This document shows positions 1 to 54,246 of a stretch of 54,246 bases of DNA, one piece after another. The stretch lies in IMG/VR virus record IMGVR_UViG_3300024275_000003, positions 1 to 54,246 of that record; one strand, given 5' to 3'. Position 1 is the first letter of the stretch. The number at the start of each line of letters is the position of its first letter. The DNA comes from a virus. Its lineage: Duplodnaviria > Caudoviricetes. The notes below the pieces were generated by a model. The model was given only the letters and a program-made list of their open reading frames with translations. It made no database searches and was not told the origin of the DNA. Both the position numbers and the translations under genes were made by a program.

Positions 1-127
1 TGTTACTGATTGACCCTCAAAATGACGGTCTATGAGGTGCTCACGGCTCTGGACGAGATCAAGTGCTACCTTATGTGCATCCCGCATGGCGACCGGTCTA
101 CGGCGCATTTCACCCGTTTTCTGGTCA
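1..127. repeat. Terminal direct repeat identical to 54120-54246 (circular assembly overlap)
   Basis: Exact 127-nt identity of both ends; the repeat cuts through a gene; 127 is a common assembler k-mer. Confidence 0.95.
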
Positions 128-447
128 AATACGAAATCTCCATTATCCAGCCGGTCTTCCAGCACATCGTACGACTTGGTAATGATCTTTTTGAGTCGAT
201 TACTGAGTTGCAGATCTTCTTGCACCCGTAGTTCTTCAATCAGATCCTTCCACCACTGGCTTGCCTTCCACACTTTCAAGGTATCGAAGGGGATTTTCAG
301 GGCACCAGAGGTCAGTTTGAGGGAACCGAGGATCAGATATGTCTGAACAGCCTCAATCTTCTGGGAATCACTCCACCAACCCTTCTTACCATTGATCGCT
401 CGCCTACGTGGGCTGAGTTTCTTTGTCTTTTCGTTGTCCGTGAGCAT
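1..447 (-). CDS. terS: Terminase small subunit, 5' part (continues across the junction to 53970; ~198 aa total)
   Basis: Not in ORF track; manual translation MLTDNEKTKKLSPRRRAINGKKGWWSDSQKIEAVQTYLILGSLKLTSGALKIPFDTLKVWKASQWW (HTH-like), AGGAG upstream, in frame with 53970..54227, lies upstream of HNH/TerL. Confidence 0.75.
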   Translation of the reverse strand, partial: MLTDNEKTKKLSPRRRAINGKKGWWSDSQKIEAVQTYLILGSLKLTSGALKIPFDTLKVWKASQWWKDLIEELRVQEDLQLSNRLKKIITKSYDVLEDRLDNGDFVFDQKTGEMRRRPVAMRDAHKVALDLVQSREHLIDRHFEGQSVT

Positions 448-466
448 CTCTGCTTGTCTCCTAAAT

Positions 467-530
467 TGGTCCGGTCTTGATGTAACGGTCGGGGCCGGTA
501 CCACGCCGAGATAGAAGGATCACCTCCTTC
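467..530. other. Structured leader: long hairpin (467-503) plus hairpin (514-530) containing GGATCACCTCCTT, the 16S rRNA 3' end sequence
   Basis: TGGT-CCGG-TCTTGA/TCGGGG-CCGG-T-ACCA stem; GAAGGA/TCCTTC stem. Confidence 0.5.
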
Positions 531-542
531 AAAAGATGTGGA

Positions 543-571
543 TCAGTACCACACTTCCAGGGAAAAGTCAA
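543..571 (-). promoter_or_regulatory. Weaker sigma70-like leftward promoter
   Basis: TTGACT-17nt-TACTGA; its -35 region is a direct repeat of that at 611-623. Confidence 0.4.
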
Positions 572-594
572 CGCTTTTCTCACTGTGAGTACAC

Positions 595-623
595 AGTCTA
601 TATCATTTTAAGGGAAAAGTCAA
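595..623 (-). promoter_or_regulatory. Sigma70-like promoter for the packaging/structural arm
   Basis: TTGACT-17nt-TAGACT pointing to terS. Confidence 0.65.
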
Positions 624-661
624 GCTTTTTCTGCTTCTAATGAAATATTTTTACAAAGTAC

Positions 662-690
662 TTGACAAATTGATTAAAATGTGTCAGATT
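662..690 (+). promoter_or_regulatory. Sigma70-like rightward promoter
   Basis: TTGACA-17nt-CAGATT; near-duplicate at 17369-17397. Confidence 0.5.
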
Positions 691-1111
691 ATAGATTCTT
701 TCTTTTCTTTTAGAAGTTAAAGAAATTTATCTTAACTTCTTTTCTTTTCTTTCTGCCAAGATATAAATTAAGTAACCTCTTAAACCTAAGAGCGTATCCC
801 TTTGGGATCGCGAAGGATGGAGACAGGTTCATCGTCGATCGATTCATCCTGAGCCAGCTTTTCACCTATCTTTAGTAACCCCCTCCCCTTCCAAAAATTA
901 CTAGAAACATAGTAAATAGGCTTTCGAGCTTTTCACTGCCTGTCGTTTTCCCCCCACCCCCTCTTCGTTTATTTGAGTGTATTTTTAAAAAGATGGACTG
1001 TTTTTTAGGTGTGAGATTTTGAGATGCTGGCAAATCCTTGTCTAGTCAATGACCTATGATATCCCCGCTTGAGGTGATGTAGTAGCAACGTGACCCATAG
1101 TTGCGGGACGA

Positions 1112-1129
1112 AGTCCTAACGTTAGTACC
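1112..1129. repeat. 18-bp dyad motif copy 1
   Basis: AGTCCTAACGTTAGTACC. Confidence 0.85.
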
Positions 1130-1353
1130 CGCCTGAAACCTTGCTATTTAGGTGTTTACCCCTATACAAACCTTCCTGTTATCACCTATACTTGAGCCTG
1201 TAACTGGAGAAAGAACTATGTTCAATGAACTAGCTAGTTGGTATCATGTTTGGTTGGTGGCGTGCTATATGCCATGGGTTGACCAGCAATCGGTTATGCT
1301 TGCCTATCGTCCTGCGGTATCGGACATTTTCCCTATGATTACTGGAGTCTAAA

Positions 1354-1563
1354 GTGATTGAGTTTTTACTTGCTGCTGTTTTTGTAATCTCCCTTGCTAC
1401 GGCGCTTATTGCGCTTGCATGCATCCGTGCTGGTATTGAGTACGACAAGTGGATGGAAGATTTCAACAAAGAGGGCATTAAAACGGCTCTAGAACCCGTT
1501 CTCCACGGTCCGGATATAGTGGGATATACCCTCGTTGGTGAGAGACGGTCTAAACCCCGTTAA
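1354..1563 (+). CDS. Small early protein with N-terminal hydrophobic helix
   Basis: GGAG SD before GTG, TM-like N-terminus, followed by terminator. Confidence 0.55.
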   Translation: MIEFLLAAVFVISLATALIALACIRAGIEYDKWMEDFNKEGIKTALEPVLHGPDIVGYTLVGERRSKPR

Positions 1564-1622
1564 GAGCGTTGCAACGCCAACGCGATGCGTTAGCTCAAAC
1601 GCGTTTAAACAGTATTCCAATG

Positions 1623-1644
1623 GCCCGCCTTGTGCGGGCTTTTT
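1623..1644 (+). terminator. Intrinsic terminator
   Basis: GCCCGC-cttgt-GCGGGC-TTTTT. Confidence 0.8.
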
Positions 1645-1653
1645 GCTTTCCGG

Positions 1654-1671
1654 AGTCTGAACATTATTACT
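1654..1671. repeat. 18-bp dyad motif copy 2 (degenerate)
   Basis: AGTCTGAACATTATTACT. Confidence 0.65.
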
Positions 1672-1928
1672 TTCCTTACAATTACCTTTCAATTGTAACA
1701 AAATGTAAAACCCTACCTATTAAGCGTCTACTTAATATATACTGGTCAATAAGTAGTGATGTATTCGGGTTTAAGTGGGCTATCGGTCCAATAGATCAAT
1801 TGAAAATGCCCTACACAAAGTCCATGGAATGGTCTATACTTGAGGGTAAGTAGTGCGGCTGTACCCTGTGATCGGTAAGGTTTGCTAGTCATATCATCCG
1901 ACTAGAAAGGGTTACAGGGGGTTGAGAG

Positions 1929-1946
1929 AGTCCTAACGTTATTACT
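1929..1946. repeat. 18-bp dyad motif copy 3
   Basis: gagAGTCCTAACGTTATTACTctc. Confidence 0.85.
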
Positions 1947-2047
1947 CTCGATAGGGCTTGAATGTTTGGGGAATTGATTCTATGATTGATGGTAACGACG
2001 CTACTGAAGCGATTCGTTCTTTTCTTTCACTCTCGAAGAGGTATGTA

Positions 2048-2911
2048 ATGAATGCGACAGCGAGTGTAGTAGAAGCGCGTATGGAGCCTGTCCAGAAAGC
2101 GCAAACGGGTCAACAGACCGTGCTTACGGGTCAATACCTGTATGACACGTTCATGAAACCGGATGCAGGTGAATCCACGAAGATGCAGATTGTTCGTAGC
2201 TGGGTTGATAACCAGTATGACGTGCTGCAAATCGCAGGTGCCTGTGATGGCATGGTCAAGAAAGCAGCAGAGCTTGACGCCAGCAAGTGGGACGGTCCTA
2301 CGAACGATAAAGGCGTCCCGATTGACGAACAAGGTAAGAAAGTGCGCGGCGTCAAAGAGCAAAGCGCAATGAACATGCGCACGGTCATCCAGACGGCGTA
2401 TGGTGCTATCAAGTTTGCCCGTCCTGAGCTTGAATCGCTTGGCTACGATGACTCGACGGGTTATCTGGCTATGCGAGTGTTGGCAAAGAAAGCGCTTGAT
2501 GAAAAGCGCATCACTTGGAAGGGCGAAGCGCAAAAGACGGACGTTGATCGCGCTAATGCTCGTTTGCGTAAGGAGCAAAAAGCAGAAACGGATGTTCTGT
2601 TGGACGTCATGAAGCAAGTGCCGCGTAACCACGATGAAACATTGCTTGCGTATAACCAGCGTATCGCGCAACTTGCCGAACAGGGTGTAGAACAAGCACG
2701 CATTGAAGCAGAAGCAAAGATTGTTGCTGACTTGCTCGAAAAGCTCGAAAAGCAGCATGGTACATCGCGAATGATCGCTTTGGCGCAAGCCATTTGTGAG
2801 CGTTACGACGTCAGTATCAACCTGGCTGAAAACGAACCGGAAAGCGAACCTGACGAGCAAGCTACGTTGGACGCCATGGCACAAGTACCTGAAGAACAAG
2901 CCGCTCATTAA
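2048..2911 (+). CDS. Early hypothetical protein, helical/coiled-coil, ~287 aa
   Basis: Long ORF, GAGG SD before ATG 2048, own terminator. Confidence 0.8.
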   Translation: MNATASVVEARMEPVQKAQTGQQTVLTGQYLYDTFMKPDAGESTKMQIVRSWVDNQYDVLQIAGACDGMVKKAAELDASKWDGPTNDKGVPIDEQGKKVRGVKEQSAMNMRTVIQTAYGAIKFARPELESLGYDDSTGYLAMRVLAKKALDEKRITWKGEAQKTDVDRANARLRKEQKAETDVLLDVMKQVPRNHDETLLAYNQRIAQLAEQGVEQARIEAEAKIVADLLEKLEKQHGTSRMIALAQAICERYDVSINLAENEPESEPDEQATLDAMAQVPEEQAAH

Positions 2912-2934
2912 AGGCCGCTTGTCACGTCAGATAA

Positions 2935-2954
2935 CCCCGCTTAGGCGGGGCTTT
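2935..2954 (+). terminator. Probable intrinsic terminator
   Basis: CCCCGC-ttag-GCGGGG-CTTT after stop codon. Confidence 0.6.
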
Positions 2955-2983
2955 GGCGTTAGTAAATAGCCGGACTCTCTGAG

Positions 2984-3001
2984 AGTCCTAACGTTAGTAC
3001 A
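2984..3001. repeat. 18-bp dyad motif copy 4
   Basis: AGTCCTAACGTTAGTACA. Confidence 0.85.
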
Positions 3002-3011
3002 TTTTAGGGGA

Positions 3012-3179
3012 ATGATTGTGCTACACGTCCTGATCGGTTTCTATATGGCTACTCGTATCCTAACGGTACAGGCTTATCATGATAATCTCGAAGTCACACT
3101 CGCCGCCAGTGCTGATACTCGCATTGCGTACACCAAGATTTCCGTCAAAGGGACCAACAAAGATGAAAACGCAAGTTAG
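3012..3179 (+). CDS. Small hypothetical protein (55 aa)
   Basis: Manual ORF MIVLHVLIGFYMATRIL..., AGGGG upstream. Confidence 0.4.
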   Translation: MIVLHVLIGFYMATRILTVQAYHDNLEVTLAASADTRIAYTKISVKGTNKDENAS

Positions 3180-3309
3180 AAACCTTATGTGGATTGAGAA
3201 AGACGACCCGACAGGTTTTTGGAGCGTCCGCGTTGTTAAACATGCTCATGGTCCCTATGGTGTTTGTGGTGGACATTGGGTATCGTTCAAAAATGTAGTG
3301 TGGTGCTAA
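3163..3309 (+). CDS. Small hypothetical protein
   Basis: MKTQVRNLMWIEK..., SD AGGGA, upstream of terminator. Confidence 0.45.
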   Translation: MKTQVRNLMWIEKDDPTGFWSVRVVKHAHGPYGVCGGHWVSFKNVVWC

Positions 3310-3368
3310 CAAGGGTTTAGTCCAAAACCCCTCATAATTCCCCCATTGATGAGGGGAAACTAGGACAG

Positions 3369-3396
3369 GCAGCCCCGTAAAACGGGCTGCTTTTTT
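3369..3396 (+). terminator. Intrinsic terminator
   Basis: GCAGCCC-loop-GGGCTGC-TTTTTT. Confidence 0.8.
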
Positions 3397-3482
3397 ACGT
3401 CTCGAATAAATAACGTTGTAAATAAACAACACATATATGTAAGGTATTTGTAGTCTTTAGTCACCAAGGGCCGAAGTCTGAG

Positions 3483-3500
3483 AGTACTAACATTATTACT
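3483..3500. repeat. 18-bp dyad motif copy 5
   Basis: AGTACTAACATTATTACT. Confidence 0.85.
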
Positions 3501-3759
3501 GTGATTGAATAACCAAGCTACTCCGCAAAGTAGCAAAAATAAGTAACAAAGATATACCACAAGCAAAGCGCAATGCCTTGCTTATGGGGGAATCCAACCA
3601 TAACCCACACATTCGTGTGGCGTAGTATCTCCAACTGTTTCAAATGTAGTTCGCTGTAGCTTATTTCTCGCCTCTCGCATTTGCTCGTTCTGCGAAAGGG
3701 GTTTCGCTTTAGCGCCTTTTCACGTCCAAAAAACGAGGGTGCTAAATCGGGACTAAACT

Positions 3760-3777
3760 TGTCCTAATATTGGTACT
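3760..3777. repeat. 18-bp dyad motif copy 6
   Basis: TGTCCTAATATTGGTACT, just upstream of the early operon. Confidence 0.7.
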
Positions 3778-3795
3778 CTTGAAATGGAGTTAAAC

Positions 3796-3984
3796 ATGGT
3801 TGTCAATATCTATCATGCAATTTCAGGCAATTTGCTAGCCAAGATGGGTGCAGTTGATTCACCTGAAAAGGCTGTACTGGAGTACGCAAAGGCTTTTCTA
3901 AATGAAGAGTTCAAAACGTACAGTGAATTTGTTAATCGGAACCCGTTGTTTGCAATGGGATTGATTGCAGTACCCCTACATTAG
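3796..3984 (+). CDS. Hypothetical protein
   Basis: GGAG SD, first gene of a tightly packed operon. Confidence 0.65.
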   Translation: MVVNIYHAISGNLLAKMGAVDSPEKAVLEYAKAFLNEEFKTYSEFVNRNPLFAMGLIAVPLH

Positions 3985-3998
3985 GAAGAGATTTCTAA

Positions 3999-4304
3999 AT
4001 GAAACCGTTTAATCTTGAGGATGCAAAAGCCGGTAAGCCATTCACTCATGTGAATGATCCCTTGAAGCGTCCGTATTATTTTGTTGGCGTTTCTACGATC
4101 GGTCGTATCGTTGTTGAGGTAGAACAAGGTCAAAGGTTCCTCGATTACGAACCGGAAGATCTTCGAATGATTCCGGAAAAGAAAACCACGGTGGTTTATC
4201 TGATTCGTAATAAAGAAAACGGTGTTGTTTTTTCGTCAGATTATGGTCCGGCAAACTCGCGTTATGAGCTTCTCGGTGAACATCTTTTCGAATATGAGGA
4301 TTGA
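3999..4304 (+). CDS. Hypothetical phage protein (MKPFNLEDAKAGKP type N-terminus)
   Basis: N-terminus typical of small phage proteins; operon context. Confidence 0.75.
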   Translation: MKPFNLEDAKAGKPFTHVNDPLKRPYYFVGVSTIGRIVVEVEQGQRFLDYEPEDLRMIPEKKTTVVYLIRNKENGVVFSSDYGPANSRYELLGEHLFEYED

Positions 4305-4492
4305 TTTACATGGTTACTTGGTTGATTAAGTGTATGAATACGGTTTCTCCTTATGACCTGATTGAACGTGAGGTCGCGGCGGATAGCGCTGCTGATGCAA
4401 TGGCAATCAGTGATTTTGAGAAAGATGATTATCTGGCTATTTCTGCGAGGTTTAAGCAAAATGACCACGGAGCAAGCGCTCAAACTGGCTGA
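4301..4492 (+). CDS. Hypothetical protein
   Basis: Fills operon gap; start uncertain. Confidence 0.5.
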   Translation: MIYMVTWLIKCMNTVSPYDLIEREVAADSAADAMAISDFEKDDYLAISARFKQNDHGASAQTG

Positions 4493-4616
4493 TGAGTATG
4501 AACAGCGTGGAGTTATTTCCACATCAGCAAAGGCTTTGATTCAACTCGCCAAAGAGTTTCGAGCTTTGGCTAATCTTCGGACGGAGAGTCCTAACGTTAT
4601 TACTGGAGAGAAATGA
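4461..4616 (+). CDS. Hypothetical protein
   Basis: MTTEQALKLADEYE..., GAGG SD. Confidence 0.55.
   Translation: MTTEQALKLADEYEQRGVISTSAKALIQLAKEFRALANLRTESPNVITGEK
4587..4604. repeat. 18-bp dyad motif copy 7 (intragenic)
   Basis: AGTCCTAACGTTATTACT, identical to copy 3. Confidence 0.85.
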
Positions 4617-4686
4617 TGTATCGTTGCTGGTGTTGCAAGTCCAACGATGTTTTCTATAACGTCTGTCGTGAATGCGGAGCTATTCA

Positions 4687-4899
4687 ATGGCAGTTTTAAA
4701 CGAAGACAGCTACGATGAAATCAATGCAATCCTACGCCAAATCAGTGAGGAAACTCAGGATGAATCAATTCGCAGCACAAGCAGCGCAGCCAGCACAACC
4801 ATTTCGCGACATGCGCACCTTGTACACATCGGCAGCGGAGAAGATAGCGGAATCATCTTCTGGCAATCTGTACCTACCCACGAAGTTTCTGTCAGCTAG
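4687..4899 (+). CDS. Hypothetical protein overlapping the next gene
   Basis: GGAG SD, MAVLNEDSYDEINAILRQISEE. Confidence 0.4.
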   Translation: MAVLNEDSYDEINAILRQISEETQDESIRSTSSAASTTISRHAHLVHIGSGEDSGIIFWQSVPTHEVSVS

Positions 4900-5689
4900 T
4901 TGGAGTGATTCCACACAGGATAACTACGGCAACGAACGAAATGATGGTCGTCAGTTGATGACTGGTACTCATCAAGTCCTGACCGTCGGTGCAAAGAATG
5001 AGTACAGTGGTTATGGTCCGTTCCAGTGCTGTGGTTCTCAGGTGATTCATGGATTGTCCCAAAGTTTCAGTAATATCCGTGATATGCAGGATGCACTTGC
5101 TTTGTGGTTGCGTACAAAAGGTAGTCATCTGACATATTACATGCTTGCATCCACTCCACAGGTTAACAATCAACAAACCAACGAAATGTCTGTTCTTCGT
5201 TGGCTGATAAGGCTCGGTGCAAAGGAGATCGATAAACGACCCAATCTGTTCCATAGCCCGAATCTGATGCATTTGTTTGTGATTAATCTCGGCCAGTGTG
5301 ATCTTTCTGAATTTGTCGTTGATCGTGGCAGGATTGCATCCGGACAACCGGGTTATCGTTCATTTGGTTTTGAACACCATGCCCATAACTGGGTTCCTGT
5401 GTGGTGGACGAAGTTGTCTGAAGGTGAACAACGAATCTGGCTGAAACAACAAGAGGACAAGTGGCAAAAAGGCGAAGCCGAACGAAAAGCACGTGAAGAG
5501 GGAAAGCTGCGCGCCCGGATGGAAGAACGTCTGTGGAATCTGGCTTACGATACAGTAGCCGATTCACAGAAGCTTGATGTACAAGCACTCCATGCGTTGT
5601 TGAGGAGGTATGGAGAAGCCCGTCTTATCGGTCAGGTGTGTGATGAATTCCAGAAGTTTATTGATCTCGCAAAGGGAGGATTGAAATGA
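4760..5689 (+). CDS. Hypothetical protein with CCG motif
   Basis: Long ORF, GAGGA SD; FQCCGSQVIHG. Confidence 0.8.
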   Translation: MNQFAAQAAQPAQPFRDMRTLYTSAAEKIAESSSGNLYLPTKFLSASWSDSTQDNYGNERNDGRQLMTGTHQVLTVGAKNEYSGYGPFQCCGSQVIHGLSQSFSNIRDMQDALALWLRTKGSHLTYYMLASTPQVNNQQTNEMSVLRWLIRLGAKEIDKRPNLFHSPNLMHLFVINLGQCDLSEFVVDRGRIASGQPGYRSFGFEHHAHNWVPVWWTKLSEGEQRIWLKQQEDKWQKGEAERKAREEGKLRARMEERLWNLAYDTVADSQKLDVQALHALLRRYGEARLIGQVCDEFQKFIDLAKGGLK

Positions 5690-6096
5690 AGCGTGTTTAT
5701 CGTCATATTGAATCCAGTGATTTGCCCAAGATCCAAGCGGGTAAGTTGAAGTGTGTAGTTATCAATAGTAAAACTGGGGAGACTTATCCTGCCCGTTTGA
5801 TTAGTAACCAGTTTGGTTCTGCCAATGTAATTGCTTTCCTGTATTCGCACGATGGTCATGATTATTTGATCACATCATTGTCAAGTGGTATCTTACAGGT
5901 GGATATCACTCCTGAGAAGCGATACACAATCTGGAACAAGCAAAGGGGGCGGTTTGCTTTGATGGGAGGAACAGATATTCCTGTTTTTAGCAACAAAATT
6001 GAAGCTGAGAGCTGTATTACGGAGGTAGTGCGTAGCTTTGCGCTCAAAGATGGATCTAATTTTGCAGTCGTTGAATTCGATTATCCGGGGGAGTAA
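5686..6096 (+). CDS. Hypothetical protein
   Basis: GGAGG SD, ATGA coupling. Confidence 0.75.
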   Translation: MKRVYRHIESSDLPKIQAGKLKCVVINSKTGETYPARLISNQFGSANVIAFLYSHDGHDYLITSLSSGILQVDITPEKRYTIWNKQRGRFALMGGTDIPVFSNKIEAESCITEVVRSFALKDGSNFAVVEFDYPGE

Positions 6097-6109
6097 TAAT
6101 ATGAGTACC
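6092..6109. repeat. 18-bp dyad motif copy 8, overlapping start codon 6101
   Basis: AGTAATAATATGAGTACC. Confidence 0.65.
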
Positions 6110-6355
6110 ACATACGTTGAGCGCTGCTTGAACCAATGTAAGAGTCACACCAAGCACCTTAGCAATGGCGACTTCGTCGTTGGCCTTCCGGGGGGTGTGT
6201 ATGATCTGTTCTTCGGTGACGGTTGGAAAGATCGTGTACGTTTCCGTATTCGCAAGGTATCGGTGATTGGTTCCACAGTCACGAAGTTCGAGCAACTCAG
6301 TGGCCTTCGTCTGTCCGATAACCTGCAACAGATGATCTTGAAGGAGGTAGGTTAG
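6101..6355 (+). CDS. Hypothetical protein
   Basis: GGGGAG SD, MSTTYVERC. Confidence 0.7.
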   Translation: MSTTYVERCLNQCKSHTKHLSNGDFVVGLPGGVYDLFFGDGWKDRVRFRIRKVSVIGSTVTKFEQLSGLRLSDNLQQMILKEVG

Positions 6356-6358
6356 ACC

Positions 6359-6976
6359 ATGGCACGACAAGTAAAGGAAAGAAATCCTTTGCGCCCTCAT
6401 GAACAACCCGATGACGAAACGGATGGCCGGGTGTTTTTTGAGATTCCCCAACTGATTGTAGTAGAACATCCAAAGAAGAGTACTAATATGAGTACTTCCC
6501 CGAATCCGGTAACGGATATTGCTGGCGCAGAGAAGACAGGTATCCGCACTGCTAGCTGTAATTTCGATGGCGCATTGCGAAAGCCGGACGGTTACCCGGA
6601 AGTTGTAGGGTATGGTTGCACCAAGAGTCCGGATATCGGTGATGCTAACGATTATCTGGTTCGTAACGAGATTCATGGCTATGGCAAGGGCACGATTGTT
6701 AGCCGTCGTTGGGCCATGCCGTGGCGATTTATGTACCACCATCAGTGGGGTATCATCCACGCAGTGCATTACACACCGCGTAAGGGTGTGGACTGGTTCC
6801 CGTACACGGTGAAGTGGTTCGAAGTGGGTCAGGAAGAGGGTGCATGGGCCGAAGATCTTCTGGTTATCCATGCGTGTATGGATGATGAACTGTTGATTTC
6901 CATCGTTGAAGAGCAAGGTGTGGATGTATCGGAAGCTCGCAATATGATGGAACAACGTCGTAAGGGAGCCGTTTAA
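6359..6976 (+). CDS. Hypothetical protein
   Basis: AGGAGGT SD, 205 aa. Confidence 0.75.
   Translation: MARQVKERNPLRPHEQPDDETDGRVFFEIPQLIVVEHPKKSTNMSTSPNPVTDIAGAEKTGIRTASCNFDGALRKPDGYPEVVGYGCTKSPDIGDANDYLVRNEIHGYGKGTIVSRRWAMPWRFMYHHQWGIIHAVHYTPRKGVDWFPYTVKWFEVGQEEGAWAEDLLVIHACMDDELLISIVEEQGVDVSEARNMMEQRRKGAV
6479..6496. repeat. 18-bp dyad motif copy 9 (intragenic)
   Basis: AGTACTAATATGAGTACT. Confidence 0.8.
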
Positions 6977-7198
6977 ATGAAACAGATTCTGGTTCTTCAC
7001 CACCAAAATGATTATGGTGTGCGTGGTGTGCGTGCGGACACTCTTGAAGAATGTGTATCTCGTATGCAAGAGGAAAATATTGATATAGACGAATGTGAGT
7101 TCTTTGAACTGGATCTAAATACTATGTTTGATGTAGAGATGGTTCCAGTTCGTAAGACGATACCTGTTCGGAAACCCAAGGAGAAGGCTGGTGGCTGA
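6977..7198 (+). CDS. Hypothetical protein
   Basis: GGGAG SD, abutting upstream gene. Confidence 0.7.
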   Translation: MKQILVLHHQNDYGVRGVRADTLEECVSRMQEENIDIDECEFFELDLNTMFDVEMVPVRKTIPVRKPKEKAGG

Positions 7199-7424
7199 TA
7201 TCACAGATGCATATGACCGTCATCTGTTGACAACATGTATTGTGGGTCACTCCTACATCACAGTGCTGTCAACACCCCGCGCTCCCGTTGAAATTGCCGA
7301 AGCAGCTCTGGAAGCGGCTGGAAATATTAAGAAACCGTTTGTTGTAGTTAGCTGTCATCGACTGGCACCACGTACCTTTGCGGATTACGTGGCTCTCGAA
7401 ATCGCAGACATTGTTCTGGAGTAA
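7191..7424 (+). CDS. Hypothetical protein
   Basis: AAGGAG SD, GTG start. Confidence 0.6.
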   Translation: MADITDAYDRHLLTTCIVGHSYITVLSTPRAPVEIAEAALEAAGNIKKPFVVVSCHRLAPRTFADYVALEIADIVLE

Positions 7425-7439
7425 CCTAACATGAGTACG
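7422..7439. repeat. 18-bp dyad motif copy 10 (partial), overlapping start codon 7431
   Basis: TAACCTAACATGAGTACG. Confidence 0.4.
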
Positions 7440-7880
7440 AAACGTCTTTGGTTTGTCCTTCCACTGGACATTCAGCAAGATCCGCTTGTGGCTGCATTTG
7501 GTCCGGAAGTAGATGGACCGATCGAGCCAGAAGCACAGCCGGCACGTAATCGAGCGCCGCGCATCGTCGACAATGAACTTGCGGTTCTTGCACGGGGCGC
7601 TGTTCGTCCTGCTGCACCTGCCGCGCCAATGCGTCGTGGTTATGGTTTCCAAATCTCTTCGGTATCGAAGAAGGAGTTTAGCAAAGCATACACGTCGGAA
7701 GAGTTTGCGATTGAACAAGCTCGGGAACGTGCATCAAAGGAACCTAAGCGTCCGTTTGGTGTATTCAGTTGTGTTCGTGTGTTTGAAACGATGGAAGCTC
7801 CAATTATTGACAAGGAGTTTAACGATGCTGGTGAACTTCGTATCAAGGTTAATAAGGAGGAACGTGAAGATGTCGCGTAG
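7431..7880 (+). CDS. Hypothetical protein
   Basis: GGAG SD, 149 aa. Confidence 0.75.
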   Translation: MSTKRLWFVLPLDIQQDPLVAAFGPEVDGPIEPEAQPARNRAPRIVDNELAVLARGAVRPAAPAAPMRRGYGFQISSVSKKEFSKAYTSEEFAIEQARERASKEPKRPFGVFSCVRVFETMEAPIIDKEFNDAGELRIKVNKEEREDVA

Positions 7881-8265
7881 ATATGGTGTTAATTTTGGTG
7901 TTAATTTCGCGGTTATTCAAACTCCTTATTGCTGTGGTCTGTTGGAAATCGGAAGAATGGCGGAAGCAGGTGTGGTTAACACACAGGACAATTATCATCT
8001 TGCTTCTTTTGGAGATAATCGAAAAGATGCATGGGCTAACGCTCTTGAAAAGATTCGCCATCTGGAGGCCGCGCGGAGGCCTCCCCGCCCTTTCTTGATT
8101 AATTTTAAGAGACCGAAGGAGAACAAGAAGAACTATGAATGTCAAGCTTTTCTGGATCTGGTAAAGAAACAGGAAGACTTCGTGTTCATCAATGAATACA
8201 CGAATCCTAATACAGGCAACACGATCTTCTGTTGCATGTTGAAGAACGGTAGTAAGATTATCTAA
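7870..8265 (+). CDS. Hypothetical protein with CCG motif
   Basis: AAGGAGG SD; TPYCCGLLEIG ... YTNPNTGNTI. Confidence 0.7.
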   Translation: MSRRYGVNFGVNFAVIQTPYCCGLLEIGRMAEAGVVNTQDNYHLASFGDNRKDAWANALEKIRHLEAARRPPRPFLINFKRPKENKKNYECQAFLDLVKKQEDFVFINEYTNPNTGNTIFCCMLKNGSKII

Positions 8266-8282
8266 CTGAAAGGAACACAGCG

Positions 8283-9002
8283 ATGCAGACCACTGAACAA
8301 AATAATAACGTTAGTACTAAGATCCAAGATCGTCAGATCGCTGAGACGAAAGTTCTCACTCTTGGTTATCTGGGTATGGGCACGGGGCGTGTTAAACCTT
8401 TCGATCAAATCTTCAATGCGGGCAAGCTGGTAACCGCGAAGGATATCAAAGATGGAATCGCTATCGATGCTCTTGTCGTTTGGGGAGGGGAAGATATTAG
8501 CCCTTCTCTGTATGGTGCCAGCCCTAGTAGTTATACTGGTGCTCGTGCTACGTTGTCTCATCGCGATCTCTGCGAGTCAACAGCCTGTCTGGAAGCAATT
8601 GAGCGAGGCATTCCTATTATTGGGATTTGTCGTGGCGCTCAGCTTGTCTGTGCAATGGCTGGCGGTAGTCTCATTCAGCATGTTAATAATCATGGCATTA
8701 CACATTTGATGGAAACCAATGATGGTCGACGTATCCAGACCACATCGGTCCACCACCAGATGATGTATCCGTTCGATACGGAATATGAGATGTTGGCATG
8801 GTGTAGCCCCAAGCGGAGTACAACGTACGTGATTGAAGGTGACAAGCAGCAGGATATGGAAGACAAGGTAGAACCCGAAGTTGTGTTCTTTCCTCGTATC
8901 AAGGCTATTGCAATTCAAGGCCATCCGGAATTCTGCAGCAATCCGCAAGATGAGTTCGTGCAATATTGCATGGAAGTAACCCGCAAGTATCTCGGTGTTT
9001 AA
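8283..9002 (+). CDS. Class I glutamine amidotransferase / peptidase C26 (PuuD-like gamma-glutamyl hydrolase)
   Basis: WGGEDISPSLYG, GICRGAQ nucleophile elbow, SVHHQ, QGHPE triad motif. Confidence 0.9.
   Translation: MQTTEQNNNVSTKIQDRQIAETKVLTLGYLGMGTGRVKPFDQIFNAGKLVTAKDIKDGIAIDALVVWGGEDISPSLYGASPSSYTGARATLSHRDLCESTACLEAIERGIPIIGICRGAQLVCAMAGGSLIQHVNNHGITHLMETNDGRRIQTTSVHHQMMYPFDTEYEMLAWCSPKRSTTYVIEGDKQQDMEDKVEPEVVFFPRIKAIAIQGHPEFCSNPQDEFVQYCMEVTRKYLGV
8301..8318. repeat. 18-bp dyad motif copy 11 (intragenic)
   Basis: AATAATAACGTTAGTACT. Confidence 0.8.
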
Positions 9003-9019
9003 TCTTTAGGAGAATAAAA

Positions 9020-9790
9020 ATGATGCGAGTTGTTAAAGGCTGTGACCCGGAAGTTTTTTTGATCGATGCAAATGGCAAGTTCATCTCGTCGGTTGATAAG
9101 ATTGGGGGATCGAAAGATATGCCCATGCCGATCGATCACAACGGTAATGCAGTACAGGAAGACAATGTAACGGTGGAGTTCAACATCCCTCCGTGTCACA
9201 ACAAGATCCAGTTCATTGAGAACATCAATCGTAACAAGGACTGGATCAAGAACAAGGCAGAAGAACTGGGTCTGTCCATCGCAATCAAGGCATCGGCGGT
9301 GTTCGATGATGACCAACTTCAGACGCCGCAAGCTCAGACTTTTGGTTGTGAACCCGACTTCAATGCATGGAGGCATGGTGAAGAAAATCCTCGTCCTAGC
9401 GCTGGCAATGCCAATCTGCGTAGTTGCGGGGGCCATATTCATATTGCCCTTCCTGATGGTGTTGATCCTCTACTGGCTGTACAGTGCATGGATCTCTATG
9501 TCGGGTGCCAGATGCTGGAATTCGACAAGGACGCAGACCGTCGGCAACTCTATGGTAAAGCGGGAGCCTTCCGTCCCAAGTCCTACGGTGTCGAATATCG
9601 TACAGCTTCGAACGCATGGATCGAAACCGATGAACGCATCAGTTGGGCATGGGATCAGACGGACCGTGCAATCGAACACGCAAGCAAAGGTGTACCATTT
9701 ACCGCCGAACAAGCTGCAATGATCCAAGACTGTATCAACAACAGTGATCTCGGTTTGCTGGCAATGCTCAAGAAGGAGTTCGATCTGTGA
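9020..9790 (+). CDS. phiEco32-like COOH-NH2 ligase type 2
   Basis: GCDPEVFL, QEDNVTVEFNIPP, FGCEPDFNAW, LRSCGGHIH, RRQLYGKAGAFRPKSYGVEYRT. Confidence 0.9.
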   Translation: MMRVVKGCDPEVFLIDANGKFISSVDKIGGSKDMPMPIDHNGNAVQEDNVTVEFNIPPCHNKIQFIENINRNKDWIKNKAEELGLSIAIKASAVFDDDQLQTPQAQTFGCEPDFNAWRHGEENPRPSAGNANLRSCGGHIHIALPDGVDPLLAVQCMDLYVGCQMLEFDKDADRRQLYGKAGAFRPKSYGVEYRTASNAWIETDERISWAWDQTDRAIEHASKGVPFTAEQAAMIQDCINNSDLGLLAMLKKEFDL

Positions 9791-9987
9791 AGATTGTCTA
9801 CAAAGTTGTAGAGAGCGAGCGTCGTGAGGGATACAACCATCGATGGAGATACACCCTATATCAACGTAAGTGGTGGGGTGGATGGGAAAAGATACTGGAA
9901 ACTGATATCTGGGATAGGGTTCAGGAAATACTAGGTGGACCATCAACAAGGTATTTCAATGCTTTTGGTAAGGAGATTTGTCAATGA
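9787..9987 (+). CDS. Small hypothetical protein
   Basis: AAGGAG SD, translationally coupled at both ends. Confidence 0.6.
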   Translation: MKIVYKVVESERREGYNHRWRYTLYQRKWWGGWEKILETDIWDRVQEILGGPSTRYFNAFGKEICQ

Positions 9988-10604
9988 CAAATGCTGAAAT
10001 TCTTCAGGACTTCCGTCGGCGCTACGAAGGGACGTATGTGTGGCTGTCGATGGAAGATCAGACAAAGGAAACGCTTGTCAAGGTAGCCCGAGTGGCGGAC
10101 GATGCGAACAAGGTTGGAGTACTGCTCCTAGACTCACTTGAGTATGGTTCGCTCACGATCAATATGGGTAGCGAAGGGCATGCGTTACGGTTCAAGAACC
10201 CCCCTGTTGGTGTCTTCCAGCATGGTGTGGATGCATACTCGTTTGTCCGTCGTCCGGCGAAGCAGTATCGTCGGGGTATCTGTGCGGATAACAGTACGAT
10301 GCGTAATGTATCAGCAGCGATTGTGGGGAATCGTTGTCGGTTTACTGCACAGGAAGTCTTGAGTGCGTATAAGCACCAGACTTATTCACTTTACGAAGCA
10401 CTAGAGATGCTTCGAAGGGGAAAGGCTCGCAGTGTGGCACTTGATAACAACTATAGCATCAGTCTTAGTTTTAATAGCTCTGCTGACCACGTTGTGTTCC
10501 ATTGGAATCACCCTATTGCTCGGTGCAATACGGGTGGCAAGATCACCACAATCTACGAGGACGTCTACAAATCTGGACTGGGCCGACTTTTTAGCAACAC
10601 TTGA
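9984..10604 (+). CDS. Hypothetical protein of the amidoligase cluster
   Basis: TAAGGAG SD, ~206 aa between the two ligases. Confidence 0.8.
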   Translation: MTNAEILQDFRRRYEGTYVWLSMEDQTKETLVKVARVADDANKVGVLLLDSLEYGSLTINMGSEGHALRFKNPPVGVFQHGVDAYSFVRRPAKQYRRGICADNSTMRNVSAAIVGNRCRFTAQEVLSAYKHQTYSLYEALEMLRRGKARSVALDNNYSISLSFNSSADHVVFHWNHPIARCNTGGKITTIYEDVYKSGLGRLFSNT

Positions 10605-10620
10605 CAACAACGAGGATGAT

Positions 10621-11523
10621 ATGGCAAAAACAGTAAGCCAAGTATTTGGTATGGAAAATATCGGCCACTCGGAGTTGGGTAAGGTTGCCGCTGTATTGGA
10701 AGTACCAAGTACTAACGTTATTACTTCGGACCAAATGCTTGGTATTGAAGTGGAAGTAGAGAACTACGATGCTGTGGGTAAGGTTGATTCTGTGTGGCGT
10801 GCCCATGGGGATGGTAGCCTTCGTAATGGAGGCACTGAATTTGTTACACAGCCGATAAAGGCGTGTGATGCACCCAAGGCTTTGCAGAATCTGTTGAAGG
10901 ATTTCCTCAGCCCGAATTGCTGCTTCAGTCCTCGTACCAGTGTGCATGTCCACTTCAACATGCTTCCATATTCTGTGGATGTGGTGAAGAACATCACGAT
11001 GTTATATGCGTGCTTCGAGCCGTTGTTCTTCCGCTTCACTGGCCGGGGGCGTGCAAAGAATATCTATTGCATTCCAATCGTTGAAACATCTACGTTGCAT
11101 CACTTCGAACGGTATGCTCTGCGTGATGTGGCTGGTCGCTGGTCGAAGTACACCAGCTTGAACCTGTTGCCATTGACGACTCAGGGTACCATCGAAGCTC
11201 GTCACATGCACGGGACGTTTGATGTTCAGAAGTTGTGTATCTGGATTCGTCTGTGGTGCAAGCTGATTGAGTACTGTTTGAAGAATGAAGTCACGACAGT
11301 ACGCAAGCTCATTGCAGGGATGGAGCTGGAAACGGACTATCAACAATTGCTGAATCAGATCTTCGGCGATGATGCAGTGCATTTGAAGTATCGTGACTGG
11401 ATGGACATTGAAGCCAGTGTAACCACAGTCAAAACAGCATACACGAATATTGACACCCAATCCCGTGTACTCGCTGAGCGTGATCTGGAAAAGGGTGCTT
11501 ACTTCACTTTCAAGGCGAAATAA
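10621..11523 (+). CDS. Amidoligase (Amidoligase_2, glutamine-synthetase-like COOH-NH2 ligase)
   Basis: GIEVEVE, DGSLRNGGTEFVT, RTSVHVH, KYTSLNL, GTIEARHMHGT. Confidence 0.88.
   Translation: MAKTVSQVFGMENIGHSELGKVAAVLEVPSTNVITSDQMLGIEVEVENYDAVGKVDSVWRAHGDGSLRNGGTEFVTQPIKACDAPKALQNLLKDFLSPNCCFSPRTSVHVHFNMLPYSVDVVKNITMLYACFEPLFFRFTGRGRAKNIYCIPIVETSTLHHFERYALRDVAGRWSKYTSLNLLPLTTQGTIEARHMHGTFDVQKLCIWIRLWCKLIEYCLKNEVTTVRKLIAGMELETDYQQLLNQIFGDDAVHLKYRDWMDIEASVTTVKTAYTNIDTQSRVLAERDLEKGAYFTFKAK
10708..10725. repeat. 18-bp dyad motif copy 12 (intragenic)
   Basis: AGTACTAACGTTATTACT, 17/18 to perfect palindrome. Confidence 0.85.
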
Positions 11524-11525
11524 CT

Positions 11526-13262
11526 ATGTGCGGCTTGGTCGGGTTAATCAGTCGTCGAACTGGTGGTTTCTGGTCCAAAGATCTGGATACGATGGAACAG
11601 ATGCTGCTGATCGATTCACTGCGTGGAAAGGACTCCACAGGCGCCTTCACGGTGTACAAGAACAAGCAATCGGAAATCATCAAGGTTGCTAGTCATCCAA
11701 TGCATCTGTTTGCGTGCGGTGCTTGGGGCGAATTCCGTAACCGTGCTGTGCAACGTGGTAAGATCATTATTGGCCATAATCGTGCGGCCACGCGTGGTGC
11801 AGTTCGTACGGAGAATGCACATCCCTTCGTGGAAGACAACATCATCCTCGTTCACAATGGTACTTTATACGATCACACCAATCTGACAAAGGCTAAGGTA
11901 GAAGTAGATTCCAACGCCATTGCCCACGCACTCTCTGGTGGTGCTGACCCGAAGGAAGTGTTGCCCACTATCCGTGGGGCATTCGCCTTGATCTGGTATG
12001 ACACAGACAAGGAGAAGCTGTATGCTATCCGTAACGAGCAACGTCCGTTGTGTTTGCTGGAAACGGACGATAACTACGTGCTGTCCAGTGAGCCGTTGAT
12101 TGCGGCTTTGCCTTTGGATCGTAACAACTACAAGGTAAAGAACATCCACGTACTGGAACCGGGAGAGTTGCTGGAGTTTGATGACAAGGGCCATTACAGT
12201 TCAAGTAAGGTTGATCTGTCAAAAAAAGCTACCCCAGTTACTCACGGCACGAATGGGAATACTGGGACTGCTAGTAACTACTCTCGTGCTACTTACGGTG
12301 CAGCAAATCAACGGTGGGATCATCTGACCAATGAAGAATTGGAGGAGGATGAACTCGGCCCTTTCGGAACCGGGGCGACGGAGCCCGTCCCACCAGCAAT
12401 TCTGGATCTGAGAAAGGCTCTGGCGGACCAAGCAAAGACGAAGGGAGCGATAGCTCGTTCGAACGATTGCTCATTAACGCAGCCGAAAGGTGGCGAGGAA
12501 AAAAAGGCTGGCCATACCCAGAGTAATGTGGTTGAAGAGATTGACAAGGTAGCTGACAACAATACCAAGATGATTCAGGTCGAGCATGCTGATATTCGGC
12601 GTGGTCAGAAGGTGTTGTTCAAGATTACCGAGTTCTTCAAGGCAGAGAATGGGCGGTTTCGCTTTCGTGGAAAGCTGCATCATCCAGGCACTCCCTTACT
12701 TGACTGCGTCGGTGTTGCTCCTGCTACTTTTACTCCGGAAGGCTTAGCCCGTACGTTCCTTGGAAAGCTCGGCGTGGGGTTTGTGCATTTCATCACGCAC
12801 ACAGCGGGGGGATACAGTGTGTATATCCGTAACATGGATACTCCTACTGTTACCCAGACACACAAGCAACAACGGACTCCGTTTCTGGTGTGGCAGCATG
12901 CGTTAGCGTTCAATACGTGTATGAAGTGCGGTCAGAAGGCTAAGCCGTGGGATAAGAATTTCACGTCAGTTAGTACGATGGCAGTGACCACGAACAACGG
13001 GGCAGGTACCCGAAACGTTGTAAGGATGATGTGTGCAAATTGCGTTGAAAAGGTGCTAAAAGAAAATGAAATCGAAGATTTCCGTAAAGAGCGTGCAAAA
13101 GTCCAGAAGTCTGTCCAACAGCAGCACAATTCGACCAGTGCGGGTGAAACCGAGACTACCCCTCGTGATCCTTCCGTACAAAATTGGGAGTCAGTCCGCA
13201 AGGAATCTGGCACAGGAGATGGGAAACAGGGTCAACTACCGGATTCGCCGACTATTCATTGA
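11526..13262 (+). CDS. Class II (Ntn) glutamine amidotransferase with long C-terminal extension
   Basis: N-terminal MCGLVG, RGKDSTG, GHNRAATRG, NAHPF, HNGT, VDS; C-terminal CMKC...CANC. Confidence 0.9.
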   Translation: MCGLVGLISRRTGGFWSKDLDTMEQMLLIDSLRGKDSTGAFTVYKNKQSEIIKVASHPMHLFACGAWGEFRNRAVQRGKIIIGHNRAATRGAVRTENAHPFVEDNIILVHNGTLYDHTNLTKAKVEVDSNAIAHALSGGADPKEVLPTIRGAFALIWYDTDKEKLYAIRNEQRPLCLLETDDNYVLSSEPLIAALPLDRNNYKVKNIHVLEPGELLEFDDKGHYSSSKVDLSKKATPVTHGTNGNTGTASNYSRATYGAANQRWDHLTNEELEEDELGPFGTGATEPVPPAILDLRKALADQAKTKGAIARSNDCSLTQPKGGEEKKAGHTQSNVVEEIDKVADNNTKMIQVEHADIRRGQKVLFKITEFFKAENGRFRFRGKLHHPGTPLLDCVGVAPATFTPEGLARTFLGKLGVGFVHFITHTAGGYSVYIRNMDTPTVTQTHKQQRTPFLVWQHALAFNTCMKCGQKAKPWDKNFTSVSTMAVTTNNGAGTRNVVRMMCANCVEKVLKENEIEDFRKERAKVQKSVQQQHNSTSAGETETTPRDPSVQNWESVRKESGTGDGKQGQLPDSPTIH

Positions 13263-13968
13263 TCGGCCTAACCCAACGTTCGTGCCCAAGCCGTGGCATG
13301 TAATTATTAACTGGGGTAACAGCGATGTCGGCAGAACAAATCTTGGAGTTGATCGGGTATCTGGTATTAATCGTTGGGTCAATTCTTGCGATAGTGTTAG
13401 ACTAGCAAGTAATAAGCTTAGTACTTTCCGGGCTTTGGAGAATAAAGATGGTGTACGTATCCCCACCTTCACTACCGATCGAGCTGTGGCAGCAGGTTGG
13501 ATTAGGGATGGAGTTGTCGCTGTTTGTCGCACTCAGCTTAGTGGTCATAGTGGTGCTGGTATTGTACTTGCTGATACCGAAGATAAGTTGGTCAACGCTC
13601 CTCTCTATGTTCAGTATGTCAAGAAGCAAAAAGAGTTCCGAGTCCACGTCTGTTTCGGAGAAGTGATCGATGTGCAAGAAAAGCGAAAGCGAAAAGACGT
13701 ACCCGACGACTTCAACACCGATTTTCAGGTACGTAATCATCACACCGGATGGGTCTATTGTCGTGAAGACATCACCGAACCAGAAGGAATGCGAGAGATG
13801 GCTGTTAAAACGGTGGCCTGTCTCGGACTGGACTTTGGTGCAGTTGACATCATTTGGAACCAAAAGCGGAATGAGTGTTACGTGCTGGAATGTAACACCG
13901 CGCCGGGTTTGGAGGGATCGACAGTGGACAAATACGCATCGGCTTTTCTAAAGGAACTTGTAAAATGA
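13066..13968 (+). CDS. ATP-grasp ligase (phiEco32/LUZ24-type; start may be GTG 13144)
   Basis: PYKIGSQSARNLA, IINWG, GHSGAGI, EFRVHV, VRNH, LDFGAVDII, VLECNTAPGLEG. Confidence 0.9.
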   Translation: MKSKISVKSVQKSRSLSNSSTIRPVRVKPRLPLVILPYKIGSQSARNLAQEMGNRVNYRIRRLFIDRPNPTFVPKPWHVIINWGNSDVGRTNLGVDRVSGINRWVNSCDSVRLASNKLSTFRALENKDGVRIPTFTTDRAVAAGWIRDGVVAVCRTQLSGHSGAGIVLADTEDKLVNAPLYVQYVKKQKEFRVHVCFGEVIDVQEKRKRKDVPDDFNTDFQVRNHHTGWVYCREDITEPEGMREMAVKTVACLGLDFGAVDIIWNQKRNECYVLECNTAPGLEGSTVDKYASAFLKELVK

Positions 13969-14375
13969 AACATATTAGTGGTAATATCTGGTATCAAACC
14001 AGTCAAGGTCGGATGGAAATTGGATTCACCAAGGAATGTCTGGATGAGAAGTTGACGGAGTGTTTCCACATTCTTCCGGCGGATAATTACTCGGTGAAGC
14101 AACGTGGTCCGTTGATGGTGCTGGAAACAAACGATGGGCTGGAAGCAGTACACAGCCCCATAGCTGGTCGGGTGCTGTTCTTCTCCGACAAGGCTCGTAA
14201 CTTCCCTGATCGACTCACCGAGGAGGACGTTGTTGTTGCAATCGAAATGCCTCGGGAGGTCAAAAAAATAGCACCAAAAAAATCTGCGGCCCCCAAAGGT
14301 ACTCCCGCTACAGGTGGTAGGCTTAACTGGGATATTGATCCCTTTGATGAGCCGATGCCCTGGGATCGTGTCTAA
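13965..14375 (+). CDS. Glycine cleavage H-protein-like (lipoyl-carrier fold) protein lacking the lipoyl Lys
   Basis: W..IGFT..., V...G.LMVLETNDGLEAVHSPIAGRV aligns by eye with GcvH [20 protein letters not shown]. Confidence 0.7.
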   Translation: MKHISGNIWYQTSQGRMEIGFTKECLDEKLTECFHILPADNYSVKQRGPLMVLETNDGLEAVHSPIAGRVLFFSDKARNFPDRLTEEDVVVAIEMPREVKKIAPKKSAAPKGTPATGGRLNWDIDPFDEPMPWDRV

Positions 14376-14402
14376 TTAATAACTATAACAAAGGGCGTTT
14401 CT

Positions 14403-14654
14403 ATGCGTTGCCTAGCCTGTAATAAACGACTAAATGAACGAGAATCTACCCGAAAGTCTGCTACTACTGGCAGCTATCTTGATCTCTGCAATCATTGTTT
14501 CTCAACCGTGGCAGAAGATATTCCTGACATTGAAGAGGGCGATGGTTACATCGACGAGTTCGAGGAAGAGGAAATTAACGGACGCGATGGAGTGGTGGAT
14601 GAGTGGGACTATCAACAATCGGTCTTCGGGGGTCGACGAAATGAGTCGGAGTAA
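14403..14654 (+). CDS. Small Zn-ribbon protein with acidic tail
   Basis: MRCLACN...LDLCNHC. Confidence 0.75.
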   Translation: MRCLACNKRLNERESTRKSATTGSYLDLCNHCFSTVAEDIPDIEEGDGYIDEFEEEEINGRDGVVDEWDYQQSVFGGRRNESE

Positions 14655-14952
14655 TCGCGGCCCCAAGATCACATGTAAAACGTGTAACGTTAAATTTAAC
14701 CGTCTGGATTGGATGCAAAACACGGACTGCGATAATCCGAATTGTCGGTGTCCCGCAGTCAAAGCGGCTAGAGAAATGACAACAAACGTAATTGAGAACG
14801 CACAGAATGCAGCCCGGGAAACGGCGAGTACTAATATTAAGACTTCTTGGGACAAGATTCCTCCCAATCGGGATACGAATGTAGGTCAGTACTACGTCAC
14901 AGTACCCGAAGTTATGTCGATCTTGGTTACACCAGTTAAGCGAGGTAAATAG
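14641..14952 (+). CDS. Cys-rich hypothetical protein
   Basis: CKTC...CDNPNCRCP. Confidence 0.6.
   Translation: MSRSNRGPKITCKTCNVKFNRLDWMQNTDCDNPNCRCPAVKAAREMTTNVIENAQNAARETASTNIKTSWDKIPPNRDTNVGQYYVTVPEVMSILVTPVKRGK
14827..14844. repeat. 18-bp dyad motif copy 13 (intragenic)
   Basis: AGTACTAATATTAAGACT. Confidence 0.7.
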
Positions 14953-14953
14953 G

Positions 14954-15574
14954 ATGAACTCTTTCTGGAAGCAGTGGATCAGCCTTCAGTTGGAACACAA
15001 TCTGGATAAGATGGTGAAGGACTCCATCAAGAATTTCCATTTTCCGGGTTTGAATTATGTGTGTTTCGACTTCACTCCACATCAGACCATTCGTCTGTAC
15101 ATCGTGGAACCTAAGGATGATCTGGATACCACAAATGTGCAGATCCACAATCATCTGTATGACAGCCAGATTCTGGTGTTGAACGGAGAGATTGTGAACA
15201 CTGTGTATCGGGTCAACAATGATCGCGAAGATTTTAACGCGTATCACTTGATTTCAGCACTGCATCCAGAGAATGAGGAGCACAAGATCAAGTTGAAGTT
15301 TTTGCGTAAACTTGGTCTTGATGTTGTTAAGGCAGAGACTCTTGGAGTAGGAGAGTCTCATTTCCAGAAGCACACGGAGATTCACAATGTCAGGAATGAT
15401 CCGACAAAGTACACGGCATTCATGGTATTTGAGTTTCCAACGGTAAAGAAACATTCGACTCTGTTCAGCAAAAAGGATTTGGGCACAACCATACCCACGC
15501 CGAATGCTTATCTGCGATATGAACGAGAAGAACTGAAGCAGTTGGTTCAAGATCTACTTGACAAGATGGAGTAA
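14954..15574 (+). CDS. Putative cupin-fold (RmlC/cysteine-dioxygenase-like) protein
   Basis: IHNHLYDSQILVLNGEI and EIHNVRN His motifs. Confidence 0.55.
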   Translation: MNSFWKQWISLQLEHNLDKMVKDSIKNFHFPGLNYVCFDFTPHQTIRLYIVEPKDDLDTTNVQIHNHLYDSQILVLNGEIVNTVYRVNNDREDFNAYHLISALHPENEEHKIKLKFLRKLGLDVVKAETLGVGESHFQKHTEIHNVRNDPTKYTAFMVFEFPTVKKHSTLFSKKDLGTTIPTPNAYLRYEREELKQLVQDLLDKME

Positions 15575-15576
15575 AT

Positions 15577-16359
15577 ATGTATGGTGGAGTACAATCCAGA
15601 TTTGTTCGGCATGCACCCTGTCCGAGATGTAATTCACGAGACAATCTTGCCCTCTATGAGGGTGGATCGGGGTTCTGCTTTGGGTGTGGCTTCTTCCAGC
15701 GAGCCTCGGAGGAATCAAGACATAGCCGAGTATCTCAGGTGGTGGAAGCGTCAAAGGAGCCTGTGGAACGAAAGAGCCAATCGTCAGATAGTGTACGACC
15801 CACTCCTGATGACTGTGTTTCTTATTACCCACCTTGTGTAGTTGACTGGATCAGTAAGTATGATCTCACTCCGGTGGATTTGATTAATCATAACGTTGTA
15901 TGGAGCCCAAGCCGTGAACAACTCATATACAGATTTTTTGGAGAAGGTCAGAACGTGGTCTTGTGGCAAGCCCGTAATTTCCGAAAAGGCACCACCCACA
16001 AAGGTCGATTCTTTACTGGAGGCTCACCAACGGATGTTATTGCAAGGTATAGTACGGCTGAAGGGAGAGACACGGCGTGTATTGTTGAAGACTGCATCAG
16101 CGGAATCAAGCTTAGCTACGCAGGTGTCGACGGAGTACCTTGCTTTAGTGCAGCGATGCCAAAGGAAAAGCTCACAAGGCTAAGTAAGCTGTACAGTAAG
16201 GTGGTGGTATGGCTAGATGAGGACAAGCTTAACGAAGCCCGTACAATCGCTACAAACGCCTCTATGCTTGGGATGCATTCGAAGGTGGTGTTCACAGAGT
16301 TTGACCCTAAAGATTACCCGGTCAGCGAGATCAAGCAATATATACAAATTAATGGTTAA
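15577..16359 (+). CDS. DNA primase (Zn finger + TOPRIM)
   Basis: CPRCNSRDNL...FCFGC; IVEDCIS; WLDED. Confidence 0.88.
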   Translation: MYGGVQSRFVRHAPCPRCNSRDNLALYEGGSGFCFGCGFFQRASEESRHSRVSQVVEASKEPVERKSQSSDSVRPTPDDCVSYYPPCVVDWISKYDLTPVDLINHNVVWSPSREQLIYRFFGEGQNVVLWQARNFRKGTTHKGRFFTGGSPTDVIARYSTAEGRDTACIVEDCISGIKLSYAGVDGVPCFSAAMPKEKLTRLSKLYSKVVVWLDEDKLNEARTIATNASMLGMHSKVVFTEFDPKDYPVSEIKQYIQING

Positions 16360-16364
16360 TAAAA

Positions 16365-16571
16365 ATGTTTGCACAATTCTTTCTGGTGTTGGTATTACTG
16401 GACCCCCGGACAGGGGATATGCATAAATATATGATGGACAGGGAATCTTTTCCATTGGCTGATTGTCAGGATATGGAATATTATTTCAAAGATAACCCTG
16501 TTCGTAGTTATGATGACCATTCTCCGTGGGTGGTCGTCGCAACATCTTGCGTGAGAAAGTATGGCATCTAA
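16365..16571 (+). CDS. Hypothetical protein
   Basis: Operon packing. Confidence 0.5.
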   Translation: MFAQFFLVLVLLDPRTGDMHKYMMDRESFPLADCQDMEYYFKDNPVRSYDDHSPWVVVATSCVRKYGI

Positions 16572-16773
16572 TAGAGAAATTATTAAAGTTAATCCGGATC
16601 GGGAGCGGTTGCTTGCATATGCTTCTGGTATTCTTGGTAGTACTCTTAGTAATCCGGGTAATATCTACACAGCGGAACAATTAATCGGAACCAGTATTAG
16701 GACAGCACAGAAGTTAATCGATATTATCTTCGATGATAAGAAACTTGATGAGGTACTTAATGCAAAGCAATAA
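16561..16773 (+). CDS. Hypothetical protein
   Basis: Operon packing. Confidence 0.6.
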   Translation: MASNREIIKVNPDRERLLAYASGILGSTLSNPGNIYTAEQLIGTSIRTAQKLIDIIFDDKKLDEVLNAKQ

Positions 16774-16817
16774 TGGTCCTGTAGTACTTGGTCATCCTCT
16801 TCCGGAGAAAAAAGATA

Positions 16818-17150
16818 ATGAAGATAATGGTTCTGTATGTAAAGAATGTGGTAATTGCCCTTGTAAGACTGATAAAAGCAATACTGAATCAGTACCATTA
16901 TTTAAACACTGACGGGTATATTAAGAATGTACTGGTTATTCTTGATTGTTTTGGTAACGCTCTGGCGGGTGGAGATCCGGATGAGACGATTTCTAGCCGA
17001 TGTGCTAAGGCTGCCCTGTCCGAACAAGCGGGTGGTAAATGGGGTGGAGGCTGTCGAATGTGTGCCTTCCTCTCGATCTTCCAGCAGGATCACTGTACGA
17101 AGGCGCTGAATCGAAATAAGGGCTCCAGAGCGGTTATACCTGATGCGTAA
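16818..17150 (+). CDS. Conserved small phage protein (NALxGGDPDETISSR motif)
   Basis: GNALAGGDPDETISSRCAK...C..L...DHC motif typical of a widespread phage family. Confidence 0.7.
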   Translation: MKIMVLYVKNVVIALVRLIKAILNQYHYLNTDGYIKNVLVILDCFGNALAGGDPDETISSRCAKAALSEQAGGKWGGGCRMCAFLSIFQQDHCTKALNRNKGSRAVIPDA

Positions 17151-17159
17151 GGGGTAAAT

Positions 17160-17312
17160 GTGGATACAGATGAACGAAGCCAACCAGAGCCTTCCTCGCA
17201 AGCGACAGAGCCATGTACACACCCTAGACCTTGGCTACTGATTGATTGGGGTAGTGTACCACCTGTTTACAAGTGTAGATCTTGTGGAGAAGTCCTGTTG
17301 ACAAGTACCTGA
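17160..17312 (+). CDS. Small Zn-ribbon-like protein (50 aa)
   Basis: Manual ORF with CTH...YKCRSCGE, AAGGGG SD, GTG start. Confidence 0.45.
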   Translation: MDTDERSQPEPSSQATEPCTHPRPWLLIDWGSVPPVYKCRSCGEVLLTST

Positions 17313-17326
17313 AAATGTGGTACCAT
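17298..17326 (+). promoter_or_regulatory. Sigma70-like promoter
   Basis: TTGACA-17nt-TACCAT with TG extension. Confidence 0.7.
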
Positions 17327-17368
17327 GTTGTAGAGGGTGGATAAAAAGTAAGGAGAAGTACGAAAAGC

Positions 17369-17397
17369 TTGACAAGTGCATTAAAACGTGTCAGACT
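17369..17397 (+). promoter_or_regulatory. Sigma70-like promoter, near-copy of 662-690
   Basis: TTGACA-17nt-CAGACT, followed by hairpin GGGAGTCG-ccta-CGGCTCCC at 17421-17440. Confidence 0.55.
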
Positions 17398-17479
17398 AGT
17401 TATTCTTTCTTTCTTCGAAAGGGAGTCGCCTACGGCTCCCCTACGTTGTTTCTTTCTGTTTGCATACATACCAATAATA

Positions 17480-18115
17480 ATGAATAATAAAAATAATAGA
17501 CTGCAGGAATATATTAAAAATATTATAGAATATGATCCTGAGTCTGGTAATTTCTGGTGGTTACAAGAAAAACAAGGACGAGATCTCAATGTACCTGCTG
17601 GTACTGAGACAGCAGCAGGATATCGAATTATCAGTATTGATGGTAAAGGGTATGCTGCGCATCGACTAGCTTTCCTTTTTATGGAAGGTGCTTTTCCTCC
17701 TGCTTATGTAGATCATAAGGATGGTAATCCCCGTAATAATAAATGGGATAATCTTCGGCATGCTTCTGCTAAACAAAACGCTCAGAATAAACGTCGTAAA
17801 TATAATTCCTTTACTGGTATGAAAGGAGTTATTAAAAACCATGTAACTAATTTGTGGGAAGTACGAATTGATATTGATGGTAAGAGGGTTTCGGAAGGAC
17901 CTTTTTATTCATACCAAAAAGCTTGTAAACGGTATGATGAACTAGCAGAAAAGAACTTCGGAGAGTTTTATCGAAAAGAAGAACCGCGACAACAAAAAGC
18001 AACTTTTAGTAATGAAGACGTAACACAAGCCGTCGAAGACTTTATTAAAAATAAAAGACTAGTTAACGGACATTATATAAGCGATGCCAATCGCGTTGAG
18101 GACAACGCTCATTGA
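17480..18115 (+). CDS. HNH homing endonuclease with AP2-like C-terminal domain
   Basis: YDPESGNF, AHRLAF, VDHKDGNPRNNKWDNLR..N..N, TGMKGV...WEVRI; AT-rich. Confidence 0.9.
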   Translation: MNNKNNRLQEYIKNIIEYDPESGNFWWLQEKQGRDLNVPAGTETAAGYRIISIDGKGYAAHRLAFLFMEGAFPPAYVDHKDGNPRNNKWDNLRHASAKQNAQNKRRKYNSFTGMKGVIKNHVTNLWEVRIDIDGKRVSEGPFYSYQKACKRYDELAEKNFGEFYRKEEPRQQKATFSNEDVTQAVEDFIKNKRLVNGHYISDANRVEDNAH

Positions 18116-19341
18116 TTGATATTTCTCTGGTCAAATTATTACTAAACAAAGATCAGTATCTGGAGTATCGAAAGCTTCTGGATATTAAGGATGTATCCAA
18201 GGAATTACAGGGTATTATCCGTACCATCGATGCCCACTTCGAAGGTTCCAGTGAAGCTCCATCCCTCTCAGTAGATGACTTAAGCAATCTGTATTTCTCA
18301 ACTAACCGAAAGGATATCGAATTCTTTCAGGGAGTATTCGACAACGTTCGAAAGAACGAGTCCAGTGTAGAGAGCACTCGTGAGTTGATCCACGCCATGA
18401 GGCGTACCCGGTTACTCCGTGAAGTATCTCTGGATTCATACGATGCCTCTGAAGGTCGAAAGAAGATTGAGGATGTACTTGCTAAACTCGAAGAATTAAA
18501 AGAAGAGAAAGGTACAGCATGTGATGATACCGACGAAGTTGATTTCGTATCTGATGACCTTGTTGAGCTTGTTAACACAAGTCGTACTGTGGAGGGCCTT
18601 AGATGGCGTCTTGGTTCTCTTAATACGGCTCTTGGCTCCCTTCGCAAAGGAGACTTTGGATTCGTATTTGCTCGACCAGAAACAGGGAAAACCACTTTCC
18701 TTGCTAGCGAAGTTTCTTATTTTGCTGAACAGGCTGCACAACCGATTATCTGGTTGAATAACGAGGAACAGGGTTCCAAGGTGATGCTCCGATGCTATCA
18801 GGCAGCATTGGGTATTCCGATGGAGCAGTTGCTCAGTGATCTGGAAGGAAACAGGAAACGGTATCATGAACTCACGAAAGGTAAGATCAAGCTGTACGAC
18901 AGTGCCTCCATCACGAAAGCACAGGTCGAAAAGATTGTCGCCAAGGTCCAACCTTCGATCGTTGTATTTGATCAGATCGACAAGATCAAGGGCTTTGACA
19001 ATGATCGCGAGGATCTTAGGTTGGGATCGATTTACATATGGGCCCGCGAATTGGCGAAAGAATATTGCCCAGTCATCGGCGTATGCCAAGCTGATGGTAG
19101 TGGGGAGGGCCAGCGCTGGCTCACCATGGCCAATGTGGCTAACGCCAAGACAAGCAAACAAGCTGAAGCGGATTGGATTCTTGGTATCGGAAAAGTAAAT
19201 GCTCCGGGGTATGATGCTTTGCGGTTTATGCACCTGAGTAAAAACAAACTCGTTGGGGATGCAGACAGCAAGCAGGATATGCGCCACGGTCGTTGGGAAA
19301 CGTTGATTGAACCTACCATTGCGAGGTATAGGGATCTATGA
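18112..19341 (+). CDS. DnaB-like (SF4) replicative helicase
   Basis: Walker A FARPETGKTTF, NNEE, VFDQIDK, CQAD, KQAEADWILGIG. Confidence 0.92.
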   Translation: MIDISLVKLLLNKDQYLEYRKLLDIKDVSKELQGIIRTIDAHFEGSSEAPSLSVDDLSNLYFSTNRKDIEFFQGVFDNVRKNESSVESTRELIHAMRRTRLLREVSLDSYDASEGRKKIEDVLAKLEELKEEKGTACDDTDEVDFVSDDLVELVNTSRTVEGLRWRLGSLNTALGSLRKGDFGFVFARPETGKTTFLASEVSYFAEQAAQPIIWLNNEEQGSKVMLRCYQAALGIPMEQLLSDLEGNRKRYHELTKGKIKLYDSASITKAQVEKIVAKVQPSIVVFDQIDKIKGFDNDREDLRLGSIYIWARELAKEYCPVIGVCQADGSGEGQRWLTMANVANAKTSKQAEADWILGIGKVNAPGYDALRFMHLSKNKLVGDADSKQDMRHGRWETLIEPTIARYRDL

Positions 19342-19523
19342 GTTTTAAATCACGGATGGTGTATGTTGTAATGCGAAAGACAGAGGAAGATATTATTCCA
19401 GTAGCTGTCTTCTACGATGAAGAGACAGCACACGGTAACGCCGAGGGATACAATCTGGAGTTCAAGGATCGTGGTATTGAAGGTATCAATTTTTATGTTT
19501 CGGTTACGGTTTCATACGAATGA
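19338..19523 (+). CDS. Small hypothetical protein
   Basis: ATGA coupling at both ends. Confidence 0.6.
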   Translation: MSFKSRMVYVVMRKTEEDIIPVAVFYDEETAHGNAEGYNLEFKDRGIEGINFYVSVTVSYE

Positions 19524-19769
19524 GTAATTTAGAGTTCAATGAAATTGATGGGCGATTTTATAGAGACGGTGAGTTAGCAGGATGGAGTATCTTTTCGACG
19601 CGGATTATATGAAGCGAGGATAGTTTACAATAATAAGAGAATTCATATAGGGGCTTACAAGACACTACAAGAAGCACGTAAAGCTTATAACGACAAGGCA
19701 ATTGAACTATTTGGGGATTTTGTTCATGACAGTGTTATGTGTGGACACGGAAACGACGATCCACAATAA
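19520..19769 (+). pseudogene. HNH-AP2 endonuclease remnant, catalytic domain deleted and frameshifted
   Basis: Frame 1 MSNLEFNEIDGRFYRDGELAGW then shifted frame GVSFRRGLYEARIVYNNKRIHIGAYKTLQEARKAYNDKAIELFGDF (AP2 signature). Confidence 0.75.
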
Positions 19770-20874
19770 TGGACGTGTCTATGATCCAAGAAACAAAATG
19801 GTGTGTTTCAGTTGGGCTGATTCAACAGAGTCTGGTGCATTACAAGTAAACGATGATTCTATTGCGAAGCTAGCTGAGAAACTTTCTAAGTGCTCTGTGT
19901 TCGTTGGGTTTAACTGTAAGTTTGATATCCCTTGGTTATGGAAGTACGGCTTACAGTTACCAGAAAATTGTAAGATATGGGATGCTCAAATAGCTCAGTT
20001 TATTAATCATCATCAAACTAATAGATATCCAAGTTTGGAAGAAGCTCTAATAGAGTATAATCTTGGGCATAAAATCGATGTGGTTAAACTTGAGTACTGG
20101 GATAAAGGTATTAATACAGATGAGATACCATGGGAGATACTTGAAGATTATGCTCGGGTAGATGCAGAGAAAACTTTACAGTTATATTATAAACAACAAG
20201 AGGCCATGTCTCCAGAATTTAAACGTCTGGTAAATCTCCAAGGGATGGATCTTTTAATCCTAGCAACTATGGAGGACAATGGACTCAAGTTTGATCAAGA
20301 ACTCTGTAACGACCGCGCTCAGAAACTTGAAGAAGAAATTAAAACGATCTCAGATGAGTTGGGTAGCATATATCCTGACGTCCCTCTCAATTTTAATTCT
20401 GGGGACCATCTGTCTGCTTTTTTATATGGCGGGACTATTGTACAGGAAGGTAAGGAGCACATTGGGTTTTTCAAATCCGGACAGCGAAGCGGCGAACCAA
20501 AGTACCGAAATGTGGAAATAAAACATGAGCTACCCCGACTCGTTGAACCAATCAAAGGAAGCGAACTCAAGAAGCCCGGATTCTTCGCCACAGGTGCTGA
20601 CGTTCTACTCAAGCTCAAGCCCAATAAAAAGACTCGACATATTCTGGAACTTATCCAACGGCAAGTACGGTTGGAGAGTCTACTTAGCAAGACCTATCGG
20701 GGGTTGGTCCGGGCAAACGTTAACGGAAACTGGGAACATGGATGGCTGCATGGCCAATTTAATCAATGCGTTGCAGCAACAGGCAGACTGAGTAGTAGTA
20801 ACCCTAACCTGCAGAACCTTGATGGTGCTGCACAGGATATCTTTATAACGAGGTTTACAAGTGACAATGCATGA
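19726..20874 (+). CDS. Family A DNA polymerase, N-terminal part (3'-5' exonuclease + thumb)
   Basis: DTETT ExoI, FNCKFD ExoII, YARVD ExoIII, FNQCVAATGRLSSSNPNLQN. Confidence 0.92.
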   Translation: MTVLCVDTETTIHNNGRVYDPRNKMVCFSWADSTESGALQVNDDSIAKLAEKLSKCSVFVGFNCKFDIPWLWKYGLQLPENCKIWDAQIAQFINHHQTNRYPSLEEALIEYNLGHKIDVVKLEYWDKGINTDEIPWEILEDYARVDAEKTLQLYYKQQEAMSPEFKRLVNLQGMDLLILATMEDNGLKFDQELCNDRAQKLEEEIKTISDELGSIYPDVPLNFNSGDHLSAFLYGGTIVQEGKEHIGFFKSGQRSGEPKYRNVEIKHELPRLVEPIKGSELKKPGFFATGADVLLKLKPNKKTRHILELIQRQVRLESLLSKTYRGLVRANVNGNWEHGWLHGQFNQCVAATGRLSSSNPNLQNLDGAAQDIFITRFTSDNA

Positions 20875-21016
20875 TGTAGTTCAATGCCAACTGGATACCA
20901 TTCAAGGCCAGATCAACGCGTATCAGGCAGATATCAATAACCTGCTACCGATGCTCAATAACCTTCAACAACAGGCACAGGTGCTGGTTACGTGGCTTGC
21001 AAACAACCCTGCCTAA
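20861..21016 (+). CDS. Small Gln/Asn-rich coiled-coil ORF between the polymerase halves
   Basis: Manual ORF (V)TMHDVVQCQLDTIQGQINAYQADINNLL..., GAGGT SD. Confidence 0.55.
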   Translation: MTMHDVVQCQLDTIQGQINAYQADINNLLPMLNNLQQQAQVLVTWLANNPA

Positions 21017-21026
21017 TAGGAGTTAG

Positions 21027-21752
21027 ATGCTTGTCCAACTTGATGCATCACAATTGGAATGGAGGACAGCCATTCAGTTGTCACAGGACGAGGTTGGCCT
21101 CAAGGAGATTGTTGAAGGCGCAGATGCGCACTCGCTCAACCAAGTCGCCTTTGACCTGCCTAGCCGACTCATTGCAAAGATCTACCTGTTCCGAACCATC
21201 TTCCGAGGATCAGGATATGCATTTGCAAACGACCCAGAATTCATGCATGTATCGACAGACCCAAAATTCTGGGATAATGTTGGGCTTAAGTTCTATGGGA
21301 AGTACTCTGGGCTGGATCGACAGCATCATATATGGGCTGATCTAGTTACAAGTGGTAAGCCCATCACTGGACCTACGGGGAGACAATGGACTATCAACAT
21401 GAAGCGGGATTATCGGGGCAACCTGAAAATTCCTTGGACGATACTGAGCAACTATCCTGTACAGGGTACGGGTGCCGATGTGATGATGGTAGCTCGCATT
21501 TCATTCTGGCGGCGATTAAAGGCTTCTGGGATTCCCGCGTTGCTAGTTTCAACAGTCCACGATTCTGTCGTTGTAGATGTTGCGGGCGAGTATGTATCGC
21601 AGATAGTTAAGTTGATGTACGAGGTATTCGACGATCTCGTTGAAAACATCAACCGATGCTTCAAGTGCAACTGGAACGTTCCGCTCGCTGCGGAAGTAAA
21701 GCTAGGTCCCAACATGCTTGACATGAAGAAGGTCGATAGACCGTTGCTTTAG
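21027..21752 (+). CDS. Family A DNA polymerase, C-terminal catalytic part
   Basis: Motif A LDASQLEWR, motif B RLIAKIYLFRTIFRG, NYPVQGTGAD, motif C TVHDS; own AGGAG SD. Confidence 0.92.
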   Translation: MLVQLDASQLEWRTAIQLSQDEVGLKEIVEGADAHSLNQVAFDLPSRLIAKIYLFRTIFRGSGYAFANDPEFMHVSTDPKFWDNVGLKFYGKYSGLDRQHHIWADLVTSGKPITGPTGRQWTINMKRDYRGNLKIPWTILSNYPVQGTGADVMMVARISFWRRLKASGIPALLVSTVHDSVVVDVAGEYVSQIVKLMYEVFDDLVENINRCFKCNWNVPLAAEVKLGPNMLDMKKVDRPLL

Positions 21753-21782
21753 CAGAAAAGTTGACCGAAATGCAGATTTTTG

Positions 21783-21811
21783 TTGACTTAGGTATTAAGA
21801 TAAGATAAGAT
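21783..21811 (+). promoter_or_regulatory. Sigma70-like promoter upstream of SSB
   Basis: TTGACT-17nt-TAAGAT in AT-rich intergenic gap. Confidence 0.6.
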
Positions 21812-21853
21812 TATATACATAGAGTAGGAATTCATCGAGAGGAAACATATCTA

Positions 21854-22414
21854 ATGGCGATTACGATTCAAGTTCTGTCTACGAGTGTAGAAACCAAGCC
21901 AACTGCAAAAGGTAGTTATCAGCAACTGGAGGTTGCCTATAAGAATTTGACATTCCAAGGCAAGGTTGAGGCTAAAAAGCTCATGTCTTTTGGGGCTAAT
22001 TCTGAAGCATTCAAGGCCCTTATTACGGCTGCACCCACGAGCGTCTGGGAAGTTGAAACAGTTAAAAATGATAAAGGTTATATAGATTGGATCAAGGTAG
22101 CAAAAGGTTCGGCGACCAGTTCTGCCCCCACGGCATCCCTCTCTGTATCAAGCAATGGTGCATCTGGGGCTGTAACGAAGGGCAATTGGGAGACTCCGGA
22201 GGAACGAGCCAAGAAGCAGGTGTACATCATTCGTCAGTCAAGCCTGAATGTAGCTGTGGCGGCTCTGAGTGCAGGTGCAAAGAAGGCAATTGAAGCGGGA
22301 GAGATTATTGGTCTGGCTAAACAATTGGAAGCATACGTTCTGGATTCTGGTACTAGTACTGCCGAAGTTGTTGGGAAAGACATTGAATCTCTTGAAGAAG
22401 ACCTTCCCTTCTGA
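21854..22414 (+). CDS. Putative single-stranded DNA-binding protein
   Basis: Beta-rich N-terminus, acidic tail ending EEDLPF, replication context. Confidence 0.65.
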   Translation: MAITIQVLSTSVETKPTAKGSYQQLEVAYKNLTFQGKVEAKKLMSFGANSEAFKALITAAPTSVWEVETVKNDKGYIDWIKVAKGSATSSAPTASLSVSSNGASGAVTKGNWETPEERAKKQVYIIRQSSLNVAVAALSAGAKKAIEAGEIIGLAKQLEAYVLDSGTSTAEVVGKDIESLEEDLPF

Positions 22415-22478
22415 TGTACTTTTTGGTTTACTAGAGAAGATGGTAGTTCTTTATAAATTCATTGAGGTATTTACAACT

Positions 22479-22649
22479 ATGTTTGATTTCTTTAAGACCA
22501 TCAAGACGGAAGTAGCAGCAGTCAAGATCAAGCTTGCTGCATTGGAAGCCCGTGTAGAGGCTCTGTTTAAGGACGTTACACCGGAAGCTACGGCAGAGGT
22601 ACAAGAGGCTGTCACGGAGGCTAAGGATGCCACTGAAACGGGGAAGTGA
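22479..22649 (+). CDS. Small coiled-coil protein
   Basis: [23 protein letters not shown]. Confidence 0.6.
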
Positions 22650-22767
22650 TCAAAAGACAATCTCTCAGAATATTAAAACTGAGAAAAATGCGGGCAAGCC
22701 ACAGAAGCAAGCCGTGGCTATCGCCCTCTCTAAAGCAGGAAAATCAAATAAAGGAAAGACCAAGTGA
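22627..22767 (+). CDS. Small basic phage protein (MPLK...KQAVAIALS family)
   Basis: Manual [56 protein letters not shown]. Confidence 0.75.
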
Positions 22768-22976
22768 AATTCATCATCACTCCCCGCGTTAAGTACACCT
22801 TCCGCCGTAATGAAGATCCGATGCCGCCTGCTGAGCTTGAATATGCTCTCACTATGAAGGACGATGAAGGAACTGTCAATCATATTGGAGTGTACGCTAG
22901 TCCGGTAGATGCCCGTATCATGGCCGGTCAGATTATGGAACTGGATTTCACCAAGCAGGAGTTTGAACTCCATTGA
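22764..22976 (+). CDS. Hypothetical protein
   Basis: GTGA coupling, AAGGA SD. Confidence 0.6.
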
Positions 22977-23671
22977 AGGCACTCATTGACGCGGACATCG
23001 TAGCTTTTTCCTGTGCTGCGTACAATGAAGCATTCGGATGGGAAGCCACTGTAGCCGATATCGATGCCCTTATGCGGCGAATAATCGAATCAACGGACAG
23101 TGATTCCTATCTGGCTGTATTGACGGGTTCCAACAACTTCCGATATGACATCTTCCCAGAATATAAATCTAACAGAAAGGGAAAGCCGAAACCGATCTAT
23201 CTTGAAGAATCTCGCGCTCATCTCGTCACTGAATGGGGAGCAGTCGTTACCGATGGATTTGAAGCGGATGATCGATTGGGAATTGAGCAATCTAGTGAGC
23301 CGTTTGGAACTACGGTCATATGTTCTATCGATAAAGACCTAATGCAAGTGCCGGGTTATCACTTTAACTGGAGAAAGAATGAACGGACATTGGTTTCTCC
23401 TATGGACGGAGTACGTTCTCTGTACCGTCAGCTTCTTACTGGTGATACCACTGATGGGATTTCTGGCGTGGGTGGTATTGGACCCGTTAAGTCAAAAAGA
23501 GCTATCGATGACCTCACGACTGAGCTTGATTGTTACGAGGTTTGTAAACGCCTTTACGGTGATGAGAGGCTAGAAGAAATGCATCGTAATATGAAACTCC
23601 TGTATATCTGGAGAAAGGAATTGGATGAGTGGACGCCGCCGACTGAAGAAGAACAGCAAGTACAAGAGTAA
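22973..23671 (+). CDS. 5'-3' exonuclease (T7 gp6 / RNase H-like)
   Basis: LIDADIVAF, NFRYDIFPEYKSNR, EADD, SIDKDL, GDTTDGISGVGGIG. Confidence 0.92.
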   Translation: MKALIDADIVAFSCAAYNEAFGWEATVADIDALMRRIIESTDSDSYLAVLTGSNNFRYDIFPEYKSNRKGKPKPIYLEESRAHLVTEWGAVVTDGFEADDRLGIEQSSEPFGTTVICSIDKDLMQVPGYHFNWRKNERTLVSPMDGVRSLYRQLLTGDTTDGISGVGGIGPVKSKRAIDDLTTELDCYEVCKRLYGDERLEEMHRNMKLLYIWRKELDEWTPPTEEEQQVQE

Positions 23672-24011
23672 GTTTGAAGAGACTTTTGCAGCTAAGTACC
23701 CTCAACTACAGTATGAAACGAACAAACTAAAATACACTGTAGTTCATACCTACACCCCCGACTGGAAGATCAACGACACAGCCTTTATTGAAACCAAGGG
23801 CTTGTGGAAGGCCGCAGACAGAGCCAAGTATCTGTATATACGTGAGCAGCATCCTGATGTAACGATCTATATGGTTTTCCAGAATCCAAACAATAAACTC
23901 AATCGAGTATCTAAGACGAGCTACGCAGACTATTGCGAGAAGCACAACATCCCTTGGGCAACGATTGACACAATCCCGGAGGAATGGTTCAAGTGCAAAT
24001 CAAAAAAGTAG
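23625..24011 (+). CDS. Endonuclease I-like Holliday junction resolvase
   Basis: YKSKFE, YTPDW, FIETKG PD-(D/E)xK motif, SYADYCEKH. Confidence 0.88.
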   Translation: MSGRRRLKKNSKYKSKFEETFAAKYPQLQYETNKLKYTVVHTYTPDWKINDTAFIETKGLWKAADRAKYLYIREQHPDVTIYMVFQNPNNKLNRVSKTSYADYCEKHNIPWATIDTIPEEWFKCKSKK

Positions 24012-24184
24012 TGGAACGTGAAGATGGTAGTGTTGTGTTTCAGGGGGTGCTAGAGGGTCCTGAACTTGCCTTTGTGATTGAATGTGGACTGGATGCTATC
24101 TTCCAGTCAACTACCAGTCCTTTTGTGTCTCAGAAGTCCTTTGATCCACAAGATCTACACAATCCGCCAGAGGAGATGCAGTGA
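23984..24184 (+). CDS. Hypothetical protein
   Basis: GGAGG SD, operon packing. Confidence 0.6.
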   Translation: MVQVQIKKVVEREDGSVVFQGVLEGPELAFVIECGLDAIFQSTTSPFVSQKSFDPQDLHNPPEEMQ

Positions 24185-24294
24185 CGTTTGATCGTCTAGC
24201 TTATCAGAGAGAATACAGACGAAAGAATAATATGGAATGGGTTACTCATTCTGAGAATAGTCGGCGTGGTGCTATCAATCGACATTATAAATGA
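24181..24294 (+). pseudogene. Internally deleted HNH endonuclease minigene (37 aa)
   Basis: (V)TFDRLAYQREYRRKN fused directly to the HNH C-terminal motif NMEWVTHSENSRRG. Confidence 0.65.
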
Positions 24295-25058
24295 CAAAAC
24301 ATTTTGTATTGCCTGATGTTCAGTTGCGTCCGGGGGACAATACTGACTTTCTAGAACGAATTGGTAACTATGTAGTAGAGAAACAACCCGATGTATTTGT
24401 ATGCCTAGGTGACTTCGCGGACATGGCTAGCCTCAGTTCCTATGACGTCGGTCGGAAGAGTTTTGAAGGTCGTCGCTACGTCAAAGATATTGAAGCAGCA
24501 CGGATGGGCATGGATCGTTTGTTGAAGCCCATGAATGAATATAATGCTCGCCAACGTAAGAATGGAAAGAAACAGTATAAACCGAGGATGATCTTCACAT
24601 ATGGTAACCACTGTGATCGTATCACTCGTGCTGTTAATTCTGATCCTAAACTGGATGGCACTATTGGAATCAGCGACCTGGGTTTTGGAGAATTTGGTTG
24701 GGAAGAGTTCCCGTTTCTGGAAGTGGCTCTTGTGGATGGTATTGCTTATAGTCATTACTTTGTCTCCGGCGTTGCCGGTCGCGCTGCTTCAAGCGCTCAA
24801 GTTATTCTAAACAAGAAGCACCAGTCGTGTATCGCGGGGCATCAACAAGGTCGTCAAGTAGCAACAGCATATCGAGCAGACGGCAAGCGGATCACTGCCA
24901 TTATTGCTGGTAGTTGCTATGAGCACGATGAAGACTACATGGGTCCTCAAGGTAACAAGCACTGGAGGGGATGCCTCATGTTGCACGAAGTCAATGACGG
25001 TGAGTTTGATGAATGTTTTATTTCACTTGACTACCTAAAGAGGAAATATGGCTCTTGA
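24291..25058 (+). CDS. Calcineurin-like metallophosphoesterase
   Basis: PDVQ, LGDFADM, GNHCDR, SHYF, GHQQ. Confidence 0.88.
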   Translation: MTKHFVLPDVQLRPGDNTDFLERIGNYVVEKQPDVFVCLGDFADMASLSSYDVGRKSFEGRRYVKDIEAARMGMDRLLKPMNEYNARQRKNGKKQYKPRMIFTYGNHCDRITRAVNSDPKLDGTIGISDLGFGEFGWEEFPFLEVALVDGIAYSHYFVSGVAGRAASSAQVILNKKHQSCIAGHQQGRQVATAYRADGKRITAIIAGSCYEHDEDYMGPQGNKHWRGCLMLHEVNDGEFDECFISLDYLKRKYGS

Positions 25059-25275
25059 CACTGAAGACTGGAAACGTATTGAAGAACTGGTATTGATGGC
25101 TGGTGCAGCGTCTCAACGAAAGGATCTGGAACAATTCCAGTCATCGGACGCTATGGCTTTCAGTACCCTTGGACTTGCTATTATGGATATCCATGGTCGT
25201 TTGGCACGACTTGAAGCTACCACCTATAAACCTCTGGTCGATCACGCGGGACGGCCTATCGCTCAAGCATATTGA
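25048..25275 (+). CDS. Hypothetical protein
   Basis: GAGGA SD, operon packing. Confidence 0.6.
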   Translation: MALDTEDWKRIEELVLMAGAASQRKDLEQFQSSDAMAFSTLGLAIMDIHGRLARLEATTYKPLVDHAGRPIAQAY

Positions 25276-25276
25276 T

Positions 25277-25624
25277 ATGGGATTTAAAGAAGAAGATCTC
25301 CAACCACAACCCGCTGCTACGGGAACCAAGTATGATAATGGTAAGTTGCCTCTTGATCTACTTGATCCTCTTGCTTTGGAAGGTCTTGCTGGTGTGCTAG
25401 CGTTTGGAGCTAAGAAATATGCATCTCATAACTGGCGTGGGGGTATCTCTTATAGTCGTTTGGTGGCTGCTCTTCTACGACATGTATTCGCGCTACTTCG
25501 GGGAGAGCGGATTGATCCTGAGAGTGGTCTGCCTCACATTGATCATGTTGGCTGCTGTTGGATGTTTCTTAGCAATATGATGAAGACCCGTCCTGACTTG
25601 GATGACCTACATAAAAATGACTAA
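25277..25624 (+). CDS. dATP/dGTP diphosphohydrolase-like protein (DUF5664 family)
   Basis: GTKYDNGK, FGAKKYASHNWRGG, LLRH, DPESGLPHIDH. Confidence 0.85.
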   Translation: MGFKEEDLQPQPAATGTKYDNGKLPLDLLDPLALEGLAGVLAFGAKKYASHNWRGGISYSRLVAALLRHVFALLRGERIDPESGLPHIDHVGCCWMFLSNMMKTRPDLDDLHKND

Positions 25625-25943
25625 AATCTATATTGCAGGTCCAATGCGGGGGTATGATGAACTTAACTTCCCCGCGTTCAATGCAGCAGCATATGATCTC
25701 ACAGCAGATGGCTACATCGTAGTAAATCCGGTGGATATTAATCCTGATCCAAATGCTGACTGGTTGGATTGTATGCGGAAGGATATCAAGGCTCTCGTAG
25801 ATTGTGATGCCATCTATATGCTGGAAGGATGGGAAAAGAGCGAGGGTGCAACAATTGAACATTTCATCGCAAGTCGTCTGGGCTTCGATGTATATTACGA
25901 GGTAGATGACTTGAATGATGCCGAACGAACTGACACTGAATGA
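25617..25943 (+). CDS. DUF4406 / nucleoside 2-deoxyribosyltransferase-like protein
   Basis: KIYIAGPMRG..NFPAF, VNP, CDAIYMLEGWEKSEGATIE. Confidence 0.85.
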   Translation: MTKIYIAGPMRGYDELNFPAFNAAAYDLTADGYIVVNPVDINPDPNADWLDCMRKDIKALVDCDAIYMLEGWEKSEGATIEHFIASRLGFDVYYEVDDLNDAERTDTE

Positions 25944-26094
25944 ACTAATTGAGAAGCTTGGGCAGTTGGATGAGTTGACCATCCTAGAACTGCTGGATGT
26001 TACCAGTGAAGAACTCTGTGAGTTTTTGACTGATCAGATTGTAGAAAAATACGACCAACTAATTGAGTATTTCTCAGATGACGAAGAAGAATGA
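25915..26094 (+). CDS. Small acidic phage protein
   Basis: Manual ORF MMPNELTLNELIEKLGQLDELTILELLDVTSEEL. Confidence 0.65.
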   Translation: MMPNELTLNELIEKLGQLDELTILELLDVTSEELCEFLTDQIVEKYDQLIEYFSDDEEE

Positions 26095-26254
26095 GTTTCG
26101 CACGAAGCGTAAGCAGCAAGTAGAAGCAACTGCAGACGAACGCAAGAAGGAGATCGATGACTTCCTTCGAGATCAGTATGCAGCAACAGCGAAGGCTCGT
26201 GAGATCATTGAAGAGTATCTGGATGGTACACCCAACACAGGAGAACGCCAGTAA
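26078..26254 (+). CDS. Hypothetical protein
   Basis: MTKKNEFRTKRKQQ..., abuts RNR. Confidence 0.55.
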   Translation: MTKKNEFRTKRKQQVEATADERKKEIDDFLRDQYAATAKAREIIEEYLDGTPNTGERQ

Positions 26255-28132
26255 TTGGACAACCTACAAACATACGTCTATAAGTCGCGGTACGCTCGGT
26301 GGCTGGATAAGGAAGGTCGTCGGGAGAAGTGGGAAGAAACGGTAGCCCGATATTGTGATTTCTGGAAAGGTCGATTTGGTGATACCTTTCCGTACAAGGA
26401 AATCTACGACGCTATTTATAAGATGGAAGTGATGCCGTCAATGCGGGCTTTGATGACAGCTGGTCCGGCACTTGAACGAGATAACATCGCTGGATACAAC
26501 TGTTCTTACATCCCCATTCTGGATGCGAAGTGTTTCGATGAAGTGATGTTCATCCTCATGAATGGTACGGGTGTTGGGTTCTCCGTAGAACGACAGTACA
26601 TCAATAAACTACCGGAGGTGCCTGAGAAGATCCATGATAGCGAAACAGTTATTGTTGTCTCTGACAGTAAGCAAGGATGGGCATCAGCCTTTAGACAACT
26701 TGTCGCACTTCTATATAGTGGCCAAGCGCCCCGATGGGACCTGTCTCGAATTCGTCCTGCCGGTGCACGACTCCGAACATTTGGTGGTCGCGCTTCTGGA
26801 CCTGATCCACTGGCCGAACTTTTCCGATTTACGGTCGCCCTATTCCGGCAAGCCGCTGGACGAAAGCTAAACTCTCTGGAGTGCCACGACCTTGTTTGTA
26901 AGATCGCTCAGATTGTGGTTGTTGGTGGTGTTCGTCGCAGTGCTCTCATTAGTCTATCTAATCTCACTGATGAGCGGATGCGAAACGCTAAAAACGGTGC
27001 TTGGTGGGAGTCTAGCGGTCAGCGTGCTCTTGCGAACAACTCTGTAGCATATACTGAGAAGCCGGACATTGGTATCTTTATGAAGGAGTGGCATGCCCTC
27101 TACGAATCAAAGAGCGGAGAGCGAGGCGTTTATAATCGAGTCTCTGCAAAGAAGCAAGCAGCAGCTACGGGACGTAGAGAAACAGATCACGAATTTGGAA
27201 CGAACCCTTGCGGAGAAATTATCCTTCGCCCATTCGGATTCTGCAATCTCACGGAAGTTGTTGTACGATCTGGAGACACTAGTGATAACCTTAAACGAAA
27301 AGTTCGATTGGCGGCTATCCTGGGAACTTTCCAATCTACTCTCACAGATTTCAAGTACATCCGAAAACAATGGGTAACCAATGCTGAAGAAGAGCGACTT
27401 CTGGGGGTTAGTCTTACTGGTATTATGGACCACCCTGTCCTTAGCGGTACTAGTGGGGACTCTCTCGATGTCCTTCTGGATGAAATGAAAAATGAATCCA
27501 TTAAAGCGAATATGGAATGGGCTGATCGACTGGGTACCAATCCTAGCGCTGCCATTACTACTGTTAAGCCTAGTGGCACTGTTTCTCAGTTGGTGGACTC
27601 CGCATCCGGTATTCATCCTCGCCACAATGCTCATTACATTCGTACTGTCCGTGCTGATGTAAAGGACCCGTTGGCAACTTTCCTTAAGGATAAGAATGTA
27701 CCTTGTGAAGTTGATCTTACTAATGCTTCTAACCTCGTTTTTTCTTTTCCCGTGGCTGCACCTGCTAAGTCTATTACACGATCGGACCGCACGGCCCTCG
27801 AACAGTTGGAGCATTACCTTACTTTTAAGCGCCATTGGTGCGAACATAATCCTTCTATTACGGTCTATGTAAAAGAGCATGAATGGCTGGATGTGGGAGC
27901 TTGGGTCTATCGTAATCTGGATGATGTGGGGGGCGTGTCTTTTCTACCTCATAGTGAGCATGTGTATCAGCAAGCTCCTTATCAGGATATTACAGAAGAT
28001 GAATACAAGAAACTCTCCAAGGAATTCCCTGTGATTGACTGGAATGAGTTTGATGGGTATGAGTTGGGGGAAGATACAACCAAGGGAGCGCAGGAATATT
28101 CGTGCTCGGCGGGATTTTGCGAGGTGATCTAA
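26255..28132 (+). CDS. nrdJ: Class II (adenosylcobalamin-dependent) ribonucleotide reductase
   Basis: MPSMRAL, YNCS, GTGVGFS, GGVRRSA, TNPCGEI, CNLTE, TVKPSGTVS, C-terminal CSAGFC; no beta subunit gene. Confidence 0.9.
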   Translation: MDNLQTYVYKSRYARWLDKEGRREKWEETVARYCDFWKGRFGDTFPYKEIYDAIYKMEVMPSMRALMTAGPALERDNIAGYNCSYIPILDAKCFDEVMFILMNGTGVGFSVERQYINKLPEVPEKIHDSETVIVVSDSKQGWASAFRQLVALLYSGQAPRWDLSRIRPAGARLRTFGGRASGPDPLAELFRFTVALFRQAAGRKLNSLECHDLVCKIAQIVVVGGVRRSALISLSNLTDERMRNAKNGAWWESSGQRALANNSVAYTEKPDIGIFMKEWHALYESKSGERGVYNRVSAKKQAAATGRRETDHEFGTNPCGEIILRPFGFCNLTEVVVRSGDTSDNLKRKVRLAAILGTFQSTLTDFKYIRKQWVTNAEEERLLGVSLTGIMDHPVLSGTSGDSLDVLLDEMKNESIKANMEWADRLGTNPSAAITTVKPSGTVSQLVDSASGIHPRHNAHYIRTVRADVKDPLATFLKDKNVPCEVDLTNASNLVFSFPVAAPAKSITRSDRTALEQLEHYLTFKRHWCEHNPSITVYVKEHEWLDVGAWVYRNLDDVGGVSFLPHSEHVYQQAPYQDITEDEYKKLSKEFPVIDWNEFDGYELGEDTTKGAQEYSCSAGFCEVI

Positions 28133-28359
28133 TGTGTATTGTTAGTGCAGTTCATGATTCGATTCAACAACAGTTTCCTATTTATAATTCAACGGGTTCT
28201 GTCTGGACTTGGGAACTTTACTATAAGTTGCAGGAAGTTATCAAGAAGGTAGAGGAACTGGATAAGTTGGCCGGTGCTCCAGATTGTGTTGATCCAGCCA
28301 AGGCCAAGTTCGTTGCAGAGATTTTGGATTATCTTGAAAAGAAGGATAAACTTAAATAA
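28132..28359 (+). CDS. Hypothetical protein
   Basis: GAGGT SD, MCIVSAVHD. Confidence 0.65.
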   Translation: MCIVSAVHDSIQQQFPIYNSTGSVWTWELYYKLQEVIKKVEELDKLAGAPDCVDPAKAKFVAEILDYLEKKDKLK

Positions 28360-28496
28360 TGTTCCAATTCAGCTTTATTAAGGGAATCTCCCTAGGCATT
28401 GAGTATGATGACCACCCTGATTTGGGATTCGCCATTAACTGTGATCTAGGGATCTTCCGTGTTACTTTCTTTAAAGATATTGTTCTTGAAGATTAG
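28359..28496 (+). CDS. Small hypothetical protein, last gene of the + arm
   Basis: Manual ORF MFQFSFIKGISLGIEY...DLGIFRVTF, coupled TAATG. Confidence 0.55.
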   Translation: MFQFSFIKGISLGIEYDDHPDLGFAINCDLGIFRVTFFKDIVLED

Positions 28497-29389
28497 CGGG
28501 TGATGAGAACAGGAACACTATTATCCCAACTAGTATTCCACATCTGGGTAGCCGAACCGTGGAACTTTGGATTTATAAGGGTAATGTTACCTGACATACT
28601 GTAATTACCAGCGGTAAGAGCAAGCCAGTAAAGGGCTCGACCCGTACTACCGTAATCTTCAAAATTATCTATGGCAATGCTGACATTCTGAGGATTAGCT
28701 CCCGGCAGATTCTGAAAGCTGAATCGAAGACCATTTGTATTGTTAACTGACTTCGCACCAGAAACTGTAATATTCTGGAGGACATCACCATTAACATTCG
28801 GTTCAAAGTCAATCAGTGCTGCCGGGTCTGCTGTAGTATGATTCTGGCCATATAGATCAGAGAGTAGTAGTCCATTAGCAGATACTACCGACACAGCATC
28901 ACGCCCGCAGTTGTACACTCGGGCACCAACAATCTTGATATTTGTTGGTGGAGTGTTAGCTCCAGTATATGAACCCCGGATATAGATACCATCCCCCCAA
29001 CAGTTCCAAACCTCTGGATTGTAGATCGTGACGTTGGAACCACCCGCGATAGCAATACCCATACCAATACGACTCGCACCTGTCGATGCGGAGTTGGTTT
29101 CGTTGGACCCATCTACTTTCGGATTCCAGAGGGTGATGTTATTGCCCATACACATAATCAGATCGTAATTTACTACCGAAGTTGGTAGGAGCTTGAGACG
29201 TGCGAAACGATCAAAAATTACCTTGGCATTATCAGGCATTAGAATACCCTGATCATTGATGCGAATATCCTTGGTAATCAGCAGAGTCTCTCCCGCAGTA
29301 GTGGCAGTGTTGACTGCATTCTGAAGGGTGGTTGTTTCATCACTCCCATTACCGGTAATACCTAATGATACGTCAGTAACAGTGGTCAT
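28493..29389 (-). CDS. Right-handed beta-helix (pectin lyase-like) protein, possible depolymerase
   Basis: LGITGNGSDETTTLQNAVN, NCWGDGIYI, NCGRDAVSV, IDFEPN. Confidence 0.75.
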   Translation of the reverse strand: MTTVTDVSLGITGNGSDETTTLQNAVNTATTAGETLLITKDIRINDQGILMPDNAKVIFDRFARLKLLPTSVVNYDLIMCMGNNITLWNPKVDGSNETNSASTGASRIGMGIAIAGGSNVTIYNPEVWNCWGDGIYIRGSYTGANTPPTNIKIVGARVYNCGRDAVSVVSANGLLLSDLYGQNHTTADPAALIDFEPNVNGDVLQNITVSGAKSVNNTNGLRFSFQNLPGANPQNVSIAIDNFEDYGSTGRALYWLALTAGNYSMSGNITLINPKFHGSATQMWNTSWDNSVPVLITR

Positions 29390-29390
29390 G

Positions 29391-29816
29391 TTATTTATTG
29401 GCCTCTATAAATTTAGATAAATCATTTAATCGATTCAACCAGCCCGCTTGGTATTTTGCCATTGCGGGCTTTTGTTTTATCAGATTCAGGTAATAATTCT
29501 TACACAAGGATACAAATTGGACCCAATCCTTAGTCTGTGCAAGAAACTGCTTAGCGCGGCCCACACCCATGTTGACTGCACAGTTAAGTGCCGCACACGC
29601 AAGGGAAGGATCGAGCGTATCTCCTTGGATGGCGTCCCAGTAGTCTCGCTTATAGATATCCTGAGCGGCTTGCCGAGTGAGGTTCTTGATATCGACATTT
29701 GGATAGGCCCTTTTGGAGATACCAAAGTTTGTTTCTCCACCCGGGTCAACGGCATCATTAACATAACCGCCTTCCCACTTGAAGATGAAGGTCATATCGA
29801 TAGCGAAGCTTAACAT
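29391..29816 (-). CDS. Endolysin, glycoside hydrolase family 108
   Basis: EGGYVND..DPGGETNFGIS, IYKRDYW, GWLNR. Confidence 0.92.
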   Translation of the reverse strand: MLSFAIDMTFIFKWEGGYVNDAVDPGGETNFGISKRAYPNVDIKNLTRQAAQDIYKRDYWDAIQGDTLDPSLACAALNCAVNMGVGRAKQFLAQTKDWVQFVSLCKNYYLNLIKQKPAMAKYQAGWLNRLNDLSKFIEANK

Positions 29817-29828
29817 AACAGTTTCCTT

Positions 29829-32800
29829 TTATTTCATATTTTGATAACGCTGGAAGTTGAGGATCGATTGCAATGAGCCCTTTGGAATACCTTGAGCACG
29901 TTCAGCAGCGGTACGAACCTGACCCATACCAAGATGTTCTTGGACAGCCTTGACGATCTCGTTGGGATCTCCATTGTTAGCAATGTATTTCTGTGAGTAT
30001 TCAGATTGGATCTTGTTGACCAGTTCTGGAGTAACCTTCTTGCCGTTAGAGTCAATATCCTTCAACACACGTTGGATAATATCCTGCTTGACTTCCCCTT
30101 GATCCACTGCCGTCTCTTTGTTTACCGAAGTCGTCAGAGCTTCATTAGCCTCATTCAACGGACGGAAACCAAAGTTACGAACAGCCATATCCTTCGTGGT
30201 ACGTCGGGTACGGAGTTCACCAGTCTTAGGATCGAAGTAGTTACCCTTCTGGTCCGTAAACATGGTATTCTCCAACGGACCCCTCGCCGAGTTAGGTGAG
30301 ATCCCATAAAGAGCCGCCTTGGCTGTAGCTGAGTTCGGATCATGGAGATACGTGTAAGCTGACTTAGCATACTCAGCCAACGGGGTTGCTTGAGGAACCA
30401 ACGCACCTAACGGATCATTCGGGATATCATCAGCGTGGCTCAATGAACCCGTCATGTTGATACCAAGACCGGCAGGAAGACCAAACTTCACCATGTTAGC
30501 CATCGTCTCATTCTTACCATGGAGGAAGTGTAACAGCATTTCATCAATGCTGGTAGGCTTCTGCATATAGTTATTCTTGGCAGCCCAAGTCGTCAGATTA
30601 GACACAGCACTGTTAGCAAGAGTGTAAGCCATGATACCACGTACACCAGCAGCCATCATCGATGTAGCCATCACGTTAGCCATAGGACCGAGTTTACCAT
30701 TCAAGGCATACTTGCTTGCACGGCTAAACTGATCAATCTGATTAAACTTATACCGAGTTAACATGGCAGTCAGATCACCAAGGAAACCCATCTTCCCAAA
30801 GACACCGGGACGTTCCCACGAGTTATAGTCCACCATCACATCACGCATAGCGTTGTGAGCAGCCGGGAAGATTTCCTTTTCAGGCAACCCAAGATCACGC
30901 AGCATATGGGAGTAGTACATGTAGGTAAACGAACGCGTAGCTGTTTCCATACCAGTAACGTTGAATTCAGCGGCCTTGTGAAGATTAGCACCTAGACGGC
31001 TACGGTTAATATCCGTCAAGTTACCAAACTGGAACTGCGTGGTGTTGAGAGTATCGTTAGCTTTGGCATAATCCATAGCACGTTTCTCAAAGCCTTTCAG
31101 TTCACCACCAGCAAGAGCTTTACTGATCTCTATCTGACTAGCAAAAGATTTAGCAACAGCCGTCAACTGCTTCAGACCTAGTTTGGCACCTTCAGCCCGC
31201 ATCAACGAGTTAACAACTGGGATACCCTGCAACGGCTGAATAAGAGTCACAAATGAGTGGCTTAATTTACCCAAACCAATGAACATGGTAAGCAGGTTGG
31301 TCTTGATAGCACTAGATGCTCCTCGAAGGATACTAGGACCAAGGCCAGTACTCTCAGCAACTGCGTTGATCATTGCATTGGTGAAATCAGAAGCAGGGCC
31401 TTGGTTACGACGTTGGACAATATCCAGATACCGTTGTACCGCAGCTTTGGCATTCGGAGCAGAGATCTCCGGATCAGTAGTGAATTCACTGATCTTACCC
31501 AGAGCTTCTTGAGTGTTAGCCCAAGTGTGCATTGCTTCCTGTGCCTTCAGGAAATTCTTCATCCCCTCCCGCGCATTAGCGATTTGGCTCTGCCAACTCT
31601 TACGCCCCTCTGCACCAATCACACCTTCCTTCGACTTGAACGCAGCACGATACTTCATCGCTGTCTGTCCATCGTTAGTCAGATATTCCCGATACGCATC
31701 CACAACCTTAGCCACAACATCTGAGCGTTCAGCCATGTCATTCAGGATATTCATATAGCCAGTATAGCGGTCTACCTGATTACCCTCACTGAGCTTACGC
31801 ATCTCAATGGGACCGGCAGTGTGACCTTCACCAAGTTGTTCCATTACACGGTTGGTGATCGTATCTACAGCACTGCGCAGGTTGTGAGCAATGACTGCAA
31901 CCACCTTACCATCAGCATCAGTAATCACACGCTTGAAGTCACCAAGGAAGTGACCCGCAATGTGAGCAATACGAGCTTCTACCGGCTTCAGACCAGCTTG
32001 AATACGGCCCTTGTTAAGGGCATCCAGATTGACCTTGTCCAGTTGACGCATCTTCTGGTACACTTCAATCTGCTTATCGTTGAATCCTGCACGCTTCATC
32101 TGGTCAGGAGTAAATTCACGTACACCCTCATTGTCTTGCATCATCTGCCAGACGCTACCAAACTCATCATCAGTTAGTGCTCGTACCTTATTGCGGATAC
32201 CGTCTTTACCAGTCAGGTTTTCCCGAACAAATTGAGCAGAATTGCGGAAGGCACGATCCATCGTCTCCACTGCAAACTTCACCAGAGGATGATGGGTAAA
32301 CGCCTGAAGCTGTTGACCGGTGAGGAAGTTGTCCCGCATAAAGCCTTGGAACGTCTTATCACCAGACGCCAGATCGGGTGCCTGTTGCATAGCTTGCTTC
32401 AACTGCTCGGGAGACAAATCCTCCCGTGCTTCAAAAGGGAGGTAGTCTTTGAGTCCCTCCCTCAGACCCGGTACACCATTCAATACTTGTTTGGGTTGTT
32501 CGTTGACCGTGGTAGGCCACTCTTTAGATGCTTCACGAGCGATAGCATCCCGGATACCTTGAGCAAAGATCTTACCCGTTGAGTCCAGATTACTGAACTT
32601 CTTGGGGAGCTTGTCAAGAGTACGGAACACAACACCGTGCAGAGCTTTCAGGATAGCTCCGAGAGAGCGCATCAATTCAGGCAGATGGCCAAAGGTAAAC
32701 ATATTGACTGTGCCATCACGCTCCCAAGGGAGAGTAGTATCCTTGTCAACTCCAAGAGCTTTGGCGATATTGTCCTTAGACTTCTCCAGAGTCTTTGTCG

Positions 32801-35099
32801 CCTCTTTCAGTTGCCTTTCCAAAGCTACTGTAGAAGAACCACCCGCCCGAAGACCAGAACGGGCTGCATCAAGTTGAGCCGAGAGACGTTCAACACGAGA
32901 TTGGTTAGCCTTAACTGTGGGATGATTATCCACACGTTCAGAACGAACAGCGTCTCGTACAGCTTCAGTGTATTTCTTTGCAATATCATCCAGACCAATA
33001 GAACCTGATACCATGTTTTGATACTGACCATATGCTCTTTCTACATCATTTGGCATAGGGAACTTCTCAGGATCTCGTTGTGCCAAAGTTTCCAGAGCTT
33101 GAGTAAACTCTTCTGGAGTTGCTGCGCGCTCTACCGGACTACCCTCCACTGCGTGACTAACCCCACTCATCGGATCTACAGCTTCAATAGGAGTTTTTGA
33201 TAAGGCATCCGTACGCTGCTTCATAATGTCCCGAGCTTGGCGGAAAGCCTGTCCTTCGGGAGTACGCATAGCCTTTGCTGACTCAAGAGGGGGAATTTCC
33301 CCAAGTTGATCCGCATGATCATATAACTGAGTGGCTAGCCCCTTTCGTCGGAAAGCAGGTTCAACCTCAACACCAGGTTCCAAACCAGTTCCCTTACCAC
33401 CGAAACTCGCAATACCAACAGTATTACCTTGCGCATCAACTGCTCGAATAGTATGTGTATTTGCCCCAAAAGAGTCATCAAAAGAGTGTTCCAATGTTAC
33501 TGGAGTACCATCTTTCAACGTAATAGTTTTTTGTCCATTGGCATCAAAACCAGCTTGACGTGCTTGTAAAGAGTCTCTAGCAGAGGCAAAACTTTCTGGA
33601 AACACTTCTCCGCCAGCGCTAACGCGCAGGGGTTCATCATTTCCAAGCTGTAATTCACCTTGACGGCGATTAGACAACTCACCACGTACCCCAGATTCTC
33701 CGGGTTGGGTCAGATCAAAGTCACCTGTAGCCAGGCGATTAGGATTAAAGGGACTTGCTTCATTCTGACCAAGAGTTTCAGGGAAGAGATCACCAGCTTG
33801 TTGTTGAGCTTGGGTATTTACTTGCTCTGCCCTACGGCGACCTTCTTCTGCCGCCAGTTGTTCGAACGAAGGTTCGACACCAGCGGGTGTAGCTGTACCT
33901 GCTTGATCCACCATGATCGGACGTTGCGGACCGGCGTTAGGCTGACCTTGCATCGGGCCACCACCTTCAGGGAAAGGACCTGTAGGCGTGTACGTTTGTT
34001 GGTCAAGGGGAGTACCCTCACCATACAACTTCTGGAGTTTATCCAGTTCACCAGCAGCACCCGTATCCTTGATGGGCATACCCTTTTCAGTTTTTGCTGC
34101 TTTGAGTCCCTCACCACCCATCAGCATAGGACCGACGTTAGCTACCACATCAGCAGCAGTCTTGGCTACTTCTTGTGCAGTAGGATTCTTGGCAAGGTCT
34201 TCACCGATGAAAGGAATAGCACCGAGGGCTGTAACTGCACCTTGTTCCATTGCACCTTGCACAGCACCAAACCCTTCACCAAGCTTCTGAGCAAACGCCT
34301 GACCTTGTGGAGTACGGGGTTGGTACGTCATTGCTTTTTGGGTATTCTCAATATCTTGAACAGCGTTCTGAGAGTTACCAGTTGCAATGTCATAGAGGGA
34401 ACGAAGACCACCAGCAGCCATACCAGCACCACCAGATGCCATGTTAGCTGCCATCTCACCAGCACCCTGCACAGCGTTTACAGAATTATCAATACCCTGC
34501 TTGGTCTGGTTAAGGAATGCATCCGCCCGACCACGGGCTGCCGATTGCTGGCTAGGCGGAGGACCACTAGGTGTCCAGCCGGGAGGAGCATCACTCTTGG
34601 TCCATCCTTCGTCGTCTGCACTGCCTTGTGCCGGGTTGTAATTGATGGGACTTTCAACATTTTTTTGTCCGACTTTCTGGTTCCATTTATTGACGTAGTC
34701 AGTCGTCTCAGGATTGTCCGGAGTAGTACGACCACTATTATACATAGCAAGGGAGCCATTAATATCACCACCAGTACGATCCAGATTCTGGAGCATCAGG
34801 TACCGATGAGCAATCATCTGATCGTTGACGTTATGGATATCCATCTTACGACCAAGTTGTTTAGCGATAGCATCAAAGGTAGATGGCATCATCTGAGCAA
34901 CACCAGTAGCCCCTTTGGGACTCACAGCGTTATTGTCGCCATTCGATTCAATACCGATCTGCGCGGCTGTGCCTCCCGTAGGCCAGTTGGGATGGGCAGC
35001 TTGAATTGCTCGATCATTCATGGAATACTGGACAGGAAGTGGAACAGCCCCCGAAGGGACTGCCGACCAACCACCGTTGTTGTTATCGCTGTCAGCCAT
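29829..35099 (-). CDS. Large internal virion/ejection protein with lytic transglycosylase domain and GNAT-like insert
   Basis: IESNGDNNAVSPKGATGVAQMMPST, AMYNSG, ETTDYV; VEVEPAFRRKGLATQLY; 1756 aa at end of tail module. Confidence 0.85.
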   Translation of the reverse strand: MADSDNNNGGWSAVPSGAVPLPVQYSMNDRAIQAAHPNWPTGGTAAQIGIESNGDNNAVSPKGATGVAQMMPSTFDAIAKQLGRKMDIHNVNDQMIAHRYLMLQNLDRTGGDINGSLAMYNSGRTTPDNPETTDYVNKWNQKVGQKNVESPINYNPAQGSADDEGWTKSDAPPGWTPSGPPPSQQSAARGRADAFLNQTKQGIDNSVNAVQGAGEMAANMASGGAGMAAGGLRSLYDIATGNSQNAVQDIENTQKAMTYQPRTPQGQAFAQKLGEGFGAVQGAMEQGAVTALGAIPFIGEDLAKNPTAQEVAKTAADVVANVGPMLMGGEGLKAAKTEKGMPIKDTGAAGELDKLQKLYGEGTPLDQQTYTPTGPFPEGGGPMQGQPNAGPQRPIMVDQAGTATPAGVEPSFEQLAAEEGRRRAEQVNTQAQQQAGDLFPETLGQNEASPFNPNRLATGDFDLTQPGESGVRGELSNRRQGELQLGNDEPLRVSAGGEVFPESFASARDSLQARQAGFDANGQKTITLKDGTPVTLEHSFDDSFGANTHTIRAVDAQGNTVGIASFGGKGTGLEPGVEVEPAFRRKGLATQLYDHADQLGEIPPLESAKAMRTPEGQAFRQARDIMKQRTDALSKTPIEAVDPMSGVSHAVEGSPVERAATPEEFTQALETLAQRDPEKFPMPNDVERAYGQYQNMVSGSIGLDDIAKKYTEAVRDAVRSERVDNHPTVKANQSRVERLSAQLDAARSGLRAGGSSTVALERQLKEATKTLEKSKDNIAKALGVDKDTTLPWERDGTVNMFTFGHLPELMRSLGAILKALHGVVFRTLDKLPKKFSNLDSTGKIFAQGIRDAIAREASKEWPTTVNEQPKQVLNGVPGLREGLKDYLPFEAREDLSPEQLKQAMQQAPDLASGDKTFQGFMRDNFLTGQQLQAFTHHPLVKFAVETMDRAFRNSAQFVRENLTGKDGIRNKVRALTDDEFGSVWQMMQDNEGVREFTPDQMKRAGFNDKQIEVYQKMRQLDKVNLDALNKGRIQAGLKPVEARIAHIAGHFLGDFKRVITDADGKVVAVIAHNLRSAVDTITNRVMEQLGEGHTAGPIEMRKLSEGNQVDRYTGYMNILNDMAERSDVVAKVVDAYREYLTNDGQTAMKYRAAFKSKEGVIGAEGRKSWQSQIANAREGMKNFLKAQEAMHTWANTQEALGKISEFTTDPEISAPNAKAAVQRYLDIVQRRNQGPASDFTNAMINAVAESTGLGPSILRGASSAIKTNLLTMFIGLGKLSHSFVTLIQPLQGIPVVNSLMRAEGAKLGLKQLTAVAKSFASQIEISKALAGGELKGFEKRAMDYAKANDTLNTTQFQFGNLTDINRSRLGANLHKAAEFNVTGMETATRSFTYMYYSHMLRDLGLPEKEIFPAAHNAMRDVMVDYNSWERPGVFGKMGFLGDLTAMLTRYKFNQIDQFSRASKYALNGKLGPMANVMATSMMAAGVRGIMAYTLANSAVSNLTTWAAKNNYMQKPTSIDEMLLHFLHGKNETMANMVKFGLPAGLGINMTGSLSHADDIPNDPLGALVPQATPLAEYAKSAYTYLHDPNSATAKAALYGISPNSARGPLENTMFTDQKGNYFDPKTGELRTRRTTKDMAVRNFGFRPLNEANEALTTSVNKETAVDQGEVKQDIIQRVLKDIDSNGKKVTPELVNKIQSEYSQKYIANNGDPNEIVKAVQEHLGMGQVRTAAERAQGIPKGSLQSILNFQRYQNMK

Positions 35100-35101
35100 A
35101 G

Positions 35102-36082
35102 TTATTTTTGGACCTTACGAGATTGCCAAGAACCATCAGGCATCTGACGGTATTCAGTATCGCCTACAACAGTCGTGCCTTGTGCCGTGGGCACCGGTGC
35201 AGCCGGTTGACCGGGTTGACCACCAGCTTGAGGAATGTTAGCTCCGGGACCTCCTTGATCGAAGCCGGGGCTAGGTGCAGCAAAGCCAACAAGACCTGCC
35301 GTAGTTTGAGCAGCCATCTGACGGATATTCTGTGCAGCTTGGTAGTATCGTTGAGCACCAGCATGATCTCCGGCCTTCTCAGCAGCAACAGCAGCTTGTT
35401 CAAATGTCTGTGACATCTGGCGAGTCTGTTGAGCAATGCGGACAGCTTGAACACGAGCATTGGCAGCATTTTCAGAAGCAGTAATCCGAGCTTCAGTACT
35501 GAGCCGTGCAACATTTTCGGCACCTTCATTACGAAGACCTTGCTCACCCATCTTCGTCTGATATTCAGCACCTGCTTGGATAGCCTTCTGGCTAAAGTTA
35601 CGAAGTTGATCCGGATCACCAGAAGCCAGAGGACCGAAGTCTTGAGGATTGAGTCCCTTGCTATTCAGGTAATTGGTCATGAAGGATTCACGTTGTTGAG
35701 GATCTACCTGATCCAGAACACCTGCCAATTGACCAGCAATCTGTCCTACCTGAGCAATGCTCTGTGCTTGTGCAGCCGAATATTTATTAGCACCTTCCGC
35801 TTGTGCTGTCTTGATAGCACCCGGTTGGGTAGCCTCAGTAAACAGATTGGCTAGGTTACCTTTTTGTGCTTCAGCGCTAAGTAGACCCGTGCTAGCTTGT
35901 TTATTGGCAACATCAGCAGCGGCTTGTGGGCCAGCAAAAGGAAGGGTAGCCAGAGACTTCTGATTAGTTAGTTGAGCCTCTTGGTTGGCATTCTCATTCT
36001 GCATACCAGCTTGTTGGGCAGCATAAGCTGGACCTACAATAGAGGCCAGACTCTGCACATCGTTTTGATAAACTCCTGCCAC
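35102..36082 (-). CDS. Internal virion (ejection) protein
   Basis: Ala/Gln-rich helical, position among core proteins. Confidence 0.65.
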   Translation of the reverse strand: MAGVYQNDVQSLASIVGPAYAAQQAGMQNENANQEAQLTNQKSLATLPFAGPQAAADVANKQASTGLLSAEAQKGNLANLFTEATQPGAIKTAQAEGANKYSAAQAQSIAQVGQIAGQLAGVLDQVDPQQRESFMTNYLNSKGLNPQDFGPLASGDPDQLRNFSQKAIQAGAEYQTKMGEQGLRNEGAENVARLSTEARITASENAANARVQAVRIAQQTRQMSQTFEQAAVAAEKAGDHAGAQRYYQAAQNIRQMAAQTTAGLVGFAAPSPGFDQGGPGANIPQAGGQPGQPAAPVPTAQGTTVVGDTEYRQMPDGSWQSRKVQK

Positions 36083-36094
36083 TTATATCACCTT

Positions 36095-37420
36095 TTAGCT
36101 GAAGAGATTAGACAAAGCACCAAACCCTTGTTGAACATAAGGGGAAGCTGCTGAATACAGACCTTCAAGTTGCTTGATCCCTTGTGGGTTACCAAAGTTA
36201 GAGAACAAGGAGTTCAAGGCATTCATACCCGGACGGCTTGTAGCTGCATTAGCATAGTTACTGTTACCCAGTGCTTGTGACTGTCCTTGGGCAAGACGTG
36301 CAGCAAGTTCAACAGCACGATTACCATACTGACTATTACGACCTTGAGCAGCATCTTGGCGAGCCAGTGTCTGTTGCATCTGCTGTGCATAAGCTCCACC
36401 CGGACTAAAGATATCCTTGATGGAGTTAGCATAATTATTATTAGATGCTTGTTGTTGCCGTTGTTGCCAGAAGTTCATTCCGGTATTGAACAACTTAAAC
36501 AGCCCTTGAAGAGTATTAGGGTCCACCGCGCCTCCTGTTGCGCCCGCTGTCGAAGATGAAGTAAGGGCGGGAGATACCCCACCAGATGTTTGCCCAAGAA
36601 CCTGACCGGTAGGGCTTCCTGCTGAGATTGTACCGCCTGTATCCGGGGATGTGCCATAAAGGGCGGAGAGATTACCACCACCCTGTTCACCACCACCTGT
36701 ACCGGCTCCTTCAAAGCTGGTAGGACCCAGACCTTGACCAGGCATTGCACCAGCACCTGTAGCAGTTTGACCACCTTCAGCGCTAACAGCGCCACCACTC
36801 AGAGGAGTAGATCCACCCGCCGGAAGGGCTGCTCCTGTACCCAAACCAGTACCAACGTTAGTACCGCCCAGAGCACTGCCGTAGGTCGAACCGACAGTTC
36901 CGCCAAGAGCATCACCACCGGCAATACCTAGTCCACCAGCACCAAGTCCTTGAGCAGCCGTGGGTCCAAGAGCAACACCAGTGCCCGCAGAAGGACCGAA
37001 CATCGCTGCACCACCAAGACCAGATTCAAGACCACCAGTAGTACCAGCGCCTTCCAGACCAGTTGTAAAGGCAGGAGCAGCAGCTCCTGCACCACCTTCC
37101 GCACTAGCTGCACCAGAAAGAAGAGGACCACCGTAGTAACCAGCAATGGCTGGTGCTACTTTATCTGCTACATCATTGATGCTATGGAACATACCCAATG
37201 CACCCGAATCACTGGGATTAGCATTGTACATATCATTCCAGGCGCTGGATGTGAAGTTACCCGTGGGACTGATCAATGCATCTTTGTTAAAGAGACCACC
37301 AAAGAAAGGATCATATCCCGGTACGCCAGCAGCAGCACCAAGAGCTTGTAGTGGGTGAGAAACTACTTCCCCAATAGAGTCTTTTACAAAACTAAATGCA
37401 TCATCAACCAATCCGCACAT
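36095..37420 (-). CDS. Gly/Ala-rich internal virion (DNA pilot/ejection) protein
   Basis: Composition and synteny after tail and GNAT genes. Confidence 0.65.
   Translation of the reverse strand: MCGLVDDAFSFVKDSIGEVVSHPLQALGAAAGVPGYDPFFGGLFNKDALISPTGNFTSSAWNDMYNANPSDSGALGMFHSINDVADKVAPAIAGYYGGPLLSGAASAEGGAGAAAPAFTTGLEGAGTTGGLESGLGGAAMFGPSAGTGVALGPTAAQGLGAGGLGIAGGDALGGTVGSTYGSALGGTNVGTGLGTGAALPAGGSTPLSGGAVSAEGGQTATGAGAMPGQGLGPTSFEGAGTGGGEQGGGNLSALYGTSPDTGGTISAGSPTGQVLGQTSGGVSPALTSSSTAGATGGAVDPNTLQGLFKLFNTGMNFWQQRQQQASNNNYANSIKDIFSPGGAYAQQMQQTLARQDAAQGRNSQYGNRAVELAARLAQGQSQALGNSNYANAATSRPGMNALNSLFSNFGNPQGIKQLEGLYSAASPYVQQGFGALSNLFS
36848..36865. repeat. Isolated match to the 18-bp dyad motif in the late arm
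   Basis: AGTACCAACGTTAGTACC (16/18); may be coincidental from GTNVGT codons. Confidence 0.4.
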
Positions 37421-37863
37421 TACAGTTCCTTCGTGAAAATGTGTCCTTTTGTTTCATAACCAAAGCCTTTAAAGAACCGACTAGCTTTGTCTGTGTTGAT
37501 CCCAGTATTGTGAAGGATCGTTATCTCAGAGGCTCCGTTTTCCTTTGCCCATTTCTCCGCCTCTCGTAGGAGACGGATTGCTAGAGGACTTCCTCGATGT
37601 TCTGGTACAACAAAGAATGCAAAATCGGTGGCCCACTTGTAGGTACTGAAGTAGTGGGTACTGATACCCATAAGGGCTAGTCCCCGAAACTTGTCATCGT
37701 AGGCACAGAAATACTTTTGGGGCATCCGTACTGTTGCCATTAGAACTTGCCGAACAGCGTCCGGGTTATACTCATGATCCTTGAAGCGACCTTCTTTCAT
37801 AAAGGTGTGACCGAGTTTAACGATCTCCTCAGCCGCTTCTTGATCCACGATTGTTTTTATCAT
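37420..37863 (-). CDS. GNAT-family acetyltransferase
   Basis: FFVVPEHRGSPLAIRLLREAEKWAKENGA, FFKGFGYE. Confidence 0.85.
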   Translation of the reverse strand: MIKTIVDQEAAEEIVKLGHTFMKEGRFKDHEYNPDAVRQVLMATVRMPQKYFCAYDDKFRGLALMGISTHYFSTYKWATDFAFFVVPEHRGSPLAIRLLREAEKWAKENGASEITILHNTGINTDKASRFFKGFGYETKGHIFTKEL

Positions 37864-38375
37864 ATGTGCCCGATCCAAAAAGAAAAAGAACCGTCTGTTG
37901 CTGTAGAGGGACTGGTTGTTGATACTAGATGAACCGTGATAGCAGAAGAGGAAGTAGTATTATCCACATAGGCTACAGACACACCAGATGTGTTACTTGT
38001 TGCACCTGTCTGGTAATCTGGAACACTTGACCCAAGGTTGTGGGTTATTGTATAAGTCCCAGCAGACGGGTGAGATACGGACCAACCGGGAGGTACTGAG
38101 ACACTGGTTCCAGCCGAATTAGAGTATCCATAACCAATCAAATGATAAGCATTTCCTGACGGAGTGGCCGTACCAGTTGCATTACCGCCTTGGATATTCT
38201 GCAAGGAGTTGTGACTTCTTGACTGGATATCCGCAATATTTGATCCAGTAAAATTAAGATTGGACCAAGGAATGTTTGTACCATTTAGGAAGTTCGTAAG
38301 GTTTGTATACCACTCTAGCCAATAGTAACTCCCAGATGGGGAATTGAGTGGCGGCGGCGGAACTCCTGCTGCCAT
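37860..38375 (-). CDS. Virion structural protein (tail)
   Basis: Synteny; Ser/Thr-rich beta domain, GTYTITHNLG. Confidence 0.6.
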   Translation of the reverse strand: MAAGVPPPPLNSPSGSYYWLEWYTNLTNFLNGTNIPWSNLNFTGSNIADIQSRSHNSLQNIQGGNATGTATPSGNAYHLIGYGYSNSAGTSVSVPPGWSVSHPSAGTYTITHNLGSSVPDYQTGATSNTSGVSVAYVDNTTSSSAITVHLVSTTSPSTATDGSFSFWIGHI

Positions 38376-39817
38376 TAGCGTCTCACCTCTTGAATGATGT
38401 CTAACTCAAAAGACTCAAGTCTCAAAGAATAAGGTTGTTGATAAACAAACTTGAATGCCCGTCTTCGAGTAAATCCTAATTGAGTTATCGTTGGATAACT
38501 CCCATTGAGTTGAAGAGTTGTTCCAGAAGACCATGTATTGTAATCATCATCTGACCAATAAACAGTCACAGGAGTATTGTTAATTCCGTTAGGAGAATCT
38601 CCGATCAAACTTAAACGGAAGATTCTTTTACGCATGATTGTATCGAAATCCAGTTTACTGGTGATAGCCATACAATTGATTGCTGTACCGTTATCCGTAA
38701 ACTGTGTGGGAGACAACATGTAATTCGAAGAGGCGTTATTTTGGCCAATCAAAACAGGAGAGCCATTACCCGCATCTGTAGCGTAGTCAAAGGGAAACTG
38801 GGTTCCTGTTAGAGAACTCCACTCATGCCACATCTGTTCATCAAAATCATAGACGAACGTTCTGGATGCACTGAACAGATTCAATATATACCACTTATGT
38901 CCTGAGCACTGAATAGTAAAAGCAGTAGCAAGATTGATCGAGGGACCTTCCAGATCCAGAGCTTCTCTTACAGGTTCGTTGGCTATTTCTTTCGGTTGGA
39001 ATCCATCAACCACCCAGATGGTTCGTCCACCATTTGATGTCGATCCAACAAGAATTAGTTCTTTTTCTGTCTGATTAATTGTCTGGGGTGCGGGGCAACC
39101 GAACTGGCTAACAGCAGGGGCATTTCTTTGTAACGGGCTACCTGTTGCATTAGCGTTATCATAGAACCATTCAATAGATTGCCCACCAATAGCGGCCACG
39201 TAGTTCTGAACTTTGGATAAACCTACAATGTTATCCGGGAACATCTCCGCATCGATAAACCCATCTGCTGGCCAAATAGTCTGATCCTGTAGGGCACTGT
39301 TATGAATCGTTTGAGTATTCGCATGTGCCAAGAACAAGTATCCATCCAGAAACACTGGATTGGGAATGTGGGGAGTGGGGAAGTTAGCGTCTGTGATTAG
39401 ATTCACAGCGTTACCCACACCAATCGTCCAACCATTAAAACCATCACAAAGAACTACAACATCTTCTGTATCCGTCCGGAATTCAGTAAAACCTACAGGA
39501 CCCGTTGAAGTATTGAGGGTCTTAATAGGAGTTGAGTTGGAGTAAAGCGTATTACCAACAACGGATAGATAGTTTCCGTTCGTTTGCCAAAAAAAGACTC
39601 CCCGACCTTGTCCCGCTCCCAGAGAAAGGAATGGAGTAACTCCGGGTCGCTTCTTCAGATAATACTTTTTACCATCACTGATGGGACTTTTAATCAATTC
39701 TGGATACAGATTCACAAAACGCTGATCTTTCGCAAAGGTACCGTCCCGTTGTTGGGGAGAACCAATGAAAGAAAAGCGTTGTGTATGTAGCTGTGTGAAG
39801 TATGGGTTCGTGGCCAT
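38375..39817 (-). CDS. Tail nozzle / packaged DNA stabilization protein (P22 gp10-like)
   Basis: NLYPE...LKKRPG, FLDGYL, SIEWFY, TFVYDF..QMWHEW, WSDD..TWS. Confidence 0.8.
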   Translation of the reverse strand: MATNPYFTQLHTQRFSFIGSPQQRDGTFAKDQRFVNLYPELIKSPISDGKKYYLKKRPGVTPFLSLGAGQGRGVFFWQTNGNYLSVVGNTLYSNSTPIKTLNTSTGPVGFTEFRTDTEDVVVLCDGFNGWTIGVGNAVNLITDANFPTPHIPNPVFLDGYLFLAHANTQTIHNSALQDQTIWPADGFIDAEMFPDNIVGLSKVQNYVAAIGGQSIEWFYDNANATGSPLQRNAPAVSQFGCPAPQTINQTEKELILVGSTSNGGRTIWVVDGFQPKEIANEPVREALDLEGPSINLATAFTIQCSGHKWYILNLFSASRTFVYDFDEQMWHEWSSLTGTQFPFDYATDAGNGSPVLIGQNNASSNYMLSPTQFTDNGTAINCMAITSKLDFDTIMRKRIFRLSLIGDSPNGINNTPVTVYWSDDDYNTWSSGTTLQLNGSYPTITQLGFTRRRAFKFVYQQPYSLRLESFELDIIQEVRR

Positions 39818-40137
39818 TAGGCTTTCTCTACGTCTTCTTTAATTTCATCCACATCTTCACTGATATCGTCTACCTTGACTACCATCTGATTCAAGATCTG
39901 CTGGATAGCGTCAGATTGTTTCTTTTGCTCATGGTACTGGAACTCACTTACCATAGCGAAGAATGCCAACGAGATAGAAGCTTCAAAGGACAAAAAGATA
40001 TTAAGACCACCAAGATCTTTATCCATATGGAACAGCCAATGAAGAGCTAGCCAACCAATGCAGGTACCCACCAAGAAAGCCAGGAACCATGCAGATGCTC
40101 GGAATTTTACATAGAATTGAGAAAATTTTAGATTCAT
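39817..40137 (-). CDS. Small two-TM membrane protein (DUF1003-like)
   Basis: Two hydrophobic helices, LNIFLSFEAS, coiled-coil tail. Confidence 0.55.
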   Translation of the reverse strand: MNLKFSQFYVKFRASAWFLAFLVGTCIGWLALHWLFHMDKDLGGLNIFLSFEASISLAFFAMVSEFQYHEQKKQSDAIQQILNQMVVKVDDISEDVDEIKEDVEKA

Positions 40138-40143
40138 AGTAGT

Positions 40144-40902
40144 TTAATACCCATTTGGATTATTCTGACCCATTCCCATGACAACCCAATCAGGTTGAAT
40201 AAAGAGACTACCCTCTTCTGTACCGAAGCTCAGGGCGTTGGTAATCAAAGCATTAGCAGTTTCATTAAGTTTATCTTGTTCTGACAAAGGCAAACCAAAC
40301 TCAGGAGACAAGCGGTGTGCTAGTGAGTAGATCAGAGGCTCAATCCATACCTGAGGAAAATCAGGAGTATCTGTACCCGAGTTGAACTGATCGAAAGCCC
40401 GTTGATATACAAAGAAGACTGAACGGAACTGCGCCGAGTATGCGTCAGGCGTCGGCCACAAGGTAATAGTACCCGCTTGATTCTGTGGTTGATACCACAA
40501 GTGAACAGGATACCCTTGATTAATCTTGGTACTCAAGAGATTATAATTATACTGAGTATAAATATTCATTGGAATATCTGTATTCAGAGTATTAGAATCC
40601 CGACTCCATGCCTGTACAATCTTTAAAGGAGCCTGTATATTCAGAGTACCAGATCCAATCCCCAGACCCACAGGATAAGTATTTACACCTTGGGTAAGAG
40701 GGAAGGAAGTAGTAGTCATTGCCCATACAGGCATACCTTGAGCATACAAAGAAAAGACGATGTTATTGAGAGCTTCCTGAGCATTCACCAACTGAGTAGG
40801 CGTGGCCGTAGCTCCATCAACTGCAATACCCACCTTACGATGGGCAGCGTTGATAATCTGATCGCGAGTGTAGTTCCAGTTTGCTTGGCCAGAAATCGTC
40901 AT
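40144..40902 (-). CDS. Head-tail adaptor / tail tubular protein A-like
   Basis: IINAAHRKVG, ITLWPTPD, DFPQVWIEPLIYSLAHRLSPEFG. Confidence 0.75.
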   Translation of the reverse strand: MTISGQANWNYTRDQIINAAHRKVGIAVDGATATPTQLVNAQEALNNIVFSLYAQGMPVWAMTTTSFPLTQGVNTYPVGLGIGSGTLNIQAPLKIVQAWSRDSNTLNTDIPMNIYTQYNYNLLSTKINQGYPVHLWYQPQNQAGTITLWPTPDAYSAQFRSVFFVYQRAFDQFNSGTDTPDFPQVWIEPLIYSLAHRLSPEFGLPLSEQDKLNETANALITNALSFGTEEGSLFIQPDWVVMGMGQNNPNGY

Positions 40903-40907
40903 GTCCG

Positions 40908-42437
40908 TTATTCGCTATAAAAGTACAGTTGTGGAGTTGCTACTGTATAAGTCAATGTCAGACCATCTTGAGGTTTCAAGGTTACTTGGGTAGTTGCAGT
41001 AGCCAGATTGTTATTCACTGCGTTACGTGTAATCGTAACTGCACTAATGGTTGCTCCATTAGGTACAATAGAAATAATCTGAGTATTACCAGTATTATTG
41101 GTGTAGGTTCCACCGCTCGCTGGAGTCGAGATAGTACCTTGAGTCAAAGGAACAATCGTCTGAGATTGAGCATCGAAACAGTTAGTGAATATACTGGTAG
41201 GTTCATTATTAGTGAATCCACCTGTTCCTGTTACACGATGAACAACAACATTAGTAAACGAGGCATACCTCGCACCAGAACCAATCGTGATTAGCTGGTG
41301 GTTACCACCGACAAAATGAGGCCACAAAGCGACACCAGAGATAAACACACTTGTAGCTGTATCACAACTATGGAATTCATTATGAGCACCTTGATCGAAA
41401 ATATCGTTCTGGGTATTAGATTCCATATCCATACCAAAAAACTTATTCCATGACGATGACGTGCCAGTCAAGATACCATAGTAACAAGCCTCTGATGTTC
41501 CACCGTAGAAATTGTTACCAATTGTACTTTCAAGGAGAATCCCTGCTCCGCCCGTAGCAGACAAACCTTCACAAACCAGATTGTCCATTTTGCAGTAGGA
41601 AGTCTGTTCACCCGTATTACGTTGAGTCAGATGCAACCCATTCAAAGGAGGTGTGGTGGAAAACCAAGCCCCCGCTTCATTTGCAGTAACAGAGCAATTA
41701 TCGAAATTGGTACAGACAGCGAATTCCACACGAATACCATCTTTTGCTACGCCAGCACCCTCAACTTTGAATCTGAGTTTGGAGTGATGGACCGATCGAA
41801 CATAAACACCGTGCCCTGCTGTTGATGGGGCTTCAACAATGAAACCACTTGTCCCACCCATATTTACATTGTATGTAAACGTATTTATTGTGGGACCAGT
41901 GTCCAGAATAACAGCATTACCAATACCAGAGTATCTAAGACGAACCTCCCCATAAGCTTCAATGGTAGCGTTCTGAATAGCCCAATTGGGGGAAATGCTG
42001 TAACCGTAAATACCCGCCGGGAAGAACAGCTTATTCTGGATTGCTCCGGTAGCTACCCATGCAGCACAATTTGCCAGTGTCGTACTATTATCCGTAACAC
42101 CGGCATCTGCTTTCACTCCGAACTGGAGTACAGAAACCTGACCAAACCATTGAAGATACCAACGCCCACCGTCATTCGCTACAATGATCGTTCCACCATT
42201 GTCAGCACTGGTAGTATCAGCAAGATTCAAAAAATAATTACCACCACCACCATCACCAATCCCATAATACCCTGCAACAAAAACAGTAGAGTGATTGGTC
42301 TTGGTAACGTTGCGTAAAGCATTAATACTGGTCACAACCGGGAAGGTTGTTTGATTGTTGACCACGGTATTCACGTTGTTCAACCAATCGGCTGGAACAG
42401 GCGTGACGAAGTCAACAAAAGTCATATTAATGGCCAT
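40908..42437 (-). CDS. Tail spike with beta-helix (pectate lyase-like) depolymerase domain
   Basis: GYYGIGDGGGGNY, DNGGTIIVANDGGRW, VLQFGVKAD...DNS. Confidence 0.8.
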   Translation of the reverse strand: MAINMTFVDFVTPVPADWLNNVNTVVNNQTTFPVVTSINALRNVTKTNHSTVFVAGYYGIGDGGGGNYFLNLADTTSADNGGTIIVANDGGRWYLQWFGQVSVLQFGVKADAGVTDNSTTLANCAAWVATGAIQNKLFFPAGIYGYSISPNWAIQNATIEAYGEVRLRYSGIGNAVILDTGPTINTFTYNVNMGGTSGFIVEAPSTAGHGVYVRSVHHSKLRFKVEGAGVAKDGIRVEFAVCTNFDNCSVTANEAGAWFSTTPPLNGLHLTQRNTGEQTSYCKMDNLVCEGLSATGGAGILLESTIGNNFYGGTSEACYYGILTGTSSSWNKFFGMDMESNTQNDIFDQGAHNEFHSCDTATSVFISGVALWPHFVGGNHQLITIGSGARYASFTNVVVHRVTGTGGFTNNEPTSIFTNCFDAQSQTIVPLTQGTISTPASGGTYTNNTGNTQIISIVPNGATISAVTITRNAVNNNLATATTQVTLKPQDGLTLTYTVATPQLYFYSE

Positions 42438-42849
42438 TCGATACCCCGTTAAGTTTTTCGACCGTACGCATAGCTCCAAATCCAAGCATACCACCAAGCA
42501 TGGTGATTAACGTGCTAAGATCGAGCGACGGAGGCATCGGCCAGTGATTGATTGCTGCTGCCCATGAAATAAGGGGATCAAGCAGGTATTGATAAGCCAG
42601 ACCAGAACCACATACCCAACCCACGAAAGGCCTCCAGCCAGCAACAAAAAGAGAAGTATTAGCTGCTTCAACCTTGTTAGTATCTGTCTGAGCTTGAAGT
42701 TCGGCAACGGCTGTATCAAGTTCTTTAAACTCCTTCTGTTGTTGGAGTTGTGCCATTTCGTAAGCTGCTTGGGCTTTCTGAGCCGGGTCGGGTATGAATT
42801 TATTAATTATCGCTAAACCCTGTCCGATAATGTCATCAAGTCCCATCAT
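42427..42849 (-). CDS. Holin (3-TM, GTA-holin family)
   Basis: INKFIPDP, SLFVAGWRPFVGWVC, LGFGAMRTVEK. Confidence 0.85.
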   Translation of the reverse strand: MMGLDDIIGQGLAIINKFIPDPAQKAQAAYEMAQLQQQKEFKELDTAVAELQAQTDTNKVEAANTSLFVAGWRPFVGWVCGSGLAYQYLLDPLISWAAAINHWPMPPSLDLSTLITMLGGMLGFGAMRTVEKLNGVSNGH

Positions 42850-42856
42850 ATGATAT

Positions 42857-43057
42857 TTAACCTTTATGAATAAATTTCCAGCCACTAAGGAAGATTCCTA
42901 CACAAGAGACAGCAAACCAGATGGCTCCGATGAATCCCTTATATCTATTAAGATTCTCATCTATCGATTTTACGTGTGAGAGAATCTTTTCGCATGTCTC
43001 TTCAGTGAGTTCTTGGCGTGCCTCAAGTGCAGCTACCCGTTCGTGTAATTCATTCAT
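42857..43057 (-). CDS. Small coiled-coil + C-terminal TM protein (possible lysis accessory)
   Basis: ERVAALEARQ..., YKGFIGAIWFAVSCVGIFL. Confidence 0.6.
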   Translation of the reverse strand: MNELHERVAALEARQELTEETCEKILSHVKSIDENLNRYKGFIGAIWFAVSCVGIFLSGWKFIHKG

Positions 43058-43058
43058 T

Positions 43059-43496
43059 TTATAGTTTCACATAGAAAAAATTACCACTAGTCATCAACAG
43101 CAGGTTGCCACCAGACATGAGTGCAATCGGTTGTCCTAGAGGTTCATCTGGAATTTCAATAGGCGTTACAGGAAGTCCGTTGGGAAATCCTACACTCGGT
43201 CTCATACATCCTGCAACTGCCCAACTAGGTTCCCCACTCGAACCTTGCGGAGTACAATAAGGATAGGTTGGGTAATCCGGTCCGTCAAATTCATCAAAAC
43301 TGGTATCTGAAGTAAATGGAACAGAGATACGTTCCTGTCTTGATCGAAGGAAGTCCATCGGGTGACGATTTTCATAATCATCCGGACAGACAATCAGACC
43401 ATCCCAACGTTTAAGTGCTATACCTGATTTGATCTTCCGATTACAGACCATACAGAAGACGTTCCACTCACCGGATTTAAAATAATTACGTGACAT
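43059..43496 (-). CDS. Conserved podophage protein with Cys motifs
   Basis: GEWNVFCMVC...WDGLIVCPDDYENRHP. Confidence 0.7.
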   Translation of the reverse strand: MSRNYFKSGEWNVFCMVCNRKIKSGIALKRWDGLIVCPDDYENRHPMDFLRSRQERISVPFTSDTSFDEFDGPDYPTYPYCTPQGSSGEPSWAVAGCMRPSVGFPNGLPVTPIEIPDEPLGQPIALMSGGNLLLMTSGNFFYVKL

Positions 43497-43501
43497 GGAG
43501 T

Positions 43502-44656
43502 TTACCTCACACGCCGTGCGCGAATAGTCCCTGTTGAGGCCATTGTACTAACGCCAAAACCCGCCTGAGCAACGAGAAAGACAGTGGTCGTGCTTGCAAG
43601 ACTAAAGCGCTGAGATGGCGCTACCAAACCCTGGTTCGTTGCTGTGGTAAAGGTGGTTTGAATTTGTGCAGACAGTCCATTAGCCGGAAATGTAGCAGAT
43701 GTGCTACTGATTCCAAGAACAAGGGATGACATCGTTGTTCCGGCAGCAGGATTAAACGCACAACTACCCATAACCTCCCAATCCCCTGCAGTCAAGCTGA
43801 TGCTCGTGATGTTTGCAGGAGTATTGTTTGTCAAACTAACCGCAGTACCTGTAGCTGTGATATGTTCACCAATACTACCAGCATTAGCATTATCATTGGT
43901 GATTGTACCTTTGATACCAGTAGTTGACACCGGAGTCAGAAGACCCGTCATAGTGAGGGTCGAGAACTGAGCAGCACCCGGAGTAACCGTACCGATAGTT
44001 ACCCCCTGAAGAGTACCACCATTCGCATTGACTGCCGCTGGCGTCGTTCCTCCAATTACAGGAGGTGACGCTAGATAAGTACTAAAACCAGCACCACTAA
44101 CTGTACTAGAGGCACTAAGTGTGGTGAAAGCTCCTGTACTAGGAGTTGTTGCACCAACAGACGTACCATTAATCGTACCACCACTTAGCGTAACTGTCGG
44201 AATAACTACAGTACCAGTGAAGGTTGGAGATGCCAATGTAGCGTAGGGAGTTAACAGCGTTGTAATCCCTGGACCCGAAATACTACCGTTAACTGTAAAA
44301 GCACCACTATTAGTCAACGTCGTAAAGGAGCCCGATGATGCAGAAGTGCTCCCAATGGGGGTTGACTGAATGGAAGCAAACGAAGCAGAACCCCCGAGAT
44401 TAATTGAAGCCGATCCACCACCTATCGTACCAGTAAAGGTAGGACTAGCTAAAGGAGCATATCCTGCAATCGATGCACCACTGGGAATCGTTACAGTTCC
44501 GGTGAAAGTAGGATTATTAAAAAGCCATGTACGAAAGACTTGACCAGTGAAAGTCGTGTCCAAGGAAGTGGCTAAAGGCACGCCATAGATTATCGTAGTC
44601 GGATCAAAGACCGCTTGGATATTCGTAATTTGAGTAATATTTTGGTTGCCAGCCAT
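43502..44656 (-). CDS. Tail fibre protein
   Basis: Repeated ASPTFTGT and GGTINGTSVGATTPSTGAFTTL fibre motifs. Confidence 0.8.
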   Translation of the reverse strand: MAGNQNITQITNIQAVFDPTTIIYGVPLATSLDTTFTGQVFRTWLFNNPTFTGTVTIPSGASIAGYAPLASPTFTGTIGGGSASINLGGSASFASIQSTPIGSTSASSGSFTTLTNSGAFTVNGSISGPGITTLLTPYATLASPTFTGTVVIPTVTLSGGTINGTSVGATTPSTGAFTTLSASSTVSGAGFSTYLASPPVIGGTTPAAVNANGGTLQGVTIGTVTPGAAQFSTLTMTGLLTPVSTTGIKGTITNDNANAGSIGEHITATGTAVSLTNNTPANITSISLTAGDWEVMGSCAFNPAAGTTMSSLVLGISSTSATFPANGLSAQIQTTFTTATNQGLVAPSQRFSLASTTTVFLVAQAGFGVSTMASTGTIRARRVR

Positions 44657-44670
44657 GTTTAGTCAATTCC

Positions 44671-45366
44671 TTATGTTGTAAACCAAGTGTCATTAACACC
44701 GTCTGTCCATACCCACTTAGCAGTTGAGTTATTCGTACCTTGTGGCAGAACCACACCAGTTCCCACTGAACCACCAGAGCCATTGCTCAACTTGACTGTA
44801 ACCGAAAAAGCACCTGTGGTATTGTTACAGTAAATGGACCGACGAGATGCATTAGCGTATGTACCATTGGTAATGATAATCGTAGCATTACTCGTCAGGG
44901 TACCTGTCAGAATAACAGTACGACCTGCTGGAGGGATGTCAATTGCAGTAGTCTGAAGACTGGTTGTATAGTTGGTACCACCGTATAGAACCTGAACACC
45001 GCCGGATTGGACAACACCACCAATAGCATTAGTAATTCGACAGATACAATCGTAACCGCCTGCCGGAAGAATAATCAGATCTCCAGTAACATATCCTGTA
45101 CCTCCAGTAACAACCGAAAGGATTGAAGATACTGGTCCCGGAGAAGCAGAAACAAAAACAACGACAGTTAGACCTACACCTGCTGAATTTTGATTATAAA
45201 TACCACCTGCGCCAGCAGCGAGGTTCAAAGGCAAAGCTGCAATTGAACGATTAATCTGCTGAGCTACAAACGACGTTGTAGCAGGATTATTTGAATTATC
45301 TACCGGGGATTGCAGGACTGAGGCAACGCCAGAAACCCCTGTAACTAGAGTTACGCCTGAGGTCAT
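44671..45366 (-). CDS. Fibre/structural protein
   Basis: ATTSFV, LTGTLTSNATII, NNTTGAFSVTVK, TDGVN. Confidence 0.65.
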   Translation of the reverse strand: MTSGVTLVTGVSGVASVLQSPVDNSNNPATTSFVAQQINRSIAALPLNLAAGAGGIYNQNSAGVGLTVVVFVSASPGPVSSILSVVTGGTGYVTGDLIILPAGGYDCICRITNAIGGVVQSGGVQVLYGGTNYTTSLQTTAIDIPPAGRTVILTGTLTSNATIIITNGTYANASRRSIYCNNTTGAFSVTVKLSNGSGGSVGTGVVLPQGTNNSTAKWVWTDGVNDTWFTT

Positions 45367-45368
45367 AA

Positions 45369-45683
45369 TTAGCCCTGACCTGAGGTAGAGAGAATATTAA
45401 TAACAACAGTACCAGTACCAGCAGTTACATTCAAGCGCATTGCTCGAATAGGGAATGCATAGTTACCATCTTGATTAGTGGTAGCAGCATTCACTGTAGA
45501 ATTATTAAACCACACCGGCGTAATGGCCGGATTATACACATCATCAAATGTGTGTTGAACCGAGTATGTCGCTGAACCCGTAACCTCACAACCGAAACCA
45601 ATATTGAAGTTTTGAGCACGGAAGTCCATAGGGACAATCGGAGAAGTACCAACACCGGTAACAGACAGTGTAACGGGACGCAT
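45369..45683 (-). CDS. Virion structural protein
   Basis: TYSVQHTFDD, PIRAMRLNVT; synteny after capsid. Confidence 0.65.
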   Translation of the reverse strand: MRPVTLSVTGVGTSPIVPMDFRAQNFNIGFGCEVTGSATYSVQHTFDDVYNPAITPVWFNNSTVNAATTNQDGNYAFPIRAMRLNVTAGTGTVVINILSTSGQG

Positions 45684-45702
45684 TGTTTATCCTAATAATG
45701 AA

Positions 45703-45724
45703 GACGCCGCCCGGAGGCGGCATC
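45703..45724 (-). terminator. Stem-loop after 45727-46170
   Basis: GATGCCGCC-tccg-GGCGGCGTC, weak U tract. Confidence 0.45.
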
Positions 45725-45726
45725 GA

Positions 45727-46170
45727 TTAACGCACGAAAGTCATCGTGAAGTAGAAAGGACCACCCGTCGTCGAGGCCGTACCCGTTTCTGCATACGTAG
45801 CCTTGATGAGGATATCACCAGAGGTTGTAGCAGCCGGAGCACGTTCCAGATTGAAGTAGTTAGCACCCTCCACGTTAGCTGAGTTCGTCGTACCCTTTAC
45901 ATCCACAGTACCCAACGTCACAGTCGTATTGGTTGCAAGGAAGGTAGCCGTCAACGTCACCGTTGCAGTCGTACCAGCATTACTCGCAGTCGTAGGATAG
46001 AAACGAATGCCGAGCATCGTCGAATCTGCCGAAAGCACACCAATCTTGGTAGCAGTCGTCATAGCCCGAGTAGCGGCCATACCGATAACAACCAAGTCCT
46101 TACGAACCATATTCAGGGCGTCTGGATAAGCGGGGTTATTGGGAAAGAGATCATCATTCTTAATACCCAT
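45727..46170 (-). CDS. Virion structural protein (possible capsid decoration)
   Basis: Thr-rich beta protein immediately after MCP. Confidence 0.6.
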   Translation of the reverse strand: MGIKNDDLFPNNPAYPDALNMVRKDLVVIGMAATRAMTTATKIGVLSADSTMLGIRFYPTTASNAGTTATVTLTATFLATNTTVTLGTVDVKGTTNSANVEGANYFNLERAPAATTSGDILIKATYAETGTASTTGGPFYFTMTFVR

Positions 46171-46180
46171 TTAAATCTCC

Positions 46181-46204
46181 AAAAGAGAAGGGCCGAAGCC
46201 CTCC
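46181..46204 (-). terminator. Intrinsic terminator after major capsid gene
   Basis: GGAGGGC-TTCG-GCCCTTC-TCTTTT (cUUCGg tetraloop). Confidence 0.8.
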
Positions 46205-46210
46205 GGGTGA

Positions 46211-47125
46211 TTAGACGCCTTGCGAACCGTACATAGCACGGGGATCGGTCCAGCCGAAGCTGTAACGCGACGTTGCCTTGAAGCGGGCGTTTTCCGTGTC
46301 GAAGTCATTGTCCATTTCGAACTCATCACCACGACGTTCAAACATCTTCATACCATTCTTCACGTCAGTGCGGATGAACCACGAAAGCGGCGACGTGAAA
46401 TAGTGGTTAAGGACGATGCCCTTCGGGAAACGACCCGTCTGACGGAGTGCGTTGATATCGTTGTTATCCGTACCAACCCGACGTTCCGTCTTCAGGATAC
46501 GCTCAGCTTCAAATTCCAGTTGGATCGGAAGAATGAGCGATTCAGGACGAACAGCAATACGCAGACCACGGTCGTTCGTGAAGTTAGCGATATCGATACA
46601 TGCCTGTTCCAGTGCAGCTTCCGACAAGTCGGCAGCCGTAGCCAGAATGTTCGAGAACGTGCCACCAGCAAAGTTCGGGTGAGCCGAGTTCAGGAGCGAG
46701 ACACCATCACCACCAACATACGATGAGTTGAATGCACGGTTGTACACGTTAGCACCAACAACTTCCTTCGTCTGGCGGACCGAGAACGCAAGACCTTGGG
46801 CCTTACGCTGACCAACCACATCATACTGGTCATCTTCCATGATTTCTCGGGTGATGATAAACCCAAGAGCATAGACGACGTGCGTATAACGCGTCGTGAA
46901 GGTTTGTTGTTCGCTATCGTATTGGATCGGCGAACCTTCAGGCTTGACGTTAGCCAGACCAAAGGACGAGATACCAACATCTTCTTCATACTGCTTACGC
47001 GACGTGAACTTTTCGAACAGTTTATCCCATTCTACCGGATACTCGTCATAAGCCTTACCGTACCATGCATTTACACCGGGCCAAAGAGCCTTTGCAAACG
47101 ATGCACTATTAATAATACCAGCCAT
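46211..47125 (-). CDS. Major capsid protein
   Basis: 304 aa after scaffold, KALWPGVNAWYG, YALGFIITRE, DGVSL..AHP, RYSFGWTDPR; terminator follows. Confidence 0.88.
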   Translation of the reverse strand: MAGIINSASFAKALWPGVNAWYGKAYDEYPVEWDKLFEKFTSRKQYEEDVGISSFGLANVKPEGSPIQYDSEQQTFTTRYTHVVYALGFIITREIMEDDQYDVVGQRKAQGLAFSVRQTKEVVGANVYNRAFNSSYVGGDGVSLLNSAHPNFAGGTFSNILATAADLSEAALEQACIDIANFTNDRGLRIAVRPESLILPIQLEFEAERILKTERRVGTDNNDINALRQTGRFPKGIVLNHYFTSPLSWFIRTDVKNGMKMFERRGDEFEMDNDFDTENARFKATSRYSFGWTDPRAMYGSQGV

Positions 47126-47143
47126 TTTCTATTCTCCTTAGAA

Positions 47144-47794
47144 TTAGACGCCAGCAGTGCCAGTGCCACCGCTATACTGATGATTGTTGATCGTCACGAG
47201 GATCTTATAGTTAGCCGACGTGATATCATTATCAATCTTCTGCGATGCGCCCATAACCTTAAGGATCGTGGTGGCAGTGTTATTGTACGCACCGACCGCC
47301 ATACCCGACTGACCCGTTACCAACGACAGAGCCGTCGGAGTCGAAGCACCAGCCGTAACGTTCGTGTCCGTTACCGTTGCATTACCGTTAAGATCCGTAG
47401 GCGTAGGTGCAACGCCCGACTGAACTTCATACACCGTATCCGGAGCATCCGATACCAGAATATACTGGGCAACAGATGCAGAACGGAACTGCGGCGAGTT
47501 CAGGTTCAAAGGATTAATAGAAAACCCACATGCCACACCAACTGCTACGGTATCCGCCGAGCCACCATTAGCGATGAACTTGCGGGCACCTTGAGTACCA
47601 CCAATCGAAGGAACACCAGAAATAACCGTTTGACCTTGGGTGTCCGTAGTAGCTGCCAGAGTAACCAAGTCGCCTTGGAAAATCGGGAAAGTATCAGAGG
47701 CTGCCACAAAGTAACGATTGAGTTGGCCATTCCACGGCGAACCGTCAACATGCTTGACAGGACGGAGGCCGTTAACACGACTTACGTTAGCCAT
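47144..47794 (-). CDS. Capsid-associated (cement/decoration) protein
   Basis: MANVSRVNGLRPV, IFQGDLV, VTINNHQY; just upstream of MCP. Confidence 0.7.
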   Translation of the reverse strand: MANVSRVNGLRPVKHVDGSPWNGQLNRYFVAASDTFPIFQGDLVTLAATTDTQGQTVISGVPSIGGTQGARKFIANGGSADTVAVGVACGFSINPLNLNSPQFRSASVAQYILVSDAPDTVYEVQSGVAPTPTDLNGNATVTDTNVTAGASTPTALSLVTGQSGMAVGAYNNTATTILKVMGASQKIDNDITSANYKILVTINNHQYSGGTGTAGV

Positions 47795-47839
47795 TTATTT
47801 TTCTCCAAAAAGGATTAACAATAGATGGCTAGTAAGGTT

Positions 47840-48277
47840 TTACTTTCGACCAGAGCGGTCGATAACAAGTTTCCCATATTCGCCATCGTTATAATTAGGC
47901 AGAAGGGTTTCTTCTTGAGCACGAGTTTCAGCTTCCTGTGCTTTCTGATCTTCGTCGAACCACTCACGCTTGATCTTCATCACATAAGCCTTCAAACCCG
48001 TACCACTATCGACGACTTGACATGCAAGGCTACCTTCTCCGCTCGATTCCTCGGCACGGAAGTTACCTACATCCACTTCGGCATTAGTACAAAGTTCCCA
48101 ACCACCACGTTCAAAGTCTTTAATACGACCGGGGACATCATTCACGTAACGATAAACATAGTTCGGATTTTTGCCTACCACGGCCAGTTTAGGACGCTGC
48201 CCTACCGGGACGCGTTGCGGGCGTACACTCGTCGCCTCTTGATTCTTGTCTTCGATGTTTGCGTTTCTGCGGTTCAT
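47840..48277 (-). CDS. Conserved head-module protein
   Basis: YVYRYVND..GRI....GWE, AYVMKIKREWFDEDQ. Confidence 0.7.
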   Translation of the reverse strand: MNRRNANIEDKNQEATSVRPQRVPVGQRPKLAVVGKNPNYVYRYVNDVPGRIKDFERGGWELCTNAEVDVGNFRAEESSGEGSLACQVVDSGTGLKAYVMKIKREWFDEDQKAQEAETRAQEETLLPNYNDGEYGKLVIDRSGRK

Positions 48278-48303
48278 TTGTTATCGCCCTCTTGGGTTAG
48301 GTA

Positions 48304-49086
48304 TTACTTGGACTTTACAGCTTTCAGCTGCTTGAGATACTCATCTTTGGTGATGTGACCACCATCAACGAGGGTCTTCATGATTGTCTTCTCGACATCC
48401 GACAACTCCAGATCAGCTTCAGCGGACTTGCCTTGACGGTTAACAGCACCTTCAACAGCACCCGGCTTATCACGATTGGGGTTGCGGAACTTGTCCTTAA
48501 ATCGGCTCTTTACTTCCTTTTCAACTTCTTTGAGTACATCAGTAGGAGACATATCTCCTGCAAGGGCAAGACCCATACGGTCAGCGAACTTCCGCATCTC
48601 CGGATTAGTTTCGTACCACGGGTTCTTTGCAATCCAGCCAGCTAGTTCCGGATGGACTTCAGGAGTCTGTTGTTGCGCTTCCTGATGGAGTTGATTCTGA
48701 AGTTGTTTTTGTTGGTCTTTTACGAGATCGATCTTATCATCGATATCTACAACACGATCTGCATCGCCTTCGGAAAGAGCTTCTTTCTTCTGGGCTTTCA
48801 AGCCTTCAAGGGCTCGATTATATTCAACTTCACGAATCTTGGAGTTGTGCTTTGCCAACTCACTGAGGGCCTTCTTTACATCCTTCAATTCCTTCGATTG
48901 GGATTCAATCTTACGGAACAGTTCACCACGTCGAACAAATTCACCAGCGTCTACCCAACGTTCCGGATCACCGTCGAACTCTTCCTTCGGGACCCAACCT
49001 TGTTGGAGTGCTTCCTGTTGAACAGGGGTTAGTTCTCCGGGTACCTGAGTACCTTCATTCGGTGTGTTTTGGATATCTTCAGCCAT
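48304..49086 (-). CDS. Capsid scaffolding protein
   Basis: QGWVPKEEFDGDPERWVDA, coiled-coil, NPWY, position between portal and MCP. Confidence 0.75.
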   Translation of the reverse strand: MAEDIQNTPNEGTQVPGELTPVQQEALQQGWVPKEEFDGDPERWVDAGEFVRRGELFRKIESQSKELKDVKKALSELAKHNSKIREVEYNRALEGLKAQKKEALSEGDADRVVDIDDKIDLVKDQQKQLQNQLHQEAQQQTPEVHPELAGWIAKNPWYETNPEMRKFADRMGLALAGDMSPTDVLKEVEKEVKSRFKDKFRNPNRDKPGAVEGAVNRQGKSAEADLELSDVEKTIMKTLVDGGHITKDEYLKQLKAVKSK

Positions 49087-49091
49087 CTATC

Positions 49092-49433
49092 TTACTCCTC
49101 TGAGGGTGTGTGATACGCTAGAATGTCATCGTCGTTCAACAGAACAACCTCAACATCGCCATCTTTGATATGTTTACCACTGTGTCGTGCATACGTTACC
49201 AGCATACCGACCTTGACGGGAACAGCCAGATCATGTTTCTTTACATAATCAAGGAAAGCTGTAGGACCCACATCAACTACCGTACCTTGGTCAATCTGTG
49301 ACTTGTGGTACTTGGTTTCTTCGGTAATACCCTTGATAAACCCAAGCTCTGCGAGCTTTGCATCGACTTCATCATACTCAACCAGTTCAACTGGCTTTAC
49401 AATCACTCTGTGTAGAACAGCTTTAACTGTCAT
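49092..49433 (-). CDS. GroES-like co-chaperonin
   Basis: HRVIVKP, GTVVDVGP, VKVG..V.YARHSG, LLNDDDILA. Confidence 0.85.
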   Translation of the reverse strand: MTVKAVLHRVIVKPVELVEYDEVDAKLAELGFIKGITEETKYHKSQIDQGTVVDVGPTAFLDYVKKHDLAVPVKVGMLVTYARHSGKHIKDGDVEVVLLNDDDILAYHTPSEE

Positions 49434-49767
49434 CTGAAATCTCCTCTTGAAGGTCGTCTACATTATGCTCACGCAGATAACTAATCAATTGTAAAAGAAG
49501 TTCTTCCGATTCATTTACGCAACCCAGAGCCACATTACAATGGTGGCAAAGAAGTTTTCTAACTTCTCCTGTGTTATGATTATGATCTACGCACAACGGT
49601 TTGGAACCTCTGGGTGGTCTCTGACAAATATAACAAAGACCTTTTTGCTCTTCGTACATTGCCTGATATTGACCCGGATACATCCCATACTTACGTTGTC
49701 TGTGCCAATCCGCATAATACTCTGGACGGGCTTGCCGATACTTAGTCTGCGCTTTCGTCGATGCCAT
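49423..49767 (-). CDS. Endonuclease VII-family (His-Me) endonuclease
   Basis: RKYGM, QKGLCYICQ, CVDHNHNTGEVRKLLCHHCNVALG. Confidence 0.88.
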   Translation of the reverse strand: MASTKAQTKYRQARPEYYADWHRQRKYGMYPGQYQAMYEEQKGLCYICQRPPRGSKPLCVDHNHNTGEVRKLLCHHCNVALGCVNESEELLLQLISYLREHNVDDLQEEISDDS

Positions 49768-49966
49768 CGAGATCCTCGACGTGAACGTTGATTACTGCAT
49801 TCAAACCGGCAATGAAGCCTACGTGGTATCGATCTTCCGTGGGATCTTTCCCGGCATTGAACTCTAGATACTCAAGACTTACACTTTTCAGATGCTTGAG
49901 TGTTGACAGAATAGCGACAGTTATTTCCTGCTTTTTCCAGTCGCTGAGGGCTTGTTGTGCGCTGAT
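49742..49966 (-). CDS. Small post-portal protein, apparently with ATC start
   Basis: Open frame ISAQQALSDWKKQEITVAILSTLKHLK...GFIAGLNAVINV fills the gap; TAAGGAG 8 nt upstream of ATC; in-frame stop directly upstream. Confidence 0.55.
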   Translation of the reverse strand: MSAQQALSDWKKQEITVAILSTLKHLKSVSLEYLEFNAGKDPTEDRYHVGFIAGLNAVINVHVEDLDGIDESAD

Positions 49967-52218
49967 TTGGCCATCTCCTTAGTCTGCTGAACCTTTGCCT
50001 TATGGGCCTCTTGACCCTGTTTCAGAGACTGCTGGTGGTCCTGCTCTGTATGCTGGACCTGTTGTTGATGCACTTGGCTAGCTGCCTTCTGCTTCATCAG
50101 TTCACCCTGTACTTGGGCTTGCGTCTGATGCAACTGCGTTGCTGCCTTCATCTGAGCTTCCTGTGCTGCCATCTGCATCTTTTGTTGATGCTCTTGTGCA
50201 GCCATTGCCATTTGTTGCTGTTTATCCCGAGCATTCAGTTCCATCTCTTGTTGTTGAGATGCTGCCTTAAGCTGAACTTCCTGCTGTTGGGCTTGAGCCT
50301 TCATCTGAAGCTCTTGTGCCTTTGGATCAGGCGGAGGCGGAGGCATCTGGCCCGTTTGCTGAACGGCTTGATTGAGTAGCTGTTCATAATTAGGCTGTTC
50401 CTGCGCTTGAAGGACTCGTACAATAACTTGAACGGGGTCAAGTACACCGATGGGGAGTAGTTCGAGCAGACCCTGCGCCTTCTGGAGCTTCTCCTGTGCA
50501 GATACTGCATTCGGATCGGCTGCCGGAATAACCCGGTAAGTTGTCTCGTCGAAGTCGTCCGGACCAATTGGTTCATTGATAACCGATGCGTACGTTTGCG
50601 GATCGAGGTACGTCGCGTTAAGCTTAAAAAGCTTACAGAATTCCTCATTTAGTGCCCGATAGATACGCTTGTAGATTGCTGTAAATACCTTCATACCTTG
50701 CTCAACCGTAGCCATCGTAGTCGTAGCCGGAGTGTTTTGACCCGGCATCTTACCAGTGAAAATTTCAGCTACTGAGGCCAGTTCTTTACCAGAAGTGATG
50801 AGGGTACCCATCAACTGGAACAGAACAGGACTTGGCTCCTTTGTGGGGAGCGGGAAGATCTGTTTTTTCAGATCATCACCAACAGCATTTACAGCTTTCC
50901 ACTCACCGGGCATGAAGCGATGATCGCCCATACGAAGCCGCAGACCTTTACCAATAAAACCAGACTGAAGGTTATTAAGTGTACCAGCGTCCACAAGCTG
51001 GTTAATAAGAGTATTAACGGACTCATTAAGAGGCCCAAGCAGCATACCAAACCCAATGTCGTAAAAACCACCATCAGGGTTAGGGATGAAACCAAACTTG
51101 GTGTAATACTCGATAGGATCGATGCAAGCCAGCGTACCGTCATCATTAAAGTGGATGGTCTTTTCATCATAGCGGGCTGCAATACGAAGGATCTTACGGG
51201 ACTGCCTGTGGAACGTAACTACATAAGGTTCACTGTAACCATCATCATCAAGATCGTAGTAGCAGTGTTGTTCGATGATCTCATACGGAGTTGTGTCGTC
51301 GTTAGCCGGAGCCCATACTGCTTGACGCGGATTGGAGTCGAACGGAACTGACGGAGGAGCACCAAGATCCACATCAAGGAACATCTTCTGCATCTGGCGG
51401 GCCTTAACCTGCCGTTTAGTCATCGGGATAATCTCACTGATACGCTCAGCGTGACAGATGTTTGTTGCCCAGTAATTGACCACAACATGTTTCGGCAGAA
51501 GGACGTGAGAGCAATTCTTCTTCTTTACACTGTCCCAGTACGTCTTCTTGAACATCGTACCAACGATTGGGAGCATGATGAGCATCTTGTCCATGCTCTC
51601 TTCCCAACCTTCCATCTGATGCATAATGTCATAAGACATATAGGTTGCAATACGCTCTGCCTGATCCTGCTTGGAATCGTCCGGATCTTTGCCTATAACC
51701 TGTCCTTGAACCACATGACCATCGCTAGGAACCAGTGTTGGATAAGCACGTGCAGCAAACTGCATAGCAGCAGTAGATAGAAGAGGATACTTGATATTTG
51801 AGGCTTTAGGCCAAGGATAAGCTTTTTGATCCTGGATCTGTTGAGCAAGTTTCGTATAAGCATCGATCATCTTCTCCCATTCTTTCCGGGATTGGAGATC
51901 AATCTCAAAACCTTCACAGCAGTCAAAAGCGATCTTGCGCAAGCGCTCTTCATCAAGTTCTTCTGCAATATTGACCGATTCAATATACTTACGGAGGCGC
52001 TGACCGGGACCCGGAGTAGAATCAGGATGGGGGATATCCGGTTGCGGAGGCATCTGAGGCTGCTGTTGCTGTTGACCACCTTGTTGCTGAGCGATACTGG
52101 CCAGATCATAAGGATCGCGATTGGGGTCCATTGCCCCACCGCTACCAACGTCTCCGCCGCCTTGCGCGCCTGATTGCATTGCCTGCAAAGCCCCGCCGGG
52201 TGTTCCATTAATTGCCAT
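49921..52218 (-). CDS. Portal protein
   Basis: 765 aa after TerL; YPWPKASNIKYPLL..AAMQFAARAYP, INQLVDAGTLNN, Gln-rich barrel tail. Confidence 0.88.
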   Translation of the reverse strand: MAINGTPGGALQAMQSGAQGGGDVGSGGAMDPNRDPYDLASIAQQQGGQQQQQPQMPPQPDIPHPDSTPGPGQRLRKYIESVNIAEELDEERLRKIAFDCCEGFEIDLQSRKEWEKMIDAYTKLAQQIQDQKAYPWPKASNIKYPLLSTAAMQFAARAYPTLVPSDGHVVQGQVIGKDPDDSKQDQAERIATYMSYDIMHQMEGWEESMDKMLIMLPIVGTMFKKTYWDSVKKKNCSHVLLPKHVVVNYWATNICHAERISEIIPMTKRQVKARQMQKMFLDVDLGAPPSVPFDSNPRQAVWAPANDDTTPYEIIEQHCYYDLDDDGYSEPYVVTFHRQSRKILRIAARYDEKTIHFNDDGTLACIDPIEYYTKFGFIPNPDGGFYDIGFGMLLGPLNESVNTLINQLVDAGTLNNLQSGFIGKGLRLRMGDHRFMPGEWKAVNAVGDDLKKQIFPLPTKEPSPVLFQLMGTLITSGKELASVAEIFTGKMPGQNTPATTTMATVEQGMKVFTAIYKRIYRALNEEFCKLFKLNATYLDPQTYASVINEPIGPDDFDETTYRVIPAADPNAVSAQEKLQKAQGLLELLPIGVLDPVQVIVRVLQAQEQPNYEQLLNQAVQQTGQMPPPPPDPKAQELQMKAQAQQQEVQLKAASQQQEMELNARDKQQQMAMAAQEHQQKMQMAAQEAQMKAATQLHQTQAQVQGELMKQKAASQVHQQQVQHTEQDHQQSLKQGQEAHKAKVQQTKEMAKSAHNKPSATGKSRK

Positions 52219-52220
52219 AT

Positions 52221-53738
52221 CTAGTATCCTGTAGTCTCGGAGCGACCTTCATCGCCGAGGCCGGAGTCCATATATTCTTCCTGATAAGCATCTTCTTCCA
52301 GTTCTTCTTTGGTAGGAGCTTCGATAATCTTGTCAAGCATAAGGCCAAGGTAACTAAATGCATCCACCTGATCGTCATGCTTGTCCCGAGGGAACCGCAT
52401 CAGTTCATCTTCGAAGGTCTGGTACCAATCACCCTGTTTATCGAACTTACAACCTTGTGCTCGCATACGGGCTTGGATGGAACGTGCTCGTGTGATCTTG
52501 TCCTTGCCACCATGCTTCAAAGGATACAACGTAATATAGTTGTTGTTTTTGATCATCTCTTCCCGGAGGAAAGGTCCAATCGCCTTTGAAACCTGCATCT
52601 CTTCAATGCCTATTGCTTCCGGTTCGTAGAGTTTCTGTAGTGCAAGAATGCAGTCCACAATTTCTCGTCCGTCCATTCGTTCGCGAATAACATTGCGAAT
52701 CTGGATTCGTTTATCCTCATCCACTGCCCCAACAACGAAGACGCTATAGTCAGCCGTTTCCTTATCGCTGATGGCGAGGTCAGCCGTGATGTAATACCTA
52801 ACTGGCCTCGAAGTATCGGCATCTCGCAGAGGTAGGAAATCTGCTCGCTTGAAGTAAGTACTGGACTCATCAATTGGGATATTGAGATATTCTTGCGAGT
52901 AGCCATCTGGATTCCCTATTCGAACAGCTTCTGAGCGAAGCATCTTGAATTCTTCCGGAGACTTCTTTTGAGGCCAGAGAAGCTGGCTAAAATCGTCTGT
53001 GTGGGCCCGGTACTTGACTGACTTCCACATGGTACGCTTGGTGCTGTACCAGCGCAGGGGCTCTTCTACAGTAGCCTTGTCATACCGTTTAGGCATCAGA
53101 TTCTCCAGCATGGAGTCCATGTGAAGGATCGTACCAACCAACCGGATAATACCCTTATCAGAACGGCAAGGAAGCAGGGCGTTGGTAAACCATTTACGGA
53201 ACTTGTCACGACGTTCCTTGTTCATTACCAATTCATCATTCTCCATGTCATCCCCGATGATGATATCGGGACGGCTGTTATTCCACAGCAAACCGCGGAG
53301 TTTCTGTTCAGCACCTTTAGCGATAATTCGGAATCTGTGTCCGTCGTTGAACTCTACAACGATATCGGTTTCGCTATCTTTTACAAACTGAACTAATCCC
53401 TGACTATTCTTCTTCAGACCGAATAACTCAATCAGTTGCTCGTTGTTCTGGAGTGTGTTCTTGATATTGCCTAGGAAAAGAGACGCCTGAGCTTCCGTAT
53501 CCGAGACGAGTAGCATGAATTTGCGTTCCCGGAACAGTAGCGTAGCCAGACCATACCCAAGGGTCACCGCTGTACTTTTGGCATGGCCACGAGGAGCAGC
53601 AATAGCAACAAACCGATTCTCGCTGCAGCATAGATCCCAAACCTCTTGGTGAAATGAAGGAGAAGCGCAACTATCCTCAAACGTTGGGGCCAGAATGGAG
53701 CCAACAAAACCGGCAACCACATCCCGTGTCACCCTCAT
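52221..53738 (-). CDS. terL: Terminase large subunit
   Basis: Walker A APRGHAKST, Walker B IIIGDDME, GTILH, nuclease ADLAIS...ADYS, HDDQVDA. Confidence 0.95.
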   Translation of the reverse strand: MRVTRDVVAGFVGSILAPTFEDSCASPSFHQEVWDLCCSENRFVAIAAPRGHAKSTAVTLGYGLATLLFRERKFMLLVSDTEAQASLFLGNIKNTLQNNEQLIELFGLKKNSQGLVQFVKDSETDIVVEFNDGHRFRIIAKGAEQKLRGLLWNNSRPDIIIGDDMENDELVMNKERRDKFRKWFTNALLPCRSDKGIIRLVGTILHMDSMLENLMPKRYDKATVEEPLRWYSTKRTMWKSVKYRAHTDDFSQLLWPQKKSPEEFKMLRSEAVRIGNPDGYSQEYLNIPIDESSTYFKRADFLPLRDADTSRPVRYYITADLAISDKETADYSVFVVGAVDEDKRIQIRNVIRERMDGREIVDCILALQKLYEPEAIGIEEMQVSKAIGPFLREEMIKNNNYITLYPLKHGGKDKITRARSIQARMRAQGCKFDKQGDWYQTFEDELMRFPRDKHDDQVDAFSYLGLMLDKIIEAPTKEELEEDAYQEEYMDSGLGDEGRSETTGY

Positions 53739-53989
53739 TTACGATTCCCTTTGGATCGATTTGCATGAGCAGAGATAGCCTGTAGGTTTGATCGACTATT
53801 ACTTCCGCCTTTAGAGAGGGGTTTAACGTGGTCCACATCTTTACCATCTCCCTTAGAGACGACACCAGCTTTTGTGAGTTCTCGTCGTGCTGTGACGCGT
53901 TCACTTCGATTGTGACGCTGCTGTTTGGACGATTCGTACTTGGTATCGTAGCTGTAGTCTCGCGATCCATCAGGATTCTTTCTTGGCAT
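53735..53989 (-). CDS. Small HNH endonuclease between terS and terL
   Basis: KGDGKDVDHVKPLSKGGSNSRSNL...ANRS. Confidence 0.85.
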   Translation of the reverse strand: MPRKNPDGSRDYSYDTKYESSKQQRHNRSERVTARRELTKAGVVSKGDGKDVDHVKPLSKGGSNSRSNLQAISAHANRSKGNRK

Positions 53990-54246
53990 CGGTGTTTTCC
54001 TCCGTCTCTCGACCAAAAATCACTTCCGTGATCTCCATGCTTGGCTTTGCTGTGACCTGACTGGCGATTTTAGCGAATTGCTCGGCCAGATTAGCCAAAG
54101 TCTTCTCGATTTTGTCTTCTGTTACTGATTGACCCTCAAAATGACGGTCTATGAGGTGCTCACGGCTCTGGACGAGATCAAGTGCTACCTTATGTGCATC
54201 CCGCATGGCGACCGGTCTACGGCGCATTTCACCCGTTTTCTGGTCA
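53970..54246 (-). CDS. terS: Terminase small subunit, 3' part
   Basis: In-frame continuation of 447..1 across the circular junction. Confidence 0.75.
   Translation of the reverse strand, partial: DQKTGEMRRRPVAMRDAHKVALDLVQSREHLIDRHFEGQSVTEDKIEKTLANLAEQFAKIASQVTAKPSMEITEVIFGRETEENTDAKKES

Follow-up and report, generated by a model that had tools for sequence, protein, structure and literature searches.

A phage-restricted family of lysine-less H-protein-fold proteins encoded beside a RimK-like ligase

The window, which is the whole stretch of DNA analysed here, is a complete virus record of 54,246 bp. The four enzymes of its phiEco32-type ligase operon are all encoded on the plus strand, close-set or overlapping and in the usual order (Table 1), with profile scores above the Pfam cut-offs throughout (PF14395, 34.0 bits; PF12224, 30.2; class-II glutamine amidotransferase, 62.7; ATP-grasp, 28.8). 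The predicted structure of the 208-aa protein encoded between the two ligases retrieved no match from the PDB at E ≤ 1e-3. The nearest solved relatives of the ATP-grasp protein are RimK, the ribosomal protein S6--L-glutamate ligase (E 1.3e-5), an enzyme acting on a protein carboxylate, and LysX and ArgX are absent among its solved relatives at E ≤ 0.01. Directly downstream lies a small gene for a GcvH-like protein, which is the subject of this analysis. As the original prediction had stated, this ORF overlaps the stop codon of the ATP-grasp gene: the two share the four nucleotides ATGA, the start codon of the GcvH-like gene (13965-13967) lying on the TGA of its neighbour. The prediction had also found no genes for the P and T proteins of glycine cleavage or for a lipoate ligase, and the complete 54,246-bp record indeed contains no match to PF02347 (GDC-P), PF01571 (GCV_T) or PF03099 (lipoate/biotin ligase).

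Table 1. Coordinates of the GcvH-like gene, its parts and the neighbouring genes in the window
Feature	Position	Strand	Remarks
Peptidase C26 / class-I glutamine amidotransferase	8283..9002	+	Pfam
phiEco32-type COOH-NH2 ligase (PF14395; phrog_3815)	9020..9790	+	ORF open from 8966
208-aa protein between the two ligases	9978..10604	+	model pLDDT 88
Amidoligase_2 (PF12224) carboxylate-amine ligase	10621..11523	+	ORF open from 10432
Class-II (Ntn) glutamine amidotransferase, long C-terminal extension	11526..13262	+	Pfam
RimK-like ATP-grasp ligase	13066..13968	+	directly upstream; stop overlaps GcvH-like start
GcvH-like, lysine-less H-protein-fold protein, 136 aa	13965..14375	+	folded domain (about residues 1-95) and low-confidence tail
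C33-F34-H35 codons, family-specific C-x-H motif	14061..14069	+	family alignment; comparison with E. coli GcvH
Hairpin codons E54-T55-N56-D57-G58	14124..14138	+	family conservation
Asp57 codon (GAT)	14133..14135	+	site of the lipoyl-lysine
K76-A77-R78-N79-F80-P81-D82-R83 codons, family-specific motif	14190..14213	+	family conservation
Tail, residues 96-136	14250..14372	+	lysine/alanine/proline-rich; low model confidence; acidic/aromatic end motif
Zn-ribbon protein, 83 aa, four-Cys, acidic tail	14403..14654	+	conserved downstream neighbour

The GCV_H profile (PF01597) aligns residues 7-78 of the window protein with profile positions 7-79 of 122, and its score of 13.0 bits (E 0.1) does not reach the curated Pfam cut-off of 22.2. 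Judged from its sequence, the protein is kin to GcvH at the superfamily level and is not a family member by the curated rule. With the same profile, matches at E ≤ 1 came from 23 of the 27 family members tried, the strongest at 5.8e-7, and alignment of the family profile with E. coli GcvH by hhalign gave an E-value of 1e-5 and a probability of 82% over 81 columns. An AlphaFold2 model has residues 1-95 at pLDDT above 90. Its comparison with the PDB by Foldseek counted 22 matches at E ≤ 1e-3; each of the 20 rows listed through rank 21 is an H-protein or a complex that includes one (E 1e-5 to 3.8e-4, TM about 0.55-0.69), so the confident structural matches of the predicted model are, among the matches listed, H-proteins only. 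The ESM Atlas likewise returned GCV_H clusters only (score 0.90), and in the viral structure library BFVD none of 245 matches had E ≤ 1e-3. The likeness to GcvH and the lipoyl-carrier fold, first proposed from an alignment by eye, are thus borne out by the model, the structural search and the profile alignment.

In the AlphaFold2 model, Asp57 lies within the two-residue turn joining strands 49-55 and 58-63. It is aligned by hhalign to the lysine of the "esvk" motif of E. coli GcvH. In a PDB sequence search with the family profile it is aligned to the lysine of "ESAKA" in the E2p lipoyl domain 1iyu, the sole match of that search and one that is not significant alone (E 0.37). From the position of the turn and the two alignments, Asp57 is the equivalent of the lipoyl-lysine, in agreement with the replacement originally read from the sequence.

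Conservation was analyzed in 174 sequences, namely the window protein and 173 stored proteins, among which P0001 is 99% identical to it and was omitted from alignment A1. Position 57 is acidic in 158 of them (135 Asp, 23 Glu) and holds no lysine in any of the 174. The remaining 16 have T, S, N, C, G, M or I there; all other family motifs are intact in 15 of these variants, a tolerance more in keeping with a binding surface than with a covalent acceptor that is obligatory. The original expectation of a conserved acidic hairpin residue holds for the large majority, including all 27 close homologs, in which Asp57 is invariant; it fails for the 16 variants and for the sole cultured relative, the homolog of Alcaligenes phage vB_Af_QDWS535 (host Alcaligenes faecalis), with Tyr at this position. 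Beyond residue 57, E54, P65 and P81 are each present in all 174 sequences, A77 and the Gly eleven residues past the modification site in 170, F80 in 160, C33 in 159, T55 and H35 in 158, and N56 in 156. By this alignment, the best-conserved parts of the family are the hairpin and two further motifs, giving the signature E-T-N-[D/E], C-x-H and N-F-P-D. The tail varies in length and sequence and the C-terminus is not conserved; 51 of 173 proteins end in Arg (basic tips) and 38 in Phe (acidic-aromatic tips).

The family comprises 181 clusters at 50% identity with E ≤ 1e-3 (153 at E ≤ 1e-10), of which the best 150 of the 181 matches were listed. As far as its sequences tell, the ORF is conserved far beyond chance, and the limited number of matches suggests that the profile does not reach canonical GcvH. 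Members occur on phage and metagenome contigs only. No relative emerged when 185,579 species, each represented by one genome, were scanned by pattern with queries A3 and A1; scans of viral contigs with alignments A3 and A5 found no further loci, and alignment A6 added one new locus, L035. Full-text literature searches yielded no account of a phage GcvH-like protein or of an H-protein belonging to an amidoligase operon. Among the 27 close homologs, seven carry the database name "glycine cleavage system H lipoate-binding protein", which is functionally wrong because the lipoyl-lysine is absent. The family, undescribed and phage-restricted, can be called a lysine-less "pseudo-carrier" with the H-protein fold, and represents a new variant of a known fold.

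The order ATP-grasp, GcvH-like gene and Zn-ribbon protein with an acidic tail was found in all loci with enough flanking sequence. In 19 of 23 loci the ATP-grasp gene is found upstream, and the four others have less than 200 nt of upstream sequence; the Zn-ribbon gene follows downstream in 21 of 23, the two others being contigs that end first. The gene order is retained in the distant locus L035, where the helicase is 56% and the primase 31% identical, and in the Alcaligenes phage. A start/stop overlap with the ATP-grasp gene is present in the window, L014, L022, L024 and L035, and probably in L011; inserted small ORFs are also linked by 4-nt overlaps. The GcvH-like gene stands at the border between the ligase operon and the replication genes, amid lineage-specific small ORFs that come and go, and its place right after the ATP-grasp gene is kept across diverged genomes. 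Co-occurrence with the ligases, as originally proposed, was thus observed in 19 of the 23 loci and in L035. These context counts cover the 23 loci, L035 and the Alcaligenes phage, with about 150 divergent clusters outside them, and all loci of known context belong to one phage group with genomes of roughly 50-56 kb and one gene order, so the co-occurrence is not independent evidence. Adjacency to the ATP-grasp gene may reflect common descent rather than function. The Zn-ribbon neighbour was considered as a LysW candidate and rejected, since it showed no LysW sequence match and its best PDB match was the McsA zinc finger (E 0.2); DUF7685 scored below its cut-off in 12 of 13 Zn-ribbon members.

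The four-enzyme set is also present in phiEco32, LUZ24, O4, KZY1, Vibrio phage and Alcaligenes phage loci, and in five of these six GenBank loci, all except that of the Alcaligenes phage, no GcvH-like gene stands beside it. A tblastn search of GenBank phages found the ATP-grasp protein in 314 records and the GcvH-like gene in one, the Alcaligenes phage, whose homolog has lost all family-specific motifs; its ligases are still about 32-51% identical. GcvH likeness was sought without success in O4 gp51, in phiEco32 gp79, gp78 and gp82, in LUZ24 gp23, in KZY1 ORF22 and ORF23, and in the C-terminal extensions of the phiEco32 and Vibrio-phage ATP-grasp proteins. To judge by gene content, the GcvH-like gene is not a regular component of the phiEco32-type operon. 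For this operon, PMC10580990 cites the suggestion of Iyer et al. (2009) that it modifies the cell wall against superinfection.

The GcvH-like protein cannot be lipoylated. It has a compact GcvH hybrid-barrel domain with three conserved features, the polar hairpin E54-T55-N56-[D/E]57, C33-x-H35 and N79-F80-P81-D82, followed by a tail that is probably disordered according to the model and has a short charged or aromatic motif at its end, giving a domain-linker-motif layout. We tentatively favour, as plausible though far from assured, the reading that it serves the RimK-like ligase as a partner for docking or substrate presentation, without being lipoylated. It would act by docking, showing to a partner enzyme the hairpin surface, which in true H-proteins is where ligases and partner enzymes engage. 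The partner would most probably be the RimK-like ATP-grasp ligase encoded directly upstream, and a second partner may be recruited by the tail. Such a protein could be an accessory specificity or substrate-presenting subunit, added by one phage group to the widespread phiEco32-type operon, and would not be its obligatory scaffold. A complex prediction with ATP-grasp residues 30-300 and GcvH-like residues 1-100 scored 0.00 against a mark of 0.32, in a run without controls, and does not speak for or against binding.

A doubtful alternative, yet the one that fares best after docking, is that the gene encodes an unrelated early protein, a host-takeover or replisome-associated hub that merely adjoins the ligase operon. 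Its fold would then be a generic interaction scaffold, and the tail motif would bind a replication or transcription factor of the host or the phage. An acidic tail that ends in Phe is a typical feature of replisome contacts of the SSB-like and T7 type, and the Phe-ended tips of this family, or the basic ones, would suit such a role. The same reading draws on the location of the gene among variable small ORFs, with the ligase operon on one side and the primase and helicase genes on the other, on the independence of the ligase operon from the GcvH-like gene in other phages, and on the Zn-ribbon protein with its acidic tail as constant partner. Against it, the place directly after the ATP-grasp gene is kept across diverged genomes, and the conserved residues concentrate on the carrier hairpin, not on the tail.

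It is unlikely that the protein is a covalent carrier, in which the carboxylate of Asp/Glu57 is activated by the RimK/LysX-like ATP-grasp enzyme and then joined to an amine, and the group so tethered is built up further by two carboxylate-amine ligases and an amidotransferase before its release by the C26 hydrolase; this would make it an H-protein-shaped analogue of LysW. In the LysW system, the RimK-family enzymes LysX and ArgX couple an amine to a Glu carboxylate of this carrier; ATP-grasp enzymes of RiPP pathways activate Asp or Glu side chains. Consistent with such chemistry, the upstream enzyme is RimK-like, three ATP-dependent carboxylate-amine ligases and the C26 hydrolase are encoded in the same operon, and residue 57, predominantly acidic with D/E exchange tolerated, is located on the protruding turn at which all true H-proteins have their covalent attachment. 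The reading is at odds with the 16 non-acidic variants, 15 of them with the other motifs intact, and with the Tyr of the Alcaligenes phage homolog. The same enzymes are also conserved in phages without a GcvH-like gene, where their substrate must be something else. No ligase-carrier fusion was found among proteins of 367-2000 aa, which is weak evidence. A fuller version, in which Asp/Glu57 is the carboxylate anchor on which the ATP-grasp enzyme and the two ligases build an amide-linked arm or peptide, the rare T/S/N variants being derived and non-loaded, is if anything less likely. Of the carrier originally proposed, the fold, the mostly acidic residue and the co-occurrence with the ligases stand; the non-acidic variants and the frequency of the operon without the gene (the ATP-grasp protein in 314 records, the GcvH-like gene in a single one and there with Tyr57) weaken it. 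A carrier with an Asp tether is thus possible but unproven, and weaker than first proposed. If true, a lytic phage would be running a protein-templated biosynthesis on a carrier of H-protein shape whose tether is a carboxylate in place of a lysine.

Quite improbable is the decoy that the original prediction offered as its alternative, in which a non-modifiable mimic of an H-protein or lipoyl domain rewires host metabolism by titrating lipoyl-dependent enzymes, lipoyl synthase, or the lipoate ligase or transferase of the host. Its basis is the H-protein fold, the invariant Glu three residues before the site and the well-kept Gly eleven after it, two positions that matter for H-protein lipoylation, and the missing acceptor lysine, with which the protein could bind without turnover. 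A recent preprint (bioRxiv 10.64898/2026.10.01.755906) names Asp43, Glu46, Glu61, Asp68 and Asp86 as E. coli GcvH residues contacting LplA. Of these five acidic residues, only Glu61 is kept in the phage protein, as E54; Asp86 is aligned to N79, a position with Asp in 33 of 174 sequences. The phage domains, counted over the 174 minus three shorter than 80 residues, have a median pI of 5.0 and a median net charge of -4, with net -5 as a second figure for the domain, compared with a pI of 4.05 and a net charge of -21 for E. coli GcvH, and T55-N56, C-x-H and NFPD have no counterpart there, the C33-F34-H35 columns reading M-V-F; the comparison is indirect in that the E. coli GcvH and LplA may not be those of the host. 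One contact acid kept among the five named in that preprint, together with the far lower acidity, weakens the decoy.

To our knowledge, the H-proteins and the lipoyl and biotinyl domains, textbook swinging-arm carriers, all work through a lysine. Here, a large and well-conserved phage family retains the H-protein fold and its hairpin with the lysine changed to an acidic residue, and adjoins a ligase of the RimK-like type, which acts on protein carboxylates. A docking partner of that ligase would represent a new way of steering a protein ligase; the other possibilities are a new carrier chemistry or an interaction scaffold put to a new use. Each of these, if true, would open a first way to study the phiEco32-type amidoligase operon by experiment, an operon found in hundreds of sequenced phages.

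Compared with known systems, the phage protein has in common with GcvH (PF01597) the hybrid barrel-sandwich fold, a conserved Trp in the N-terminal region, the Glu located three positions ahead of the hairpin tip and a P-x-x-G after it. It differs in having Asp/Glu, rarely T/S/N, instead of the lipoyl-lysine, in the three family-specific motifs that E. coli GcvH lacks, in its long, probably disordered tail and far lower acidity, and in the absence from the window of P-protein, T-protein and lipoate ligase genes. The phiEco32-type operon has the same four enzymes as the window, and no H-protein-like gene is known as part of it. LysW, a Zn-ribbon protein, tethers through its C-terminal Glu. The phage protein resembles it as a small protein beside a RimK-family ATP-grasp enzyme with an acidic candidate attachment residue, whereas this residue lies in an internal hairpin of an H-protein fold and the C-terminus is not conserved; in architecture, though with no sequence match, the Zn-ribbon neighbour is closer to LysW than the GcvH-like ORF is. 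GcvH-L is an H-protein paralog outside the glycine cleavage system, with an operon of its own that encodes modifying enzymes. As represented by Streptococcus pyogenes / Staphylococcus aureus (PDB 5a35), it is the second-best structural match of the phage protein (E 1.3e-5, TMt 0.69, 23% identity), and it is described in PMC12440151 as a lipoic acid carrier. The phage family differs from it in lacking both the lysine at this position and a neighbouring lipoate ligase, and the two are alike as H-protein-fold paralogs placed in a setting other than glycine cleavage.

The GcvH-like ORF was confirmed at the predicted coordinates (see the table), its ATG overlapping the TGA of the RimK-like ATP-grasp ORF in an ATGA. 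Alone, its product matches Pfam GCV_H (PF01597) below threshold (13.0 bits, where the cut-off is 22.2; E 0.1); the match is collinear, residues 7-78 covering positions 7-79 of the 122 in the profile. PHROGs has no family for the protein. A word-based search recovered 27 homologs, seven of them named "glycine cleavage system H lipoate-binding protein" at source and two with a precomputed PF01597 hit; scanned singly, 23 of the 27 gave a PF01597 match at E<=1, with 5.8e-7 the lowest value. The AlphaFold2 model built on the 27-homolog alignment has pLDDT >90 at residues 1-95 and about 50-57 in the tail. A Foldseek search of the PDB gave 22 matches at E<=1e-3. The 20 listed down to rank 21 are without exception H-proteins or H-protein-containing complexes, among them H-proteins from Thermus, pea, bovine, human, E. 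coli, Mycobacterium and Thermotoga, as well as S. pyogenes GcvH-L. Lipoyl and biotinyl domains rank after them, only at E>=4e-3.

The family profile was aligned by hhalign with E. coli GcvH (annotated K-12 record; E 1e-5, probability 82%, 81 columns), pairing L-E-T-N-D-G with a-e-s-v-k-a, so that Asp57 takes the place of the lipoyl-lysine and Glu54 that of the conserved Glu three positions earlier. By DSSP, strands 49-55 and 58-63 are joined by a turn that holds N56-D57. The K of the E2p lipoyl domain 1iyu was also aligned with the family D, in a non-significant match (E 0.37). We regard the H-protein fold and the equivalence of Asp57 with the lipoyl-lysine as established, which bears out what the original prediction had read by eye. 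The window record is a complete virus with direct terminal repeats, and a domain scan of all of it found no lipoate or biotin ligase, T-protein or P-protein domain, again as predicted.

Features of the window and of related loci discussed in the text
Feature	Location	Strand	Size	Remark
RimK-like ATP-grasp ORF	window 13066-13968			directly upstream of the GcvH-like ORF; from ORF call and nearest PDB relatives
GcvH-like ORF	window 13965-14375	+	136 aa	
Asp57 codon	window 14133-14135			GAT
Zn-ribbon protein	window 14403-14654	+	83 aa	four-Cys; constant downstream neighbour
172-aa ORF	window 14434-14952 (putative start)	+	172 aa	other frame, overlaps Zn-ribbon gene
172-aa ORF equivalent	L035 (distant relative) 10517-11047			
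208-aa protein	window 9978-10604	+	208 aa	between the two ligases
GATase-II/ATP-grasp overlap	window 13066-13262			out of frame
Equivalent overlap	L035:9132-9253			
Equivalent overlap	L024 (Alcaligenes phage) 6983-7059			
Equivalent overlap	L005 (relative) 8941-9125			
Small intervening ORF	L005:9813-10004			
Small intervening ORF	L002 (relative) 9701-9871			
GcvH-like ORF, unannotated	L024:7776-8060 (OK172329.1)		94 aa	overlaps ATP-grasp stop
Zn-ribbon ORF, unannotated	L024:8063-8263		66 aa	after GcvH-like ORF; homologous to window Zn-ribbon protein
phiEco32 gp82 (DUF7195)	L028 (phiEco32) 5404-5637		77 aa	between amidotransferase and ATP-grasp

An exhaustive profile search over 1.84 billion representatives gave 181 family clusters at E<=1e-3, of which 153 reach E<=1e-10 and 43 reach E<=1e-30, the best 150 of the 181 being listed. 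Such a small number of hits suggests that the profile stops short of canonical GcvH, although residue 57 was inspected in the 173 stored proteins only. In an alignment of 174 rows, made up of these 173 and the window protein, E54, P65 and P81 are invariant, followed by G20 (172), W9, G68 and A77 (170 each), P49 (167), F80 (160), C33 (159), H35 and T55 (158 each) and N56 (156). The predicted conservation of an acidic residue at position 57 held in 158/174 rows (D 135, E 23) but failed in 16 (T 6, S 3, N 2, G 2, the rest C, M or I), 15 of which retain C33, H35, E54, T55 and the N/D-F-P-D/E motif. By these counts, conservation in the family centres on the hairpin, where an acidic tip is strongly preferred yet dispensable.

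The family domain is mildly acidic (median pI 5.0, median net charge -4; E. coli GcvH, pI 4.05 and net -21). All members continue after about residue 95 in a variable, low-complexity tail that is roughly 15-170 residues long. The last residue is R in 51 of the 173 proteins (often as RRPR or RGR) and F in 38 (often E/D/P-F); many of the remaining tails are acidic, and an acidic Trp-containing motif is common to the closest relatives of the window protein. The tail ends sort into basic, acidic-aromatic and acidic types, a pattern in the sequences suggesting that a single conserved domain bears different docking motifs.

Searching the IMG/VR and JGI metagenome contigs yielded 8 + 15 loci, several of them copies of one contig. 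By tblastn with window proteins, ATP-grasp lies upstream of the GcvH-like gene in 19/23 loci (the other four have <200 nt upstream) and the Zn-ribbon gene downstream in 21/23 (the remaining two contigs end before it). Every sufficiently long locus reads C26/GATase-I, COOH-NH2 ligase, 208-aa protein, Amidoligase_2, GATase-II, ATP-grasp, GcvH-like, Zn-ribbon, primase, helicase, and the loci form a single group of phages of about 50-56 kb. The predicted co-occurrence with the ligases is real, but coming from one phage group with one gene order it provides no independent evidence of a functional link. Two genomes are more distant, L035 and Alcaligenes phage vB_Af_QDWS535. In L035 the helicase is only 56% and the primase 31% identical; its GcvH-like protein belongs to the divergent "C-W-H" subfamily, in unchanged gene order with 4-nt overlaps on both sides. 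The adjacency to ATP-grasp is sometimes indirect, one or two small ORFs (56-63 aa) intervening in many relatives; these unrelated ORFs each overlap their neighbours by 4 nt, and a Pfam search assigned them to no family.

The Zn-ribbon protein has a strongly acidic, variable tail, often with D-Y-Q-Q, and DUF7685 gave a sub-cut-off match in 12/13 members. Another Cys-rich motif resembling a Zn-ribbon lies in the second half of the overlapping 172-aa ORF. At its 3' end the GATase-II gene overlaps the ATP-grasp gene, in the conserved 5' part of the latter, by about 75-200 nt, varying with the chosen start; distant relatives show this overlap too. In the Alcaligenes phage, the ATP-grasp gene as annotated starts too late to include the conserved N-terminus. 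The 208-aa protein profile matches equivalent ORFs in the Alcaligenes phage (E 1.7e-33), a Vibrio phage (1.9e-6) and KZY1 (9e-4); its confident model (pLDDT 88) consists mostly of small beta-strand units and matches nothing in the PDB at E<=1e-3, Tudor/SH3-like domains being the best of the weak hits.

In GenBank, ATP-grasp has tblastn matches in 314 phage records (Pseudomonas, Escherichia and Vibrio phages, including phiEco32 and LUZ24), and the window GcvH-like protein has none at E<=1e-3. With a divergent family member and the Alcaligenes ORF as queries, the sole match was Alcaligenes phage vB_Af_QDWS535, so that among GenBank phages a homolog is detectable in this one alone. Its 94-aa ORF scores 36 bits against the family HMM (E 2e-10, six-locus database) and E 0.052 against PF01597; its hairpin reads A-E-M-S-Y-G, with Tyr at position 57, and C-x-H and NFPD are absent. 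This ORF and the Zn-ribbon ORF sit in an 843-bp "empty" stretch past the ATP-grasp gene. COOH-NH2 ligase, Amidoligase_2, GATase-II and ATP-grasp are present in all six GenBank loci inspected, the GcvH-like and Zn-ribbon genes only in that of the Alcaligenes phage. Most phages thus run the four-enzyme operon, whatever its product or target, without an H-protein-like partner. The gp82 protein of phiEco32 (PF23825, E 4.7e-17) may be another lineage-specific small operon partner.

Our leading, still tentative reading is that the GcvH-like protein acts as a non-lipoylated docking or substrate-presenting "pseudo-carrier", whose hairpin face would be offered to a partner enzyme, most plausibly the RimK-like ATP-grasp. 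This role fits the swinging-arm carrier fold, the concentration of conserved residues on the hairpin and two neighbouring motifs, and the fixed position behind the ligase. The nearest solved relatives of ATP-grasp are RimK, ribosomal protein S6--L-glutamate ligases (E 1.3e-5), and RimK enzymes act on a protein carboxylate. The analysis establishes the fold, the residue equivalence, the family with its conservation pattern and the synteny; any partner, any chemistry and the role of the tail are inferences. Since the ligase operon exists independently of the gene, the protein would be an accessory rather than the operon scaffold.

Second in rank, and somewhat unlikely, is an unrelated early hub protein. 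The original prediction, with Asp57 as the covalent tether of a dedicated carrier loaded by the ligases, accords with the acidic preference at the tip. It is nevertheless unlikely, and a carboxylate-anchored carrier quite unlikely to be true, because members that are otherwise intact can have T, S, N, C or G at 57, and the Alcaligenes phage has Tyr, which argues that the tip is not an obligatory anchor; the independence of the operon also counts against it. A decoy for the host lipoylation system is very unlikely, since of five acidic E. coli GcvH residues reported as LplA contacts in a preprint (bioRxiv 10.64898/2026.10.01.755906) only Glu61 has an acidic counterpart in the family, and the surface charge is far from that of E. 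coli GcvH, an indirect comparison as E. coli may not be the host.

Full-text literature searches turned up no account of a phage protein of this kind; the key 2009 paper on phage amidoligase systems may mention one. With GcvH the family shares the fold and superfamily-level kinship, but the window protein lacks three defining GcvH features, namely the curated Pfam score, the lipoyl-lysine and the partner enzymes. The Zn-ribbon protein beside the RimK-like ATP-grasp recalls the architecture of LysW with LysX, with no sequence match to LysW, and all that the GcvH-like protein has in common with LysW is the rationale of the mechanism proposed for it. GcvH-L is likewise an H-protein paralog within a dedicated operon and, unlike the phage family, carries lipoate.
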